Below, piece by piece: positions 1-64,000 of a stretch of 64,000 bases of DNA (position 1 is its first letter; every line of letters begins with the position of its first letter). A program made the position numbers and the translations under genes. The notes below the pieces were generated by a model. That model was not told where the DNA came from and did no database searches. It saw nothing but the letters and a program-made list of their open reading frames with translations. This stretch comes from Hyaloraphidium curvatum SAG 235-1. Taxonomy: Eukaryota; Fungi; Monoblepharomycota. Where the stretch lies: assembly GCA_025558095.1 (NCBI GenBank), contig JAIVFI010000039.1, positions 310,001 through 374,000 on the forward strand, written 5' to 3'.

Positions 1-1144
1 CCGGATTCCCGTTCAGCACCGTCTGCGGCAGGAACGCGGCCCGCGCGCGCACGTCCTCCTTGGTCTTGTACAGGTACGCCAGCGCGTCCTGCTCGCTCCG
101 CTTGTCCTTGTCGATCTTGGGGAGCTCGTCCCGCATGGACCACAGCAGCGCCAGGAAGCGCTGCACCCACGGCGAGCGGCGCAGCAGCAGCGAGCCCGCG
201 TTGAGGCCGTTGCAGTCCCGGCTGAGGATCATCTCCAGGTCAGGGGCGTCCTTCTTGCCCTTGTGGTTCTCCCGGTGCACCTCCTTGGCGGCCACGACGA
301 TCGACGCCAGGGACACCGAGTAGTTGGTGATGAGGGTGTCGATGTCGAACCACCAGGCCCAGTGTTCGCGGCCGCCCTTGGGGACCGGCACGGGCTTCTT
401 TGTCGACCAGTCCGCGGAGCCGGGCGGCACCGGGAGGTCGAGGCGCTCCCTGGGGATGCTCGAGCACCCGAACAGCGCGAGTTCCATGGCGGGGATCTTG
501 CTCCACACCGGGTCGTTCTCGGCCAGCGTCTCGAGGTGCAGCTCCCACGAGTAGCCGTGGCGGCGCACGTAGCGCTGCTTGTTGAGCAGCGTCTTCTGCA
601 GCCACGGCTTCTGCTCCGTGGCCATGTTGACGAAGGTGAATGTGAGCAGCTTCTCTGCCTCGCCGGCGCGGGGCAGCGGCCGCGAGGCGCGTGCAGCCGA
701 GGGGCCGACGGCGCCCAAGTCCTCGACGGGCGTCGCGTCTGCTTCGTCGGCCCTGCGCGCCAGCTCGTCGTCGCCGCCCTGCTGCTCGCCGTCGCCCTCG
801 TTGTCCTCCCTCTCCCTCTCCGCGGGCTGCCCGCCGTCGTCCGACGCGTCGCCGCCCTCCTCGTCCGCGTGCGCGGCGCGCTCCCTCCGCGCGGCCGCCC
901 GCCGCACCGCGTCCGCGTCCGCGCGGCCGCCGTCGTCCGCGCCGCCCGCAACCGCCACCGCCGCGGGCGCCGATCCGCGCCGCAGCACCACGAACAGCAG
1001 CAGCAGCCCGACCACCGTGAGCACCACGGTCGACGGCGCAACAGGCCACGCGTCGCCGCCAGGGCTCCACCGCCGCCGCCGCTTGTGGTACTTGCCCTCC
1101 TCCTCGTCGAGCGACGACGTCCGCGGGAAGTGGGGATGGTACAT
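1..1144 (-). CDS. Glycosyltransferase family 34 (GMA12/MNN10-like), type II membrane protein; runs off the left edge
   Basis: Open frame from ATG 1144 (MYHPHFPRTSS...) with an N-terminal TM segment (VVLTVVGLLLLFVVL) and an acidic stem. Motifs NKQRYVRRHGY, WSKIPAM, WAWWFDIDTLITN, SRDCNGLNAGSLLLR and EQDALAYL. Missing from the ORF track because there is no stop inside the window. Confidence 0.9.
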   Translation of the reverse strand, partial: MYHPHFPRTSSLDEEEGKYHKRRRRWSPGGDAWPVAPSTVVLTVVGLLLLFVVLRRGSAPAAVAVAGGADDGGRADADAVRRAAARRERAAHADEEGGDASDDGGQPAEREREDNEGDGEQQGGDDELARRADEADATPVEDLGAVGPSAARASRPLPRAGEAEKLLTFTFVNMATEQKPWLQKTLLNKQRYVRRHGYSWELHLETLAENDPVWSKIPAMELALFGCSSIPRERLDLPVPPGSADWSTKKPVPVPKGGREHWAWWFDIDTLITNYSVSLASIVVAAKEVHRENHKGKKDAPDLEMILSRDCNGLNAGSLLLRRSPWVQRFLALLWSMRDELPKIDKDKRSEQDALAYLYKTKEDVRARAAFLPQTVLNGNP

Positions 1145-1327
1145 TGTGCACGTGGAACGAAGGGGGAGGATTGGGAGAGAGTCACGGCGCCGGCCTCGCT
1201 CCTCGCTCGCACGCGATCGAGCAGTGTGGCCACACATCCATCTGTCCTCTTGAGTCCGAGTTTCTCTCCAGTTCATCTATCTTATTCGTCCATCTTTCTC
1301 AGGCAACGTTGCCCGCCCGGCATCCAA

Positions 1328-2485
1328 TCAGCCCTTTCTCCCGACGTTCGCCAGGTCCTTCATTTCCGGCACCGGGTAGGGCACCGTCTCGCCCTTCACA
1401 AACGCCGTCACGTTGGCGATCACCGCCTCGGTCATGAGCTGGAACGCCCTCGCCGTGATCGGCGCGTAGTGCGGCGTCAGGACCACGTAAGGCCCGCCGC
1501 CGGTCCCGTCCCTCCCCATCTCGAACAGCTCCGGCGGGACCTCCGGCTCGGCCTCGAACACGTCCAGTCCGGCGCCGGCGAGCTTGCCCTCCTTGAGGTA
1601 CCGCACGAGGGCCTCCTGGTCGATCGCCGAGCCACGCGAGATGTTGACGACGTAGCCGTCGGGCCCGAGGGCGTCGAGCATCGCCGCGTCGACGATGTGC
1701 CGGTTGCTCGCGTCGGCGCGGAGGCACACGGCCAGCACGTTGGACCACTTCGCGAGCTCCATCGGGCTCTCGAAGAACTCTGCGGGGCCTGATCAGCGAC
1801 AATTTTCTCGCGCCGCTTCAGCAGAGACCCACTGTAGTCCGGATCCGCGCCCTCCTTCGAGTTCCGATTGCAGTACGCCACGTTCATCTCGAACGCCTTT
1901 GCCCTCTTGGCAACCCGCTCGCCAATATCTCCCATTCCAAGGATACCGATGTTCAGCCCCCCCATCCCCGGCGACGGCTTGTGCCTAATCGCGAACATCG
2001 GCTTCCCCTCCTTCGTCTCTGGCGCCCACTGCCCCGTGCGCACGTAGGCGTCTGCCGCCAGCACCCTCCTGACGGTCGCCAGGACCAGGGCGAAGCACAT
2101 GTCGGCGACGCAGGAGGAGTTGGAGCCGGGGCAGTTTGCGACGGCGATGCCGCGGGCGCGGCACGCGGCGAGGTCGATGGTCTTTCGTGCAGGGCCGCGG
2201 GAGGCAATCGGCGGACCGTGAGACGTGCCACCGGAAGGCACGCACGGCGCCCACCTCGTACCCGACCCCGATCGCCGCCACCAGCGCCAGCTTCGGCGCC
2301 AACGCCAGCTGGTCGTCCGTCACCTTGAACCCGCCGTGGACGACAAACACCTCGGCGCGCTCCAGCACGTCCCCCGGCGCGTCCGCGAGCGTGGCAAAGG
2401 GGCCGGCGAGTTCCAGGCCGAGGGCGGTGAGCGGGCCGACGAGGGGGGGGAAGTGGAAGGAGACGAGGCACACGGGGGGCGGCAT
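1328..2485 (-). CDS. D-isomer-specific 2-hydroxyacid dehydrogenase (2 introns)
   Basis: AIGVGYE / IDLAACRARGIAVANCPG, GILGMGDIG Rossmann motif, VVNISRG, AGLDVFEAEP and LTPHYA, spread over three frames joined by short GT-AG introns. Confidence 0.92.
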
Positions 2486-2705
2486 CGCGTTCCGGTGGGC
2501 GGTGTGCGCGTCGGGGAGGGAGGGATTCGACGCGATCGCGACCTTCGCGCGTCGGCGAGACCGAAAGAGAGGGATTCGGCGCGATACGAGCCGGGAGGCG
2601 GGGACAATCGAACCTTCCAATCGAACCGTGCAGCAGCCGACCGCGCCGTGTGGCAAGTGAGCCAGTTGTCGAAGCGAATCACGCTGCTTCGTCCCCCCGG
2701 CAAAA

Positions 2706-3900
2706 TGGCGTCCAACCGCGACTCCCTCCTCACCCGCGCCGCCGAGTTGTCCGCCGCCGCCGACCGGCTGGAGCGTCAGGCCGCCGCGCTCCGACTCCAG
2801 GCCGCCGCGCTCGTTTCCCGCGCGGCCCCCGCGGACGGCATATCCCCGGCGATTCCCCCCGAAATCTGGGCGAAAATCGCGTCGTTGCTCGCGAAAACCT
2901 GCCCGGCGTCGCTGGCGAGGCTGGTGCGGTGTTCGAGGGGGGTGAATGAAGCGTGCGTGCCCGAACTGTACCGGGACCTCGGCATATGCACCCAGAGGGG
3001 CACGGGGATCAAGCTTTCCTGGGCGGCCGCCGCGAAGCTGCCGTTCGGCAATCCTCTCCGGTTCCTGCACGTGCGGAGGCTGTCCCTGTGGCCCAGGGAC
3101 ACGAGCACCACGGACCTCGCCGAGCATCTGGACGAGGTGCTCCTCTGGGTGCCGCTGCTGGGCCTATGCCCCAACGTCCAGCACGTGGAGGTGGCCGTGC
3201 ACAAGAACCGCTTCGGTCAGGTCTGGTGTCGTTCGGTTTTCGGCGCCCTCGCCGAGCTGCCTCGGCTGCAGGAGGTGTCGATCCTCGCGGTCTGCACGAA
3301 GCATTTCCAAGGTGTTGGCTGGATTTCTGTCGAGAACGAGCTCGGCTTCGGACCGAGATACGTGTTCACCTTGCCGCAGGTTCAAAAACTGCATGTTCGG
3401 CAGCTCGGGCGCTGGAATGCTCCGGACTTGACGCTCCGCAACCCTGATGAAAGCGATTGCACCCTCTGGCGCCGCGTTGCCGTCTGCGGCAACCTCGAGG
3501 AATGGAGCCTCGTCGCCCGCAGGAGCCTTGCCCCGGCTCTTCTCGAGCTGTACCCCAAGGCCGTGGCGAAGCTCAAGACACTGCGCTGGCTCGCACTCCG
3601 CAACGGCCCTTCCCCCGACATCCTCTTTTCGATGGACGAGTTCAGGCCGCGCGAGGTGCATCTGTCCTTCGCCGGCTTCTGGAAGCCCTCGTACTGCTCC
3701 AAACCCGTCGAGCTGCTCGAGCTCGACAACGCGGACCCCGCGGCCGTCGTCGCGGCGCTGCCTCCCACGCTCAGGGTGCTCCGCCTGCGGAGGGCAAGGC
3801 GGATCGTGCGCGGCGCGGCCGGGGTGAAGAAGGCGCTGGAGTCGCGGGCGGGGCTGCGCGTGGAGGTCCTGGAGGGCAAGCACGACGGGGGACGACAATC
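2706..3900 (+). CDS. F-box-like / LRR-like hypothetical protein; 3' end uncertain
   Basis: MASNRDS... followed by an F-box-like segment IPPEIWAKIASLL...LARLVRCSR...PELYRDL and leucine-rich repeats-like segments. Protein-like composition stops near 3890, but the frame stays open to 4669. Confidence 0.55.
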
Positions 3901-3987
3901 AAGCGGGACAAACCAAACATCTCGAATTCGCCGGTCGCGTGCCACACAGGGCAGCACCGCCGTCGCCTCTCCTTCATCGAGCGCGAC

Positions 3988-5315
3988 ATGTCCACAAGGC
4001 AGAGTGCTCCGATGGCGCCCTCGGCGGACGATGTCGCGCGCATCGCCGACGCTGTCGCCGCCGCCCTCGCCACGGCCATGGCCGCGGTCGGCGTCACCGT
4101 CACCGTGTTGGCGGCGGCCTGCCGGCACATCGTCGAAGCCAAGGCCGCGCGAAACTTGCCCGCTGCCCTTACGTGGCTCTCGGACGCACGTCGGATCAAT
4201 GCCAGGCTCGGGGGGGAAAACAACGAGGCACTGGCAGCGGCTCTCACCTGCTTCGCGCACGACTTCCTGCTCGACCCTTCCTGGTTCGCGAAGCACAAGG
4301 TGGTCAAGAGCGTCACAAAGCGGGCATGGGGTTCGATGCAGCGCTCCTGGGACCTCGGGTCGAAGTACGATGCCCTGCTCCGGGTCAAGGTCTTCACCTC
4401 GACGATGCTGTCTATCCGGAAGGTCGCGGCAGCATTTTGCCAAGACTCCGTCACGGCATTCGCTCTCACGAACCCGACGACGGCCCCGAAACCTTTTGGA
4501 AGCTGTTTGCGCGGCAGACTTGGGAATCCACAGCCGGAGTCCTCGTTCCCTCATCCGAAATCCAGATCCGCGATGCTGCCTCCCCCATCCTGCAAACGCT
4601 ATGGCCCTGCCTGGCGTCCCTGGACAAACTATGCGACTCCTACGCAGTTCGCCGGCGCATCCGTGGTGACCCCTCAACGCTGTTCGACTTCCACCGCATG
4701 TTCGCAATTCTCGCTCTTTGGATGCCCCGCACGACCTCGCAAAACGGAACGATGACTGCCGAGAGCCTGCGGAAAATGATCTTTCGCCTGGGTTGCGGCA
4801 TCGCCAAGATGCTGGACCGGTCCTACTGCGCTACTGCAAGCCGGCGCTACGCACCTCCGTTTACGAACATGTTCAAGTGGTGCCGGCAGCTCCTTGCGTC
4901 CATCATGGCCGCGCAGCCTTCGTCCATCAGTGATCCTGTCTTTGCCGACTGGCAGGAGACGGTCAACTCGGTCGTGCGCATTTTCCTGTGCTACAACAGC
5001 AAGATCGATCCCGCATGGCTGGCTTCCGATCTCCCGATCTCGTTGGATCTGAAGCCCCTTGCACCCACGCACATGTCTGCCGAGCAGTTCTGCGACGAGT
5101 GCTGTGGCACTGCGGGCAAGGGGAGGAAGCTTCGGCGGTGCTCGAGGTGCTCGTTCGCGTGCTACTGCTCCAAGGACTGCCAGCGCCAGGCTTGGCCTGA
5201 GCACCGGTCGGACTGCGACGAGTTTGCGGCCTTGAAGATCACGGTGGAGGGCGCTTGCGAGGGATTGACGGGCTCGAAGAAGGTCAAGGGCGGGTCGGCC
5301 CAGGGAGCGCAGTGA
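3988..5315 (+). CDS. MYND-type zinc finger protein with an apparent frameshift near 4466
   Basis: C-terminal CDECC...LRRCSRCSFACYCSKDCQRQAWPEHRSDC is a MYND finger. The N-terminal half is in another frame and no plausible intron lies at the switch. Confidence 0.7.
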
Positions 5316-5421
5316 CGGGATATTACAGGGGACGGATGTCGACACTCGCAACAGCCAGTTCATTTGTCAGACAGCGCAAATGAAACGATGATCAAGCATC
5401 GAAACCGTCCCTGGGGGTGAC

Positions 5422-5441
5422 GGATTGGATTGGATTGGATT
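5422..5441 (+). repeat. (GGATT)4 microsatellite
   Basis: ggattggattggattggatt between convergent gene 3' ends. Confidence 0.8.
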
Positions 5442-5569
5442 GGGGTACCGGGGACCGACGTCACCGCCGCTCACTCTTGAACCTAGCCACAATAACCATG
5501 CAACGTTCTCATCAAGACAAGACGTTTGATACGATCGAAGCCCCATCCAGCATCCGCCTGCCGTTGCCA

Positions 5570-7403
5570 TCACCTCGCCTTCCCGTCCTCCTCCTGCAGC
5601 ACCCGCATCGCCCTCTCCCTCCCCAGCCTCCCCGCCGCGGCCCTCAGCTTGCCCTCCTCCGCAGCCGCGCACTCGGCCTGCAGCGCCCTGAACTCTTCCG
5701 CGAACAGCTCGCACACCCGCCTCGCGTCCCCGGGGGCGAACCATTCCGTGGTCGAGCCGGCGATGCTCGGGTCCTCGTCCATGTAGAGCGTGAGGGCGAC
5801 GTCGTCTCCGTAAGAGAGGATCGTCATATTCATTCCTTGAGGGCCGGGAGGAGGGCCCAGCGGGAACATCCGCTCGACGACGGCCGGTCCGAACCCTGCG
5901 AAGCGATCCCAGGTCAGCTCCCATCCCCGCCGACCGCCGCCGCGCAACACCCACTCATCTTCCCCGTCGGCCCGGGCACGTTGCTGATGCCCCCGTGTAT
6001 CTTGCCCATCCCCATCAGCGCCAGCCTCTTGGACACGAGCCAGGGGAACGCCATGCCCTTCTGCGACTCGTACGTCATCCTCGGCTCGATGGACTTCTTC
6101 AGGCGGTCCATGCGCCGCGAGACCTCCAGGGCGCGGGCGGTGGGCGAGGGAATGTCGGAGGGGACGCCGAGCATGTAGCCCGAGGAGCGGTTGGAGATGG
6201 AGAAGTCGCTGCATCGGGGCCAACGTGAGCGGACGGTTCCGGGCCGAGCCAGGACGGCGGCACCCACAGCTCGGAGCGGTAGCTCGTCGGCACCCCGAAG
6301 ACCAGGTACCCGTCCTTGAGCTGCCCCTTCTCCGCCAGCGCCCTCTGCACCGCGCCCACCAGCAGCCCGACCATGACGTCGTTGACCGTGCACCCGACGG
6401 TCTCCTTTGCCGCGCGCAGGGCGCGCAGCGACACCGGCTCCGACCACGCGAGCTGCTTCCGCGGCAGCCCCTCCCTCTGCGCCTTGGGCTTGGAGGACCA
6501 CGGGGATCGCCGCGAGGCGGGCGTGGCGACGAGGAGGAAGTACATGTTCTGCAGGTAGAGCAGGATGCTCCAGAGCAGCACCAACGCCTGCTTGGCGGCG
6601 TCGACCAGCCGGTCGAAAAAGGTCTTTGCGGTCTCGACGAAGCTGGACCTCCGGCGCGCGGCGACGCCCTTGCCGGCCTTGAACTGCATCCTCGACACCT
6701 CCGAGGCGCGCTTGCCCGGCACCGCGCGGCCGAGGGCCTGGTCGTACGAGGCGGTCCACTTCAGCCCGGCCTTGGTGGAGCCCTGCCCGTCGGTGATGGC
6801 GTGGTGGAACCGCATGGCGAGCACCGAGGTGCCGTTCCAGTCGATGAGCATCCACGACCACAGCGGCCGGTTCCAGTCGTACGGCGACGCGACGAAGTCG
6901 GCCACGGCGCGCTGGATCTCGGGCTCGGTGGTGCCGGCGGGGAAGGAGCGCGAGGAGAAGTGGTTCGACGCGTCGAAGGATTCGTCGTCGGCCCAGTACG
7001 GGCGGCCGAGCAGCCACACGTTCCTGACGAGGCGCTTGAGGTAGCGGTCGCCGGTGAAGCGGGCAAAATCGTCGGCGAGGCGGAGGCCCTCGTCGGGGGT
7101 GATGCGGTTCTGCAGGATGTAGGTGCCGGCGCAGGTGGACATGGCGTTGGGGATCTCGGCCACGAGGAAGGCGGCATCGTTGCCCGTGAGGTAGTCGCGC
7201 TTCGGGGGGAGGCCGTAGGGCAGCCTGGGTGGGAGGGCGAGACGGGCATCGAGGGCGGGGCCGATGACGATGGCGCGTCGTCACCGCACAGAGCGCAGAT
7301 AGGGGAGGGTTGTTGCGGGCAACTGTCAGGGGCGTCCGGTGCGGGAGACACGCACGGCCACCCACCACTCGGCGACGTCGGCAAAGAACGCGGACCACGT
7401 CAT
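5570..7403 (-). CDS. Wax ester synthase / diacylglycerol acyltransferase (WS/DGAT), intron-containing
   Basis: LTGNDAAFLVAE, DWNRPLW, catalytic FHHAITDGQG (HHxxxDG), CTVNDVMVG and ISNVPGP. The start MTWSAFFADV at 7403 needs two short introns. Confidence 0.9.
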
Positions 7404-7634
7404 CGCGAAGTTCGTTCCCGGTTCGGCGCGGGGGCTGTCGGGGTTTCCGGGCCCTTTATGCCCGTCGGGAGGGAGCCGATAGGTCGGCAGGCGCAACCGA
7501 CAGTGGCTGTGCGCCGATCGGCCGACGGACCGCGCTTGCGGCTTCGCGTCCGATCGGACGGCGTCCCGACCGATCCTCGCCCGCTGATGATCCAGGCACG
7601 AGGCAGGGTATATTCCTCGCCGCCCGCGGGCGGG

Positions 7635-8846
7635 CTAGCTCCACAGCGCGTCGTACATCCCGTCCCCCTCGAGCGGCAGCCTGGCCCCCCCGTGCCGCCC
7701 AAACACCACCTGCGCCACGACGTCCCTCGTCAGCCCCGCCAGCCTGCCGTGCCGCATGGTCAGCGATCCGCGTCGGGAGGGGAACGGCGGGCGACCCACC
7801 ACTCGACCAGGTCGGGCGAGAGCACCGGCCCCTCGGCCTCCTCGGGGTCCGTTGAGCCCGAGGGGGGGGCGGCGGAGCACTGCTGCTTGACGGCGTCGAA
7901 GCGCTCGCGGATGCGGGACTGCAGGTCCGAGAAGAGGGGGGAGGAGGGGAGCAGCGCAGCGAGCTGGGAGAGGGATTGCTATCGCAGCGGAGCGAGGTAA
8001 GAATTGCAGGATGGGGACGGGCCGGAAAGACCCACGTAGAGGAGAGCGACCTGGTGCGCGAGGTACTTGTGGTTCCGCAGGCCCAGCACGTCCCTGTTTA
8101 GCTGCACCGCCATGGCCGCGCACTGGTTGAGCAGGTTCATCCTTGCCAGGTGTGCCCCCACGTCCCCCGGCATCCCGCGCGGGCTCACGGGCGACGGGCC
8201 CCCCGGCGCGGTCTGGCAGCCCAGCCGCTCGGCGGCGCGGGGGAACAGCCCCGCCAGCGCGTGCGCGTCGACGTGCGCGGCGAGGGAGCCCCCCAGGGCC
8301 TCCTCGGCGGCGTCGAGCGCGGCGTCGATCAGCTCGGCGATGCGCACGGCGTCGTCTGCCGCGGCGGGGCCCGAGAGGGACGCCTCGCGCTTGAGGAGGA
8401 GCTCGATGGCCGCGAGCTGCGCGAGGGCGGCGGCGCGGCGGGCGTCTGCGGCGGAGATGGAGGGGCGCAGCGGGGCGCCGAGGAACGTGCGGACTGCAGA
8501 CACGGCGGGGTGTTCAAGCGACGGGGCGGTCACGGGGGGAGGGAGTGGCAGCGCAGCGCGACGACCCACGTCTGGAGCCGCCCAGCGCGTCGGCCAGCGC
8601 GGCGTCCGGAGTCAGCCGCGCGAGCGGCGGCTGCCGCGCCCACGGCGGCGCGCGCAGAGGGCCCGCCGGCGCCGCTTCCCCCGCGTGGCCGCCGCCGGCG
8701 CCGTTCACCTCCGCGCCGGCCGGCCCGACGTCCCACCCGCCGCCGTCGCCCTCCACCGGCAGCGACTCGAGAGCCACGTCGCTAACGACCAGCGAATCGA
8801 ACGCGGACGGCGCCGAGTCCGCCGCGGACCCGAACAGGTCGTCCAT
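7635..8846 (-). CDS. Hypothetical protein (3 introns), function unknown
   Basis: Exons join through GT-AG introns: MDDLFGSAADS..., ...NHKYLAHQVALLY | QSLSQL...RIRERFDAVKQ...LVEW | LAGLTRDVV...DALWS*. Confidence 0.6.
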
Positions 8847-9067
8847 CCCGGACGCGTTCCAACTCGGAGCAATCAAGGGATTGCCGCTGGCTCCGCGTTG
8901 TAATGGTGCCGACCGGCAGAAGTAGCCGGCTGGAGGTGACGGCGTCCCATGGGCATCACATTGCCAACGCGTTCCAACCCCCCTCCGCGTGCTCGCCGCC
9001 CGCCGTCCGCCGTCCGGGGGATCGGTACGGCTTCCTTCGTGCCTGCGCCGAAGAACCAGGGCGGCAG

Positions 9068-9190
9068 GTGCCGGCGGCCGCGCAACTGGGCGACGCGCCC
9101 ATCCGACAACGGGAAAGCGATATCGATCATCTGCGGCAGGGAGAGCTGCGGTCGCCGCGCGCGACGGGGCGCAGGAGGGGGCGCAGCCCC
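9068..9190 (+). pseudogene. Decayed fragment of the SDR gene family found at 17145 and 48758
   Basis: Encodes PSDNGKAISIICGRE and then, after a frameshift, AAVAARDGAQEGAQ. The intact paralogs read PPGNGRAISIICGREGAAVAVHNRTQEGAE. Confidence 0.8.
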
Positions 9191-9608
9191 CTCGAGGACA
9201 CGCGTCTACCATGGACAAAGCGGCCAGCTGGGGACCGTTCCTATCGATCGCTTTTGTTTTTGACCACCAACTTTGCTCCGGATATCGGCGAGTACATTTC
9301 ATTGATAGGTCGGCCATGGGCATGGGGTATAGGCTTCAAGCCCGCCCGAGGCGGTGCGGCCACCGCTTTGGGCGGTGCGAACCGATCGGGAGGCTCGTTA
9401 TGCTGCGGGGTATTTTCGTCTGACGCCCCTTTCCGGAAATCCGACGGAACGGAACCGTGGCAGTGGCGGTTATGCCTCCCAGCGGCTGTGGGCGTTCCAT
9501 GGATCGGATAGAAGCGGGGCTTGGGTGGGTCCACCGCAAAACTCCACCTCATAAGCGCCTGAGGGTCCGGCGTCAGCACAGGCAAATCGAGACCCCCGGA
9601 CAGCCAAC

Positions 9609-12600
9609 ATGCGCCGCATCCTCCCGCTACTGTTCCTCGCCGTGCTGCTCGGCGCCCGCGCCGCGCGCGGGATCCCGGTGCCCCCGGCGACCTCCCTCGC
9701 GAACCGGCAGAAGCTCCTCTGCGGAAGGTTCACCGACGCCGGCTTCGACGAGCTGTCGGCCGCCACCCTCCACATCGCCTGCGAGGTCCACAAGCCCGAC
9801 AACCACCGTCCGGACTGCGTCCTCCGCCAGGGCGTCCGGTACGCGGTGCAGAGCAACCTCACCTTCGGGCTGCTGCACATCCCGCCGAAAACCGTCGTCG
9901 AATACGCCGATTGCGGACCCAACGCGGCCTTCCGCCTCTCGGCGGAGCACATCATCGTCGACGGCACGCTCCGCGCGGGACGGGAGGGCGACCCGTACGA
10001 TTCCAAACTGAACATCACCCTCCGCGCCGGCGACGAGATCATCTACGGGGACGTGAACCCGCCCCTGCCGGCGGGGATGGCCGCCTACAAGGGCAACTTC
10101 GGGATCATCCCCGAGGTCGAGAACCCGGCCAGCAAGTTCATCGGCGTCCGCCCCGGGGGCACCCTCGACCTGCACGGTCTGCCCAAGCTGCCCTGGACCC
10201 GCATCTCCAGGACCGCCGCGAAAGGGCAGAGGCACCTCTGCCTTTCCGAGAAGGCGGCGCAGCTGGCGTGGCTCGTGGGCGACGAGCTCGCGCTGGCCCC
10301 CACGAACTACCGCGGGTACGACCAGGCGGAGCGCGCGCGGATCGCCAAGATCGACGACGCCAGCGCCGACTGCGCCGGGGGCACCAAGATCTCCCTCGAC
10401 CGCGCCCTGGCCTTCGACCACTACGGCGACGCCCTCGCCGACGGCGAGGACCCCCGCATGCGCGCCGAGGTGGCCAACCTGAACCGCAACGTGCTCCTCT
10501 GGGGCGCCCTGGACGACATCGCCAAGGACCCGCAGGGGATCGGACGGTACGGCATGCACACCCTGTTCCTGTACAACTCGACCGTCCGCCTGGACAACGT
10601 CGAGGTGGCCAACGGCGGGCAGGAGGGGCACATGGCCCGCTACCCGGTGCACTGGCACCTGGCGGGGCACTCGGCGGGGAGCTACATGAAAAACTCGAGC
10701 GTGCACGACAGCTTCCAGCGGTGCGTGTCGCTGCACGGGTCGTGGGGCGCGCTCGAGGTCAGGGACAACTCGTGCTTCGACATCACGGGGCACGCCGTGT
10801 ACTGGTGCGTGGACCGGTCTGCCGCTCATCCGCCCGATCTGACCATCCCCGCGGCGACAGGGAGAACGGGATCGAGGTCAACACCGTCGTGAAGGGCAAC
10901 CTGGTGATGCTCGTCCGCCCCGGCCAGCTGCTCTGCAGCGACAACGGCGAGGGCTACTACACCGACGAAAATTTCAATCGGACCATGAGCACCGGCGGCG
11001 CCAACGAAGGCCCTTCGGCCTTCTGGATCCTGAACGGGAATAACATCATCGAGGACAACGTCGCCGTGGCCGTGGGCAAGGGTCCCAACGAGGGGATCGG
11101 GTACTGGCTCGGTGGGTAGCTCCGTCCGAGTACTGCACGGCCCCGTTCCTGACCGCCCGTGCGCAGTCGTCCCGCAATTCATCATGTCCCCCTCGTACGA
11201 GTTCTTTGGCAACGCGACGGTGCAGCGCCTCCTCAACGTGCCGCCCGAGTACCCCACGCAGAACCCCACCGAGATCCCCATGCTCTCCTTCAAGAACAAC
11301 GTCGCGCACTCGATGTTCACGGGGTTCAAGGCCGACGGCATCCTGCGCTCCGCGGGGAACGACCCGGGGTCATGCGTCAAGGAGTCGGCGGGGGTGTGGA
11401 ACCCCAAAGGCGAGAACCGATTCGATGGCTACTTTGCCTGGAAGAACCAGGTCGGGCTGTGGATCAACTCGGAGAACGCGGTGTTCAAGGGGATGATCCT
11501 TTCGGACAACGTGCGGGGCGCCTACATCGAGAAGATCCAGGTGGGCGGCCGTCGCTCCAGTCTGCCGCACATCGAGGCAGCTCCTGACACCCTTTCCCTT
11601 GCGATCAGGTCAACCAGCTCGTGCCGCTGAAGCGCGCGTCCCTCCCCACCTGCTACCCCGTCTCGGGCCTCGCCGCCATGGAGCTCTGCTACCCGGCCTA
11701 CGCCGCCCCGCCCGAGGAGCCGGGCAGCTTCATCCGGTTCGAGGACACCGTGATCCGCGGGCGCACGGCCAACCAGGCCAAGTTCTACGAGAGCCCGTGC
11801 GCCTCGTACGCCACGAACCCCGAGAACGCGGACTGCCTGCTGTTCGGGCAGGTCGGCGTCATGATGAGCATGGGCTATGCGTACTTCGAGGGCGTCACGG
11901 CCTCGGGGTACGGGACCGGGAACGGGATGAATTACGGGCTGTTTGGGCACAAGGAGGATCCCGGGTACAACGTGGGGCCGTTCTATGTCAGCAACGTGAC
12001 GTATCTGGACGGGTCCAACCCGGTGTTCATGGACGACATGAACCAGTCGGGGTGGGTGCTTCGTCGTGAATACCATTGTCTTCGCTGACCGTGGTGCGCA
12101 TGCAGGATGTTTGTCCGGATGAAGGCCGGCGCGCTCAACAGCATGCTACACTCCCCCGACGGCACGCTGGCCAACCCCCGCATCGCTTCCCCCGAGCTCA
12201 AGGCCATCGTCGCCCAGCGCAGTGGCATCACCATCGCCCCCAAGTCGCCGTCCATGGTCGATGCGCGCTGGGAGAAGCGGTGCTACTGCCCACCCGAGTA
12301 CGGCTACGCGTGCGCGTGCCCCGGGGACATGCGCAGCATCTTCGTCGAGATCATGGCACCATTTGCCGAGCCGTTCAAGGAACAGTCGACCTTTGACAAG
12401 CCGGACACCGTCGACAGCAGGTGCAAGAGCCTCTCGCGCAACCAGCTCAACTCGAGCTGGGGTACGCAGCACGGCTGCTTGCAGGACACCACCACGTTTG
12501 CTTCAGGCGCCGACCTTGGCAACAAGTTCCTCATGCAGTGGGCGGGGGGCTCGGTACTGGGATCGACTTCCGTCAACGGCACGCTGGCGATCCATCCGCC

Positions 12601-13171
12601 GCGGAGGCTGCTGGGCCACCCGCCCGCCTTCAACCACACCGTGTCTTTCGCGATCAAGCAGCTCGGGCAGCACCCGGACATGGTGCAGCCCGGCGACTTT
12701 TGGGTTGGCGGGATCGTGTTCCCGCCCGACGCCAGGGTCAACGGGGTCTACTTGAACTTCCTGAGCACCTTCCTGGACACCTCTTCCCTCATCGAGCGCA
12801 AATTCGATGCCCAGCCCTGCTCGGATCTCTGCAAATGCTGCCCGATCCCCGGCAACACCATCAGCGTCACCCGCCCCACCTATGCGGCCAACACCCTCCC
12901 GGGATCGCTGTTCTACCCCGCCGCCGCGGACCCTTCCAAATCGCGGGACGGCACGGTGCAGGTGTTCAACAAGGCGGGATTGTTCCCGCGCGAGGCGAGC
13001 TCGTACGATGCGCTGGTCGCCGGGCCGCCGGTGGGGTGGTTCGTGGACAGGAGAGAGGGGAGGACGGTGCTTTGGGCCAAGTTTGGTTGGACGGCCCAGG
13101 CGGTGAACGCGACGGCAAAGCCGGTGTTTCCATCGGATCCGACGCTGTCGTTCTTCGTGAACTTAGCGTGA
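9609..13171 (+). CDS. Secreted G8-domain / beta-helix protein, TMEM2/CEMIP/PKHD1L1-like (copy A, 4 introns)
   Basis: Signal peptide MRRILPLLFLAVLLGARA; G8 motifs IIVDGTLRAG..P..SKLNITL and GGTLDLHG; RAEVANLNRNV, ARYPVHWHLAG, SVHDSFQRCVSLHG, GHAVYWENGIE and PSAFWILN. Confidence 0.88.
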
Positions 13172-13235
13172 TGTGTGCTTTTCTGTCTATGATTACTACG
13201 CGTGTCTTGCTCGGAAGAAACATGTTCCCGCTGAC

Positions 13236-16200
13236 TCATGCAAACACGTCCGCGACGTACCGCGTCTTCTCTCTCTCCATCGTCGCGAGCCACTTCTCAG
13301 CCTCCTCTTCCCCGGCCCCCGTCGCCTCCCTGTACATGTGCAGGCATTCCGCGCGCACCGCGGGAGCCAATCGCCTGGCATCTCCGCACAGGAAGAAGTC
13401 GGCGCCGGCCTTGACGAGCTCCGCGACCTCGCTGCGGTGGTTCCAAAGGCGATTTTGCACGTACTTTGCTCCTCCACTGATTTCCGGCTTGCTCGAGAAC
13501 GCAGGGCGGAGGGAGACGATCCCCTGCTTCTCCAGCGCCTCCAGCTCCTCCCGGTAGATGAAGTCCACGTCGGGCGCGTCGCACCCGACAAAGAGCAACG
13601 TTGGCGCCGGCGCCTTCCTCTCCTGCGCCGCGCGCAGCGCACGATCCTGAAGGAACCCGCGGAATGGCGCGAAGCCGGTGCCGGCGCAGACCATGATCGC
13701 CGGCACGTCCACCGGAGGCGGGTGGAAGGCCGCGCGCGAGGGGCGCACCTCAACGGGGATCATGGATCCGGGGCGCAGGGACGCGAGGTGGGTCGACGAG
13801 CTCCCGCGGTGGCGGCGGCCGGAACCCGAAAGATGCGGGGCGTCGAGCACGGCGACGGTCAGCGTGCAGTGGGAAGGGCTCCAAAGGGGGGATGAGGAGA
13901 TGGAGTACTGCCGTTGCTTGAGGGCAGGGAGCATGTGTATGAACTCTGCGAATCCGAGCTTGGCCGAAGGGAACTTCTCCAGAAGGTCGAGCAGCGAGAG
14001 GCGCTTGGCGAGAATCTTGGACTCGTAGCCTTCGCCGGCCAGGTCGGCCAGCGCGGCGCGGTCTGCTTCGGATGTCGCCGACTTGAGCACTTCTGCGACG
14101 TTTGTTTTCGTCGCCGGCGCGGAGAGCTCGACGTAGGCAGACAGGAGCTCTCCGACCGACACCGGCTTCCCGACCGGGAGCCCCACGGCATCCTCGACGT
14201 CCGCCCTTATGACCACCTGCGCGTCGTACGCGAACGAAAACAGCTGTAGCGCCCGATCCACCTGCTCGGACGGGTTCAGGGGCAGCACCGCCAGGTAGTC
14301 GCCGGCGCGGTAGGTCATGCCCCGGGGGAGAGCGATTTCCACGTGTCGCTTCGACCGCCCGCCCGCGGCGGTGTTGACGAGCTCGCGATTGGCCACGATC
14401 ATGCCCATCGGCATTCCGGCGTAGCGCAGCACGGGCGAGCTTGAGTGCTCCTTGAGGAACTCGATCTCGAAGGGGTGGTGCGCTGACGCCGCAGCCGGCG
14501 CGTGGGGCAGGCCTGAGCTTTCCGCGAGCGACGGCCAGAAGCGCGGGATCCAGGCGTCAAAGGCGCCGAAGAAGTCGCCGTGCGCGTCCGACTCCCCGCG
14601 GGCCGTGATGCGGGTCCCCCCGAGCTCCTCGAGGCGGCGATCGACCTTGATGGGCACGCTCTGGAACGTCCGCGCCCAGTCGCTGTTCCCGGCGCCGTAG
14701 ACCGCGTAGCGCAGCCCTTCGAGCGGCTTGCCCTCGAGCTTGTCGAGCCAGGCAACGAACTGCGCGGCGTTCTCGGGCGGCAGCCCTTCGTACGACGCGG
14801 TCACCACCACGAGCGGGGCGTCCTTGGCGAGCTTGCGGGCGAGAGCGTCGAGCGGCACCACGGTCGGTGCGTAGCCGTGCCGTGGCGCGGCCGCCGCGAT
14901 CCGGCGGGCGAGGTCCTCGGCCGACCCCGCGTTGGACCCGAACGCGACCGTCATCGGCAGCCGGGTGGCGGCGTCGCTCGAAGCGCCGGTGGCTGGGGCG
15001 GCCTCGATCGCGGGGCTCGCGTCCTTGCTTTGCACGGCGGCGCCGATGGCCGTTGCCGACGTGCCGACCTGCGTGTCGCGGCGCTTCACGTTGATGAACA
15101 GCCCCGCGGGCCTCAGACCCAATGCCTCGGCCATCTCGAACTTGTAGCCCTCGGCCTGGGCGACGTCGAATCGACGCAGCATCATCGCCAGGAACAGCGT
15201 GCTCTCCATGAGGGCCAATGGACGGCCGATGCAGATGCGGCCGCCGTTCCCGAATGGCTTGTAGGCGCCTGCCGGGATCTTGCTTGCATTCTCGAACGTG
15301 AACCGCTCCGGGTCGAACCTGAGCGGGTCTTTGAACACCCTCGGGTCGCGGTGGAGGGTGGGCGACAGCACGTAGATGGAGTCCGTGTTGCGCACAAGGT
15401 ACTGGCCGCCAATGAGGGTCTCCTCCTCGCGCGGGAAGACGGCAAAGCCGGGCGTCGTCGGCCACAGGCGCACGGTCTCTTTGAGCACCTTGTCGATGAA
15501 AGTGAGCTTGGCGAGGTGGTCGAAGCGCGGCCGTTCGGCCCCCAGCACGCGGTCCACCTCCTCCCGTGCGCGCGCCAGCGCGTCCGGGTTCTGCAGGAGG
15601 AAGTGCGTGGCGATGCTCATGAGGCCGGCGGTGTTTTCACCCCCCGCGATGAAGAACGTGGCGATCTGGAACCTGATGTTCTCGTCCGGCAGGGTCTCCC
15701 CGGTTTTGGGATCTTGGGCGTAGAGCATGGCGTTGAGTGCGTCCTTCTTGTCCGGCTCCGGGTGCGCACGCCGGTGGGCAATCAGGTCGTCCGCCACGCG
15801 GTGCGCAAGGCTGATGTCGTCGCGGTACTGGTGGCTGATGAGGTCCTCGACCTTGGTCATGAGCGCCGGGTGCGCAGCCCGGTTGGCGGTGGCGCCCATC
15901 ACCCGTGAGATTGCAGCGACGAAGGGGTGCATCTTCTCCGAGTAGAGCGAGTTGAATCGGAAGCCCAAGGCGCTGAGCCCGACCGTGTCGATGGCCACGC
16001 GGGTCGTGCTGTCAAGAAGCTGGCAGCCGGACAGGATCAGGTTGGAAATCGAGGCGCACGCCGCGGACACCCACGTCGATGCGGGTGCCGTCCTCCATCC
16101 GCTCCCACTTGAGCATGAGCTGCTCCACGATGTCATGCGCCGGCTCGAACATGTTGGCCAAGCCTGCCGGCCCGAAAGCAGGGGCGAGGATGCGCCGAGC

Positions 16201-16709
16201 CTGTGTGCCGGGACCGTTCACTGGGTGTCAGCGCTGCGGCTGGTTGGAGGCATGGTACGCCGACACCTGCCTTGCCCCACAAGGGGTCTTCCGTCTCCGC
16301 GTTCGCCAGGCCGTTGCCTGTCAAATCACGCAAACTCTGCAGCGGGCCGGTGATCCGCTTCTGGAACCGCGTCTCGTCCGAAACTTCGGCTGCCAACTCG
16401 TACGACGTCCTAAGTTTGCTCTGTGAGCTGCGGAACGTGCACGTTCAAGGACGGGGGTGCTCACACGAGGAACAAATTGTCGCCGAAGAGCTCGAGCTTG
16501 TAAATAGGTCCGTACTTCTCGGCCAGCCTCATCATGCCCTGAATCGGCGCCTTCGGGTCCATGTCCAGGAGATTGCCCAGGAGCGGGAGGGGCCGCGGGC
16601 CGGGAACGGCGGCAGCCTTCGCGAAGGCGCGCGGCCGTTCCCGCTGGGAGACACCGAAGGCACGCGCGGCGCCGGCGAGCGCCGTGGTCGCCCGCGCCAT
16701 TGCTCTCAT
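13236..16709 (-). CDS. Self-sufficient cytochrome P450 / NADPH-P450 reductase fusion (CYP102/CYP505 type)
   Basis: PGPRPLPLLGNL, ETVRLWP, PERF, heme motif PFGNGGRICIG, flavodoxin GSNAGSAE and TASYEG, FAD/NADPH motifs RQYSISSSP, AGTGFAPFRGF and LCGD. Three short introns, all at the 5' end. Confidence 0.96.
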
Positions 16710-17106
16710 ATTGCCAAAGGCAACACGGCTCCCTCTGGGAGCACCGCAGTCGCGCGACGCGAGCCGTTTGGAGGTTGAGATAAAGTCGCTGCTGCGGCGG
16801 CAGATTTTCTGCGGAGAACAACCGTCTATAGCCGCCCGCCGATCCCCCGCGGTCGAAGATCAACAACAGCGAAAAAGTGTTCATGTACACTTCACGGCTG
16901 GAAGCCGTAAAGCTGAAGGCAGCGGCTTGCGTCTGTTGCATGTCGCATACCCGAAGGTCGTCGAGCGTCGTCCGTCCTTCGGTCTGAAATGCAAGGCATG
17001 CCGCACATATACTTGATTTTCGATCGATTGAGGTCGGAAACTACTCTCGTACGTTCCTTACAACAGCGCGGGTTTCAGTCGCACAGCCGCGGAGCCCCGT
17101 GGCGTC

Positions 17107-17124
17107 GAGTCACACAGGAGTCAC
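17107..17124 (+). promoter_or_regulatory. Paired GAGTCAC elements upstream of SDR copy A (also kept upstream of copy B, 48719-48735)
   Basis: gagtcac-acag-gagtcac about 20-40 nt before the ATG; the same doublet precedes the paralog. Confidence 0.35.
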
Positions 17125-17144
17125 CGCTCCGAACAACACCCAGA

Positions 17145-18131
17145 ATGCCTGTCCACTTCCCCGATTACGAGCACGAGCTCAACGACGCCTCGGCCGGCCG
17201 CGCACCCGGTCTGGGCCGGCTCGCCGGCAAGCGCATTCTCGTCGTCGCCGGCGGCCAGCGCGCCGTCCCCGGCGAGGAGCCGGCGACGAGCCCGCCCGGC
17301 AACGGGAGGGCGATTTCCATCATCTGCGGCAGGGAGGGCGCTGCTGTAGCCGTGCACAACAGGACGCAGGAAGGGGCCGAGGCCACGGCCGAGCTGGTCA
17401 GGCAGGAGCAGGCTTGCCCCAAAGCCGTTGCCCTCGCGGGAGACGTCGCTGGTGCGTTCCCTCATCGCGAATGCCCCGCCGTCGACTGAAAATCATCATT
17501 GCATTCAGACGAAGAAAACGTCAAGCGGATCGTCAAGGGGGCCGTGGAGCAGCTCGGCGGCCCTCTTGACGGCCTGGTCATCAACGTCGCGACGGTTTTC
17601 CCCACCCCCGGCCTCGAGCTCGACCTCAAGGTCCTCGACGAAGTCATGCGCGTTAATTTCACCTCCCACGTAGCGTTCCTCAAGCACGCCTTGCCGCACC
17701 TCCGCCCTGGCGCCTCCATCATTCTGATATCCTCTGCCTCTTACGCCCCGCTCTCGTCCGGTAACATCCCCTACGACTGCAGCAAGGCGGCTCTCGAGGG
17801 CCTCCTCCGCAACGCCGGCGCGCAGCTCGCACCCTCGGGGACGCGTGTCAACGTGCTGAGGATCGGGGGCGTCGACACGCCGCTGGGCCGTGTGGCGAAC
17901 AAGCTCAACCCCGGAAGAATGCAGACCAACGTGCCGCTGCAGTCGAGGCTGGGGACACCGTGGGAGCAGGCTTACTTCGCCCTGTTCCTGCTTTCGGACG
18001 AGTCGGCGTACGGTGGGTCCTGAGCTGGCTCTCTTGTGATCCGCCGGCTCATTCGGCAGCCAGTGACCGGACAGGTGCACACATGCGACGGCGGGGCCAC
18101 AACGCTGCGCAGCGTCTACGGGAGCGTCTGA
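17145..18131 (+). CDS. Short-chain dehydrogenase/reductase, bacterial-like (copy A, 2 introns)
   Basis: GRLAGKRILVVAGGQ...GNGRAISII, LDGLVINV, YDCSKAA (YxxxK), GTRVNVL, RLGTPWE and VTGQVHTCDGG. Confidence 0.92.
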
Positions 18132-18398
18132 GCGCGGCAGATGCACACACGGTCTTTTGTCTTGAGCTGATTCGCGAGCAAGAAGGAATGAAGGTCCAGC
18201 CTGCGAGCTCGAAACGCTTTCTTTTCCCTTCGTTACTGTCCGGCATAGCATGTGTGGGGATGCCTGTGTCTGCATCCGGAATAAGGACGGCGACGGGACG
18301 AGGACGATGCAGGGACGTGTGAGCGATCGGGCCGGGATCGATTGCCTCCCACTCATCCGCCACCCCGGAACAGCCGCCGACATCCCCGTGTCCCAAAA

Positions 18399-19726
18399 AT
18401 GTCCAACTGGAAGGGCAAGGTCGTCCTCGTCTCGGGCGGCTCCCGCGGCATCGGCCTCGCCACTGCCATCCGGCTCGCCAAGGAGGGCGCGAAAATCGCC
18501 ATCACCGGCAAGACGGCTGACCCGCACGCCAAGCTTCCGGGAACCATTTACTCGGCCGCCGGTGGGGCCCAGCTACAACTCGGGCAACGTGGACGGCGGA
18601 GCTGACGGCGTGTCGCGTGGAATCCGTGGGGCAGACGACTGCAAGGCCGCGGGGGCGACGGACACCATGGCGATCCCGTGCGACGTGAGGGACGAGAAGC
18701 AGGTCAACAACGCCGTGGAGCAGGTCGTGAAGCGCTGGGGAGGCATCGGTGGGCTGGGTTCGGGTGCCCGGGGGACTGCGCACGGATTCACCTATTCGCC
18801 TTCTCGTTCCCACCCTCCCCTTCGCCTGGCGGGCGTTCTCTCTCGCCCTCAATCAGACGTGCTCATCAACAACGCGTCTGCTATCAGCGTCACGCCGACC
18901 GAACAGCTGGGCTCCAAGGTGCCGCCGATCTCGATGACCGCAACGTCCGCCGACTGACTTTGCCGTTCCCATTGCTTTCTCGACCGCCGTTCCTATTGTT
19001 CTCGCAACGAGATGTTCGATTTGATGAACGCCATCAACAGGTGTGGCCGATCTCAATAACTGCGATGTCGGGCGATTGAGCTTTGCTGTTCTTCCAGTCG
19101 TGGTACCTGGCTCGTAACCAAGGCCTGCATTCCCCACCTCAAGGCCTCGGCCAAGGCCGGCCGCCAACCGCACATCCTGAGCATGTGCCCGCCCATCATC
19201 ACGGACCCCGAGATCCTTGGCCGGGGCACGGCGTACCTCACCGCCAAGATGGCCATGTCGATGGGCGTGCTCGGCCACTCGGGGGAGCTGCGCGAGGCGG
19301 GCGTGGGGGTCAACGGGCTGTGGCCGCGGTACGCCGTCTACACGGGTGGGATTGCAGCCGGCTTGAACCCTGTAGCCGAGCTTCTGACGCTCGTCGCTCT
19401 GCGGATCCGCAGCCGCCATCCGCATGATCGCGGGCGAGTCCACGGCACCCTACTGCCTGACCCCGGACGTGCACGCCGACGCGGCCTTCGTCATCCTCTC
19501 CCAGGACCCGAAGGCGTACTCCGGCCAGCTTACTATCGACACCGTCGTGCTCGAGTCCCAGGGGATCACCGACATCACGCCCTACAAGGTGGACAAGACC
19601 AAGAGGGACTCGGAGCTCAACGGTGTCACGATGATCCCGGAGAACTACAAGTTCAAGCTGCCGCCGAAGAAGGTTCTGTCGACGCCGTCGCAGAACCTGC
19701 TCGAGAGGTCGAACAGCAGGTTGTAA
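18399..19726 (+). CDS. HSDL2-like short-chain dehydrogenase with C-terminal PTS1 (SRL)
   Basis: VSGGSRGIG, GKTADPHAKLPGTIYSAA (HSDL2 signature), INNASAI, AYLTAKMAMS and VNGLWP. Five short introns; protein ends NSRL*. Confidence 0.9.
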
Positions 19727-19851
19727 GCGCCGCCAAACAAGGCCTCCGATGAATAGATTCGACACGATCGGAATTATGGCCTGCGATAGAGGTCTGATCG
19801 GGGTGCGCGGACGCTGCCGTGCTGGGCGGATGATCGGCGGAGCTTCCAACC

Positions 19852-21447
19852 ATGGCAGACACCGAGGCCGGGCCCGAATCCTCCCCTGCGGGCGACGCCG
19901 CCACCTTCAGTGCGGCGGAATGGCTCGCTTTGCTTCCGGCCGCGGCACCTCGTGGGCGTCCGCAGCCGTGGGAGCGCCGCCGCGCGTCGCCGGACCCGCC
20001 CCGTGCCGCGGCCGCGCGCCGTGCAGACCCTTTGACGGAGACGCGGCTGCTCGCACTGCTCGCCCCCTCACCGGCACTGCGGCGATGGGTCGCCGTGCAG
20101 CTCGCGCTGCAGAGGGCGACGGGGCGCTTCTGGACCGCGCACTGGATTGCAAGCGTGCTGTTCCGCGTCGCGGTGTTCATGGCCATCCCGCTGGCTGCCG
20201 ACGTCGTCGCCCGGGGCATCTTTTCGCAGCGGCATCTGGTCACCGCCTTGGTGGCACAGACGTTTGTCTCCTTGGCATACGTCGTGGCGAACGTTCGCAG
20301 CGGTTTGCTTCAGCAGCGACTCGCGGAGGAGCTTAATCGAGATGGGGGCGACGAAGGCAAGGGCGAGGACGGCAGCGAAATGAGCAGCGGAGCGTCGTCG
20401 GACGAGGACGCAGTGTTGGACCGCACGGACTACGCGTTGGTGGCGAGATGGCTGCAGGCGTGCTCGTCTGAGGCGCCGGGCATGCTCGTTGCCCACTGCT
20501 CTTCCGATCCTTTCTGTCCCTGTGCACGCCAATTGTGCCTGGGGCACGTCCCAGGTAGAGCTTTCACGGTCTGGGCTATGCAAGGCTTCCTCACCGCGGC
20601 TGTGATCGCCCTTGCGTTTTCTTTTTTCGAAGCCTACACGCAATACGTCACGCTTGCGTGGTTCACATGGACGCACACCTGGAGCGCCGTGCTCGCGGCC
20701 CTGTGCCTCTTTGCGACGTCGACCTTTGCTTTGATATCTGGGTTCTCTCATCCATGGTCTAAGAGCTTCCCTGTGCTCACGCTCGAGGGGCGCCTTCAGC
20801 GTCGCGCCGTCAGCATCGCCCTTGGTACCCTCGTTTCTGATTTCCAAGGCGCAGCCGCGGAACCGGACGGCGCCCTCGCCGCCGCGGTATCCTCCGATGC
20901 CCCTCGCTTCAAATCGGACTCATCACTAGACTCTGTTGTCTACCGAGCCCTCACTCCCGTCCTTTCCTCCCGTTTCGCCGCCTTCCGTCTGGGCCGCACC
21001 ACCCGTTTCGTCTGGATCGTGCTGGACCTCATCACAATGCTCATCTACCTCGTGGGCTCCTCATGCATCCCGGCCTACATACTCACCTGGCTCCTTTACA
21101 ATGTGCTCTATCTGCTGTGGGATCTCTCGCTCGTCGCCGTCGCCAACTCGGACGCCGCGGCGATCGGCGCCGCCTACCTATCCGCGCGCAACGAGCTGCG
21201 CCGGCTCCTGGTCGTCGTCCCGCCGCGCCACGAGGCGCTCCGTGCCGCCCTGCAGGACCGGGAGCGCGCGCTGGATGCCGTGCTCGCCGAGACGGCGGCC
21301 TTTGGCGCCGCGTTCGCAGGCGTCAGGGTGACCCCCGGCGTGGTGAGGACGGTCGGGGCGACCCTGTGCACGGTCGCGATCGGCGTGTACGGGTTGATGC
21401 GCGGGAGCGGGGTGTCGGTGGAGCTCGGGAGCATATGCTCGGGCTAG
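19852..21447 (+). CDS. 7-TM membrane protein, candidate gustatory-receptor-like (7TMIC) family; paralog of 24280-25941
   Basis: 531-aa single-exon ORF with about seven hydrophobic segments. Shares EWLAL, PLTE, CPC...C, G..CIP and the C-terminal pattern with its paralog. Confidence 0.75.
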   Translation: MADTEAGPESSPAGDAATFSAAEWLALLPAAAPRGRPQPWERRRASPDPPRAAAARRADPLTETRLLALLAPSPALRRWVAVQLALQRATGRFWTAHWIASVLFRVAVFMAIPLAADVVARGIFSQRHLVTALVAQTFVSLAYVVANVRSGLLQQRLAEELNRDGGDEGKGEDGSEMSSGASSDEDAVLDRTDYALVARWLQACSSEAPGMLVAHCSSDPFCPCARQLCLGHVPGRAFTVWAMQGFLTAAVIALAFSFFEAYTQYVTLAWFTWTHTWSAVLAALCLFATSTFALISGFSHPWSKSFPVLTLEGRLQRRAVSIALGTLVSDFQGAAAEPDGALAAAVSSDAPRFKSDSSLDSVVYRALTPVLSSRFAAFRLGRTTRFVWIVLDLITMLIYLVGSSCIPAYILTWLLYNVLYLLWDLSLVAVANSDAAAIGAAYLSARNELRRLLVVVPPRHEALRAALQDRERALDAVLAETAAFGAAFAGVRVTPGVVRTVGATLCTVAIGVYGLMRGSGVSVELGSICSG

Positions 21448-21579
21448 GTTGGGGTTCAGGGCTTCGGTGTTCACTGTATCTCTGTTTCAGAGGCAGTTTA
21501 CTGCCTTATTACACTAAACTATAACGTACGTAACTTTGACTCGATAGAACGGAACGTACTGATAAACGCAAACGTTTCT

Positions 21580-23569
21580 CTAATCCGCCTTCCGCTTCCT
21601 CTTGCCGGTCACAGCCGTGGTCGCAGGCGTGGTCGCAGCCTCGTTTGCGGCCTTGTTCGAAGCCCCGTTGGTAACTGCGGTCGCAGCCCCGGTCGCGGCC
21701 CTCTTGCCCAACCCTCCGACGCAGAACGAGTTGGCCGTGAAGATGCCGTCGGGATCCACGCGGTTCTTGATCGAAAGGACCCGGTCGTAGAGCTCCTTCG
21801 ACTCGTAGTAGTTCTGCCACACGTTGCTCATGTCGTACTCGGTGTCGGGGCCGTCGGTGTTCTGCGTGTTGCTGAACGAGGCCCTGGAGGTCGTCGCGGA
21901 GTCAGACACGGTCGAAAGGAGGCTAAGACCCGCAGCCCACGGACCATAGGATGCGGCGGTCCTGCTCGCCCATCGGTTTGCCCTTGCCGATCATCTTCTC
22001 GCCGAGCCGGAGCTTGTACTCGTGGGCCCACTGCTTGGCCCTGGGCGTCTCCTTGTAGAAGGCCATGGTGCCGAAGAGGAGGGTGGAGTCGCGCCAGCTG
22101 AACGAGGTGCGCCCGTCCGCTGCGTTGAGCTTGAACTTGCTGTATTTGCCGCCGTGGAGCTGCAGCTGCCCGCCGATCTGGATGTCGGCGCGCATCATAC
22201 CCTCGTCCAGGTGGTCGGCGAGCGTTTTCGCGAAGCCGTTCTTGGAGAGCGAGGTGGAGGCGGTCGCCCAGCAGCGCTTGACGTAGGGGAGGTTGAATTC
22301 GCGCTCGATCTTCATCTCCAGGTGGCGGTAGTCCTTGGACATCGGCCTGTGCGTCTTCTCGTCCAAGTCAACGTGCACCCTGGTGGGCAGTCGAGGTCAG
22401 CTTGATCGGGACAGCGGAGACAATCGGCTGCGTTGTGCCGCACCAGTGAGAAGGGTGGGTCCACTTCCCCTTCGCCGTCACGGCGCGGAACTTGTCAAAG
22501 ATTGCCTGCTGCTTGGGGCCAAACTTTTCCTCCTTGTTCAGGTTGGCCCAGACAACGGATACCATCAAGCCATTGGGCCAGAAGGTCAACTCCTCCTTGA
22601 GAAACTCCGGTTCGCCCTCGGTGTACTCGTTCGCGTGCTCACGTCGCATTTTGGCGTCCTTCGATTCGTGGAAGTGGAAAAGATCCACGTGCGATTTGAT
22701 GTTGGCGTACATGTTGCCCGAGACGATGGTGGCCAGGATGTCCCAGTCCGCAGCGAGATCGTCGTCGTCGCTGAGCTCGCAAATGAGCTGGCAGTACTCC
22801 TGGAACACCTCCTCGGAGTAGAAGGACATGAGCTTCATAACGCGCGAGTCCGGGTAGTCCTCGTCCTTGAGCGGGGTCAGGGTGATGCTCGTGATCACGC
22901 CCAAGTTGCCGGGAGAGCCGCCGAGCACGGCAAAGAAGAGGTCCTTCTCTTCCTGGTCCGTCGCCGTGCGGCGCGCGGTGTGCACCTCGCCGTCGGCGAG
23001 CACGATGTCGAACTCGGTGACGTAGTCGGAGGTGAGCCCGAACGCCCGTACGATGGCGCTGTAGCCGCCCGTCTGGATGTGGCCGCCGAGGTGGACCCGA
23101 TGGCACTCCCCGTGAGGCAGGAACAAGCCGTCTTCTTCGAATATTTTGTTCATCTCGCCGACGTTGATGCCGGGGCCGCACTTGAAGATGTTCTTCTCTT
23201 TGTCGTACGAGTTGAACTTCCACGATTTACCGGAGAGGTCGATCTGGATGTTGTCGCCGTTGGTGCTCGATGCCCCTAGGTATTGGTGGCCGCCTGGCGA
23301 CCAAGCACATGAGTGAGCAACACGTCGCGGCACGGCAAGGACTCCTACTCACCCGTCCTAACTGCGATGGCGATGCCCTTTGCCGCGGCATACTTCACCG
23401 CGGCCTTGACGTCTTCCACGTCTTCCACGTAGATGATGGCGGCCGGGTCCAGCTTCCCCTCCGGTTGACTTGTGTAGCAATACTGGTAGCGGGACGGGTC
23501 GAAAACCTTATCGCCGCGGTGCACGACCCGGCCTTTGAACGACGGAAGGTCGGTGAGAACGGGTGGCAT
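21580..23569 (-). CDS. FAD-linked oxidase, berberine-bridge-enzyme/VAO family (3 introns)
   Basis: PAAIIY..DVEDV, RTG|GHQY (FAD-linked His), GECHRVHLGGHIQTGGY (FAD-linked Cys), DLFFAVLGGSPGNLGVIT and the BBE tail IKNRVDPDGIF. No signal peptide. Confidence 0.9.
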
Positions 23570-23611
23570 CTTGCGCTATCGGGCGGGAGACGGGGGAGGC
23601 AATGTCTGAAG

Positions 23612-23900
23612 CGTCAAACAGAGCCTCGCGGCTATGGTACCTGCGGAGCGCGGCGGACGGTTATTCCGGAACGCCGCACGATGCGGGCAATGCGGCGGAG
23701 ACTCACAGCGTGGAGGCTCGATCCGTTGCGGGCGGGCAGTTGCGGGGAGCTGTCAAACAGCCTCGGGCGGCGGCCACCTGCAGAGCGCGGCGGGCGGTTA
23801 TCAGGGGCGCCGCACAGTGCGACTATGCGGCGGAGACTCACAGCGCTGGAGTCGACTGCCGGTGCGGGCGGTGCTGCGGGATGCTGCGGCCAGCACGGGG
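23612..23900 (+). repeat. Imperfect tandem duplication, unit about 137 bp, two copies
   Basis: acctgcggagcgcggcggacggttat...atgcggcggagactcacagcg at 23639-23710 recurs at 23776-23845, and the flanks also align (gtcaaacag..cctcg). Confidence 0.8.
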
Positions 23901-24279
23901 GCCGTCACCCGCTCATCCTGGCTGGAATTCCATGTGGAAAACAGGAAAAACCTGTTCGGTGGCAACGGGAACAGGAGGTAAAGAACTCCCCAAAATGACA
24001 TTCTATGATCGTGCGAAGAACATTTCATCGATTTTCCGCTGTCCCGGAATCCGCTCTCGCGCCGCCCGTGCGACACCGGGGACGTACTTTACCCCAGCAC
24101 ATTAAGCCCAAGTGCTCGGATGCTGCATGTGAGGTATCTCCGAATCCAAGACCTGAGCAAAGCCACGGCGGTTGCGGGGTCAAAATCGCTCCCGTGTGGA
24201 GACAGGATGACGATCGCCGCGGGCGAACAGGTCCCACCGCGGCCGCGGCCACGGGGAGGCGCTTGCGGTTTCCCGACGC

Positions 24280-25941
24280 TTAGGCGGGCACCGAGCACAC
24301 GGTCGACACCTGGAAGGTGATCCCCAGCCCGCGGAAGATGGTGTACAGGCCGACGCCGATGGTGAAAAGGGTGACAGCCGCCGTCCTCACCGCCGAAAAG
24401 TCAACAAGGAAACCCTGCGGGGATCGCGGAAGGTCAGGCGAGGAACTTCCGGCTCAGAATGCCACGGCAGCCCACCATCCACTTGCCCCGGACGTCCTCG
24501 CCCACGAACGCGGTGATGAGGTCCGCGTGGCGCCGCGCCGAGGGAGTGCCGATGCTGAGCAGCTCCACCACGGTGGACGCGTAGAGCTTCCGGATCTGTT
24601 CGATACTCGAGTTCCAGAGGGCGAGCAGGGCCAGGTCCCGCAGCAAGACCAAGGTGAATTCGGTGAAGAAGACGGGGATCCAGACCGGGATGCACTGCCC
24701 GCCGATGAGGTACATTATGGCCGAGCCGATGAGCTGAGCAAGGACCGTCGCGAACAGGGTGCGCCCGTGGGAGCTCCGTGCGAGGAACACGCGCCAGGTA
24801 CGCGAAAGCTCCTTGTGCAGCAGGGCGTACGGCTCGTCGCTCAGGTCATTCGTGGGGACCGCCTCTCTGTCCTCGACGTCGCGCTCACGGTGCAAGAGGT
24901 CGCGCAGGACAAGAATCACGGCACGGCTCCGCAGCCGCTTCGCAAGGTCCATCGGGGGATGCCCAGCAATGCTCGTCGGGTAGGGTGTGGAGATTTCCTG
25001 GAACATGAGGGTGAAGTAGAACAGAGTGACGAAGAAAATGGCCCAAGGCGAAGTGTAGGTCACCGGAGCCCACGCCACAATGACTGTCCAGTGGACGAGC
25101 GTATTTCCGATTGTCTCTGCCAATAGGCATCCCGTGCCGGTAATGAGTGCCTCGCGAGCTGCATTGTTAGGAGCGTCGCCGGCACACGATTTGCGGGGGC
25201 ACGGACAAAGGTCGTCCCTGTCGTCGTGAAGAGTGAGAGCGGAGGGACCGTCCTCAACGAGCTGGGTATATCGGGCAACGCCCGCGTAGGGGTGGGCCGA
25301 GAAGTCGCCTTCCTTGGACGTGTTGTGCATTTCTGGGCGGCAATCGAGGTGAGCGGCGGACGCGGGGCGCCAAACCCCGGCAGCCCACCTGCCAGGCCCT
25401 TCTCAGCAACCTTGTCGCGCACGCCGACGACGACGAGCCCCAGAGTGAGGACGAGAATCGCCGCGGTAGCGAACCCGAGCTGCTTCGTGGGATAGGGGTT
25501 TTCCACCCTGTCGTTCAGCACCCACAGCGCGACGAGCAAGAGAATTGAGGCCACGTTGATGCTAGCGTTGATCACGCTGAAGAGGCGCGATAGCCGTTGG
25601 ATGAAGAGGGAGTAGCCCAGGGCGCCCGCGGCCACGTGGTACGGCGCCAGGCCCGCGCGAAACGCGGCCTCGGTGAGGGGCTCGGCGGCCCGCAGCTCGG
25701 CCGCGCGGTCGACCGTCGCGGACGGCAGGAGGATGGTGTACGGGATGCTCGGCTCGTCCGGGAACAGGGCGAGCCACTCGCGGTCGGTGAAGTTGCGGCC
25801 GCCCTCGCGCGGGCCGGCCGCCGAGAAGGTCAGCGTCGGCAGCGTCGGGAAGGGGCTGCTCTCGGCGAGCGACGCCTCGGACGCCACGGACGCCATCGAG
25901 TCGCCGCGCGAGATCATCTGGATCACGTTCTCCCTCCTCAT
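24280..25941 (-). CDS. 7-TM membrane protein, paralog of 19852-21447 (2 introns)
   Basis: NFTDREWLALFP, AEPLTEAAF, LCPCPRKSC, GGQCIPVWIP, then GKWM|GFLVDFSAVRTAAVTLFTIGVGLYTIFRGLG after removing two GTGGGC..CAG introns. Confidence 0.75.
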
Positions 25942-26935
25942 GGCCGGCGGTGGTGCGCTGTCCGCCCGCCGGGCACTTCGCAATCACGGAGGCAGTGGTG
26001 CCGCTCCCCGCACGTGGGATGACGTTCAGCCGGCCTTGCGCCGTCGCTGTTCGTGGAGGGTAAACGAGGGGAAGGCGAATGGCGTGCCCGCATCGCCGCC
26101 AGGGACCAGACTAGCCCACCCCCAGAGCTGACCGCCTACTCGGCCGCCGACCCGATCATCATCACATCACCGGCAAGCACGCCGGCCGCCATGGCGCTTC
26201 CGCGCAGCAATCCATTTCCCGAGTTCCGGCAGCCGGGGAACCTCCACCCCAGTTCCCGATTTCCCGATTTCCCGAACGAGCGCCAAAGAACGCCAAAACT
26301 GATCCGATGCTGCCGAACCCCGCCGTCCTCCATCTATGATCTTTAACTTTTTCCCCCCAGCCTCCCATCCCGCCCCCGATCGCCCCGCAGGCCGTCCCCA
26401 CGCTGGATCGAACGATCCCCGCATCGGCCGGTCGGCACAGCCATGCGTAATCAGATCGCCAATCCTCCTCCCACGCCAATCCAGCGGACACTCCGACCCT
26501 CCGACTCTCTCCGCGACCAGCGCACGGCTTCTCTGCCTTTGATCCCGCACGCTCACCTTTCGACCGATCTGGCGACGCGCGTTTAAACAAAGCCTCAGAC
26601 GGCCATGGTCTGGAACCCGGCGGCCCGCTAACCGCCAACCGCACCGCCGATAACGTGGTTTCGGCTCCACAATCCGGCCCGCGAGGATCGCGGGCACCCC
26701 AGGGATGCAAATGCAGCGGTTTGCCGCGCCGGGGGATCCATGACAAGGTCGCGCGCCGCCGGCGCCGAGGGCTCCGGTTACCGGATCAGCCGGCCGGCGG
26801 TCCAGAACACGATATCTAGCATGTGCCGAACGGGTCGCGCGTGGTCGGTGCGCGAGGCTGCTCAGCTTCGCTGTCTCGCAAGTGACGGATCGGCGGTACT
26901 CGAAAATGGATTCACTGCAAAACCAGGACGTCCAT

Positions 26936-27601
26936 TCAGGCCGACGCGGCAAGCACCTTGCCACCCCGCAGCCTGATCCCCTGCACCGGCTCTGGCTCGT
27001 CCTCCTCCCCGTCCCCATCCGTCTCGTCCTGCTCTTCCTCCTGCTCCTCTGCTTCGTCCTCGGCGCCTTCCTCGGTGCCCGAGTCCCCGGCTTCGTCGCC
27101 GTCCTGCGACTCCCCATCGTCGTCCCCATCTTCCCCATCCACGCCGTCCCCTTCTTCCTCCCCGTTCTCGTCACCCCACCCGTCCTCCGAATCCGAGTAA
27201 TCGAACCTCGGGTCCGGGCCGATGTAAAGCTGCCCGTAATCGTCCATTGGTCCCCGCCAATGATCGATCATGCAGTCGTCCAGCACGAACTCGGGCTCCC
27301 ACGGCATCTCGGGATCCCAGTCCACCTCGAACCCCCCGACGTTGACCCTCATCGTCCTGGGGGCCCGCTGCCTCTCCAGTCTGGCCATGTGCCTCGCGCG
27401 CGCGGCCGACGCGCGCGCTTCCCGCCTCGCCGTCGCCGTGGCCTCCCTCGCCGCCCTGGCCGCCGGATCGTCCACCCATCCCGGGCGCTTGTACGTGCGC
27501 TCCGCCTCCTCCAGCGTCGGCAGCCTGTCCACGCCGCAGCTCCTTCCGAGCCTCTTCCCCAGCCTCTCCCTGCCCTTGGGCGCGCAGACCTTCCGCTCCA
27601 T
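26936..27601 (-). CDS. Hypothetical protein with an acidic low-complexity C-terminus; possibly a 5'-truncated gene
   Basis: Protein-like ORF (VDWDPEMPWEPEFVLDDCMIDHWRGPMDDYGQLYIGPDPRFDY, then a D/E tract, then IRLRGGKVL). The start is uncertain. Confidence 0.5.
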   Translation of the reverse strand: MERKVCAPKGRERLGKRLGRSCGVDRLPTLEEAERTYKRPGWVDDPAARAAREATATARREARASAARARHMARLERQRAPRTMRVNVGGFEVDWDPEMPWEPEFVLDDCMIDHWRGPMDDYGQLYIGPDPRFDYSDSEDGWGDENGEEEGDGVDGEDGDDDGESQDGDEAGDSGTEEGAEDEAEEQEEEQDETDGDGEEDEPEPVQGIRLRGGKVLAASA

Positions 27602-28463
27602 GATCAGCAGCGACGCGCACTCCCTCGTCGCCGCGGAGTCGCGCGTCGCGGAGCTCGGCCTCGGGGCCAACCTGGAGCAAATCCGCCGCGAGGGCTACAC
27701 CGTGGTCCGCGACATTGCCTCCCCCGAGTTCACCGCCCGCCTCCGCGAGACGTGCCTGCGCCTGTCGGCCGAGTCGAGCGGCGCCAGCGCCGGGATGCTC
27801 CTCGCCCGGGACCCGATCTTTGTGGAGGTCGTCACCAACGCGAAGCTCCTCGCCCTCGCCGAAAAGATGTGCGGCAAGGGCTTCCTGCTCTCGCAACTCG
27901 TCTGCTCGGTGCGGCGCCGCGGCGCGCCGGCGCTGGGCCTGCACGCCGACCAGAACTGGTTCCCCGCGCCGTTTCCGAAGCAGAACCAGCTCTTTACCTG
28001 CTGCTGGACCATGGACGAGTTAACGGCGGAAAACGGCGCCACGAGCGTCATTCCGGGCTCGCACGTGCACAAGCGGCACCCGACCGCCGAGGAGGGCAAG
28101 AAGTTGGACGGGCTGGTCCCGATCGTCTGCCCGCCCAACTCGCTGGCCTGCTGGGACGGTTCCGTGTGGCATGGGTGAGCACGCTACTCTGTTTCTTGTT
28201 GCCAGTTTCCCCTGATCCGCATTCCGCCTGGCAGCAACTACCCGAGGACCACGCCTGGCGAGCGCGTCGTGCTCCACATCACCTTCGGCCGGCTCGCGCT
28301 CCGGCCCGTGGAGAACTACGACTTCCTGGGGGAGGATTGGTTGGCCGGCAAGCCGTACATCCTGCGGGTCATGCTGGGGCGCGAGGACTTCCTCGGCAAG
28401 TCGTCCATCACCGGAGCCGACTACGCGCGGGTGCCGCGGACGTTCCAGTGGGCCAAGCTGTGA
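27600..28463 (+). CDS. Phytanoyl-CoA dioxygenase (PhyH)-family Fe(II)/2OG dioxygenase, PTS1 AKL
   Basis: EGYTVVRD, LHADQ (HxD), TAENGAT.VIPGSH and WDGSVWHG (distal His). One intron at about 28175-28234; protein ends WAKL*. Confidence 0.92.
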
Positions 28464-29160
28464 AGTGCGCTGGGGAAAAGGATTGCACGCCGTTCTACCG
28501 CTTGTTTTGTCGCCATCCAATGGCAGTTAGCTGGACTTTGATAAGCCTGCTTCGCGGGACAGCCGCCGTGCCCTCGCGGACCGATCCTTCGCTGGGGCTT
28601 CGCGGAGCAGCACAGCTTGGAGTCACTCAATTTGCTATCCACCTGCCGCAGCATGGGTGCGCGGTGGCAAGCGAGTGAGTGAGTTTGCTGATGCTGCCGA
28701 ATCATGTTTCTCGCTCGGACCGCGCGGCGTCTCCTGTAGGCATTCGTTTCGGATCTATTTGATCGCTCTGAAAATACATCGCGCATGCTGCAGGTGCAAT
28801 CTTGGTTTCCCGATGTGCAGTGGCGGGGATCGGATCTGGTTCCTGGTTTTAGCGATGGACGGGTGGTGAGTCAAGTGCCCCTCCGCACACTCACGAACAG
28901 TTGAGCGCAAACACGAGGCCGACGATTACCGACCGCAGCATCGAGTCCGGATATGTTGGACCGACAGTGAGGACATGCCCAGGGGGTTGGAAAAAGTCAC
29001 GGACGTGGGTCCTTGGGGATGCCGCAACGGCGCGGGCGGTGTTGCTGACCGATCCGGGATCCGTCGGCCCACTACTTGCCGCACGACAGGTTCAAGAGCG
29101 CGGGATCCCCAAAACGGCGCGGCGGCGGCACCTCGCACCGCACCACTCGCCTCGACAGCG

Positions 29161-32100
29161 ATGCGCTCCGCCGCCCAGTGGGCCGCCGCGGCCCTCGCCG
29201 TTCTCGTGACCGCCGCGTTCGCCGGTGAGCGTCCCAAACGGCCCCCGCCGACGCCGCCGGTGCTGACACCCCCTCCGCACCGCAGCCGCCCAGACGTGCG
29301 ACCCGAACAATCTGTCGGGTTGGACGCTGCCGCACGGCTTCGTCGTGCAGCCATACCACGATGGCAAGGTGAAGGTGGGTGCTCCGACAACTTCCGCATC
29401 GCCGCACTCCGCCTGACCCATTGACCCCGCAGTTCGCCCGGTCGCTGGCCATCTCGGGCAACTCCAAGGTCGGCGGTCCATGGGTCACCTACGTGTCGGC
29501 GCTCGGCCTCTTCGGCGGCGACCTGAACGGCGTGCAGAACATCACCGCGCTCGTCGACCTGCTCGGGCGGGGCTCCGCGGACTACCCCGTCAACGTCGTC
29601 CCCGGCTCCCTGCTCGGCGACTCCAACATGCCGAACGGCATCGCGTGGTACCAGAACACCCTCTGGATCGCGGCCCTCAAGCCGGGCGTGTTCGGGCGGC
29701 TCTACAGGGTGGACAACGTGGACGCCATCGCCCTGGCCAACCGGGCCGCCAAGCCCGAGGAGGTGGTGCTGGTGCGCGACGACCTGCCGTCGGCCTTCAT
29801 GCACGGCTGGAAGTACCTGCGATTCGACAAGAACGGCAACCTCTACGTCCCCATCGGTGCCGACGACAACATCGCTCTGAGTTGGTGGCGTCGCTGCCTC
29901 CGCCTTGCATGCTCTGACGATCTCGCGATTCGCAGTGAACGGAACTGGCCGGGACGGCATCCTCAACGACAAGGTTACACCGCACGTCACCAACCCGTAC
30001 CAGAAGAATGCGTCAACGCCGGTCTTCTACTACTCGTCCATCTACAAGTTCGGCCCCTATCCTCCGACGGCGGCCACGGTCCCTGAATGGGTTGCATTTG
30101 GGGTGAGGATTTGCACCTCCCGCGCACCGACTCTGGCCAACGTTTTCTCGACAGGTCCGCAACACGGTCGGCTTCGACTTCCATCCCGTCACCGGCGACC
30201 TTTTCTTTACCGACAATGGCCGCGACAACATCGGTGGCCCCAACATGGCGGACCCGGTGCAGGGCACGATCACCAGCAACGCCCCCGACTGCGAGCTCAA
30301 CTACGCCGGGTCGACGTCCGGCAAGCTCCCCGCCCCCCGGTACTTCGGCTACCCCTATTGCCACACCGGGCCCGCCGGCGACGTGCAGGCCTCGGCGCCC
30401 TTCCTCCGCCCCGCCGGGATCGGCAAGGACATCGTGGACCCCGACACCAACGCCAACGAGACCGCGGTCAAATGCAGCGGCCCCGGGATCGTCCACACCT
30501 CGGCCGTGCAGGCCTTCGGCCCGCACATCGCACCTCTCGGGATGCGGTTCGGCAAGACGGTCACCAACGGCAACTTCCCCACCGAGTACACCGGCCCGGA
30601 CGTGATCTACGCCGCGCACCACGGGTCGTGGAACAGGCCCAAGGGGCTGATCGGCGCCCGGGTCATGCTGGTCAAGCTCGCCAACCGCGGCACCTCGGCC
30701 GGCAGCAGCGCGCAGCGGAGGCTGGAGCTCCGTGACGGGATGCCCCTTGACGAGAGGCAGCTCGCGGGCCGCGCGAGGCCGGTGCGCAGGACGACCACGA
30801 AGCGGCAGCGGGGGCTCGCGCTGAGGACCACGTCCAAAAGGATCGTCAGGACGACGTCCAAGAAAGTGGAGGAGAAGTCCAAGACCAAGACCACCACCAC
30901 GACCACGGCACTCGCGAAGCCCACGCAGGGCTCCGTCATCGACACGCCCTTCGGCATCAAGGTCATGGACCCTTCCCTCGTCGTCCCGCCCAAGGTGTCT
31001 TCCTACCAGGCCTTCTTTGCGGGCGGCGTGCCCGGCGACACCGGCCTCCTCCCCGACGGACCCAACCCGCCGGTGATCGGCTCCGGCAGCCTGTTCAACG
31101 GACGCCCGGTCGACATGGAATGGCTCCCCGATGGCTCTATGCTCATCAGTGACGACCAGAAGAACCGCGTGCTGAGGATCGCGTACTGCGGAACCGGACG
31201 ATTCCCCGCTTCATCGACGAGGCTGGGCATGGGCCGCTGCGGCGGCGTTCTCGCCCACGGCACCACCGGGGACTCTTCGGGCGTGAGGCAATCGACGCGA
31301 TCGGCGGCTCTCTGGAATGGCGGATGCACGGTCAACCTCGACGGGATCGGCGCGTCCAAGGGCACCAAGGCGTACCGGCGCTGCATCGAGTGGGACGTGA
31401 CCGGGCTGGGCAACTACGTCACGCTGGCGTTCACCCTGGTGACCGACCCGAGGAGCTCGTCGCGCTATATCGTGGATGCCGCGCTGGTAACGTTGGACTA
31501 TGAAGGAACGAACGGGAAAGGATGGGTGGGCCTCGCCATGGGGAAGCTTGCCGGGGCTGCGGTCGCCAAGCGCGAGGATGATGACGAAGGAGAGGGGGGA
31601 GGCGAGGTGGACAGCATGGTCGGCCTCAACTCGATCATCGCCAAGCCCTCGTCGGCCGCCCCCTCGGGCGCGGTCGTGAACGACCTCCAGCTCGGATCAA
31701 GCACATGCTCGCGCCCCGTGGCGTCCTGCTTCACCGCCACCACCGGTTACCTCGCCGCCGGCACGTCTCCTTCGGCGGGTGTTGCGGGCCGCGCGCTGGT
31801 GCAGACATTCTCCCTTGTTCTGTCGGCGGCAAACCTCAAGACGGTCTCGGCCTTCATCGGGCTCGGCGATGTGGATGCGAGCACCGGGGCGCTGAAGCAG
31901 CACTGGTGGGTGTCGGAGCAATTGCATGCATGTCTTTTGCGTCTGACGGAGCTTGCCCTGCAGGAAGCTTGCCAAGGTCTCGCTGCCCTTCCAGTCTTCG
32001 GACGTCGGCGCCGAACCCGTCCAGGGGACCATGGTCATCAACCCTGGTCTGTCATGGGCGGCAGCCAACTCTGGCGGCTCGACTCCGGCCGCGTACCCCA

Positions 32101-32672
32101 CCGCGCCGCCGTGCGTCTTCAAGGGCGAGACCTTCGACTCGTGCACCACCCTCACGGATGCCGGCGCCAGCATGACCTTCTTCTACTCGTCCAACGCCAC
32201 CGACTCCACCACCCTCCGCGTCGCCATCCGCGCCGCCGTCAACGGCCTCGGCGGCTCTTCCAAGGGCTGGATCGCCTGGGGCTTCAACCCTTCGTCGCCC
32301 GGCAGCATGATCGGCACGATCACCGCGTTTGCGCGCTACTCGGCTTCCGCACCTGGCGGCGCGACCTCCGCCGTCTTCCGCCTCGGTGGCTACGCGACCG
32401 GTGCCTTCACCGTCCCCTCGCCGAGCCCTTTCTCCGACCTCACCGCATCCTCCGACACGGACGGCACCGGCACCTACCTCAACCTCCGTTTCACCCTCCC
32501 GTGGTCGCTGGCTGGACAGGGCGGGTTCCTGGCCAACTACGCGGCGGGGGCGTACAACGGTGGGTCGGCGACCGGGGCCGACGGGATGGCGGCGCACGTG
32601 GGGGTGCCGCCCAAGGCGTGCATCAGGGGGGCGGGGATGGGGCCCGTGTCTCCGTGTGGAGGGTGTGCTTGA
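29161..32672 (+). CDS. Secreted PQQ-dependent glucose/sorbosone dehydrogenase-like beta-propeller fused to two DOMON domains
   Basis: Signal peptide MRSAAQWAAAALAVLVTAAFA; MPNGIAW, HGWKYLRF, GVRNTVGFDFHP, TDNGRD, PHIAPLGMRF, HGSWNR and GRPVD..LPDGSMLISDD. Then GWVGLAMG..SMVG..QH and GWIAWGFNP..SMIG..AAH. Confidence 0.85.
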
Positions 32673-32922
32673 TCTGCGTGAGGAGCGATTGACTTCTGTA
32701 TCTATCTGGGACATTGACATCGATATGAGCGTCGCCGGGTATTGCGTCCACGTGCTCAGCAAGCGGGGCTCAAAATCCGTCGTGCTGTTACATGCAGCGA
32801 TGAAGATGAATCTGATTGCACCGGGAATCTTCCTGCCGGTGAACGAGCGTCGTGTGTTATAGGCGACCCTGACTCGAGCGTGGACTGTCGGTGGCTTCCC
32901 GACCAGACCGCCACGTGCCAAC

Positions 32923-34147
32923 ATGCACGCGTCCGGCGCTGCGGCCCCGACGTCCAGCGTGCCGTGCCAGTTCTATCGGCTCGGCACGTGCCGCTACGGC
33001 TCGCGCTGCCGGTTCTTGCACGACGCGCCTGCCGCTCCGGCCACCCGCGCCTCCCCGACCCCCGGCGGCCGCGAGCACTGCCGCTTCTTCGACGCCGGAC
33101 GCTGCCGCTGCGGCGCCCAATGCCGCTTCGCACACGCGGCACACGTGGCGGAGGAGATTGCCGGGGAGCCGCGGGTGCCGGACCGGCCGCCCGCCCTCCA
33201 AGCTCCGCCCGCACGCCCCCCCGCGGAGCAGGCCCCGGCCGTCCCCTTCGAGCTCTTCCACCGCATCGCGGACTTCCTGGAGGCCGGCGTGGAGGGGCAC
33301 CAGTACTCGCGCTTTGCCGACACCGTGGTGCTCGCGCAGACCTGCCGCGCTCTCAGGGCGCAGCTGGCCGGGCGTCTGCGCAGGCGGTTCCTCGAGCTGT
33401 TGCGGGAATGGGACGTCGAGGTCTACGCGAGCCTCGTGCTCAACTTTGATCCGCGGAGGTGGGAACGCCGCGCCATGCCCTGCTCTTCCCGTTCGCGCCG
33501 ACCGTCAGCGGGGCCGGCACCGGCATGCGGCCCAAGGGAGACACATGGGTTCAGACGATTGCGGGGGCTCCCGTGGCGCTCAGCACGGTCGCGGGATCGG
33601 CCTACGGCAAGGGCAAGGTGCCCTCGCTCGGCGTGCCCCACGGCAGCCCGGTGCCGGGCTTCCCCGCTGAGGCGTCCCTCGCGCTCTGGATCAACCTGTG
33701 CGAAAGGGAGCCCGGCGACCCGTACGGCGCTGGCGTCCGCTCGCTGCAGATCTGCGGGGGACACTGGCCGCCCGAGCTCGTGCTGCCCCTCTCGATCCCG
33801 ATCCGCGGCGGGCCCCACTGGCGCCCGCGCACCGCCCGGCTGGACACCGGAGACCCCCGAATCAGCCTCGAGATCCGCGTGGAAGGTGCGCTCCAGCGGG
33901 TCTTCCTGAAGCGCATCTACGCCTCCGTGGATCTCCTGGAGGAGCTCTGGCGACGCAGCGCAGCCGCATCAGGAGGTCCGGACCGTTCTGGGCGAACGCT
34001 TCCGGGATCAGGGAGGTCGTGTGCGGGCGGTGCGGCATCTTTGGGCACCGCTTCGAGGACTGCCCGGTCGACCACATGGGGAGGGTGCTTCGTGCGACGA
34101 TCCCGCTCGACGAGGAGGAAAGGGAGGACGCGGTTGAAGAGTTGTAG
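32923..34147 (+). CDS. Tandem CCCH zinc fingers + F-box-like + CCHC knuckle protein with two apparent frameshifts
   Basis: CQFYRLGTCRYGSRCRFLH, CRFFDAGRCRCGAQCRFAH, VPFELFHRIADFL and C-terminal CGRCGIFGHRFEDC. Frame switches near 33473 and 33982 have no introns. Confidence 0.65.
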
Positions 34148-34207
34148 CTTCTAGCATTTGGCCCAGAAACGCGCTTCATTGTGTCTTGACTTCTCCAATT
34201 CCGTGTC

Positions 34208-35086
34208 TCACATCTTTGCCACCTCCTCGACCCATTCCTTTCCATACGCCTCCGCAATGACCTTCCGCACCTCCTCCACGAACCGCGCGGCGGATCCCTT
34301 GCAGTAGTGGATCTCATGCCCGACGTTGTCGAACGCGGCGATCCGCATCCGCGGCGCCAGCGCCGCAAAGTCCCCCTCGAGCCCGGGGGGAAACGCCGCC
34401 CCCCACTTCGGGTTCCCGATGAGCAGCACGCCGGGAACGTCCACCTTGCCCGAAGGCGTCAGGCTCCCGAACCCGCTGTCGAGCTGCAGGAACATCTCCT
34501 CGTCCATCGCCAGGAAGCCCTCCCCCACCGCCAGCTGCATCCTGGGCGACATGTGCTCTTCCTTGGTGCCGAGCCCAGGGCGGGGGTAGGCGGCGCGGGC
34601 GGTCTTAGCGGCGATGTCCTCGGCCGTCCAACCCTTGCGCTTGGCCGACGCGATGAACCGGCCCATAACGCGGAACCCGTCGATCAGATGCTTGTCCTGC
34701 TCCGACGACACATCGAACCAGGGGTTGGTATCCTCGATGACCAGCGCCCTGACCAGATCCGGCCTCTTTGACGCGAGCATGGCGCCCAGCCCGCCGCCGA
34801 GCGAGTGGCCCACGACCACGGCGGGGCCTGACACCTTTTCGAGGAACGCCTCGACGTCCGCGGCCATCGACGCGACGGAGTACCGCCCCGGCGTGCGGGA
34901 GCTGCCGCCGTGGCCGCGGACGTCGAGGGCGTAGCACCGCAGCCGCGGGAAGCGGGGAATGACCTCGGCCCAGCACGACCGGGAGGCGGTGAAGCCGTGG
35001 ATGAAGACGACGGGCGGGGCGGAGGGCGGGCCGGTGGCGGAGAAGGAGATGGTGGCGTCGGGGAGCTCCAGCGTGAGGGAGGCCAT
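34208..35086 (-). CDS. Alpha/beta hydrolase (intronless), ends in PTS1-like AKM
   Basis: VFIHGF, ALDVRGHGGS, nucleophile GHSLGG and catalytic VGHEIH. Confidence 0.92.
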   Translation of the reverse strand: MASLTLELPDATISFSATGPPSAPPVVFIHGFTASRSCWAEVIPRFPRLRCYALDVRGHGGSSRTPGRYSVASMAADVEAFLEKVSGPAVVVGHSLGGGLGAMLASKRPDLVRALVIEDTNPWFDVSSEQDKHLIDGFRVMGRFIASAKRKGWTAEDIAAKTARAAYPRPGLGTKEEHMSPRMQLAVGEGFLAMDEEMFLQLDSGFGSLTPSGKVDVPGVLLIGNPKWGAAFPPGLEGDFAALAPRMRIAAFDNVGHEIHYCKGSAARFVEEVRKVIAEAYGKEWVEEVAKM

Positions 35087-35302
35087 CGTTGTGCGGGTGG
35101 GATTCGCGGGAGACGTTTTGGAAGCTTCTGTGAGAAGGCTCTGAGAAGGCTCGTGGCTCTTCCCAGAATCCCCTGAGGCTCGGACTCCGAGTCTCCGCTA
35201 GGAAATGCAGCAATCATGGATTTCTACTCTACATGCTCTGCGATTCGTGGATGGATTGCATGCAAGCGATGCAGGGGACACGGAATCCTGCCGTCGCCAT
35301 CT

Positions 35303-35968
35303 TCACTCCTCTTGGTACAGCCTGCTGAACCGCGGCCCTCCCGCGCCGCCGGAGTGCGCCTCGATCTGCTCGCGCACCCTCCTGTGGTCGTCGTCCGCCT
35401 CGTCGTCCGACCCGTTGCCCTTCCGCCCCTGCGACGCCCGTCCCCGTGCCGGAGCCTGCCCCGCACCGGCAATCGCGGCCTGAGAAACCCCCACCGCATT
35501 GTTCTCCCTGTCCTCTGCCTCCTTGATCCCCGCCTCTAACGTCCTCCTGAACCTCGACGCGTCCCACCGGCCGGCAAACTCCACCGCGACCCTCCACTCG
35601 CCCTCCGCGTCCATTCGCTCCTTCCACTCGGCCCGCCGGCCCTCGAAGCACGCCTTTATCGCGGGCTCGGCGGGCTGCGCGAGCAAGAGGTCGCCCGAGG
35701 GGGAGAAGGCCGAGATCCAGGTGACCCCTGCGTCCGTTCGCTCGAGCTCCGCGGTGGCCGGTTCCGCGGGCCCCGGGGGGCCGTTCGGCGGGAGGCGGAC
35801 GAGCGTCGCGGCTGCCGAGAAGAGGGTGCCCGTTTGCGGCGGGGAGTCGGCGGGCACGAAGCGCGCGATGAGGGCGCGCAGGTGACGTGGGGGATAGGCG
35901 TAGAGAGCGAGGGCCGCGAGGGCGGCGCCTGCCAGGGCCACGGGGAGCACGGGGACGCGTAGGGACAT
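35303..35968 (-). CDS. Hypothetical protein with an N-terminal membrane anchor and a possible PH-like domain
   Basis: MSLRVPVLPVALAGAALAALALYAY, then a beta-rich segment ending in the helix FAGRWDASRFRRTL. Confidence 0.55.
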   Translation of the reverse strand: MSLRVPVLPVALAGAALAALALYAYPPRHLRALIARFVPADSPPQTGTLFSAAATLVRLPPNGPPGPAEPATAELERTDAGVTWISAFSPSGDLLLAQPAEPAIKACFEGRRAEWKERMDAEGEWRVAVEFAGRWDASRFRRTLEAGIKEAEDRENNAVGVSQAAIAGAGQAPARGRASQGRKGNGSDDEADDDHRRVREQIEAHSGGAGGPRFSRLYQEE

Positions 35969-36152
35969 TTCGATGAGAGGCGATGAGGCCGACAGGGCCC
36001 TGGAGAGAGGGATGTTTGGTTGTCCGACCCGTGGAGTCTGCGTCAACTCCGTTGCGCGCGCCTCACCCTGCTCGCGGCTGCCTCTGCAGACGTCCTGTCC
36101 TCCCTGTATCGATGAATCAAATGCCATCGGGGCGGTGCAGCCTCCCACGTCT

Positions 36153-37392
36153 CTACTCCATTTTGAACCACCTCTCGAGCTTCGCGCTCGCCCACGTCTC
36201 CTTCTCCTTCAGATACTCGGCCGTCGGGCCCGTCACCGCCACCACCGGCTCATCCCCCCCGAAGATGTTGGCGTCGAACTGGTGCACCTTGCCCTTGCCA
36301 AACTCAATGTAGCACACCCCCTTGTGCTGGTACTTGAACGGCCTCTCCTGCCCCGTGACCCGCGCGATGATCTGCTCCGCGACCGCGGCCGCGCCGTTCT
36401 CGGCGAAGCTGCCGGCCTTGGGCGCCTGCATCTGCCCGACGGCGATGCCCATGACGTCACCGATGGCCCAGACGTCCGCGTGCTCCGTCGCGAGCGTCTT
36501 GGGGTCCACCTTGATGAAACCCGAGGGCCCGTTGGACATGCCCGAGGCCTTGACCACCGCCGGCGCGGTGTGCGCCGGGATGCCGAAGAAGTAGTCGTAC
36601 GACATCTTCTCGTCCTTGCCCTTGATCGAGATGGTCTTGGTCTTGCCGTCGATCAGGGCCACGGGGTGCGACCCGTGGAAGGTGATGCCGAGCTCCGCAA
36701 GCCGCCCGTTGAGGACGGCGCTGCCCGACTTTGTCAGGGGCAGGACGATGGGGTTCGGGGATATGACCTCGATCTGGCACTTGTCGCGGATGCCCTTTTC
36801 CACGAGCAGGTCGTGGAGCTGCAGGACGACCTCGAACGGCGCAGGGGGGCACTTGTAGGGGGGTTGGAGGATCCCGAACACGATCTGGAAGGCCGTGGAC
36901 GGCTTCAGCTCCCCGAAAACCCACCACAGACACTGTTCCCACCTTGCCCTCGGTGATGCCGTCCACTACCGGCGCGCAGGCCTTCGCCCCGGGGACCGAG
37001 TAGAACTCGTTGGCCGTCCCCTCGTCCAGGGCCTCCTTGAAGCCCGGTGTCGCCTCGAAGGCATAGTCAGCCCCGAGCGCCACGACCAGATAGTCCGCCT
37101 CGTGTGTCCCCTGGTCCGTCGTGACGGATTTGGCGGCCGGATCGATCTTGACGACCTTCTCCGCGAGGAACTTCACGCCGGGCGCCCTGATCCGGTCGTA
37201 GGGCACGTAATCCCGGCGCTGGCCAAAGACCATGTCGATTTTGAAGAGGCCGACCATGAACCCGAGCGGGTTCGAGTCCACAATCGTGATGTCCACGGCC
37301 TTGCCGAGCTCCTCGATGAGCCGCGTCGCGAGCTCGAGGCCGCCGAACCCGGCGCCGAGGATCAGCACGCGCGGCTTCGCGGCGTCGGACAT
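36153..37392 (-). CDS. Sulfide:quinone oxidoreductase-like flavoprotein, prokaryotic type (1 intron)
   Basis: ILGAGFGGL, DYLVVALGA, YKCPPAPFE, VWAIGDV, PKAGSFA and GVCYIEFG. Confidence 0.85.
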
Positions 37393-37852
37393 GGCGGGGC
37401 GTCAAGAGACGGGTGCGTCCGCCGCGCGGGAGCTGACTGTGAGACCCTCGCCGGGCGGGATGTGGGTTGGTGAAGGGGGACAGCTTGGTCATCACAAGAT
37501 TCCTTGTCCCCCATCCCATCCCCAATCGCCCATTGGGACGTAAATCAGGAGATATATCGCGTTGGACGCGCTCCCGACGCGTAGGATTACCGGATCGGCA
37601 GATACCGCAGATGGACGACCCGGATGCGACGGGCTTTTGCCGTGTGGGTCTCCGGCCCCGGCTCTGTCGCCCCGAGGGACTCCTTGCCCTGGACGCGTTG
37701 GAGCCTCTCGGATGAACCGTCCGCGACGCTTTGGGATTCATCACAGGCGGATTCACATGCTCGCCTTTGATTGACTGACTGACGGACTTCTTGATTGACT
37801 GACTTTCGGACGGCGCCACCCCGCCCCCTCTGCGAACGACTGGGCCGCGACG

Positions 37853-39597
37853 ATGCCCGCCTCGCTATTCCTTGCCCTCGCGCTGCTTCTTGCTGCCCCT
37901 GCTCGCGGCCAGGGCCCGCCGGAGTACACCTGCGGGAGCTACGAGACGTGCGTCGGCTGGCGGGATAAGGCGGTGGACCGGAACCAAAAGTTCATGGAGT
38001 GCGTCGGAGATTACTGCAGCGACCTGAACACATACATTCGACGCCGGTTCGGTGCCACAAGGTACCTCGACGACGGCAGCGGTTATACGTACTTGGATTG
38101 CTGTCTCTGTGACAGGAAGTACTACCAGGTACGGGCGCCCGGGACTTTCCCCACCTGCGGTAACGCTAACAGTTTGCAACAGGCGGCCGTAATCAACCAC
38201 AAGTGCCTCGACTTGACCTTGTCTTGGGTCGAGAAGAACCTCGCGAGGTGCGGGCAGTACAACTGCTCGCTGAAGGACGCCACCAGCACCACCACCACCA
38301 AGACGCCAACTTCGGGCACGACCTTCTCGACAGCCACGTCGGAGTCGGGACCTTCGGGCGCTTCCGGGACGATCGGTACTGGGACCGCCAACCAAGGCGG
38401 CCCTGGGACCACGATGGGCCCTGCTTCGCCGCCTGCACCTCCCACCGACGTCGGCCCCGCCACGTCAGCCGTCAACACCGCTGCGACGACGGGGGTCCAG
38501 ACCACGGGGACCATCCAGACCACGGCGGCCATCCAGACCACGGCTGCCATCCCGAGCACCCCGGCCCAACCCACGGATCCCCCCGCCCCGCCCTCTGATT
38601 TCCCGGCCCCGCAGCCCACGGCGCGCCTCGGCTGCCAGTTTTTGTGCACGCCCGAGGCCCACCGCGATGCGCTCGATGATGACCTGCCCCCCGGGGTCAC
38701 CGCCTTCGACGACGACGGGGAGCCCGTCTCGGACTCGGACCGGAGCTCGCTGGGACTCGACGGACTCGGCACGTCGCTCAGGAACCTGATCTCACTGCCC
38801 AAGGACGCGCTCGTGCACATCAAGCAGGCCGCAAAGCGACCCTTGGAGCGGCTCAAGGAAGCCTACAAGCCCGGGGGTTTGCTGGGGTTAATCGTCGTCG
38901 GCGAGCTGGGGCAGGACAGTCTAAAGATTGTGGATGGCGTGGGACAGGCGGTGCGTGCAAATCTGGGCTCCCCAAGCCGCAAGTCGGACTGACTCTCCTT
39001 GGTCGTTGGCAGTTCGAAGGCGTCACGGATCCGAACCAGGATACGGACCGGGCCATCACGACGATCGAAACCTCGATCAATAAGTTCGTGCTCAAGCTCA
39101 CCGGGGTGCGCCCCTCGGACGTGTCAACCGGCCCGGACGGGACCAGCAAGCGGAGCGGCATCGAGGCCCGCCAGGCGGGCTCCACCGTCACCTTTACCAC
39201 GGGGTACGCATATTCGGACAAGCTTTTGTCCGTAGGAGTCTACGATTCGGACGGGAACCTGTTTGCACGCGCGAGCTACGAGCTGCAGGGCACCGCGCCA
39301 TCTTTCCTCCCCGTGCGGATCCGGCTCGTTGCGATCGCGAGAAACGAGACGTCCGGTACGGCAAGTAGCGCAATGCCCGTATCGGCAAGCAGAACATCAT
39401 CGGCACCAACGGGCAGCACGGGCACCAGGACCAGTAGCACTTTGGCGACGACGACTCTGCCCGCACCGACGACAAGTGCGAGCAGGGCGGCGACGGCGCA
39501 GCCGACAACCTCCCGGCCCAGCGGTGCGGCGGGGTTCTCCAAGCGGTCGATTTGGGTTACGATCATTGCGATCGCCGTGCTGCTGCTCTTTTCGTGA
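37853..39597 (+). CDS. Secreted, probably GPI-anchored Cys-rich / Ser-Thr-rich surface protein (1 intron)
   Basis: Signal peptide, Cys-rich N-terminal domain, TT(A/G)xIQ 18-nt repeats, intron at about 38951-39012, S/T stalk and hydrophobic tail SGAAGFSKRSIWVTIIAIAVLLLFS*. Confidence 0.75.
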
Positions 39598-39761
39598 TCG
39601 CGGAAGGAGGCTGCGTCGGAGCGGCTTCTGATGGATGCGGCGGCGGAAAGTCAGCTCGTTGCTATAGGCGAGGGCCGTGAATTGTAGTTTATTCAATTCG
39701 TTGGATAATGGTATCAGTGGAACAGTCAGGTGTGGCTTGTCGACGGACGAATGAAGCAATG

Positions 39762-41378
39762 CTACGTGGTCTTGACCGTCGCCGTGATCGTGCGCGTAAC
39801 GACGCGCGTACGCGTCGCCGTCTTGAGCGTCACCGTCCTGGTCGTCCACCTCGACGTCGTCCTCTGCACCGTCTTGGTGCACTTTGACAGCGTCGAGGTC
39901 TTGGTGCATTTCGACGAAACGAGGGTCCTCGTGACGCTCTTGGTGCAGCGTGAGACGGTGACCGTAACGGTCTTTGACGACTGCACCGGCAGTATGTGCA
40001 GGCAGACGGAGCGGATGGTGCCTTCGTCGCCCTGTGCGGTGTCGTTGACGAGCAGGTTCCAGGTCCCGTTCGCAACCAGCCCCTTGAAGCGGGACAGCTC
40101 CCCAACGGGCTTGTACAACTCCGGGCCCATTGAAGGGTCGTAACCGTAGTTGCAGTACATGTCGGGATCGGTGGAATCGTCGAAGAACAGGGGGGGGTAC
40201 GAGTTCGGGCGCCCGCTGGCGTGGCCGCATGAGACGCTGTGCTGGAAGAGGGCAACGGTCCCTCCCGCGGGGTGGCGGATGGAGATTTCTAGGTCGCTCA
40301 TATAGCTGTGCGTCAGGTCCAACTCCACGGCCACGCTGCCGATGGAGCCGACGCCGCTGACGGGGAGGTTGAACGATGCTTTTCCGTATTCCGGGATGGG
40401 CACGGCAGACGTCTTGCAGATCCTCTTCACTGCAGGGTTCACTGTCATGGTCCTGCGGGTCATTGTCGCAGTAGTTTGAGTGCTCGTCGTCGTGCGCGTG
40501 CGGCGTCCGGTGACGAGGTCGACGGCTGAAGCGATGGCGTCCGCGTACTGTGATAGCCGCACAAACAACGACCGGGTGTCGGTGGTGCTGCCGCAAGAGT
40601 GGTACAACGACATGCCGACGACGGTCTTGTTTCCTGCCACGTCCAGCACCAGCGGGCCGCCCTCATCGCCCGAGCACGTGCCTTTGGACGGGTTCGCAGT
40701 CCAAATCTCGTTGCCGCTCACGTAGGACACGGCGAGGTCGACCTCGGCGAGCTGTGAGACGAACTTGCCGTCGGCGCCCATGCCCCAGCCCGCGGCCTTG
40801 ACGGCCGCGCCGACCGCCGGATCGGTCGTGCTGAGGACGGCGGGCACCAGCGGCCGGGAGCCGACGACGACGGGCTCGCTGAGGCCGAGGAGCATCATGT
40901 CGTAGCCGATGGGCTCGAAGGAGCGCACGGTGAAGACATAGGCCCCGTCGTCCTGCGGAGTCAGGGACAGGTTGAAGCGCCCGACCTCGACGGCGTCAGG
41001 CAGGTAGCCGTACGGGCTGACGCAGTTGGACGAGGTCAGCGCGGCGCGTGGCGCGACCAGGGTCGCCGTGCAGTTGTAGTTGCCCACGTTTTCCGGGTAG
41101 ACGACGCGGGCGACAAAGGGAAACGCGGTGGCCGAGGGGACCGGCTGCCCGCCGGCGACGTTCGGCGTGAGCTCGCGGGGAGCCAGGTTGCCGGCGGGGT
41201 CGTCCACGAGCTTTTGGCGGAGCGCCACACCGGCGCCGCCGTCCACGATGTCGTGGCGGCGGCCGAGTCCGGCGTAAGGGGAGGCGAGGGAACGGGGGAG
41301 CGCAGCGGCGGCGAGGGCGGCCAGCGCCGCCGCGAGGCACACGCGACAGGAGAGGGGCGAAGACGTGCGTTTCGTCAT
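39762..41378 (-). CDS. Secreted trypsin-like protease homolog (inactive) + proprotein-convertase P-domain + Thr/Lys-rich tail
   Basis: Signal peptide; VAGG..FPFVA, CTATLV, ALTSSNC, AAGWG and CSGDEGGPL. P-domain motifs LTHSYMSDLEISI and NGTWNLLVND..GDEG. Confidence 0.85.
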   Translation of the reverse strand: MTKRTSSPLSCRVCLAAALAALAAAALPRSLASPYAGLGRRHDIVDGGAGVALRQKLVDDPAGNLAPRELTPNVAGGQPVPSATAFPFVARVVYPENVGNYNCTATLVAPRAALTSSNCVSPYGYLPDAVEVGRFNLSLTPQDDGAYVFTVRSFEPIGYDMMLLGLSEPVVVGSRPLVPAVLSTTDPAVGAAVKAAGWGMGADGKFVSQLAEVDLAVSYVSGNEIWTANPSKGTCSGDEGGPLVLDVAGNKTVVGMSLYHSCGSTTDTRSLFVRLSQYADAIASAVDLVTGRRTRTTTSTQTTATMTRRTMTVNPAVKRICKTSAVPIPEYGKASFNLPVSGVGSIGSVAVELDLTHSYMSDLEISIRHPAGGTVALFQHSVSCGHASGRPNSYPPLFFDDSTDPDMYCNYGYDPSMGPELYKPVGELSRFKGLVANGTWNLLVNDTAQGDEGTIRSVCLHILPVQSSKTVTVTVSRCTKSVTRTLVSSKCTKTSTLSKCTKTVQRTTSRWTTRTVTLKTATRTRVVTRTITATVKTT

Positions 41379-41991
41379 TACCCGGCGGTTTGCTTTGGTT
41401 CTGAAATGGTCTGTTTGTATTGAACTGGGGATGGAAGGTGGTGAATCAGGTTTGAGGTGCACTGCCTCGAAACTTGGCCACACTGACGTCAAGGTGGAGT
41501 CACCAGTCAGGAGTCACCCGGGATCCCACGTTTGCGGGACCGATGGGCACTTGAGTTGCATACCTGCAGAATGCTTTCGCTCAACCCAATCCAAGGGGCA
41601 CTTCTCTCGTTGATAGATGGGTTCGGGGAAAAGCTTGCGGCCCGTCCAATCCGCGACGAGGAGGGTGAGGTCACGAAGCGCGGTTCGTTACCGCATTCGG
41701 GATGAAATTCTGATTCCGACGATGCGCGACGTTGTTGTTTCGTCCGATTCTGCGCCCATTTTCGTCCAGGATCGACGGATGGCCGATGGGAAGCCAGTCG
41801 GATCGGGCTGGGCACTGCGAGGAGGTCGACGATCGCGGTCGGTTGTAACAACGGATCCGAAAGTGCACGGCGATCTTGACGGCGATCGTGGTTCGTCCGA
41901 GGTCGCGTCCAACCCGAGCAACGAGTGACCGGCGCGGCCCGCGACGGCCGTCCCGCCCCACCGACCCACGGCACCCGACGCGTTGCCCCGC

Positions 41992-43653
41992 ATGCCCACG
42001 CCCTCCCTTTACCCCGGCGCCCGCGTCGCCCTCCACGCCGACGGCCGGCACCCCGGCACCGTCCGCTTCCTCGGGCCCGTGGCGCACCCCGGCGCGCCCC
42101 CCGGGGACCACGCGTACCTCGGCGTGGATTGGGACGATCCCGCGCGGGGGAAGCATTCGGGGGAGGTCGGGGGGCGGAGGTATTTCGCGGTGGGGAGGGA
42201 AGGGGCGGGGAGCCTGGTGCGGGTGCCCGAACAGGGCGGGGAGGGGGGGAAGTGGGTGACGGGGAAGGGGAAGTGGCTAACGACAGGGGTGCCGCTAGCC
42301 GAAGCGGTCAGGGAAAAGTACGCCGGCGCGGCCGAGGTGGATCCCGGCGAGTGGGGCGGGAAGAAGGTCGAGGTGGTCGGGTGGGGCAAGCTTGAACGGA
42401 GGCTGGCGCGGCTGGGGGCGCTACGCGAGGTTTCCGTGTCCGGGATGGACGTGCGCGGCTGTCGCGACGCGGGGGAACTGGAGGACGTTCGGGGACTGCG
42501 CGAGGTCAGGGCACTGGACGTGTCGAGGTGCCTGTTTGCCTCGCTGCAGGAGATTGGCGAGGCGGTGGCGGCGATGGGGGCCGTGGAGGAACTCAGGGCG
42601 GGCGGAAACAGGCTCGTGGAGCTGGTGCCGGATGAGATCGCGTTCGCGGTCGGGGACAGGGCGCCTCAAACCGCCGCGGAAGACGGGCTCTCCAACGAGC
42701 CGACAGTTTCTCCTCCGCCCCCTTTACCATTCCTCACGATACGCACCCTCGCTCTCACCGCCCTCGTCGTGGCACCCAGCTGGCCCCGGATTTATGCCCT
42801 CCTGGAGCAGTTCCCCAACCTGCTCTCCCTGGCTCTGGGCTGGAACTCCCTCCCCGACCCCACCTCGCCGCCGGCCGGCCTCACCCATTCCCTCCGCGAG
42901 CTCTCCCTGGAGCACAACGCCCTCACCGCGCTCCCCGCCGCGCTCTCCGCCGCGTTTCCGGACCTGGAACGGCTCAACCTCGCCAACAACCTCGTCGCGG
43001 ACGCCTCCTCGGCCCCGGGTAGCTTCCCAGCTCTCCGCGCGCTCAACCTCTCGCACAACCTCCTCCCCACGCTGAGGGCGCTGCACCCGCTCAACGCCCT
43101 CCCCGCGACGGACATCCGCCTCTCGGGCAACCCGTGCCTGGCCTCGGTTCCGGCGGACGATGTATTGCCGCAGCTGGCCGCGCGCCTCGCCCGCGCGGAA
43201 AAGGTCAACGGCGCGCAGGTGGTGAGGAGGGAAGCCGAGGTGTGGTACGCTTCCCGCGCGTGGGAGGAGCGCTGCGCCTGGGCCTCGAAGGCGGCCGGTG
43301 AGGGGGGGTGGAGCAGGGCGAAGGAGGAGGGGTGGTGGGATTCGGAGCATCCCCGGTTCGCCGAGGTGGTGCGGGAACACGGGCTTCCGTACGAGATGTT
43401 CTCCCCGCCCGCAAGGGAGAAGGCGGCCAAGGGCACGCTGGCGGCGGGCATGCTCGATGTGACGCTGCGGGTGCACCGCGGGGGCCGGACGAGGGAGGTG
43501 GCGAGGAAGGTGCCGCGGGGGATGGATGCGGGGATGCTGGCGCGGATGGCGGGGGGAAGGAGGGCCGAGGTGAAGGGGAGCGAGATCGAGGGAGGGAGGG
43601 AGGTTGCGTGGTACCTCGAGGAAGGGGGGGTCGTGGACGTGTATACGGACTGA
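41992..43653 (+). CDS. TBCE: Tubulin-folding cofactor E (CAP-Gly, LRR, ubiquitin-like)
   Basis: GTVRFLGPV..LGVDWDDPARGKHSG..YF, KVEVVGW, LRRs, AEVWY..HPRF..HG and a C-terminal UBL-like region. Confidence 0.88.
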   Translation: MPTPSLYPGARVALHADGRHPGTVRFLGPVAHPGAPPGDHAYLGVDWDDPARGKHSGEVGGRRYFAVGREGAGSLVRVPEQGGEGGKWVTGKGKWLTTGVPLAEAVREKYAGAAEVDPGEWGGKKVEVVGWGKLERRLARLGALREVSVSGMDVRGCRDAGELEDVRGLREVRALDVSRCLFASLQEIGEAVAAMGAVEELRAGGNRLVELVPDEIAFAVGDRAPQTAAEDGLSNEPTVSPPPPLPFLTIRTLALTALVVAPSWPRIYALLEQFPNLLSLALGWNSLPDPTSPPAGLTHSLRELSLEHNALTALPAALSAAFPDLERLNLANNLVADASSAPGSFPALRALNLSHNLLPTLRALHPLNALPATDIRLSGNPCLASVPADDVLPQLAARLARAEKVNGAQVVRREAEVWYASRAWEERCAWASKAAGEGGWSRAKEEGWWDSEHPRFAEVVREHGLPYEMFSPPAREKAAKGTLAAGMLDVTLRVHRGGRTREVARKVPRGMDAGMLARMAGGRRAEVKGSEIEGGREVAWYLEEGGVVDVYTD

Positions 43654-44146
43654 GCAACGGGGTGCGGGTCGGGGAAGCGCATCGATTTGAGATTGGCTGT
43701 AACAGGGTGTGTCGTAGAGGTGATCGGCCCGGTGCGTCGGTAGAGCGGAGCGGTCGGGTTGGAGCGCGTGGCCGGACCCTCCGGGAACCCCGCCGTCATC
43801 GCGATCCTGCCCGCCGAATCGCGGGCACTGGCGTCGCCGACGACCCATCGCGGTGCCGGCGCTCTTTCGGAGTGCGTCCCGGCGTGGCCGAGGCCGGCGG
43901 AGTTGTGCTGTCGGGTCGCTCGCGATCCCCCGCGACGCCGCAGCGGATTGCACGGGCGCCCGGCCACCGCGCACACCGTCCTTCGTTCCAGCTGCAAAGC
44001 GGCAGCACTTCTGGGAGCCCACGGAGGAGGGCAGAAAGCGGAGAAGGAGCACCCGCGAGCCCCGAGGAGCCCGGAAGCGGCCCGGTTCGCCGCCCGCGGC
44101 AGACATTCCCGTCGCGCCGCCCCACGCCGAGCGGCGCCCGCGGGGC

Positions 44147-44812
44147 ATGGCGGCACCTGGGGCCGACCCATTGCTCTTTATCCACGAATATGTCTCGGAA
44201 CGGCTATCGTGGGGCAACTACCCTGCTTGGGCGCGGCAAGTGCGCTGCTTTCTGGCCGCCGCCGGCTACCCCGCCGACGTACTGGACCGCCCGCCGAATC
44301 CCCACGCCGGCATGGAGATCGAGCGTGACAGGCGGCTGGGCGGCGCGCTGAGCGCCACCGTCGAGCTGGCCAAGGCGCTCTCGGTCGGCGCCGGCACCGA
44401 GGTCCCGGGTGCTTTCGAGCTGTGGCACCGCTGTCGCCGGGCATACGACCGCGACCTCGAGACGAAAATCTCCGCGGGGCTGTTTAATCGCTATAACGCC
44501 TTTGTGTTCGACCGGCCCACCCTCCTGGCCAACGTCGAGGCGTACCTCGCCCTGGTGGCGGACCTGCGGCTGCACCCGGCGTTCCAGCCGCTGGTCGAGG
44601 AACCCTTCCTCACCCGGAACTTTCTCTCGCACGTGCCGCCGTCGCTGCGGCAGGCGGCCGAGCGGTGGGACATCTTCGACGACCGGAACGAGCTCTCGTT
44701 CCCGGACGTGGTGAGCAGGCTGCAGCGCGCCGAGGAGGAGCTGCTGGAACGGGCGAGGGAGAGGACGAGGAGCGGGGAGGAGGGGAGCGTGTGGCCGGGG
44801 GCGGGGAGGTGA
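44147..44812 (+). mobile_element. Solo Ty1/copia-type gag (UBN2-like) ORF, no pol or LTR seen
   Basis: RLSWGNYPAWARQVRCFL, AFELWHRCRRAY, FLSHVPPSL and LSFPDVVSRLQRAE follow the copia gag pattern. Intact 221-aa ORF. Confidence 0.7.
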
Positions 44813-45106
44813 TCGCGCAAGGGATGGGGCTTGTCGATTTCGTGGAGGCTCCCTCGGGCCGCGGAAGCCGGGGATGCTGGCTGTAGTACACCTCTGTCGG
44901 TATAATGCGGGATCGATCGATGAGAAGCGATTGGCGTGGTTGCGGAAGGGCACGCCTGGCAGTGGTGCCAGGCTTCCAGACGGGGCTGCGCGAGACGATG
45001 GAAGTGAGGCGGAGCACGGCCGGCGCGCGTCCCCTACAAAGACCCGCGCACAGCGCGGCCGACCACCCTCGCCGGCCGCCTATCGCGACCTCAGACACCA
45101 CAAAGC

Positions 45107-48100
45107 ATGCGCAATAGCCTGCTCTATCTCCTCGCGGCGCTGGCCGCCTGCGGGACGCTCCCCACGCGCGGGATCCCGGTGCCGCCGGCTACCTCGATCG
45201 CGAACAGGCAGAAGATTTTGTGCGGCAATCTCGCCGGCTACACGGAGCTGTCTTCCGCCACGCTCCCCTCCGCGTGTGCAGTGCTCAGCCGCGGCACGCG
45301 TCCGGACTGCACGCTCCGCCAGGGCGTCCACTTCGCGGTGCAGAGCAACCTCACCTTCGGCCTGCTGCACATCCCGCCGGACACCACCGTCGAATTTGCC
45401 GATTGCGGACCCAACGCTGCCTTCCGCCTCTCGGCGGAGGTGATCGTGGTGGACGGCACCCTCCGCGCGGGGCGCGAGGACGACCCGTACGACTCGAAGC
45501 TGAACATCACCCTCCGCGCCGGGGACGAGATCGTTTACGGCGATGTCAATCCTCCCCTGCCGGCCGGCATGGTCGGCTACAAGGGAAACTTTGGGATCAT
45601 CCCGTCGGTCGAGCACACGGCGAGCAAGTTCATCGGAGTCCGCCCCGGGGGCACCCTCGACTTCCACGGCGTGCCGAAGCTCCCGTGGACCCGCATATCC
45701 AAGACGGCGACCAGGAGGCAGAACTACCTCTGCGTACTCGAGAAGGCGGCGCAGCTGGCGTGGCTTGTGGGCGACGAGCTCGCCCTGGCCCCCTCGAACT
45801 ACCGCGGCTTCGAGCAGACCGAGCGCGCCCGCATCGCAAGGATCGAGGACGGCAGCGCCGACTGCGACGGCAACGCCAAGATCTCGCTGGACCGCGCGCT
45901 GGCGTTCGACCACTACGGCGACGCCCTCGCCGATGGCGAGGACCCCCGAATGCGCGCCGAGGTTTCCAACCTGAACCGCAACCTCCTCATCTGGGGCGCC
46001 CTGGACGACATCACCAAGGACCCGCAGGGGCTGGGCGAGTACGGCGCGCACACGCTGTTCCTGTACGGCTCCACCGTGCGGCTGGACAACGTCGAGGTCG
46101 TGAACGGGGGGCAGGCGGGGCACATGGCCCGCTACCCGGTGCACTGGCACCTCGCGGGCGACGCCGCGGGGAGCTATCTGAAGAACTCGAGCGTGCACGA
46201 TTCGTTCCAGCGCTGCGTGGTGCTGCACGGGTCGTGGGGCGCTCTGGAGGTCAAGGACAACTCGTGCTTCGACATCACGGGGCACGCTGTGTACTGGGAG
46301 AACGGGATCGAGGTCGACACCGAGGTCACAGGCAACCTGGTGATGCTCGTGCGGCCTGGAAACCTGCTCTGCTCGGACAACGGGGCGGGCACGTACACCG
46401 ACGGCAACTTCAATCTGAACCAGAGCACCGGCGGTGCCAACGAGGGGCCCTCGGCCTTTTGGATCGTCAACGGAAACAACATAGTGGACGATAATGTCGC
46501 CGTCGCCGTGGGGAGGGGGCCCAACGAGGGGATCGGGTTCTGGCTCGGTGGGCAACTCGCACGCCGCATGCTTGTGGTGTCGCTCCTGACCGCCCGTGCG
46601 CAGTCGTGCCGCAGTTCATCATGTCCCCCTCGTACGAGTTCTTCGGCAACGCCACCGTGCAGCGGCTCCTCAACGTGCCACCCGAGTACCCCGTGCAGAA
46701 CCCCACCGAGATCCCCATGCGCTCCTTCAAGAACAACGTGGCGCACTCCATGTTCACGGGGTTCAAGGCCGACGGCATCCTCCGCTCCGCGGGGAACGAC
46801 CCAGGGTCGTGCGTCAAGGAATCCGCGGGCGTGTGGAACCCAAAGAACCAGAGCAACTTTGACGGGTACTTTGCCTGGAAAAACCAGGTCGGGCTGTGGA
46901 TCAACTCGGAGAAGGCGGTGTTCAGGGGCACGCGGCTCGCGGACAACGTCAGGGGGGCGTACATCGAGAAGATCCAGGTGGGCCGCCGTCGCTCCCGTTT
47001 GCAGCCCATCGAGGCAGTCCCTGACCCCCTAGCCACCGAAATCAGGTCAACCAGCAAGTCCCCCTCCTCCGCGCCGATCTCCCCACCTGCTACCCCATCT
47101 CGGGCCTCGCCGCCATGGAGAACTGCTACCCCGCCTACGCCGCCCCGCCCGAGGAGCCCGGGAGCTTCATCCGGTTCGAGGACACGTGGTTCCGCGGACG
47201 TACGGCCAACCAGGCCCGATTCTACGAGAGCCCGTGCGCCTCGTACGCCACGAACCCCGAGAACATGGACTGCCTGCTTTTCGGGCAGGTCGGCATCATG
47301 ATGAGCATGGGCTATGCGTACTTCAACGGGGTGAAGGCATCGGGGTACGTGACCGGAAACGGGGCGAGCTACGGGCTGTTTGGGCACAAGGAGGATCCCG
47401 GGTACAACGTGGGGCCTTTCTACGTCAGCAACGTCACGTACCTGGACGGATCCAACCCGGTGTTCATGGACGACATGAACCAGTCGGGGTGGGTGCTTCG
47501 TCGTGTGAATGCCGTGGTCCTCGCTAACCTGATGCGCAGGATGTTCGTTCGTATGAAGGCCGGCGCGCTCAACAGCATGCTCTACTCTTCCGACGGCACG
47601 TTGGCCAACCCCAAAGTCGCCTCGCCCGAGCTCAAGGCCATCCTCGCCCAGGGCAACGGCATCACCATTGCCCCGCGCTCACCGGCCATGGTCGACGCGC
47701 GCTGGGAGAAGCGGTGCTACTGCCCGCCCGAGTACGGCTTCGCGTGCGCGTGCCCGGGCGACATGCGCGGCATCTTTGTCGAGGTCATCGCGCCCTTTGC
47801 CGGCTCGTTCCCGGCGCACTCGACGGTCGACGTACCGAACGTTGTGGAGCAGTTCTGCCAGACCGGCGCGCGGTTCATGCAGAATTCGAGCTGGGGCGCG
47901 CAGCACCGGTGCCTGCAGGACACGACCACGCTGGCGTCGGGCGCGGACTTGGACGACACGTACCTCGTGCAGTGGGCGGGGGCCTCGGTGCTCGGGATGG
48001 CATCGGTTAACGGCACGCTGGCGGTCCATCCGCCGCGGCTGCTGCTGGGCCTGCCGTCCGGCAACCGCAGCCTGTCATTCGCCATCAAGCAGCTCGGGCA

Positions 48101-48602
48101 GCATCCGGACATGGTGCAGCCCGGGGACTTCTGGGTCGGCGGGATGGTGTTCCCGCCCGATGCCAAGGTCAACGGGGTCTACTTCGACTTCCTGAGCACC
48201 TTCATCGACACCTCCAACTCCTTCGAGAACACCTTCCCCGCGCAGTTCTGCTCCCAATCCTGCGGATGCTGCCCGCTCCCCGGCAAGACCATCACCGTCA
48301 CCCGCCCGACGTACGCGGCCAACACCCTCCCCGGGGCCCTGTTCTACCCCGCCGCCGCGGACCCGTCGGGGTCGCAGGACGGTACCGTGCGGCTCTTCAA
48401 CGGCGCGGGACTGTTCCCGCGCGAGGCGGACTCGTACGATGCGCTTGTTGCAGGGCCACCAGTTGGCTGGTTTCTCGACAGGAGCGCGGGGAGGACGGTG
48501 CTGTGGGCCAAGTTTGGTTGGACCGCCAAGGCGGTGAACGCGACGGCGGAGCCGGTCTTTGCGTCGGATCCGACGTTTTCGTTCCTAGTGGACTTTGCGT
48601 GA
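45107..48602 (+). CDS. Secreted G8-domain TMEM2/CEMIP-like protein (copy B, 3 introns)
   Basis: Colinear, highly similar paralog of 9609-13171 with the same motifs and a signal peptide. Confidence 0.88.
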
Positions 48603-48757
48603 TCTGTGTCATTTATGGTCTGTATCTTTGTCTATCATGCTGAATGTGATTGTCTTCTTCGAATAGCTGCCATCCAGCGGCCGGGATCGACACAGCCTGG
48701 GAGCCTCGACTCGGCGTGGAGTCACATCGAGTCACACAACTCCGCACAACTCCAAAG

Positions 48758-49747
48758 ATGCCCCACCACTCACCAGACTATGAGCACGAGCTCAACGATG
48801 CGTCCGCCGGCCGCGCGCCCGGCCTGGGCCGGCTTGCCGGGAAGCGCATTCTAGTGGTTGCGGGAGGCCAGCGTACCGTCCCCGGCGAGGAGCCGGCGAC
48901 GAGCCCGCCCGGCAACGGGAGGGCGATTTCCATCATCTGCGGCAGGGAGGGCGCTGCTGTAGCCGTGCACAACAGGACGCAGGAAGGGGCCGAGGCCACG
49001 GCCCAGCTGGTCAGGCAGGAGCAGGCTTGCCCCAAGGCCGTCGCCCTGGCGGGAGACGTCGCCGGTGCGTCCCCTCATCGAGAATCCCCCGCTGGCGATT
49101 CATAATCATCATTGCATTCAGACGAAGAAAACGTCAAGCGGATCGTCAAGGAGGCCGTGGAGCAGCTCGGCGGCCTGCTTGACGGCCTGGTCATCAACGT
49201 CGGGACGGTTAGCCCCACCCCCGGTCTCGACGTCGACATGAAGGCGCTCGACCAAATCATGCGCGTCAACTTCGCCTCCCACGTTGCCTTCCTCAAGCAC
49301 GGCTCATCCCACATCCGCCCCGGCGGCTCCGTCGTCCTCATCTCTGCCAGCACGGCCGCGCTGCCTTCCGGCAACATTCCCTACGACTCCAGCAAGGCCG
49401 CGCTTGAGGGCCTTCTCCGCAACGCCGGCGCACAGCTGGCACCCTCGGGAACGCGGGTCAACATCCTCAGGATCGGCATGGTGGACACGCCTCTGGGCCG
49501 GCTGGGGAACAAGATGATGCCCAAGCGGATGGAGGCATCGATCCCGCTCATGTCGCGACTCGGGACCTCGTGGGAGCCGGCCTACTACGCACTCTTCCTG
49601 CTGTCGGATGAGTCGGCTTACGGTGCGTGATGCTCGGACGCGGGATCGGGCAAGGAGCTGCCATCTGATCGTCGGATTCATTCAGTCACGGGCCAAGTCC
49701 ACACCTGCGATGGCGGCGTGACGACGCTACGCAGCATCTACTCGTAG
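48758..49747 (+). CDS. Short-chain dehydrogenase/reductase (copy B, 2 introns)
   Basis: Paralog of 17145-18131; exon 1 is nearly identical. YDSSKAA and VTGQVHTCDGG. Confidence 0.92.
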
Positions 49748-50041
49748 GATCTTGCTTCGCAGCTTGATCTTCAAGTGTACTCAGACTGCGCAATGAACGA
49801 TAAATGCATGAGCTTTCTCTTGCCGCCAAACAATCTATCACCTGGTGGTCAGCTATGGTAGCTTCGTTGGCTGCGTGGTTCTGGCTACAGGCAGCGGCGC
49901 GGGAAAACCTTGGTGTGCCGGACGAGCGAGTGAATGCCGACGCCGAGGAGATGTTCCGCCACGTCTCCGCTCCGCAACTTCCATAACGCTGGGAGACAGA
50001 AAACGACCTCCACTCGGACACGCACCGTCGCGTCGTACAAC

Positions 50042-51577
50042 ATGGCGAGCCGTGAGGGCCCCGTCCACATCACCGGTGAGACGCTGGCGGCAGCGCGTGT
50101 CTGATTCGCGACCGACCGCCGCCGTGTCAGGCGTCATCTACCCCGCATGGGAGCTGCTCGACCTCGTGGGCCCCCTCTCCGTGCTTCTCAAGATTGCCAG
50201 GGCCGCTGGCCGCCCCGTTTCCGTATGCTTTGTCGCCGGGCAGACAGCCGAGCCCGTGCAGAACACCGCGGGCGTCCCTTTCGTGGCCCACCACACATTC
50301 GACGCCTTTCCCGACGTTCCTTCCGGAGCGGACCACGTCATCATCGTGCCCGGGGGTGTGGGTTCTTTCGCGCACTCACACGATGACGCCATGCTGCGGT
50401 TCCTGCGCCGTTTCGCGGCGAGGGAACAAACGGCGGTGTCGTCCGTCTGTACCGGGTCCTCGGTGCTGGCAAACTCGGGTGTGCTGGACGGAAGGTGGGA
50501 ACGATTGTAGCGACGTGCTTCTCGCGGGTTCCTGACCGTTCAATTGGCAAACAGGAAGGCAACGAGCAACAAGATGGTCTTCGACTTAATGTCGACCTAC
50601 AAGCCTTCGAAGGTGGACTACGTTGCGGACGCGCGATTCGTAAGGGACGGCAACATCTGGACGTCATCCGGGGTCTCGGCCGGTGTCGACATGGGCTTCG
50701 CCATTGGCAAGGAGATCTTTGGTGCCGCCGCGGCGGACAGGGTGGCCGCCGAGATCGGACACTTGCCCCTGCCCGATGGACAGGATCCGTTCGTCGGCAT
50801 TCACAGGGACAAGTGGCGCGGATCCTGGTCGGCGTGGGCTATGGCGACTACGCTTCACTGGGTGTCCGGATTCCTGATTGGTCGCCTCACATCGGCGTTG
50901 CGCACTGCTGCGAACGGGAAAGTTCCGAAGAAGATGCTGGTCTCGCTGCTCATCAGTGAAGGCACGGATTCGCTGTCGCTCGCCGCGATTTCCGAGTGCT
51001 TCGCCTGCGCACCTGAAGACATCGGCCAAGAAGTCGTGGCCTTGGGCTCCTCCAACGAGGTTTCAATCGGAGATACTTTGGCGGTGGATCCGGCCCAGAG
51101 GACGGTCGTCAAAGTGACCGCCGATCGCGCCCTTTCCGAGGACGCCTTCTCGGCATCGAGCTGGGGCAAGCTGACCTTCGTGGCCGTTCCCGAGTTTTCG
51201 GAGGTTCCCGCCAACTTTGCCGGCGTGGTGAGGTCGTTGGCTGGCCAAGATGGGCCGGCGGTGCTGCTTGGCGGGCCCAAGGTTGTGGCTGCCGCGGAAC
51301 GGGCTCTAGGGGGTTTCACAGGCGGCGAGAACGCTCGAGGCAAGGGGTGGCGGCGCGCCGGCAAGTTCATTCTCGTCACGGGAGGCGTGATGGCAGGTGA
51401 GATATCGGCAATCCAAAGGATCTTTCATTCGCCTTACGCGGTTGGCCAGGGATCACGGCAACTCTTGACGAGATCGCGAGGCAGACCTCGGAAAGCGTCG
51501 CCCGCACGGCGGTTACGGCCGGAGAGTTCGCTCCCGACCTAGTCCCGACATCTGTCAACGTGTTTGGAAAATTGTAG
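50042..51577 (+). CDS. DJ-1/PfpI family protein with a second, degenerate DJ-1-like domain
   Basis: ELLDLVGP, IIVPGG.G, SVCTGS, GRKATSNK and RFVRDGNIWTSSGVSAGVDMG. The second half repeats the fold (WRRAGKFILVTGGVMAG). Predicted end FGKL*. Confidence 0.85.
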
Positions 51578-51712
51578 TGAAAGAGAAAGATGAGCTTGGA
51601 TCTCAAGAGGGGAATCACATGAAGAGGCTAAATCCGGAACTTGGTTGACCCGCAAGCGCGTTGCCCTCGCGCGGATCGAGTCACTCGCGAACTCCGCGCG
51701 TCCGACGAGAAG

Positions 51713-54020
51713 ATGCCCTCCGTGGCGACATATCTGTGGACTCTCCTTGCCGCGTACCTCGTCTATGGTCTCTACCGATATGCGCGCGCGCTGAAGCAGC
51801 GCTGGGACCTCTGGGCCGCGTTCGACCGTACTCCAGGAGCCGGACCCCTCGCTCCTATCCCCCGGCACCCCCTCCTCGGCCAAGTGTACTATTGGGTAAG
51901 GCAATTGTGACGCTTCGATTGGCAGCAGACACCGACCGGAGCCACTCCCTGAAGGTTGACAGGCAGGACCGGGAGCACGGGCTCGGCCTTCGGGTGTCAA
52001 AGCTCGAGGGATGGGCCAAGACGTGTCTGGAGGGCGTCGACGACGGGAAAGTTGTCAAAGGCGTGCCGAACAAGTTCATGAGAATGCAGTTCTTGAGCGA
52101 GTGGATTCCCCTGGGACCTGGACAGGTGGGATCGCGTGGTCTTGGTATCCTCGACCCGAGCCGTCAACTTGGGCCGTTCCACCTTAGTACCTATTTCCCC
52201 TGGACGCGGACGTGGTCAAGGACATGCTGAACTCGACCGCGGAGAGCGGTGTTGAAAAGGGCGACGCCTACAACCTGGTTGCCAGGCTCATAAAGGGCGG
52301 CATCCTTCAACTGCCGATGAACGAAAAGTGGAAGCACCAGCGCCGGCTGACCGAAAACGCCTTCCGGCTGGAGAACCTCAAGTCGGTTTCTCATATATTT
52401 ACCGCGTGCCACGGAGCTGACGCCGGTCACAACAGGTTCTCCCACAAGCAGATTGCCAAGGTCGTCAGCAGGGTTCTGGAGCGCTGGCAGGCCCGCCATG
52501 ACGCTTGGCGGGCCAGGATTGCCCGGGGCGAGGCCACCGAGTCGGAGAAGATCCCCGGGGACCCGAAGAAGAGGGCCGCGGACGGGTGGTTGGACATCCG
52601 GCCGGAGATGCTGCGGATTACCATGGACGTCATTTGCCAGTTGGTGTCAAACCACCCTTCACCCGTCGTAGGACTGACGACCGCACCCAGGGTCGGTTTC
52701 GGCAAGGATTTCGAGGCAGGATCGGACCGCGAGGCCTTGATGAAGGACGAGAGAGAAATCTTCCAGGCCGAGTCGCTCAAAAAGGTTCTGGATCCCGCGG
52801 ATCCCGACCAGGAGGTGCGTGCTATCGAAAGGACCCTGATAAGCAGCGCTGTGCTCATTCTTGCTTCGACTAAGCCCGGCGAACCCCTCTATCGGACCTT
52901 CAACAAGATCCTCACGAGCGCGAGCCAGCGGGATCGAAGACTCCCTATCATCGGTTACTTTTCGGTCCGTCTTGATGGCCTCCGTCTTTTCCAATTACTC
53001 ATTTCGTTCCGACAGGACGAGCAAACTGCTGTCCGTAATCGCTACGACCTGCTCGACAAGGTGGTCGGCGACATGGTGGATGCCAGGCTGGCCAAGGTCG
53101 CCCGGGGTGATCGTTCGCGCGACGGGACGCTCTTGGACGCCATTGCCGACGTCGGCGAGGACGGCAATCCGATCATGTCGCGGCATCAGGCCATGATCGA
53201 GCTAAAAACGGTAGGTTGATCCGCGAGCTGAATTGACAGTCTCTCATTCGTTCACCGCAACAGCTCCTCTTTGCCGGCCACGACACGTCGGGCAACGCCT
53301 TAACGTGGGCCGCTTACCACCTGGCTACTAACAAGGACGTCCTTGCCAAGCTCCGCCATGAGGTGGACCATGTCTTGCCGATGAAAACAAGCTACAGGTG
53401 AGTCCGTGCCTCACTTCATCTGTCCAATCAAGGAAGGCTGATGCCCTAACCTTTTCAGCGATCTGGAGCGCGCGCAGTACCTCAACAACTTCATCAAGGA
53501 GATCCTTCGTCTGCACCCTTCGGCGGGCTTCACCCGCCGCGTTTTCGCCGAAAACGGTGTCACGCTGGGCGGCGTTCACCTGCCCAAGGGCTCCGAGATT
53601 ATGTTCATCCCGCCGCTGATCCACAAGCAGGAGCGGTATTTCGAGCGGGCCCTGGAGTTCCTTCCCGAGCGCTGGGATGAGGGTTCCCCGCTCAAGATGG
53701 ACTCGCGGGCCTACTTCCCTTTCAGCCTTGGGCCGAGAAACTGCGTTGGTGGGTAGAGCGCTTACTCTCTTTCACATCTGCAGCCACTGATGACTATTCT
53801 GTGAACCACAGGGATGAAGCTTGCTAATCTGGAGCTTCGGTGCATCTTGGTGGAGACCGTCCGTCGATGGGACTTCGAGTACGACTCGACCCAGGGCGAG
53901 CCAATCACCTACCTCGGCATGACCCTGGACAGCGGTGCAATCCACCTGAGGCTTCGGCCGCGTACGGACAAGGACGCGGGAATGTGGCGCGGGGTTCCGG
54001 TGGAGCTCATGGAGGCTTGA
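51713..54020 (+). CDS. Cytochrome P450 (microsomal, N-terminal TM, multi-intron)
   Basis: WKHQRR, LFAGHDTSG, KEILRL, PERW and heme motif PFSLGPRNCVG. Confidence 0.93.
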
Positions 54021-54357
54021 GCACCGGTCTGGCCGAGTTCGGAGCCGGCGCGGCCGGAGCAATCTCCGCTAATCTATGGAGCGAGCCGCTCAATCGATAT
54101 CGTGCTGCAAACTTGTCCATCACGCGAAATGACGGCAACCGGATTGATCGAGTTTTCCCGCCCGGACCTCATCCTTCGGCTCGACCAAAGCGCCGGACAG
54201 AGTCCCCTGTTGACCACACGGAACCTTTCCGGCACCGGTTTAACCGGGCTCGCTCTTCGACCTCACGTCGGGGAAGTAGTCCGCCCGGGATTCGGCCGGC
54301 CGGCACGCACCGCCGCGAGAGCGGGGACCGTTCCACCGGCTTTTCCTGCTCCCCGAA

Positions 54358-57300
54358 ATGGCACCCGACGGGTCGTCCGGACCCACGGGCGCCATGAACT
54401 CCACAAGCAAGAGCATCAACCTCTTTAGCACCTACCGGCGCGGCGGGTCGAATCCGCAGCCCTCCGCAACCCCGGCCCCGGGCAAGGCCAGTTCGGGCCA
54501 GGCGGACACCCGCAATGAACCCCCGCGGAAGCAGGCCACGGTGTCCCCGGAGGATTCGGCCGGCCTGTTTTCTCGTGCCACCTGGCACTGGCTTACGCCT
54601 CTGCTGATCCTGGGGTACAAGAAACCTCTGGAGAACGAGGACGTTTACCCGCTGCCGAAGGACTTCACCGCCGAGGCCTTGTCGGAGCGCTTCCAGGCCG
54701 CTTGGGAGGAGGAGATGTCGCGTTGGACGCGCGTCGAGGAAACTGATCCGGTGACGGGCAAAACGCGCGTGTCGTGGAAGCCTCGGGACGGGACGAAGCA
54801 CCCGACCTGGTTCGGCATCGTCAAGCACACGGAGCCGTCGGTCCTGCGTGCCTGCGCCAGGGTCTTCTGGATTCCCTTCACCGCCGCAGGCATCATGAGG
54901 GGTATCTCGGACGCCACCCAGGTCACGAACCCCATCCTCCTCAACTTCCTGATCTCGTACATCGTGTCCGTGGGGAGCCCTACCAACACCTACAGCATCG
55001 GCTACGGGCTCGGGTTTCTGTTTGCCATCTTTTCCCTTACCATTCGTGAGGACATTGCCGTGCTGGGATGCCGCTGGGAGACTTTGCTGACCGACCGGCT
55101 TACTTCAGTCAACGCGTTCGCAATGCACAACAACTGGTTCGTCGCGAGCTTCTTGTCGAGACCGAAAATGCTCTGAACGCGATCTCGTACTCAGGTGGCT
55201 CGGCTCCAAGGTCGGCTTCGGCATCAGTCGGTCACTCATCACCGCAGTCTATTCGAAAAGTCTGCGGCTCAGTCAGGGTGCGCGACAGAAGTACTTTTCC
55301 GGAAAGACCGTCAACATGATGTGAGTTTGGATGCCCGCGGGGGTTTGATCTTCGCTGACTTGAGCCTGTTCCAGGTCAACGTGAGGAACTCTCGTCGCGT
55401 TTCACCACGCAGTTCTAACCCGTTTCGCCGGACCAGCGACACCGCTCGCATCGACCTAACTGTGCCTCAGCTGCACGCTCTATGGGCAGCTCCTCTTCTG
55501 TGGGGCTCCTATCGGCCTCGTGCCGGTTGAAGCTGACCTTCGCCTCGCGCTGTAGGATCATTGCCTCCCTCATCGTTCTCGTCATCATGCTTGGCATTTC
55601 GGGCCTCATTGGCTTCCTCGTTTTGGTCATTGTTGTCCCTATCTCGGGCCAGCTGATGAGAATCTCCATGCGCGTTCGAAAGAAGACCAACGTGCTGACG
55701 GACGAGCGGGTGAAGCTGACGCAGGAGTGCATCGGGGGGATCCGAGTGGTCAAATTCATGTCTTGGGGTGAGTTCGTGTCCAGCACACGGCGACGTGCGC
55801 TCATTCGTCCTTGCAGTCGATACCATTCTGGAGAGGATCACGGCGCTGCGGCTCGAGGAGATGGCCAATACCCGCAAACTTCTCATCATTCGTGCCTCGC
55901 TTAGCGCCATGGTGAACGCGCAGCCGGCCTTCGCTTCGGTCGCCATGTTTGGCACGTACACGGCCCTCGGAAACGAGATGACCGTGGCCCGCACCTTCTC
56001 GGCTCTCGCCCTCATGCAGGTCATTCGGTATCCGCTCATGTTCCTGCCGATGGCGCTGAGCCAGGCGGCAGACGCCTTGGTTTCTATTCACCGAATCCAG
56101 GGACTTCTGCTGGCGGAGGAGCTCGGGAGCCGTACGATCAAGGATTCGCCGGAGGACTTGGCCAAGCTTGAGGACGGTTCCGTCGCCAACGACGACAGCA
56201 TCGTCATCGGCAGCCCCGCGAATTTCGTGTGGGACGACGCGCCGGAAGACAACGAGTCCGACGGCAAGAAGGCGAAGGCGGACAAGAAGGAAAGGAGGCG
56301 GTCGGGGGCCACCAGCGGCTCCGAAGCTACAGCCAAGGACCGTGACGAGGAGCAGATGGAGACCATGTTCGAAGGGCCCATGGGCAAGGCCAAGACAGCT
56401 GCTCCGCTGGGGACGACCATGCTCAATGCCCGCGTGAACTCACCGGCGACCCTCGCGGCCGCCAGCAGGGCAGTTACTCAGGTTGATGGTGGTGCGGTAC
56501 GGCTTGCTCCCGTGGCCAAGGGTTTCGCATCGGAGCACAACTTCGGACTACACGACGTCGAGCTCAAGGTCCCGCGGGGATCCCTGGTCGCGATCGTTGG
56601 GTCGGTGGGCAGCGGAAAAAGTTCGCTGATCCAGGCCATCATCGGCGAGATGAGGTGCTCTTCCGGCGCGGGAGCGGTGGCATACGGGAAGGTGTCTTAC
56701 GCACCGCAAACGGCGTGGATCGTCAACGACACGGTGCGCGGGAACATCGTGTTTGGCAATGATTTCGACGAGGAACGATACGAGCGCACTGTGCGAGTGT
56801 GTGCTTTGGAGCGCGATTTCTCGATGCTGCCCGCCGGTGACTCTACGGAGGTCGGCGAGCGAGGCATCAACTTGAGTGGTGGGGCTCTCTCCGGTCGCGC
56901 TCGCTGATCGCGGCTGACCTGACTTCGACAGGTGGCCAGAAAGCCCGTCTATCTCTTGCTAGGGCAACTTACGCCGCGCTGAGCCAAAAGGTGCCGAGCG
57001 AATGCATCGTGGTCATGGACGGTAAGCTTCCCGCCCATCTTGGTCTGTGCGGAGGCTGACGTGAACGTCACCAGACCCGCTATCGGCCGTCGACGCCCAC
57101 GTGGGGAAGCACCTTATGGAGCAGTGTATCACCGGAGCCCTGGCTGGAAGCACGCGCATTCTTGCCACCCACCAAGTCCACGTGGTGGACCGCGCAGATT
57201 GGGTCATCGTGCTTGACCATGGCAAGATCCTGGAGCAGGGCCGTTTCGAGGATCTGATGCGTGCGGACGGAGGCTACCTGGAGCGCCTGCTGAACGAGTT

Positions 57301-59742
57301 TGCTGGTGGCAAGGGGCGAAAGAGGGGCCTTTCGCACTCGCGGCGCGTCAGCGAGGCTCGGCTTGGGATCGGGGAGCGGCGCAAGTCCAGCTCCCTGGCC
57401 ATCATGGTCAACGGTAAGGAGAGCTTGGAAGGCGCCGGAATTCCCGCCGAGGAGGAAGGACTGGGGCTGGATGAAGACTACGACACGGACGCCGAATCCG
57501 AGGGGGATGAGGATGATGATTCGGAGACCGAGGAGGACGAGGCGACGCCGCCGCCCAAGAAGCCTGCAGGGGAGCTCATCGTGGCCGAGGAGCGCGAGGT
57601 CGGCTCCGTTCCGTGGGCCGTCTACAAGAACTACATCCAGGCTTCCGGTGGTTGGGCCGTCTGGCTCACGCTGGCCGTCATGCTCGCCGGAATTCAGTGC
57701 AGTCGGATCGGAGCGGACGTTTGGCTATCTTTCTGGTCGACGAACCGGTTTCCGATATCGAACACGGCGTACACGCTCATCTACTTTGCTATTGGATTCT
57801 GCCAGGTGGGTTGGACCCGTCTGTCAGTGGCATGGGCCGCTTCCATTCTGACACGCTTTGTCTTCAGGCGGTCTTCATTTTCGGCGCCTTCTTCTTCTGC
57901 GCCTTTGTCGGCTACTTTGCTTCGCTCGCGATCCACGAGCAGGCGATGCGGAGCGTTGCGCGCGCGCCAGTGGCCTTCTTCGACACCACGCCCGCGGGGC
58001 GGATCGTCAACAGGTTCAGTCGCGACGTGGACGTCATGGACAACCTGATCCCGGAAATGAGCCGCGTCTTCTTCGCCTTTGCCGCCATGTCGGCCGGCAC
58101 CCTCCTCTACATCTCCGTCGCCGCGCCCTGGTTCCTTATTCCTGCGGTGCCGCTCGTCGCCCTGTACATCTTCATGACGCGGTTCTACCGGTACACGGCC
58201 CGCGAGATTCGTCGCCTCGAGGCAATCAGCAGGAGCCCGCTCTACAACCACCTGGGGGAAACCCTCAACGGCCTCTCCACGATCCGGGCGTTTGGTGCGC
58301 AGGACCGCTTCTTGGCAGAGAACCGCCGGAGGGTCAATAACAATGGGGCCTGCTACTACCACATGATCGCCGTTTCCCGCTGGCTGTCTTTCCGGCTCGA
58401 GGCGATCTCGGCGATGCTCATCCTGGCCACCATGCTCTTTGCCGTACTTGGGACCGGAACGGGTCTTTCGTCCACTCTGCTCTCGCTGGCCGTGACGTAC
58501 AGTCTGCAGGTGACATCGAGCATGCAGTGGACGGCCGAGAACGGTGAGTCTGGTACTCGACTGTCGCTAGCAGGTGTTTGACGGGGGAAACCGCAGGCTC
58601 AATGGTCGAGCGAGAGTTCAACTCCATCGAGCGTCTCACCTACTACGGCAAGGAGCTCCCGCAGGAGGCGCCTGCGATCATCGAAGGTCACCGTCCGCCA
58701 AAGGGATGGCCCAACCGGGGCTCCATCGAGTTCAAGCACGTGGCGCTGCGGTATCGGCCGGACTTGCCGCCAGTTCTGCGAGACGTGTCTCTCGACATCC
58801 ATCCTGGGGAGCGAATCGGCATCGTGGGCAGGTCGGTGTCTTCCGTGTCTGCAGCCCCGTCGTGTCAAGCTGACTAGCCTTCTAGGACTGGGGCCGGAAA
58901 GAGTTCCATAATCCAGTCGCTGTTCCGCATGACGGAGCTGTCTGAGGGGCAGATCATTATCGATGGAGTGGACATCTCGACGGTGAGCCGTTTGGGCCTG
59001 ACGCCGCTGAAAAAGCTAACGGTCGGTCCCCCCGTCCCTCGCAGATTGGACTGCATGACTTGCGGAGCAACCTCGCGATCATTCCCCAAGATTCCGTGCT
59101 CTTTACGGGAACATTGCGTTACAACTTGGACCCTTTCAACGAGTTTTCGGACGAACAGCTATGGGACGTGCTCTCGCGAGCCGGGGACCTCAAGGCCGTG
59201 ATCTCCGCTGCGCCGCTCAAGCTCGACATGGTGGTGGCGGACCAAGGCGAGAACTTCAGCCAGGGTCAGCGCCAACTGCTCTGCATGGCGCGCGCAATGC
59301 TTCGCGACGCCCAGATCATCGTGCTGGACGAGGCCACGGCCAGCGTCGACGTTGCGACGGACGCGATGATCCAGCGCACAATCCGCGAGGACGAGCGGTT
59401 CCGCGGCAAAACCATCATCACCAGTGGGTCTGTGCCGATCTCCGCGCCGATCCGGAACTGATTTTGCGATCTGCAGTCGCCCACCGCCTGGCCACGATCG
59501 CCGACTACTCGAGGGTCGTCGGAATGAAGGACGGGCAGGTCATGGAGGTCGGCACGCCGGCAGAGCTCCTTGCCAAGCCGGACGGGCTCTTCCGATCCCT
59601 CGTGGACGAGACGGGAGAGTCGAACGCGGAAGCGATCAGGTCTATTGCTCTCCGCAAGGACAACTCGAGCTCGTCGCTTCCCCCAATCACGCCGGTTTCC
59701 ATTCTCTCGAACAAGACGAGCGCGGCAAAGATCGATTCATGA
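54358..59742 (+). CDS. ABCC/MRP (Yor1-like) ABC transporter, multi-intron
   Basis: [12 protein letters not shown], Walker [64 protein letters not shown] and AHRL. Confidence 0.96.
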
Positions 59743-59970
59743 TATCATTGATTCCAAGTAATAGAGCGGCGGCAATTTCGCCATCTCGGACTCGGGAAGC
59801 TCGAGGCGGAGGGTCCGATCGGCAAAAGTCGATCCGAGGTGGCTGGGCCCGCGACAAAACACGTCCCGCCGCACCAACAGATCTTGCGACGAACCCAGGG
59901 TCTAAAGGTTCCGCCGTGCCGTCTCCAGCTACCTGCCCGCTCTGCTCGACCCGCGTTGAGCGTCGCAACA

Positions 59971-62288
59971 ATGTCTGAAGCCCCGGCCTCGACTCTCGTC
60001 GAGATTCCTCTCGCCACGGCTGCCCCGCATGCCCGCGCGACCTCTGCCGACTCCAAGACCGAGGTCGACTCCAAGGCCTCCAGCGCGGCCTGCGAGGTGC
60101 CGACGGAGCTCGTCTGGGAGAACGTCGAGTACAAGGTTTCGCTGGGCGAGAAGAAGGGCGAGAAGCAGATTTTGAAGGGGGTCAGCGGCCGCGCCAAGGG
60201 CGGAGAGGTCCTCGCCATCCTGGGAGGCTCCGGCGCCGGCAAGACCACCTTGCTCAACACTCTCGCCGGCCGGATACCTTCCGGCACGCAGACGGGGCGG
60301 GTGCTGCTGAACGGTCGGAAGCGGGAGCGCGCTTCCTGGAAGAAGACAGCAGGTCTGTCACGAGCTGCAGCAGTCGCATGTTCCAGGATCTGACCGGAAC
60401 ACTACGTGACGTGCAGGCTACGTCGAGCAGGTAGGGAGTCGTAGTGTTCTTCTCTCCAGTTCCGGTTTCCTCACAAGGCTTTCCTTAACTACAGGAGGAC
60501 ATCGGTTTCGCGGAGCTCACTGTCAAAGAAACCCTCACCTACGCGGCCAGGCTCCGGATGCCCAGCTCCCAGTTCACCAAAGAGCAGAAGCTGGCCCGCG
60601 TGGACGAGATCATTCGGGAACTCGGCCTTACGGACTGCCAGAACACCAAGGTCGGCGACCCGCAAACCGGTGGTATCTCTGGCGGCCAGCGCAAACGGGT
60701 CAGCATCGCGATCGAGCTTATCGCCAACCCCGCCATCCTCTTCCTTGATGAGGTGAGAAGGTATTCGCCCTGTTGGCCAACGTTTCCAACTTTGGTCCCC
60801 AGCCGACGAGTGGACTCGACTCCTTCACCGCCTTCAACATCTGCGAGTCCCTCCAGAATCTCGCCAAGAAGGAGGGCAAGCTCATCATCTGCTCCATCCA
60901 CATGCCCCGCGAAACGATCCTGGACCTGTTCGACAACATCATCTTGATGAGCCAGGGCTCGATCGTGTGGCACGGACCCCCTTCGGACGCGCTGGATCAC
61001 TTCTCCAAGCTCGGTTTCAGCTGCCCCAAGAATACGAACCCCGCGGACTACTTCTTGGACCTGATCTCCGTGGACAAGCGGACACCGGAGGCCCTGGCCG
61101 AGTCGACAGCACGCTACGAGGTCCTCAGCAAGGCCTGGAACGACGTCAGCGCCGGAATCTCGTACGAGCCTTCGGACGAGGTGCCGTGCGAGGAGGTGTC
61201 GGAGGGGCGGAACAACAACTACTTTACGGAAGTCGCCGTTCTCACGGATCGTGCGTTCAAGAACACTTACCGGAACCCGGCCGTGGCGTATGCGGTGAGT
61301 GTAACGAGGCGGCTAAAGGCCATTTCATCTGATCGCAAGCGCCTCCAGACGATCGGCCAGACTGTCGTGCTCGTGCTCCTCGTCGGACTGGTCTTTTTCC
61401 GCCTCGGCTACAGCGTGCAGGACGTGCAAAGCAGGGCGGGAGTCTTGTTCTTTACTCTTATCAACGGAACCTTCCTCAGCATGATGGTACGTGGCTGTTC
61501 AGCCACAGATCTAACAGTGGCTCACTCTTGCCATGCAGCCCGTTCTCCAGGTCTTTGTCTTCCAGCGCAAGATCCTGCGGAGGGAGCGCGCGGCCGGCAC
61601 TTACCGCGTCTCGGCGGCGTTCTTCGCCAACTTGACTGCTCAGCTCCCGCTGACGCTCGGGGCCATGTTCGCCTTCTCCGCACTGGTCTACTACATGGTC
61701 AACCTCAACAACGGGGCGACTCAATACTTCCGATTTATCCTGGGACAGTGCCTGGTCGCCCTGGTCGCGATGAGCCTTGGATTCCTGGTCGCCGCTGGCG
61801 CTCCCTCGCTAGAAGTCGCTCAGGTAAGCCATCGCGGGTGGATTCATCTCGCTTTCGCTAACGTTTGCTTCTCTGTACACCCTCTAGATCATCGCACCGA
61901 TGCTCGCGGTCGTCTTCAGTGGGTTGCCTTCGTGGCTTCGGTTTCGAACAACCACTCACGCTTCGTCGTCGCACTAGTAATCTTCGGCGGATCGTTTGTC
62001 AACGCCGACACAATTCCAGCTTGGATTGGATGGCTCCAGTGGATCAGCATTCTCCGCTACGGCTACACGGCTCTGATGCAGAACGAGTTCTACGGTGCCG
62101 TCTTTGAGTGCCCTCCCGCTGGCCCGTGCGCTTTCCCGACCGGGGAGGACGTGATCAACTTCTATGGGCTCTCAAGCCCGAGCATTTGGGCATGCTTCGC
62201 CATCCTCTTTGCCATGGCCGTGTTCTTCCTCGGCACCGCTGCTGTCGTGCTCCGAATTACGACCAAGCCGAACTTCAAGCTGCTCTGA
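59971..62288 (+). CDS. ABCG (White-type) half transporter, multi-intron
   Basis: [48 protein letters not shown] and a C-terminal TM domain. Confidence 0.96.
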
Positions 62289-62591
62289 TAGATCGATTCT
62301 GATTTGTGATTTCATCATCGTTCAAAAGACTATCCACTTTGCATTCCGCCCATCGCACTTCAAAGCACAACATTCCATCACCTCGAGTAAGCCTGTCGTG
62401 AGCGCTCAGCACGGTGCCAGTCGGGAGGTGACGATAATAATCGGCGGGGTCGGAGTGGTCTCTCGATCCCTTCACCTCATCGCATTGCGTGCTCACCAAC
62501 GCAACACGCTTTGCGCGCTTGAAGCTCACTGTTGTCCTCTGGAAGCTCACGGCTGTGCTTTCGGAAGCGCACGGCCGTGCCTCGGAACGCG

Positions 62592-63984
62592 ATGGCCCGG
62601 CCGTACGACGTCGTCGTCCTCGGGGCAACCGGCTTTACCGGCTGCTACGTTGCCGAGTACCTCGCCGAACGTTACGCGCCCGAGATTGCTTCCGGGACTC
62701 TGAAGGTCGGGCTTGCCGGCCGTTCCGAGGAGAAGCTGCGCGCCGTGGTCAAGGACTGCCTCGCCGTGGCCAACGGGAAGCTCAACGAGTCCCATTTCGG
62801 GATCATCAAGTACGACGCCGGGGATCAGACGTCCGTCGACGGCGTCGTAGGCAGCACGAGGGTCGCCATCGCTTGCGCCGGCCCGTATGCTCGGGTAGGA
62901 GGAGTGGCAGCCGCTTTTCGAGCCGAGCTCATGGCCCGCTAGCTGGGCACCGCGGTCGTCAAAGCTTGCGTCGAAAAAAGAACCCACTACTGCGATATAA
63001 CGGGAGAAGCGCACTGGGTCAAGTCCATGATGGACCAGTTCGGCGAAAAGGCGGCCGCGGACGGCACCTTCATCATCTCGTTCTGCGGATTCGACTCCAT
63101 TCCCTCCGACACGATGGCCTTTGTGCTCGCCGACTTTGTCAAGAAGCAGTATGGGGAAGAGACCAAGTCCATCAAGGTGACCATCTCAAAGAGTGAGTCG
63201 CCGGCAAGGTCGATCTTGTGGAACGAGATTGAAATTATCCGCAGACAAGGGCGGCGTGAGCGGCGGAACCCTGGCCTCCGTGCGCGAGATGCTGGACGGT
63301 GGATCCGGGAAAGCTCTCGATTCGAGGAACCTTTACGCCCTGAACCCGCCCAACCTCCAATCCGGACCGGATAAGCCGCGCTTTCCGTTCTACTACGACA
63401 AGGACTTCCGATCGTTCCAGGGCTTCTGGATCATGGAGGGCGTCAACGGTCTCGTTGTCCGGCGGACGCAAGCCCTCCTTCGCTATCCGTTTGGGAACTT
63501 CTCGTACTCGGAGACCCTCTCCTACAAGTCTCGGTTGTCCCTCATCGCCAGCACGGCGGCACTTGTGACCTTCGGCATCTTCCTCTTCCTTCGGCCCACT
63601 CGCTGGTTTCTTTATCGGTTCATCCTGCCGGCGCCCGGGCAGGGAACGGTCAGCAAGGAAGAGCGGCGAACGAACTTCATCGAGCTCAAGGGGATCGCCG
63701 AATCCGTGTCGGGGAAGCACGCGTTCGCCCGATTCTATGGGCCTGGGGACCCTGGCTATGCAGAGACTGCGAAGTGGGTGCTTTCGATCTAATGCTCGCG
63801 AGTCAACCAACCGGATTGGCATTGCAGGTACGTCGCCGAAGCTGGACTTTGCCTCGCTTTGCAAAAGGACCAACTGCCGGGCAAGGGCGGTGTCATCACG
63901 CCCATCGCCGCGTTCGGACAGGTCCTTGTCGATCGGCTGCGTAAGGCGGGGACCATCATCGAGGTCGGCGACAAGGAGATCTAG
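62592..63984 (+). CDS. Saccharopine dehydrogenase-like oxidoreductase (SCCPDH / trans-enoyl reductase type)
   Basis: YDVVVLGATGFTG, AGRS, CAGPY, HYCDITGE, CGFDSIPSD, SGGT, DPGYAETAK and GGVITP. Three introns. Confidence 0.92.
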
Positions 63985-64000
63985 AATGTGTTCGGAGGCG

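Follow-up and report, generated by a model that had tools for sequence, protein, structure and literature searches.

Two neighbouring genes in the fungus Hyaloraphidium curvatum, here called A and B, raise the question of whether a fungus holds membrane channels built like the insect odorant and gustatory receptors (ORs and GRs). The genes lie in a 64,000-nucleotide window, the whole stretch of DNA that was analysed, and are separated by 2.8 kb with an unrelated FAD oxidase gene in between. A sequence-only reading had taken them for a paralogous pair, possibly from a lineage-specific, duplicated family of ligand-gated chemosensory channels. Both are real, expressed genes. Positions 20090-21219 of gene A are spanned by a colinear transcript contig (run X1), and in gene B both introns are spliced out, exactly, in transcript contigs of the same run, giving three exons that sum to 1545 nt with the frame kept. 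The features referred to below are as follows.

19852-21447, plus strand: gene A, an uninterrupted ORF with an intronless coding sequence of 531 aa plus stop
20494-20538, plus strand: gene A H215-x6-C222-P-C224-x4-C229, in the TM2-TM3 loop, predicted cytoplasmic
21055-21072, plus strand: gene A GSSCIP turn including C405, at the TM5/TM6 junction, predicted outer loop 3
21232-21444, plus strand: gene A TM7a (461-484), linker of GFxVD-type consensus, TM7b (495-518) and C-terminal tail with C529, from the AlphaFold2 helix list
25941 (ATG) to 24280-24282 (stop TAA), minus strand: gene B, three exons, 514 codons
25389-25941, minus strand: gene B exon 1, N-terminal region, TM1 and TM2; family profile positions 12-146, E 2e-22; RNA contig
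25333-25388, minus strand: gene B intron 1, 56 nt, GTGGGC...AG; RNA joint 25332>25389 skips 56
24476-25332, minus strand: gene B exon 2, TM3 to TM7a; profile positions 162-435, E 3e-60; RNA contig
25184-25228, minus strand: gene B Cys/His loop, within exon 2
24415-24475, minus strand: gene B intron 2, 61 nt, GTGGGC...AG; RNA joint 24413>24475 skips 61
24280-24414, minus strand: gene B exon 3, end of the TM7a-7b linker, TM7b, C-terminal Cys and stop; profile positions 468-508, E 2e-17; RNA contig

Every sequence feature that the earlier reading had listed for the two genes is present in both. The N-terminus is hydrophilic, and hydropathy gives seven hydrophobic segments where about seven had been counted. 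The loop after TM2 carries the CPCxxxxC motif (C222, C224 and C229 in gene A), the GxxCIP turn between TM5 and TM6 reads GSSCIP in A and GGQCIP in B, and the long helix described after TM6 bears a near-invariant Asn (N432 in A, 98% of 120 family members). The strings reported before the last TM (AAFAGVRVT and GKWMGFLVD) are likewise found; that of gene B straddles intron 2, so the splicing adopted from the letters alone was correct. These features are far from chance (see the residue conservation below). The two do belong to one family, as the term paralogous pair implied, but at about 29% identity they are simply two of hundreds of members and are neighbours by happenstance.

A genome-wide count of paralogues, which the sequence-only reading had called for, gave 257 occurrences in the H. 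curvatum genome of a 33-base DNA pattern for DxxCPCxxxxC (the His lies outside this pattern) versus 4 for the control. The family profile, which recovers gene A with an E value of 4e-158, matches 459 protein clusters at E <= 1e-3 and 292 at E <= 1e-30. From among the best 150 matches of the larger search we inspected a sample of 20; 19 were H. curvatum proteins, deposited in GenBank as 'hypothetical proteins', and the remainder consisted of metagenome fragments. We scored 84 loci from 880 first-look candidates, all with E <= 1e-105 and spread over 35 contigs, and in 78 of these the ORF is open over its full length, with in-frame stops in the other six. Altogether, we estimate a family of about 250-450 genes with a median pairwise identity of 26%, which is known only from H. 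curvatum and from one or more uncultured relatives. It is lineage-specific, as had been proposed, but far from a duplicated pair.

Conservation across this divergent set is concentrated in a few places. H215, C224 and C229 are identical in 120 of 120 members and C222, C405 and N432 are conserved in 98-99% (C405 in 99%); the His/Cys motif is also invariant or nearly so in a separately compared set of 31 members. From this conservation and the predicted topology, the TM2-TM3 loop would hold a cytoplasmic His/Cys3 knuckle that most likely binds zinc, and C405 in the TM5-TM6 turn and C529 in the C-terminal tail may form a disulfide at the outer face. By entropy, TM7b with the linker and tail is the most conserved part of the protein (1.7-1.9 bits) versus 3.0-3.2 bits for TM1-TM5, the most variable. 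One face of the TM7b helix in gene A is made up of T500, T504, T507, G511 and S514, with an Arg at either end. The motif G-F-x-V-D, which had been named as a hallmark of insect GRs and ORs or of plant DUF3537 proteins, is the consensus of the TM7a-TM7b linker in the Hyaloraphidium family, and we found no literature source for it as a hallmark of the others. We also compared variability across the helices and found no enrichment in the outer helix halves of the kind seen around insect ligand pockets; in TM1, TM2, TM4 and TM5 the inner halves are the more variable.

Insect odorant and gustatory receptors, GRLs, plant DUF3537 proteins and PHTF are grouped in the 7TMIC superfamily, for which we used the membership criteria of Benton et al. 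2020 (PMC7746228) and of Benton and Himmel 2023. Pfam models (7tm_6, 7tm_7, Trehalose_recp, DUF3537 and others) gave no match for A or for the gene B exons, gene B being compared exon by exon as three separate exons and not as a joined protein, and Pfam returned nothing for 31 members even at E 10, the PHTF N-terminal domain PF12129 included. The DUF3537 and 7tm_7 models run against the H. curvatum genome retrieved nothing, and a profile search of PDB sequences yielded chance matches only (E > 0.1). An exact look-up of protein A returned no record, in a collection from which records of H. curvatum's own genome were possibly excluded, and neither A nor the family alignment retrieved a match in a word-index search of proteins. 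That blank is uninformative because the same collection contains paralogues; the 8000 candidates of the search may have been filled by unrelated proteins with a similarly biased composition. The published TM7 signature, (T/S)Yhhhhh(Q/K/E)(F/L/M), is described as diagnostic but not definitive (PMC7746228); among 120 members no more than two of the four positions fit, namely T507 (96%) and, at 515, a hydrophobic residue, with V/L at 508 where Tyr is expected and S/G/T at 514 where Q/K/E is expected. The family thus has no detectable sequence relatives; if it belongs to the 7TMIC superfamily, as the models described below suggest, it would be a highly divergent branch.

The AlphaFold2 model of gene A, built without templates, has a pLDDT of 87.9 and a pTM of 0.87. 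Its helices comprise TM1 (94-120), TM2 (126-166), TM3 (233-259), TM4 (276-299) and the continuous TM5 (359-403, 45 aa) and TM6 (408-455, 48 aa), joined by a short strand (405-407) at the GSSCIP turn, whereas TM7 is split into 7a (461-484) and 7b (495-518) by a 10-residue linker. A replicate model was made for P0114, which of the full-length proteins compared stands closest to gene B (42% identity to exon 2). It shows the same helix layout, with TM7a at 403-417 and TM7b at 431-454; in both models TM4 is followed by a short break and then a 31-aa helix. Across 120 members, each protein carries on average 31.9 Lys and Arg residues in the N-terminus and IL1-IL3 versus 1.2 in EL1-EL3 and the C-terminus, and the positive-inside rule therefore predicts an intracellular N-terminus and an extracellular C-terminus. 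The mean loop lengths are 71, 76 and 64 aa for IL1, IL2 and IL3 and 5.5, 16 and 4 aa for EL1, EL2 and EL3. In Foldseek searches with model A and with the replicate, the best 8 of 48,161 chains were all GRs or ORs both times, and their in-order alignments covered 300-350 residues, in contrast to at most 218 residues in unrelated matches of model A and 127 in the first unrelated match of the replicate. The predicted topology of seven TM helices with the N-terminus on the inside, together with this clear match of structures, withstands the refuting check that the earlier reading had set itself. In the ESM Atlas, model A matched unnamed cnidarian and echinoderm clusters (395-419 aa, TM-score 0.66-0.67 by target), a PHTF cluster (TM-score 0.50 by query) and a Gr64e-like cluster. 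Language-model sequence-feature neighbours of two paralogues, which we treat as leads only, included DUF3537 (0.90-0.91) and 7tm_7/GUR clusters (0.85-0.86). These models make it very probable that the family has the 7TMIC fold.

Could the resemblance be convergent or a modelling artefact of an unrelated seven-helix family, so that no function can be transferred? We consider this improbable, even though the family has no sequence similarity with any 7TMIC, helical bundles call for caution in structure searches and both models were built on paralogue alignments from one genome. Two models from disjoint alignments led to the same outcome, the OR/GR chains came out on top twice with longer alignments than the unrelated matches given above, and the unusual hallmarks recur together (the divided TM7, the extended TM5 and TM6 helices, the small outer loops and the inside N-terminus). 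The training cut-off of AlphaFold2 precedes the release of the Orco structure 6c70 (2018-08-22) and no templates were used, so the fold does not reproduce a memorised structure. A fungal family with seven TM helices and a large, lineage-specific expansion would also suit fungal-type GPCRs, akin to the Pth11-like receptors that have expanded in filamentous fungi, but the charge bias places the N-terminus inside, opposite to GPCRs, neither model has a GPCR in its 50 best structural matches and Pfam GPCR matches are absent, which makes this explanation extremely unlikely. The idea that these are decaying or repeat-borne ORFs without a cellular function, to which the high copy number and the in-frame stops would lend themselves, is just as hard to sustain against the fully open frames in most of the best loci, residues that are invariant across members only 26% identical, and transcription of both A and B with correct splicing of the latter.

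Compared with the insect ORs and GRs, including Orco (7tm_6/7tm_7; PDB 6c70, 7lic, 8v02, 8jm9 and 8vc1), the Hyaloraphidium family shares the seven TM helices and inside N-terminus predicted by the models, the short outer loops, the long TM5 and TM6, a TM7 divided into 7a and 7b with 7b as the most conserved segment, and a large, highly divergent and partly tandem gene repertoire. Unlike them, it resides in a fungus, lacks sequence similarity, departs from the TM7 motif, adds a structured N-terminal stretch of roughly 90 aa, bears the His/Cys3 motif in a TM2-TM3 loop of about 70-85 aa and has a conserved outer-face Cys pair and Arg at both ends of TM7b, and its variability is not focused on the outer helix halves.

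By analogy with the insect channels, four subunits would assemble through a cytoplasmic anchor domain formed by the long TM4-TM6 extensions and TM7a, the strongly conserved TM7b would line a central pore, and the highly variable TM1-TM5 bundle would set the gating stimulus individually for each paralogue; the repertoire could therefore sense many external or metabolic chemicals, as we propose. A four-copy complex prediction for residues 285-531 of gene A, in which the alignment was unused, gave a score of 0.00 and bears neither way on assembly. On this analogy we lean towards A and B being expressed members of a divergent 7TMIC family that works by such a channel and chemosensory mechanism, while the narrower proposal of a ligand-gated channel used for sensing is quite plausible but falls somewhat short of an even chance. 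H. curvatum is a non-swimming unicell, and classical chemotaxis is for that reason not an obvious use.

The most serious competitor, though still rather unlikely in our view, keeps the 7TMIC fold and drops the ligand-gated chemosensory channel: the proteins would have a PHTF-like role; they might, for instance, work inside internal membranes, be constitutive channels or transporters, or serve as Cys/His-loop scaffolds, and would have expanded for another end, for example to vary the cell surface or to tell self from non-self. A lengthened TM2-TM3 loop is also a feature of PHTF-like class-B 7TMICs (Himmel, Moi and Benton 2023, bioRxiv 10.1101/2023.08.30.555482), PHTF is among the ESM Atlas fold matches and the pattern of variability departs from that of the insect ligand pocket; moreover, the biological role of PHTF is described as unclear (PMC9998090), and even in insect Grs the demonstration of channel function is no trivial matter (2023 7TMIC review). 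However, PHTF is a single, highly conserved gene in each genome (PMC9998090), in contrast to hundreds of divergent Hyaloraphidium paralogues; these have no PHTF N-terminal domain, and their most conserved element, TM7b, is the pore helix of the insect channels. Compared by description (bioRxiv 10.1101/2023.08.30.555482), the Hyaloraphidium IL1 of about 70-85 aa is also far shorter than that of PHTF and bears a Cys/His motif unique to the family. The sequence-only interpretation is, overall, partly supported.

Returning to the channel reading, it is tempting to speculate that a unicellular, non-swimming fungus independently built a chemoreceptor-sized set (about 300-450 genes) of insect-type 7TM ion channels with a zinc- or redox-sensitive cytoplasmic Cys/His module in the TM2-TM3 loop that is absent from any described 7TMIC, a tentative proposal that we hold to be possible. 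If it is true, animals were not alone in massively diversifying the 7TMIC channel fold for sensing, and H. curvatum would offer a microbial system for studying the gating of insect-type channels. Hundreds of intact, divergent copies in a fungus, at least two of them (A and B) expressed, revise the picture of where this fold diversified, supply structure-function studies with a compact set of natural variants, most of them free of introns, and raise the question of what a non-motile planktonic fungus senses with such receptors. Two additions to the fold, the conserved Cys/His loop and the pair of outer Cys residues, lend themselves to testing. In the literature searched, we found neither a link between Hyaloraphidium and the 7TMIC superfamily nor a published report of a 7TMIC repertoire this large outside animals.

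In the literature consulted, non-animal 7TMICs are described as single genes or small families with no demonstrated function there; for unicellular GRLs, one gene is known in each of two Spizellomyces chytrids and six each in Thecamonas and Vitrella (PMC7746228). The chytrid SpunGRL1 and SpalGRL1 (PMC7746228) resemble the Hyaloraphidium proteins as fungal, chytrid-grade 7TMIC candidates proposed on topology and predicted structure, of a similar length class and with a partial TM7-motif match only. They are set apart, by description, as single genes found through similarity to animal GRLs, whereas the Hyaloraphidium family numbers hundreds and lacks such similarity. Plant DUF3537 (PF12056) is likewise a non-animal 7TMIC candidate and a recurrent feature neighbour, but its Pfam model is blank here, plants have 4-12 copies, and its long loop is IL3 instead of IL1 (PMC7746228).

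Genes A and B, the two window genes for candidate seven-helix channel proteins resembling insect odorant and gustatory receptors, share about 29% identity and are members of a very large family. Scanned in six frames, the entire window yielded these two members and no third. Between them lies an oxidase gene unrelated to both:

19852-21447, plus strand: gene A, a single open reading frame of 531 aa.
25941 (ATG) to 24282-24280 (TAA), minus strand: gene B, three exons and two short introns.
25333-25388, minus strand: gene B intron 1, 56 nt, starting with GTGGGC (25388-25383) and ending with AG.
24415-24475, minus strand: gene B intron 2, 61 nt, starting with GTGGGC (24475-24470) and ending with AG.
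21580-23569, minus strand: FAD-binding, berberine-bridge-type oxidase gene (FAD_binding_4 and BBE domains).

After intron removal the exons of gene B (553 + 857 + 135 = 1545 nt) are in frame and, when translated and searched one by one, they match successive stretches of the family profile (12-146, 162-435 and 468-508; E 2e-22, 3e-60 and 2e-17). Contigs of run X1, which map to the window, end in Illumina adapter sequence and show GT..AG joints, indicating that X1 is a transcript assembly. One X1 contig skips precisely 25333-25388 and 24415-24475, which confirmed both gene B introns, and a separate contig is colinear with gene A over 20090-21219; these contigs report transcription, without expression levels. 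A low-depth plus-strand GT..AG joint at 21669-21724 (54 nt skipped), 3' of the gene A stop, could mark an intron in the gene A 3' UTR; this stretch also overlaps the oxidase gene, at its 3' end, on the opposite strand. Three introns of the oxidase gene are supported by X1 joints (21882>21944, 22378>22443 and 23292>23352), and nothing was found that links it functionally to the receptor genes. A single 3553-nt X1 contig (21724-25684, minus strand) passes through gene B and the downstream oxidase gene, with two additional spliced joints between them (23638>23705 and 23774>23839); it could reflect read-through, UTRs that overlap and contain introns, or two transcripts merged in assembly.

Sequence searches gave no named relatives. 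Pfam returned no match for gene A or the gene B exons and nothing recurrent among 31 family members at E ≤ 10, searching every PDB sequence by profile yielded chance matches only, and the DUF3537 and 7tm_7 models had no match in the H. curvatum genome. The gene A protein was modeled with AlphaFold2 without templates from an alignment of A and 30 paralogues (pLDDT 87.9, pTM 0.87). In a Foldseek search of the PDB the top eight matches were all insect gustatory or odorant receptors, albeit weak ones (E 0.03-0.2, TM 0.2-0.4). Matches in the ESM Atlas were two sets of clusters without names, cnidarian (TM 0.67 by target) and echinoderm (0.66 by target), a chlorophyte membrane protein, PHTF1/2 (TM 0.50 by query) and a cluster resembling Gr64e.

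Across 120 aligned family representatives, each protein carries on average 31.9 Lys and Arg residues in the N-terminus and the TM2-3, TM4-5 and TM6-7 loops versus 1.2 in the remaining loops and C-terminus, which places the N-terminus inside. Mean loop lengths are 64-76 aa on the inner side and 4-16 aa on the outer side. In the gene A model, TM5 and TM6 are helices of 45 and 48 residues, and TM7 consists of two separate helices, 7a (461-484) and 7b (495-518). Topology, loop lengths, long TM5/TM6 and a split TM7 are the criteria for admission to the 7TMIC superfamily, which includes insect receptors, GRLs, DUF3537 proteins and PHTF (PMC7746228; 2023 7TMIC review). The family lacks the TM7 motif from the literature, (T/S)Yhhhhh(Q/K/E)(F/L/M), of which the Thr and the final hydrophobic position alone fit; the motif's authors regard it as diagnostic but not definitive, and an accepted chytrid GRL retains one of its four positions (PMC7746228). 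For G-F-x-V-D, which the sequence-only reading took as an insect hallmark, we found no source; it is the consensus of the family's own TM7a-7b linker (G490 95%, V493 75%; gene A numbering throughout).

Entropy is lowest (1.7-1.9 bits) in the TM7a-TM7b linker, TM7b and C-terminal tail, and highest (3.0-3.2 bits) in TM1-TM5. H215, C224 and C229 are invariant (120/120); C222, C405, N432, R318, T507, G490, C529, D219, R499, R314 and G520 are conserved in at least 90% of members, followed by R517 (88%) and W277 and W371 (86-88%). The conserved T500, T504, T507, G511 and S514 of TM7b share one helix face, as their 4-3-4-3 spacing indicates, and R499 and R517 bracket this helix, one at each end. By analogy with the insect channels of known structure, the protein would form a tetramer held together by cytoplasmic extensions of TM4-6 and TM7a, with TM7b lining the pore. 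Such an arrangement would fit a TM7b that is strongly conserved and has a face of small and polar residues, in a protein otherwise variable. However, TM1, 2, 4 and 5 are more variable in their inner than in their outer halves, which speaks against a straightforward insect-like model.

The family adds two new features to the fold, an H-x6-C-x-C-x4-C cluster and a predicted outer cysteine pair, C405/C529. The cluster sits in the predicted cytoplasmic TM2-3 loop and, in that reducing compartment, most plausibly binds zinc. C405 (TM5-6 turn) and C529 (tail) both face outward in the predicted topology. Short strands are predicted at both sites in the gene A model (405-407 with 522-524) and in a replicate model of P0114, the closest full-length relative of gene B among the proteins examined, built from a disjoint alignment (353-355 with 458-460), suggesting a disulfide-stapled mini-sheet.

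With gene A as query, the 31.9-Mb genome gave 90 matches, and the family profile gave at least 84 scored loci (all E ≤ 1e-105) out of 880 first-look candidates. These 84 are spread over 35 contigs with a few tandem pairs, and the reading frame is open along the full length in 78 of the best 84. The genome contains 257 instances of the DNA pattern for DxxCPCxxxxC versus 4 of a reversed control. Among 1.84 billion cluster representatives, the family profile matched 459 at E ≤ 1e-3 (410 at ≤ 1e-10, 292 at ≤ 1e-30), and 19 of 20 sampled clusters were from H. curvatum. We estimate the family at 250-450 genes in this organism, with a median pairwise identity of 26% among the 120 representatives. Dense clusters occur on C1 (704-732 kb), C5 (784-817 kb) and C12 (711-732 kb). 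Two loci with identical 33-nt motif sequences, 4 kb apart on opposite strands (C10:808992-809024, plus; C10:813173-813205, minus), suggest a recent inverted duplication.

Two Spizellomyces chytrids have a single candidate GRL each according to Benton et al. (2020, PMC7746228), who also reported small families in other lineages. Himmel et al. (2023, bioRxiv 10.1101/2023.08.30.555482) described class-A and class-B 7TMICs, the latter PHTF-like with a long IL1 (intracellular loop 1), and their 'Fungi' comprised Chytridiomycota and Blastocladiomycota only. In the literature searched we found no paper treating Hyaloraphidium together with 7TMIC receptors, and the best database matches are GenBank 'hypothetical proteins' of H. 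curvatum. The genome had been called fungus-like, rightly, as H. curvatum is an early-branching fungus of the Monoblepharomycota, inside the chytrid clade. It is a planktonic unicell that is not known to bear a flagellum.

The remaining one of the 20 sampled clusters is the sole evidence so far for the family beyond H. curvatum. This member (L033:3-1205) adjoins an SNF2-like gene on a 2895-bp contig of JGI metagenome 3300043314. The G+C content of the contig (54% versus 65% in the H. curvatum sequence here) and the 50-54% identity of the protein to its closest H. curvatum paralogue indicate that at least one other, uncultured organism has the family. A 2024 soil metagenome run (X3) contains short contigs that match parts of window 20948-21255 and 23900-24134 with 95% identity or more, which suggests the presence in soil of H. 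curvatum or a very close relative.
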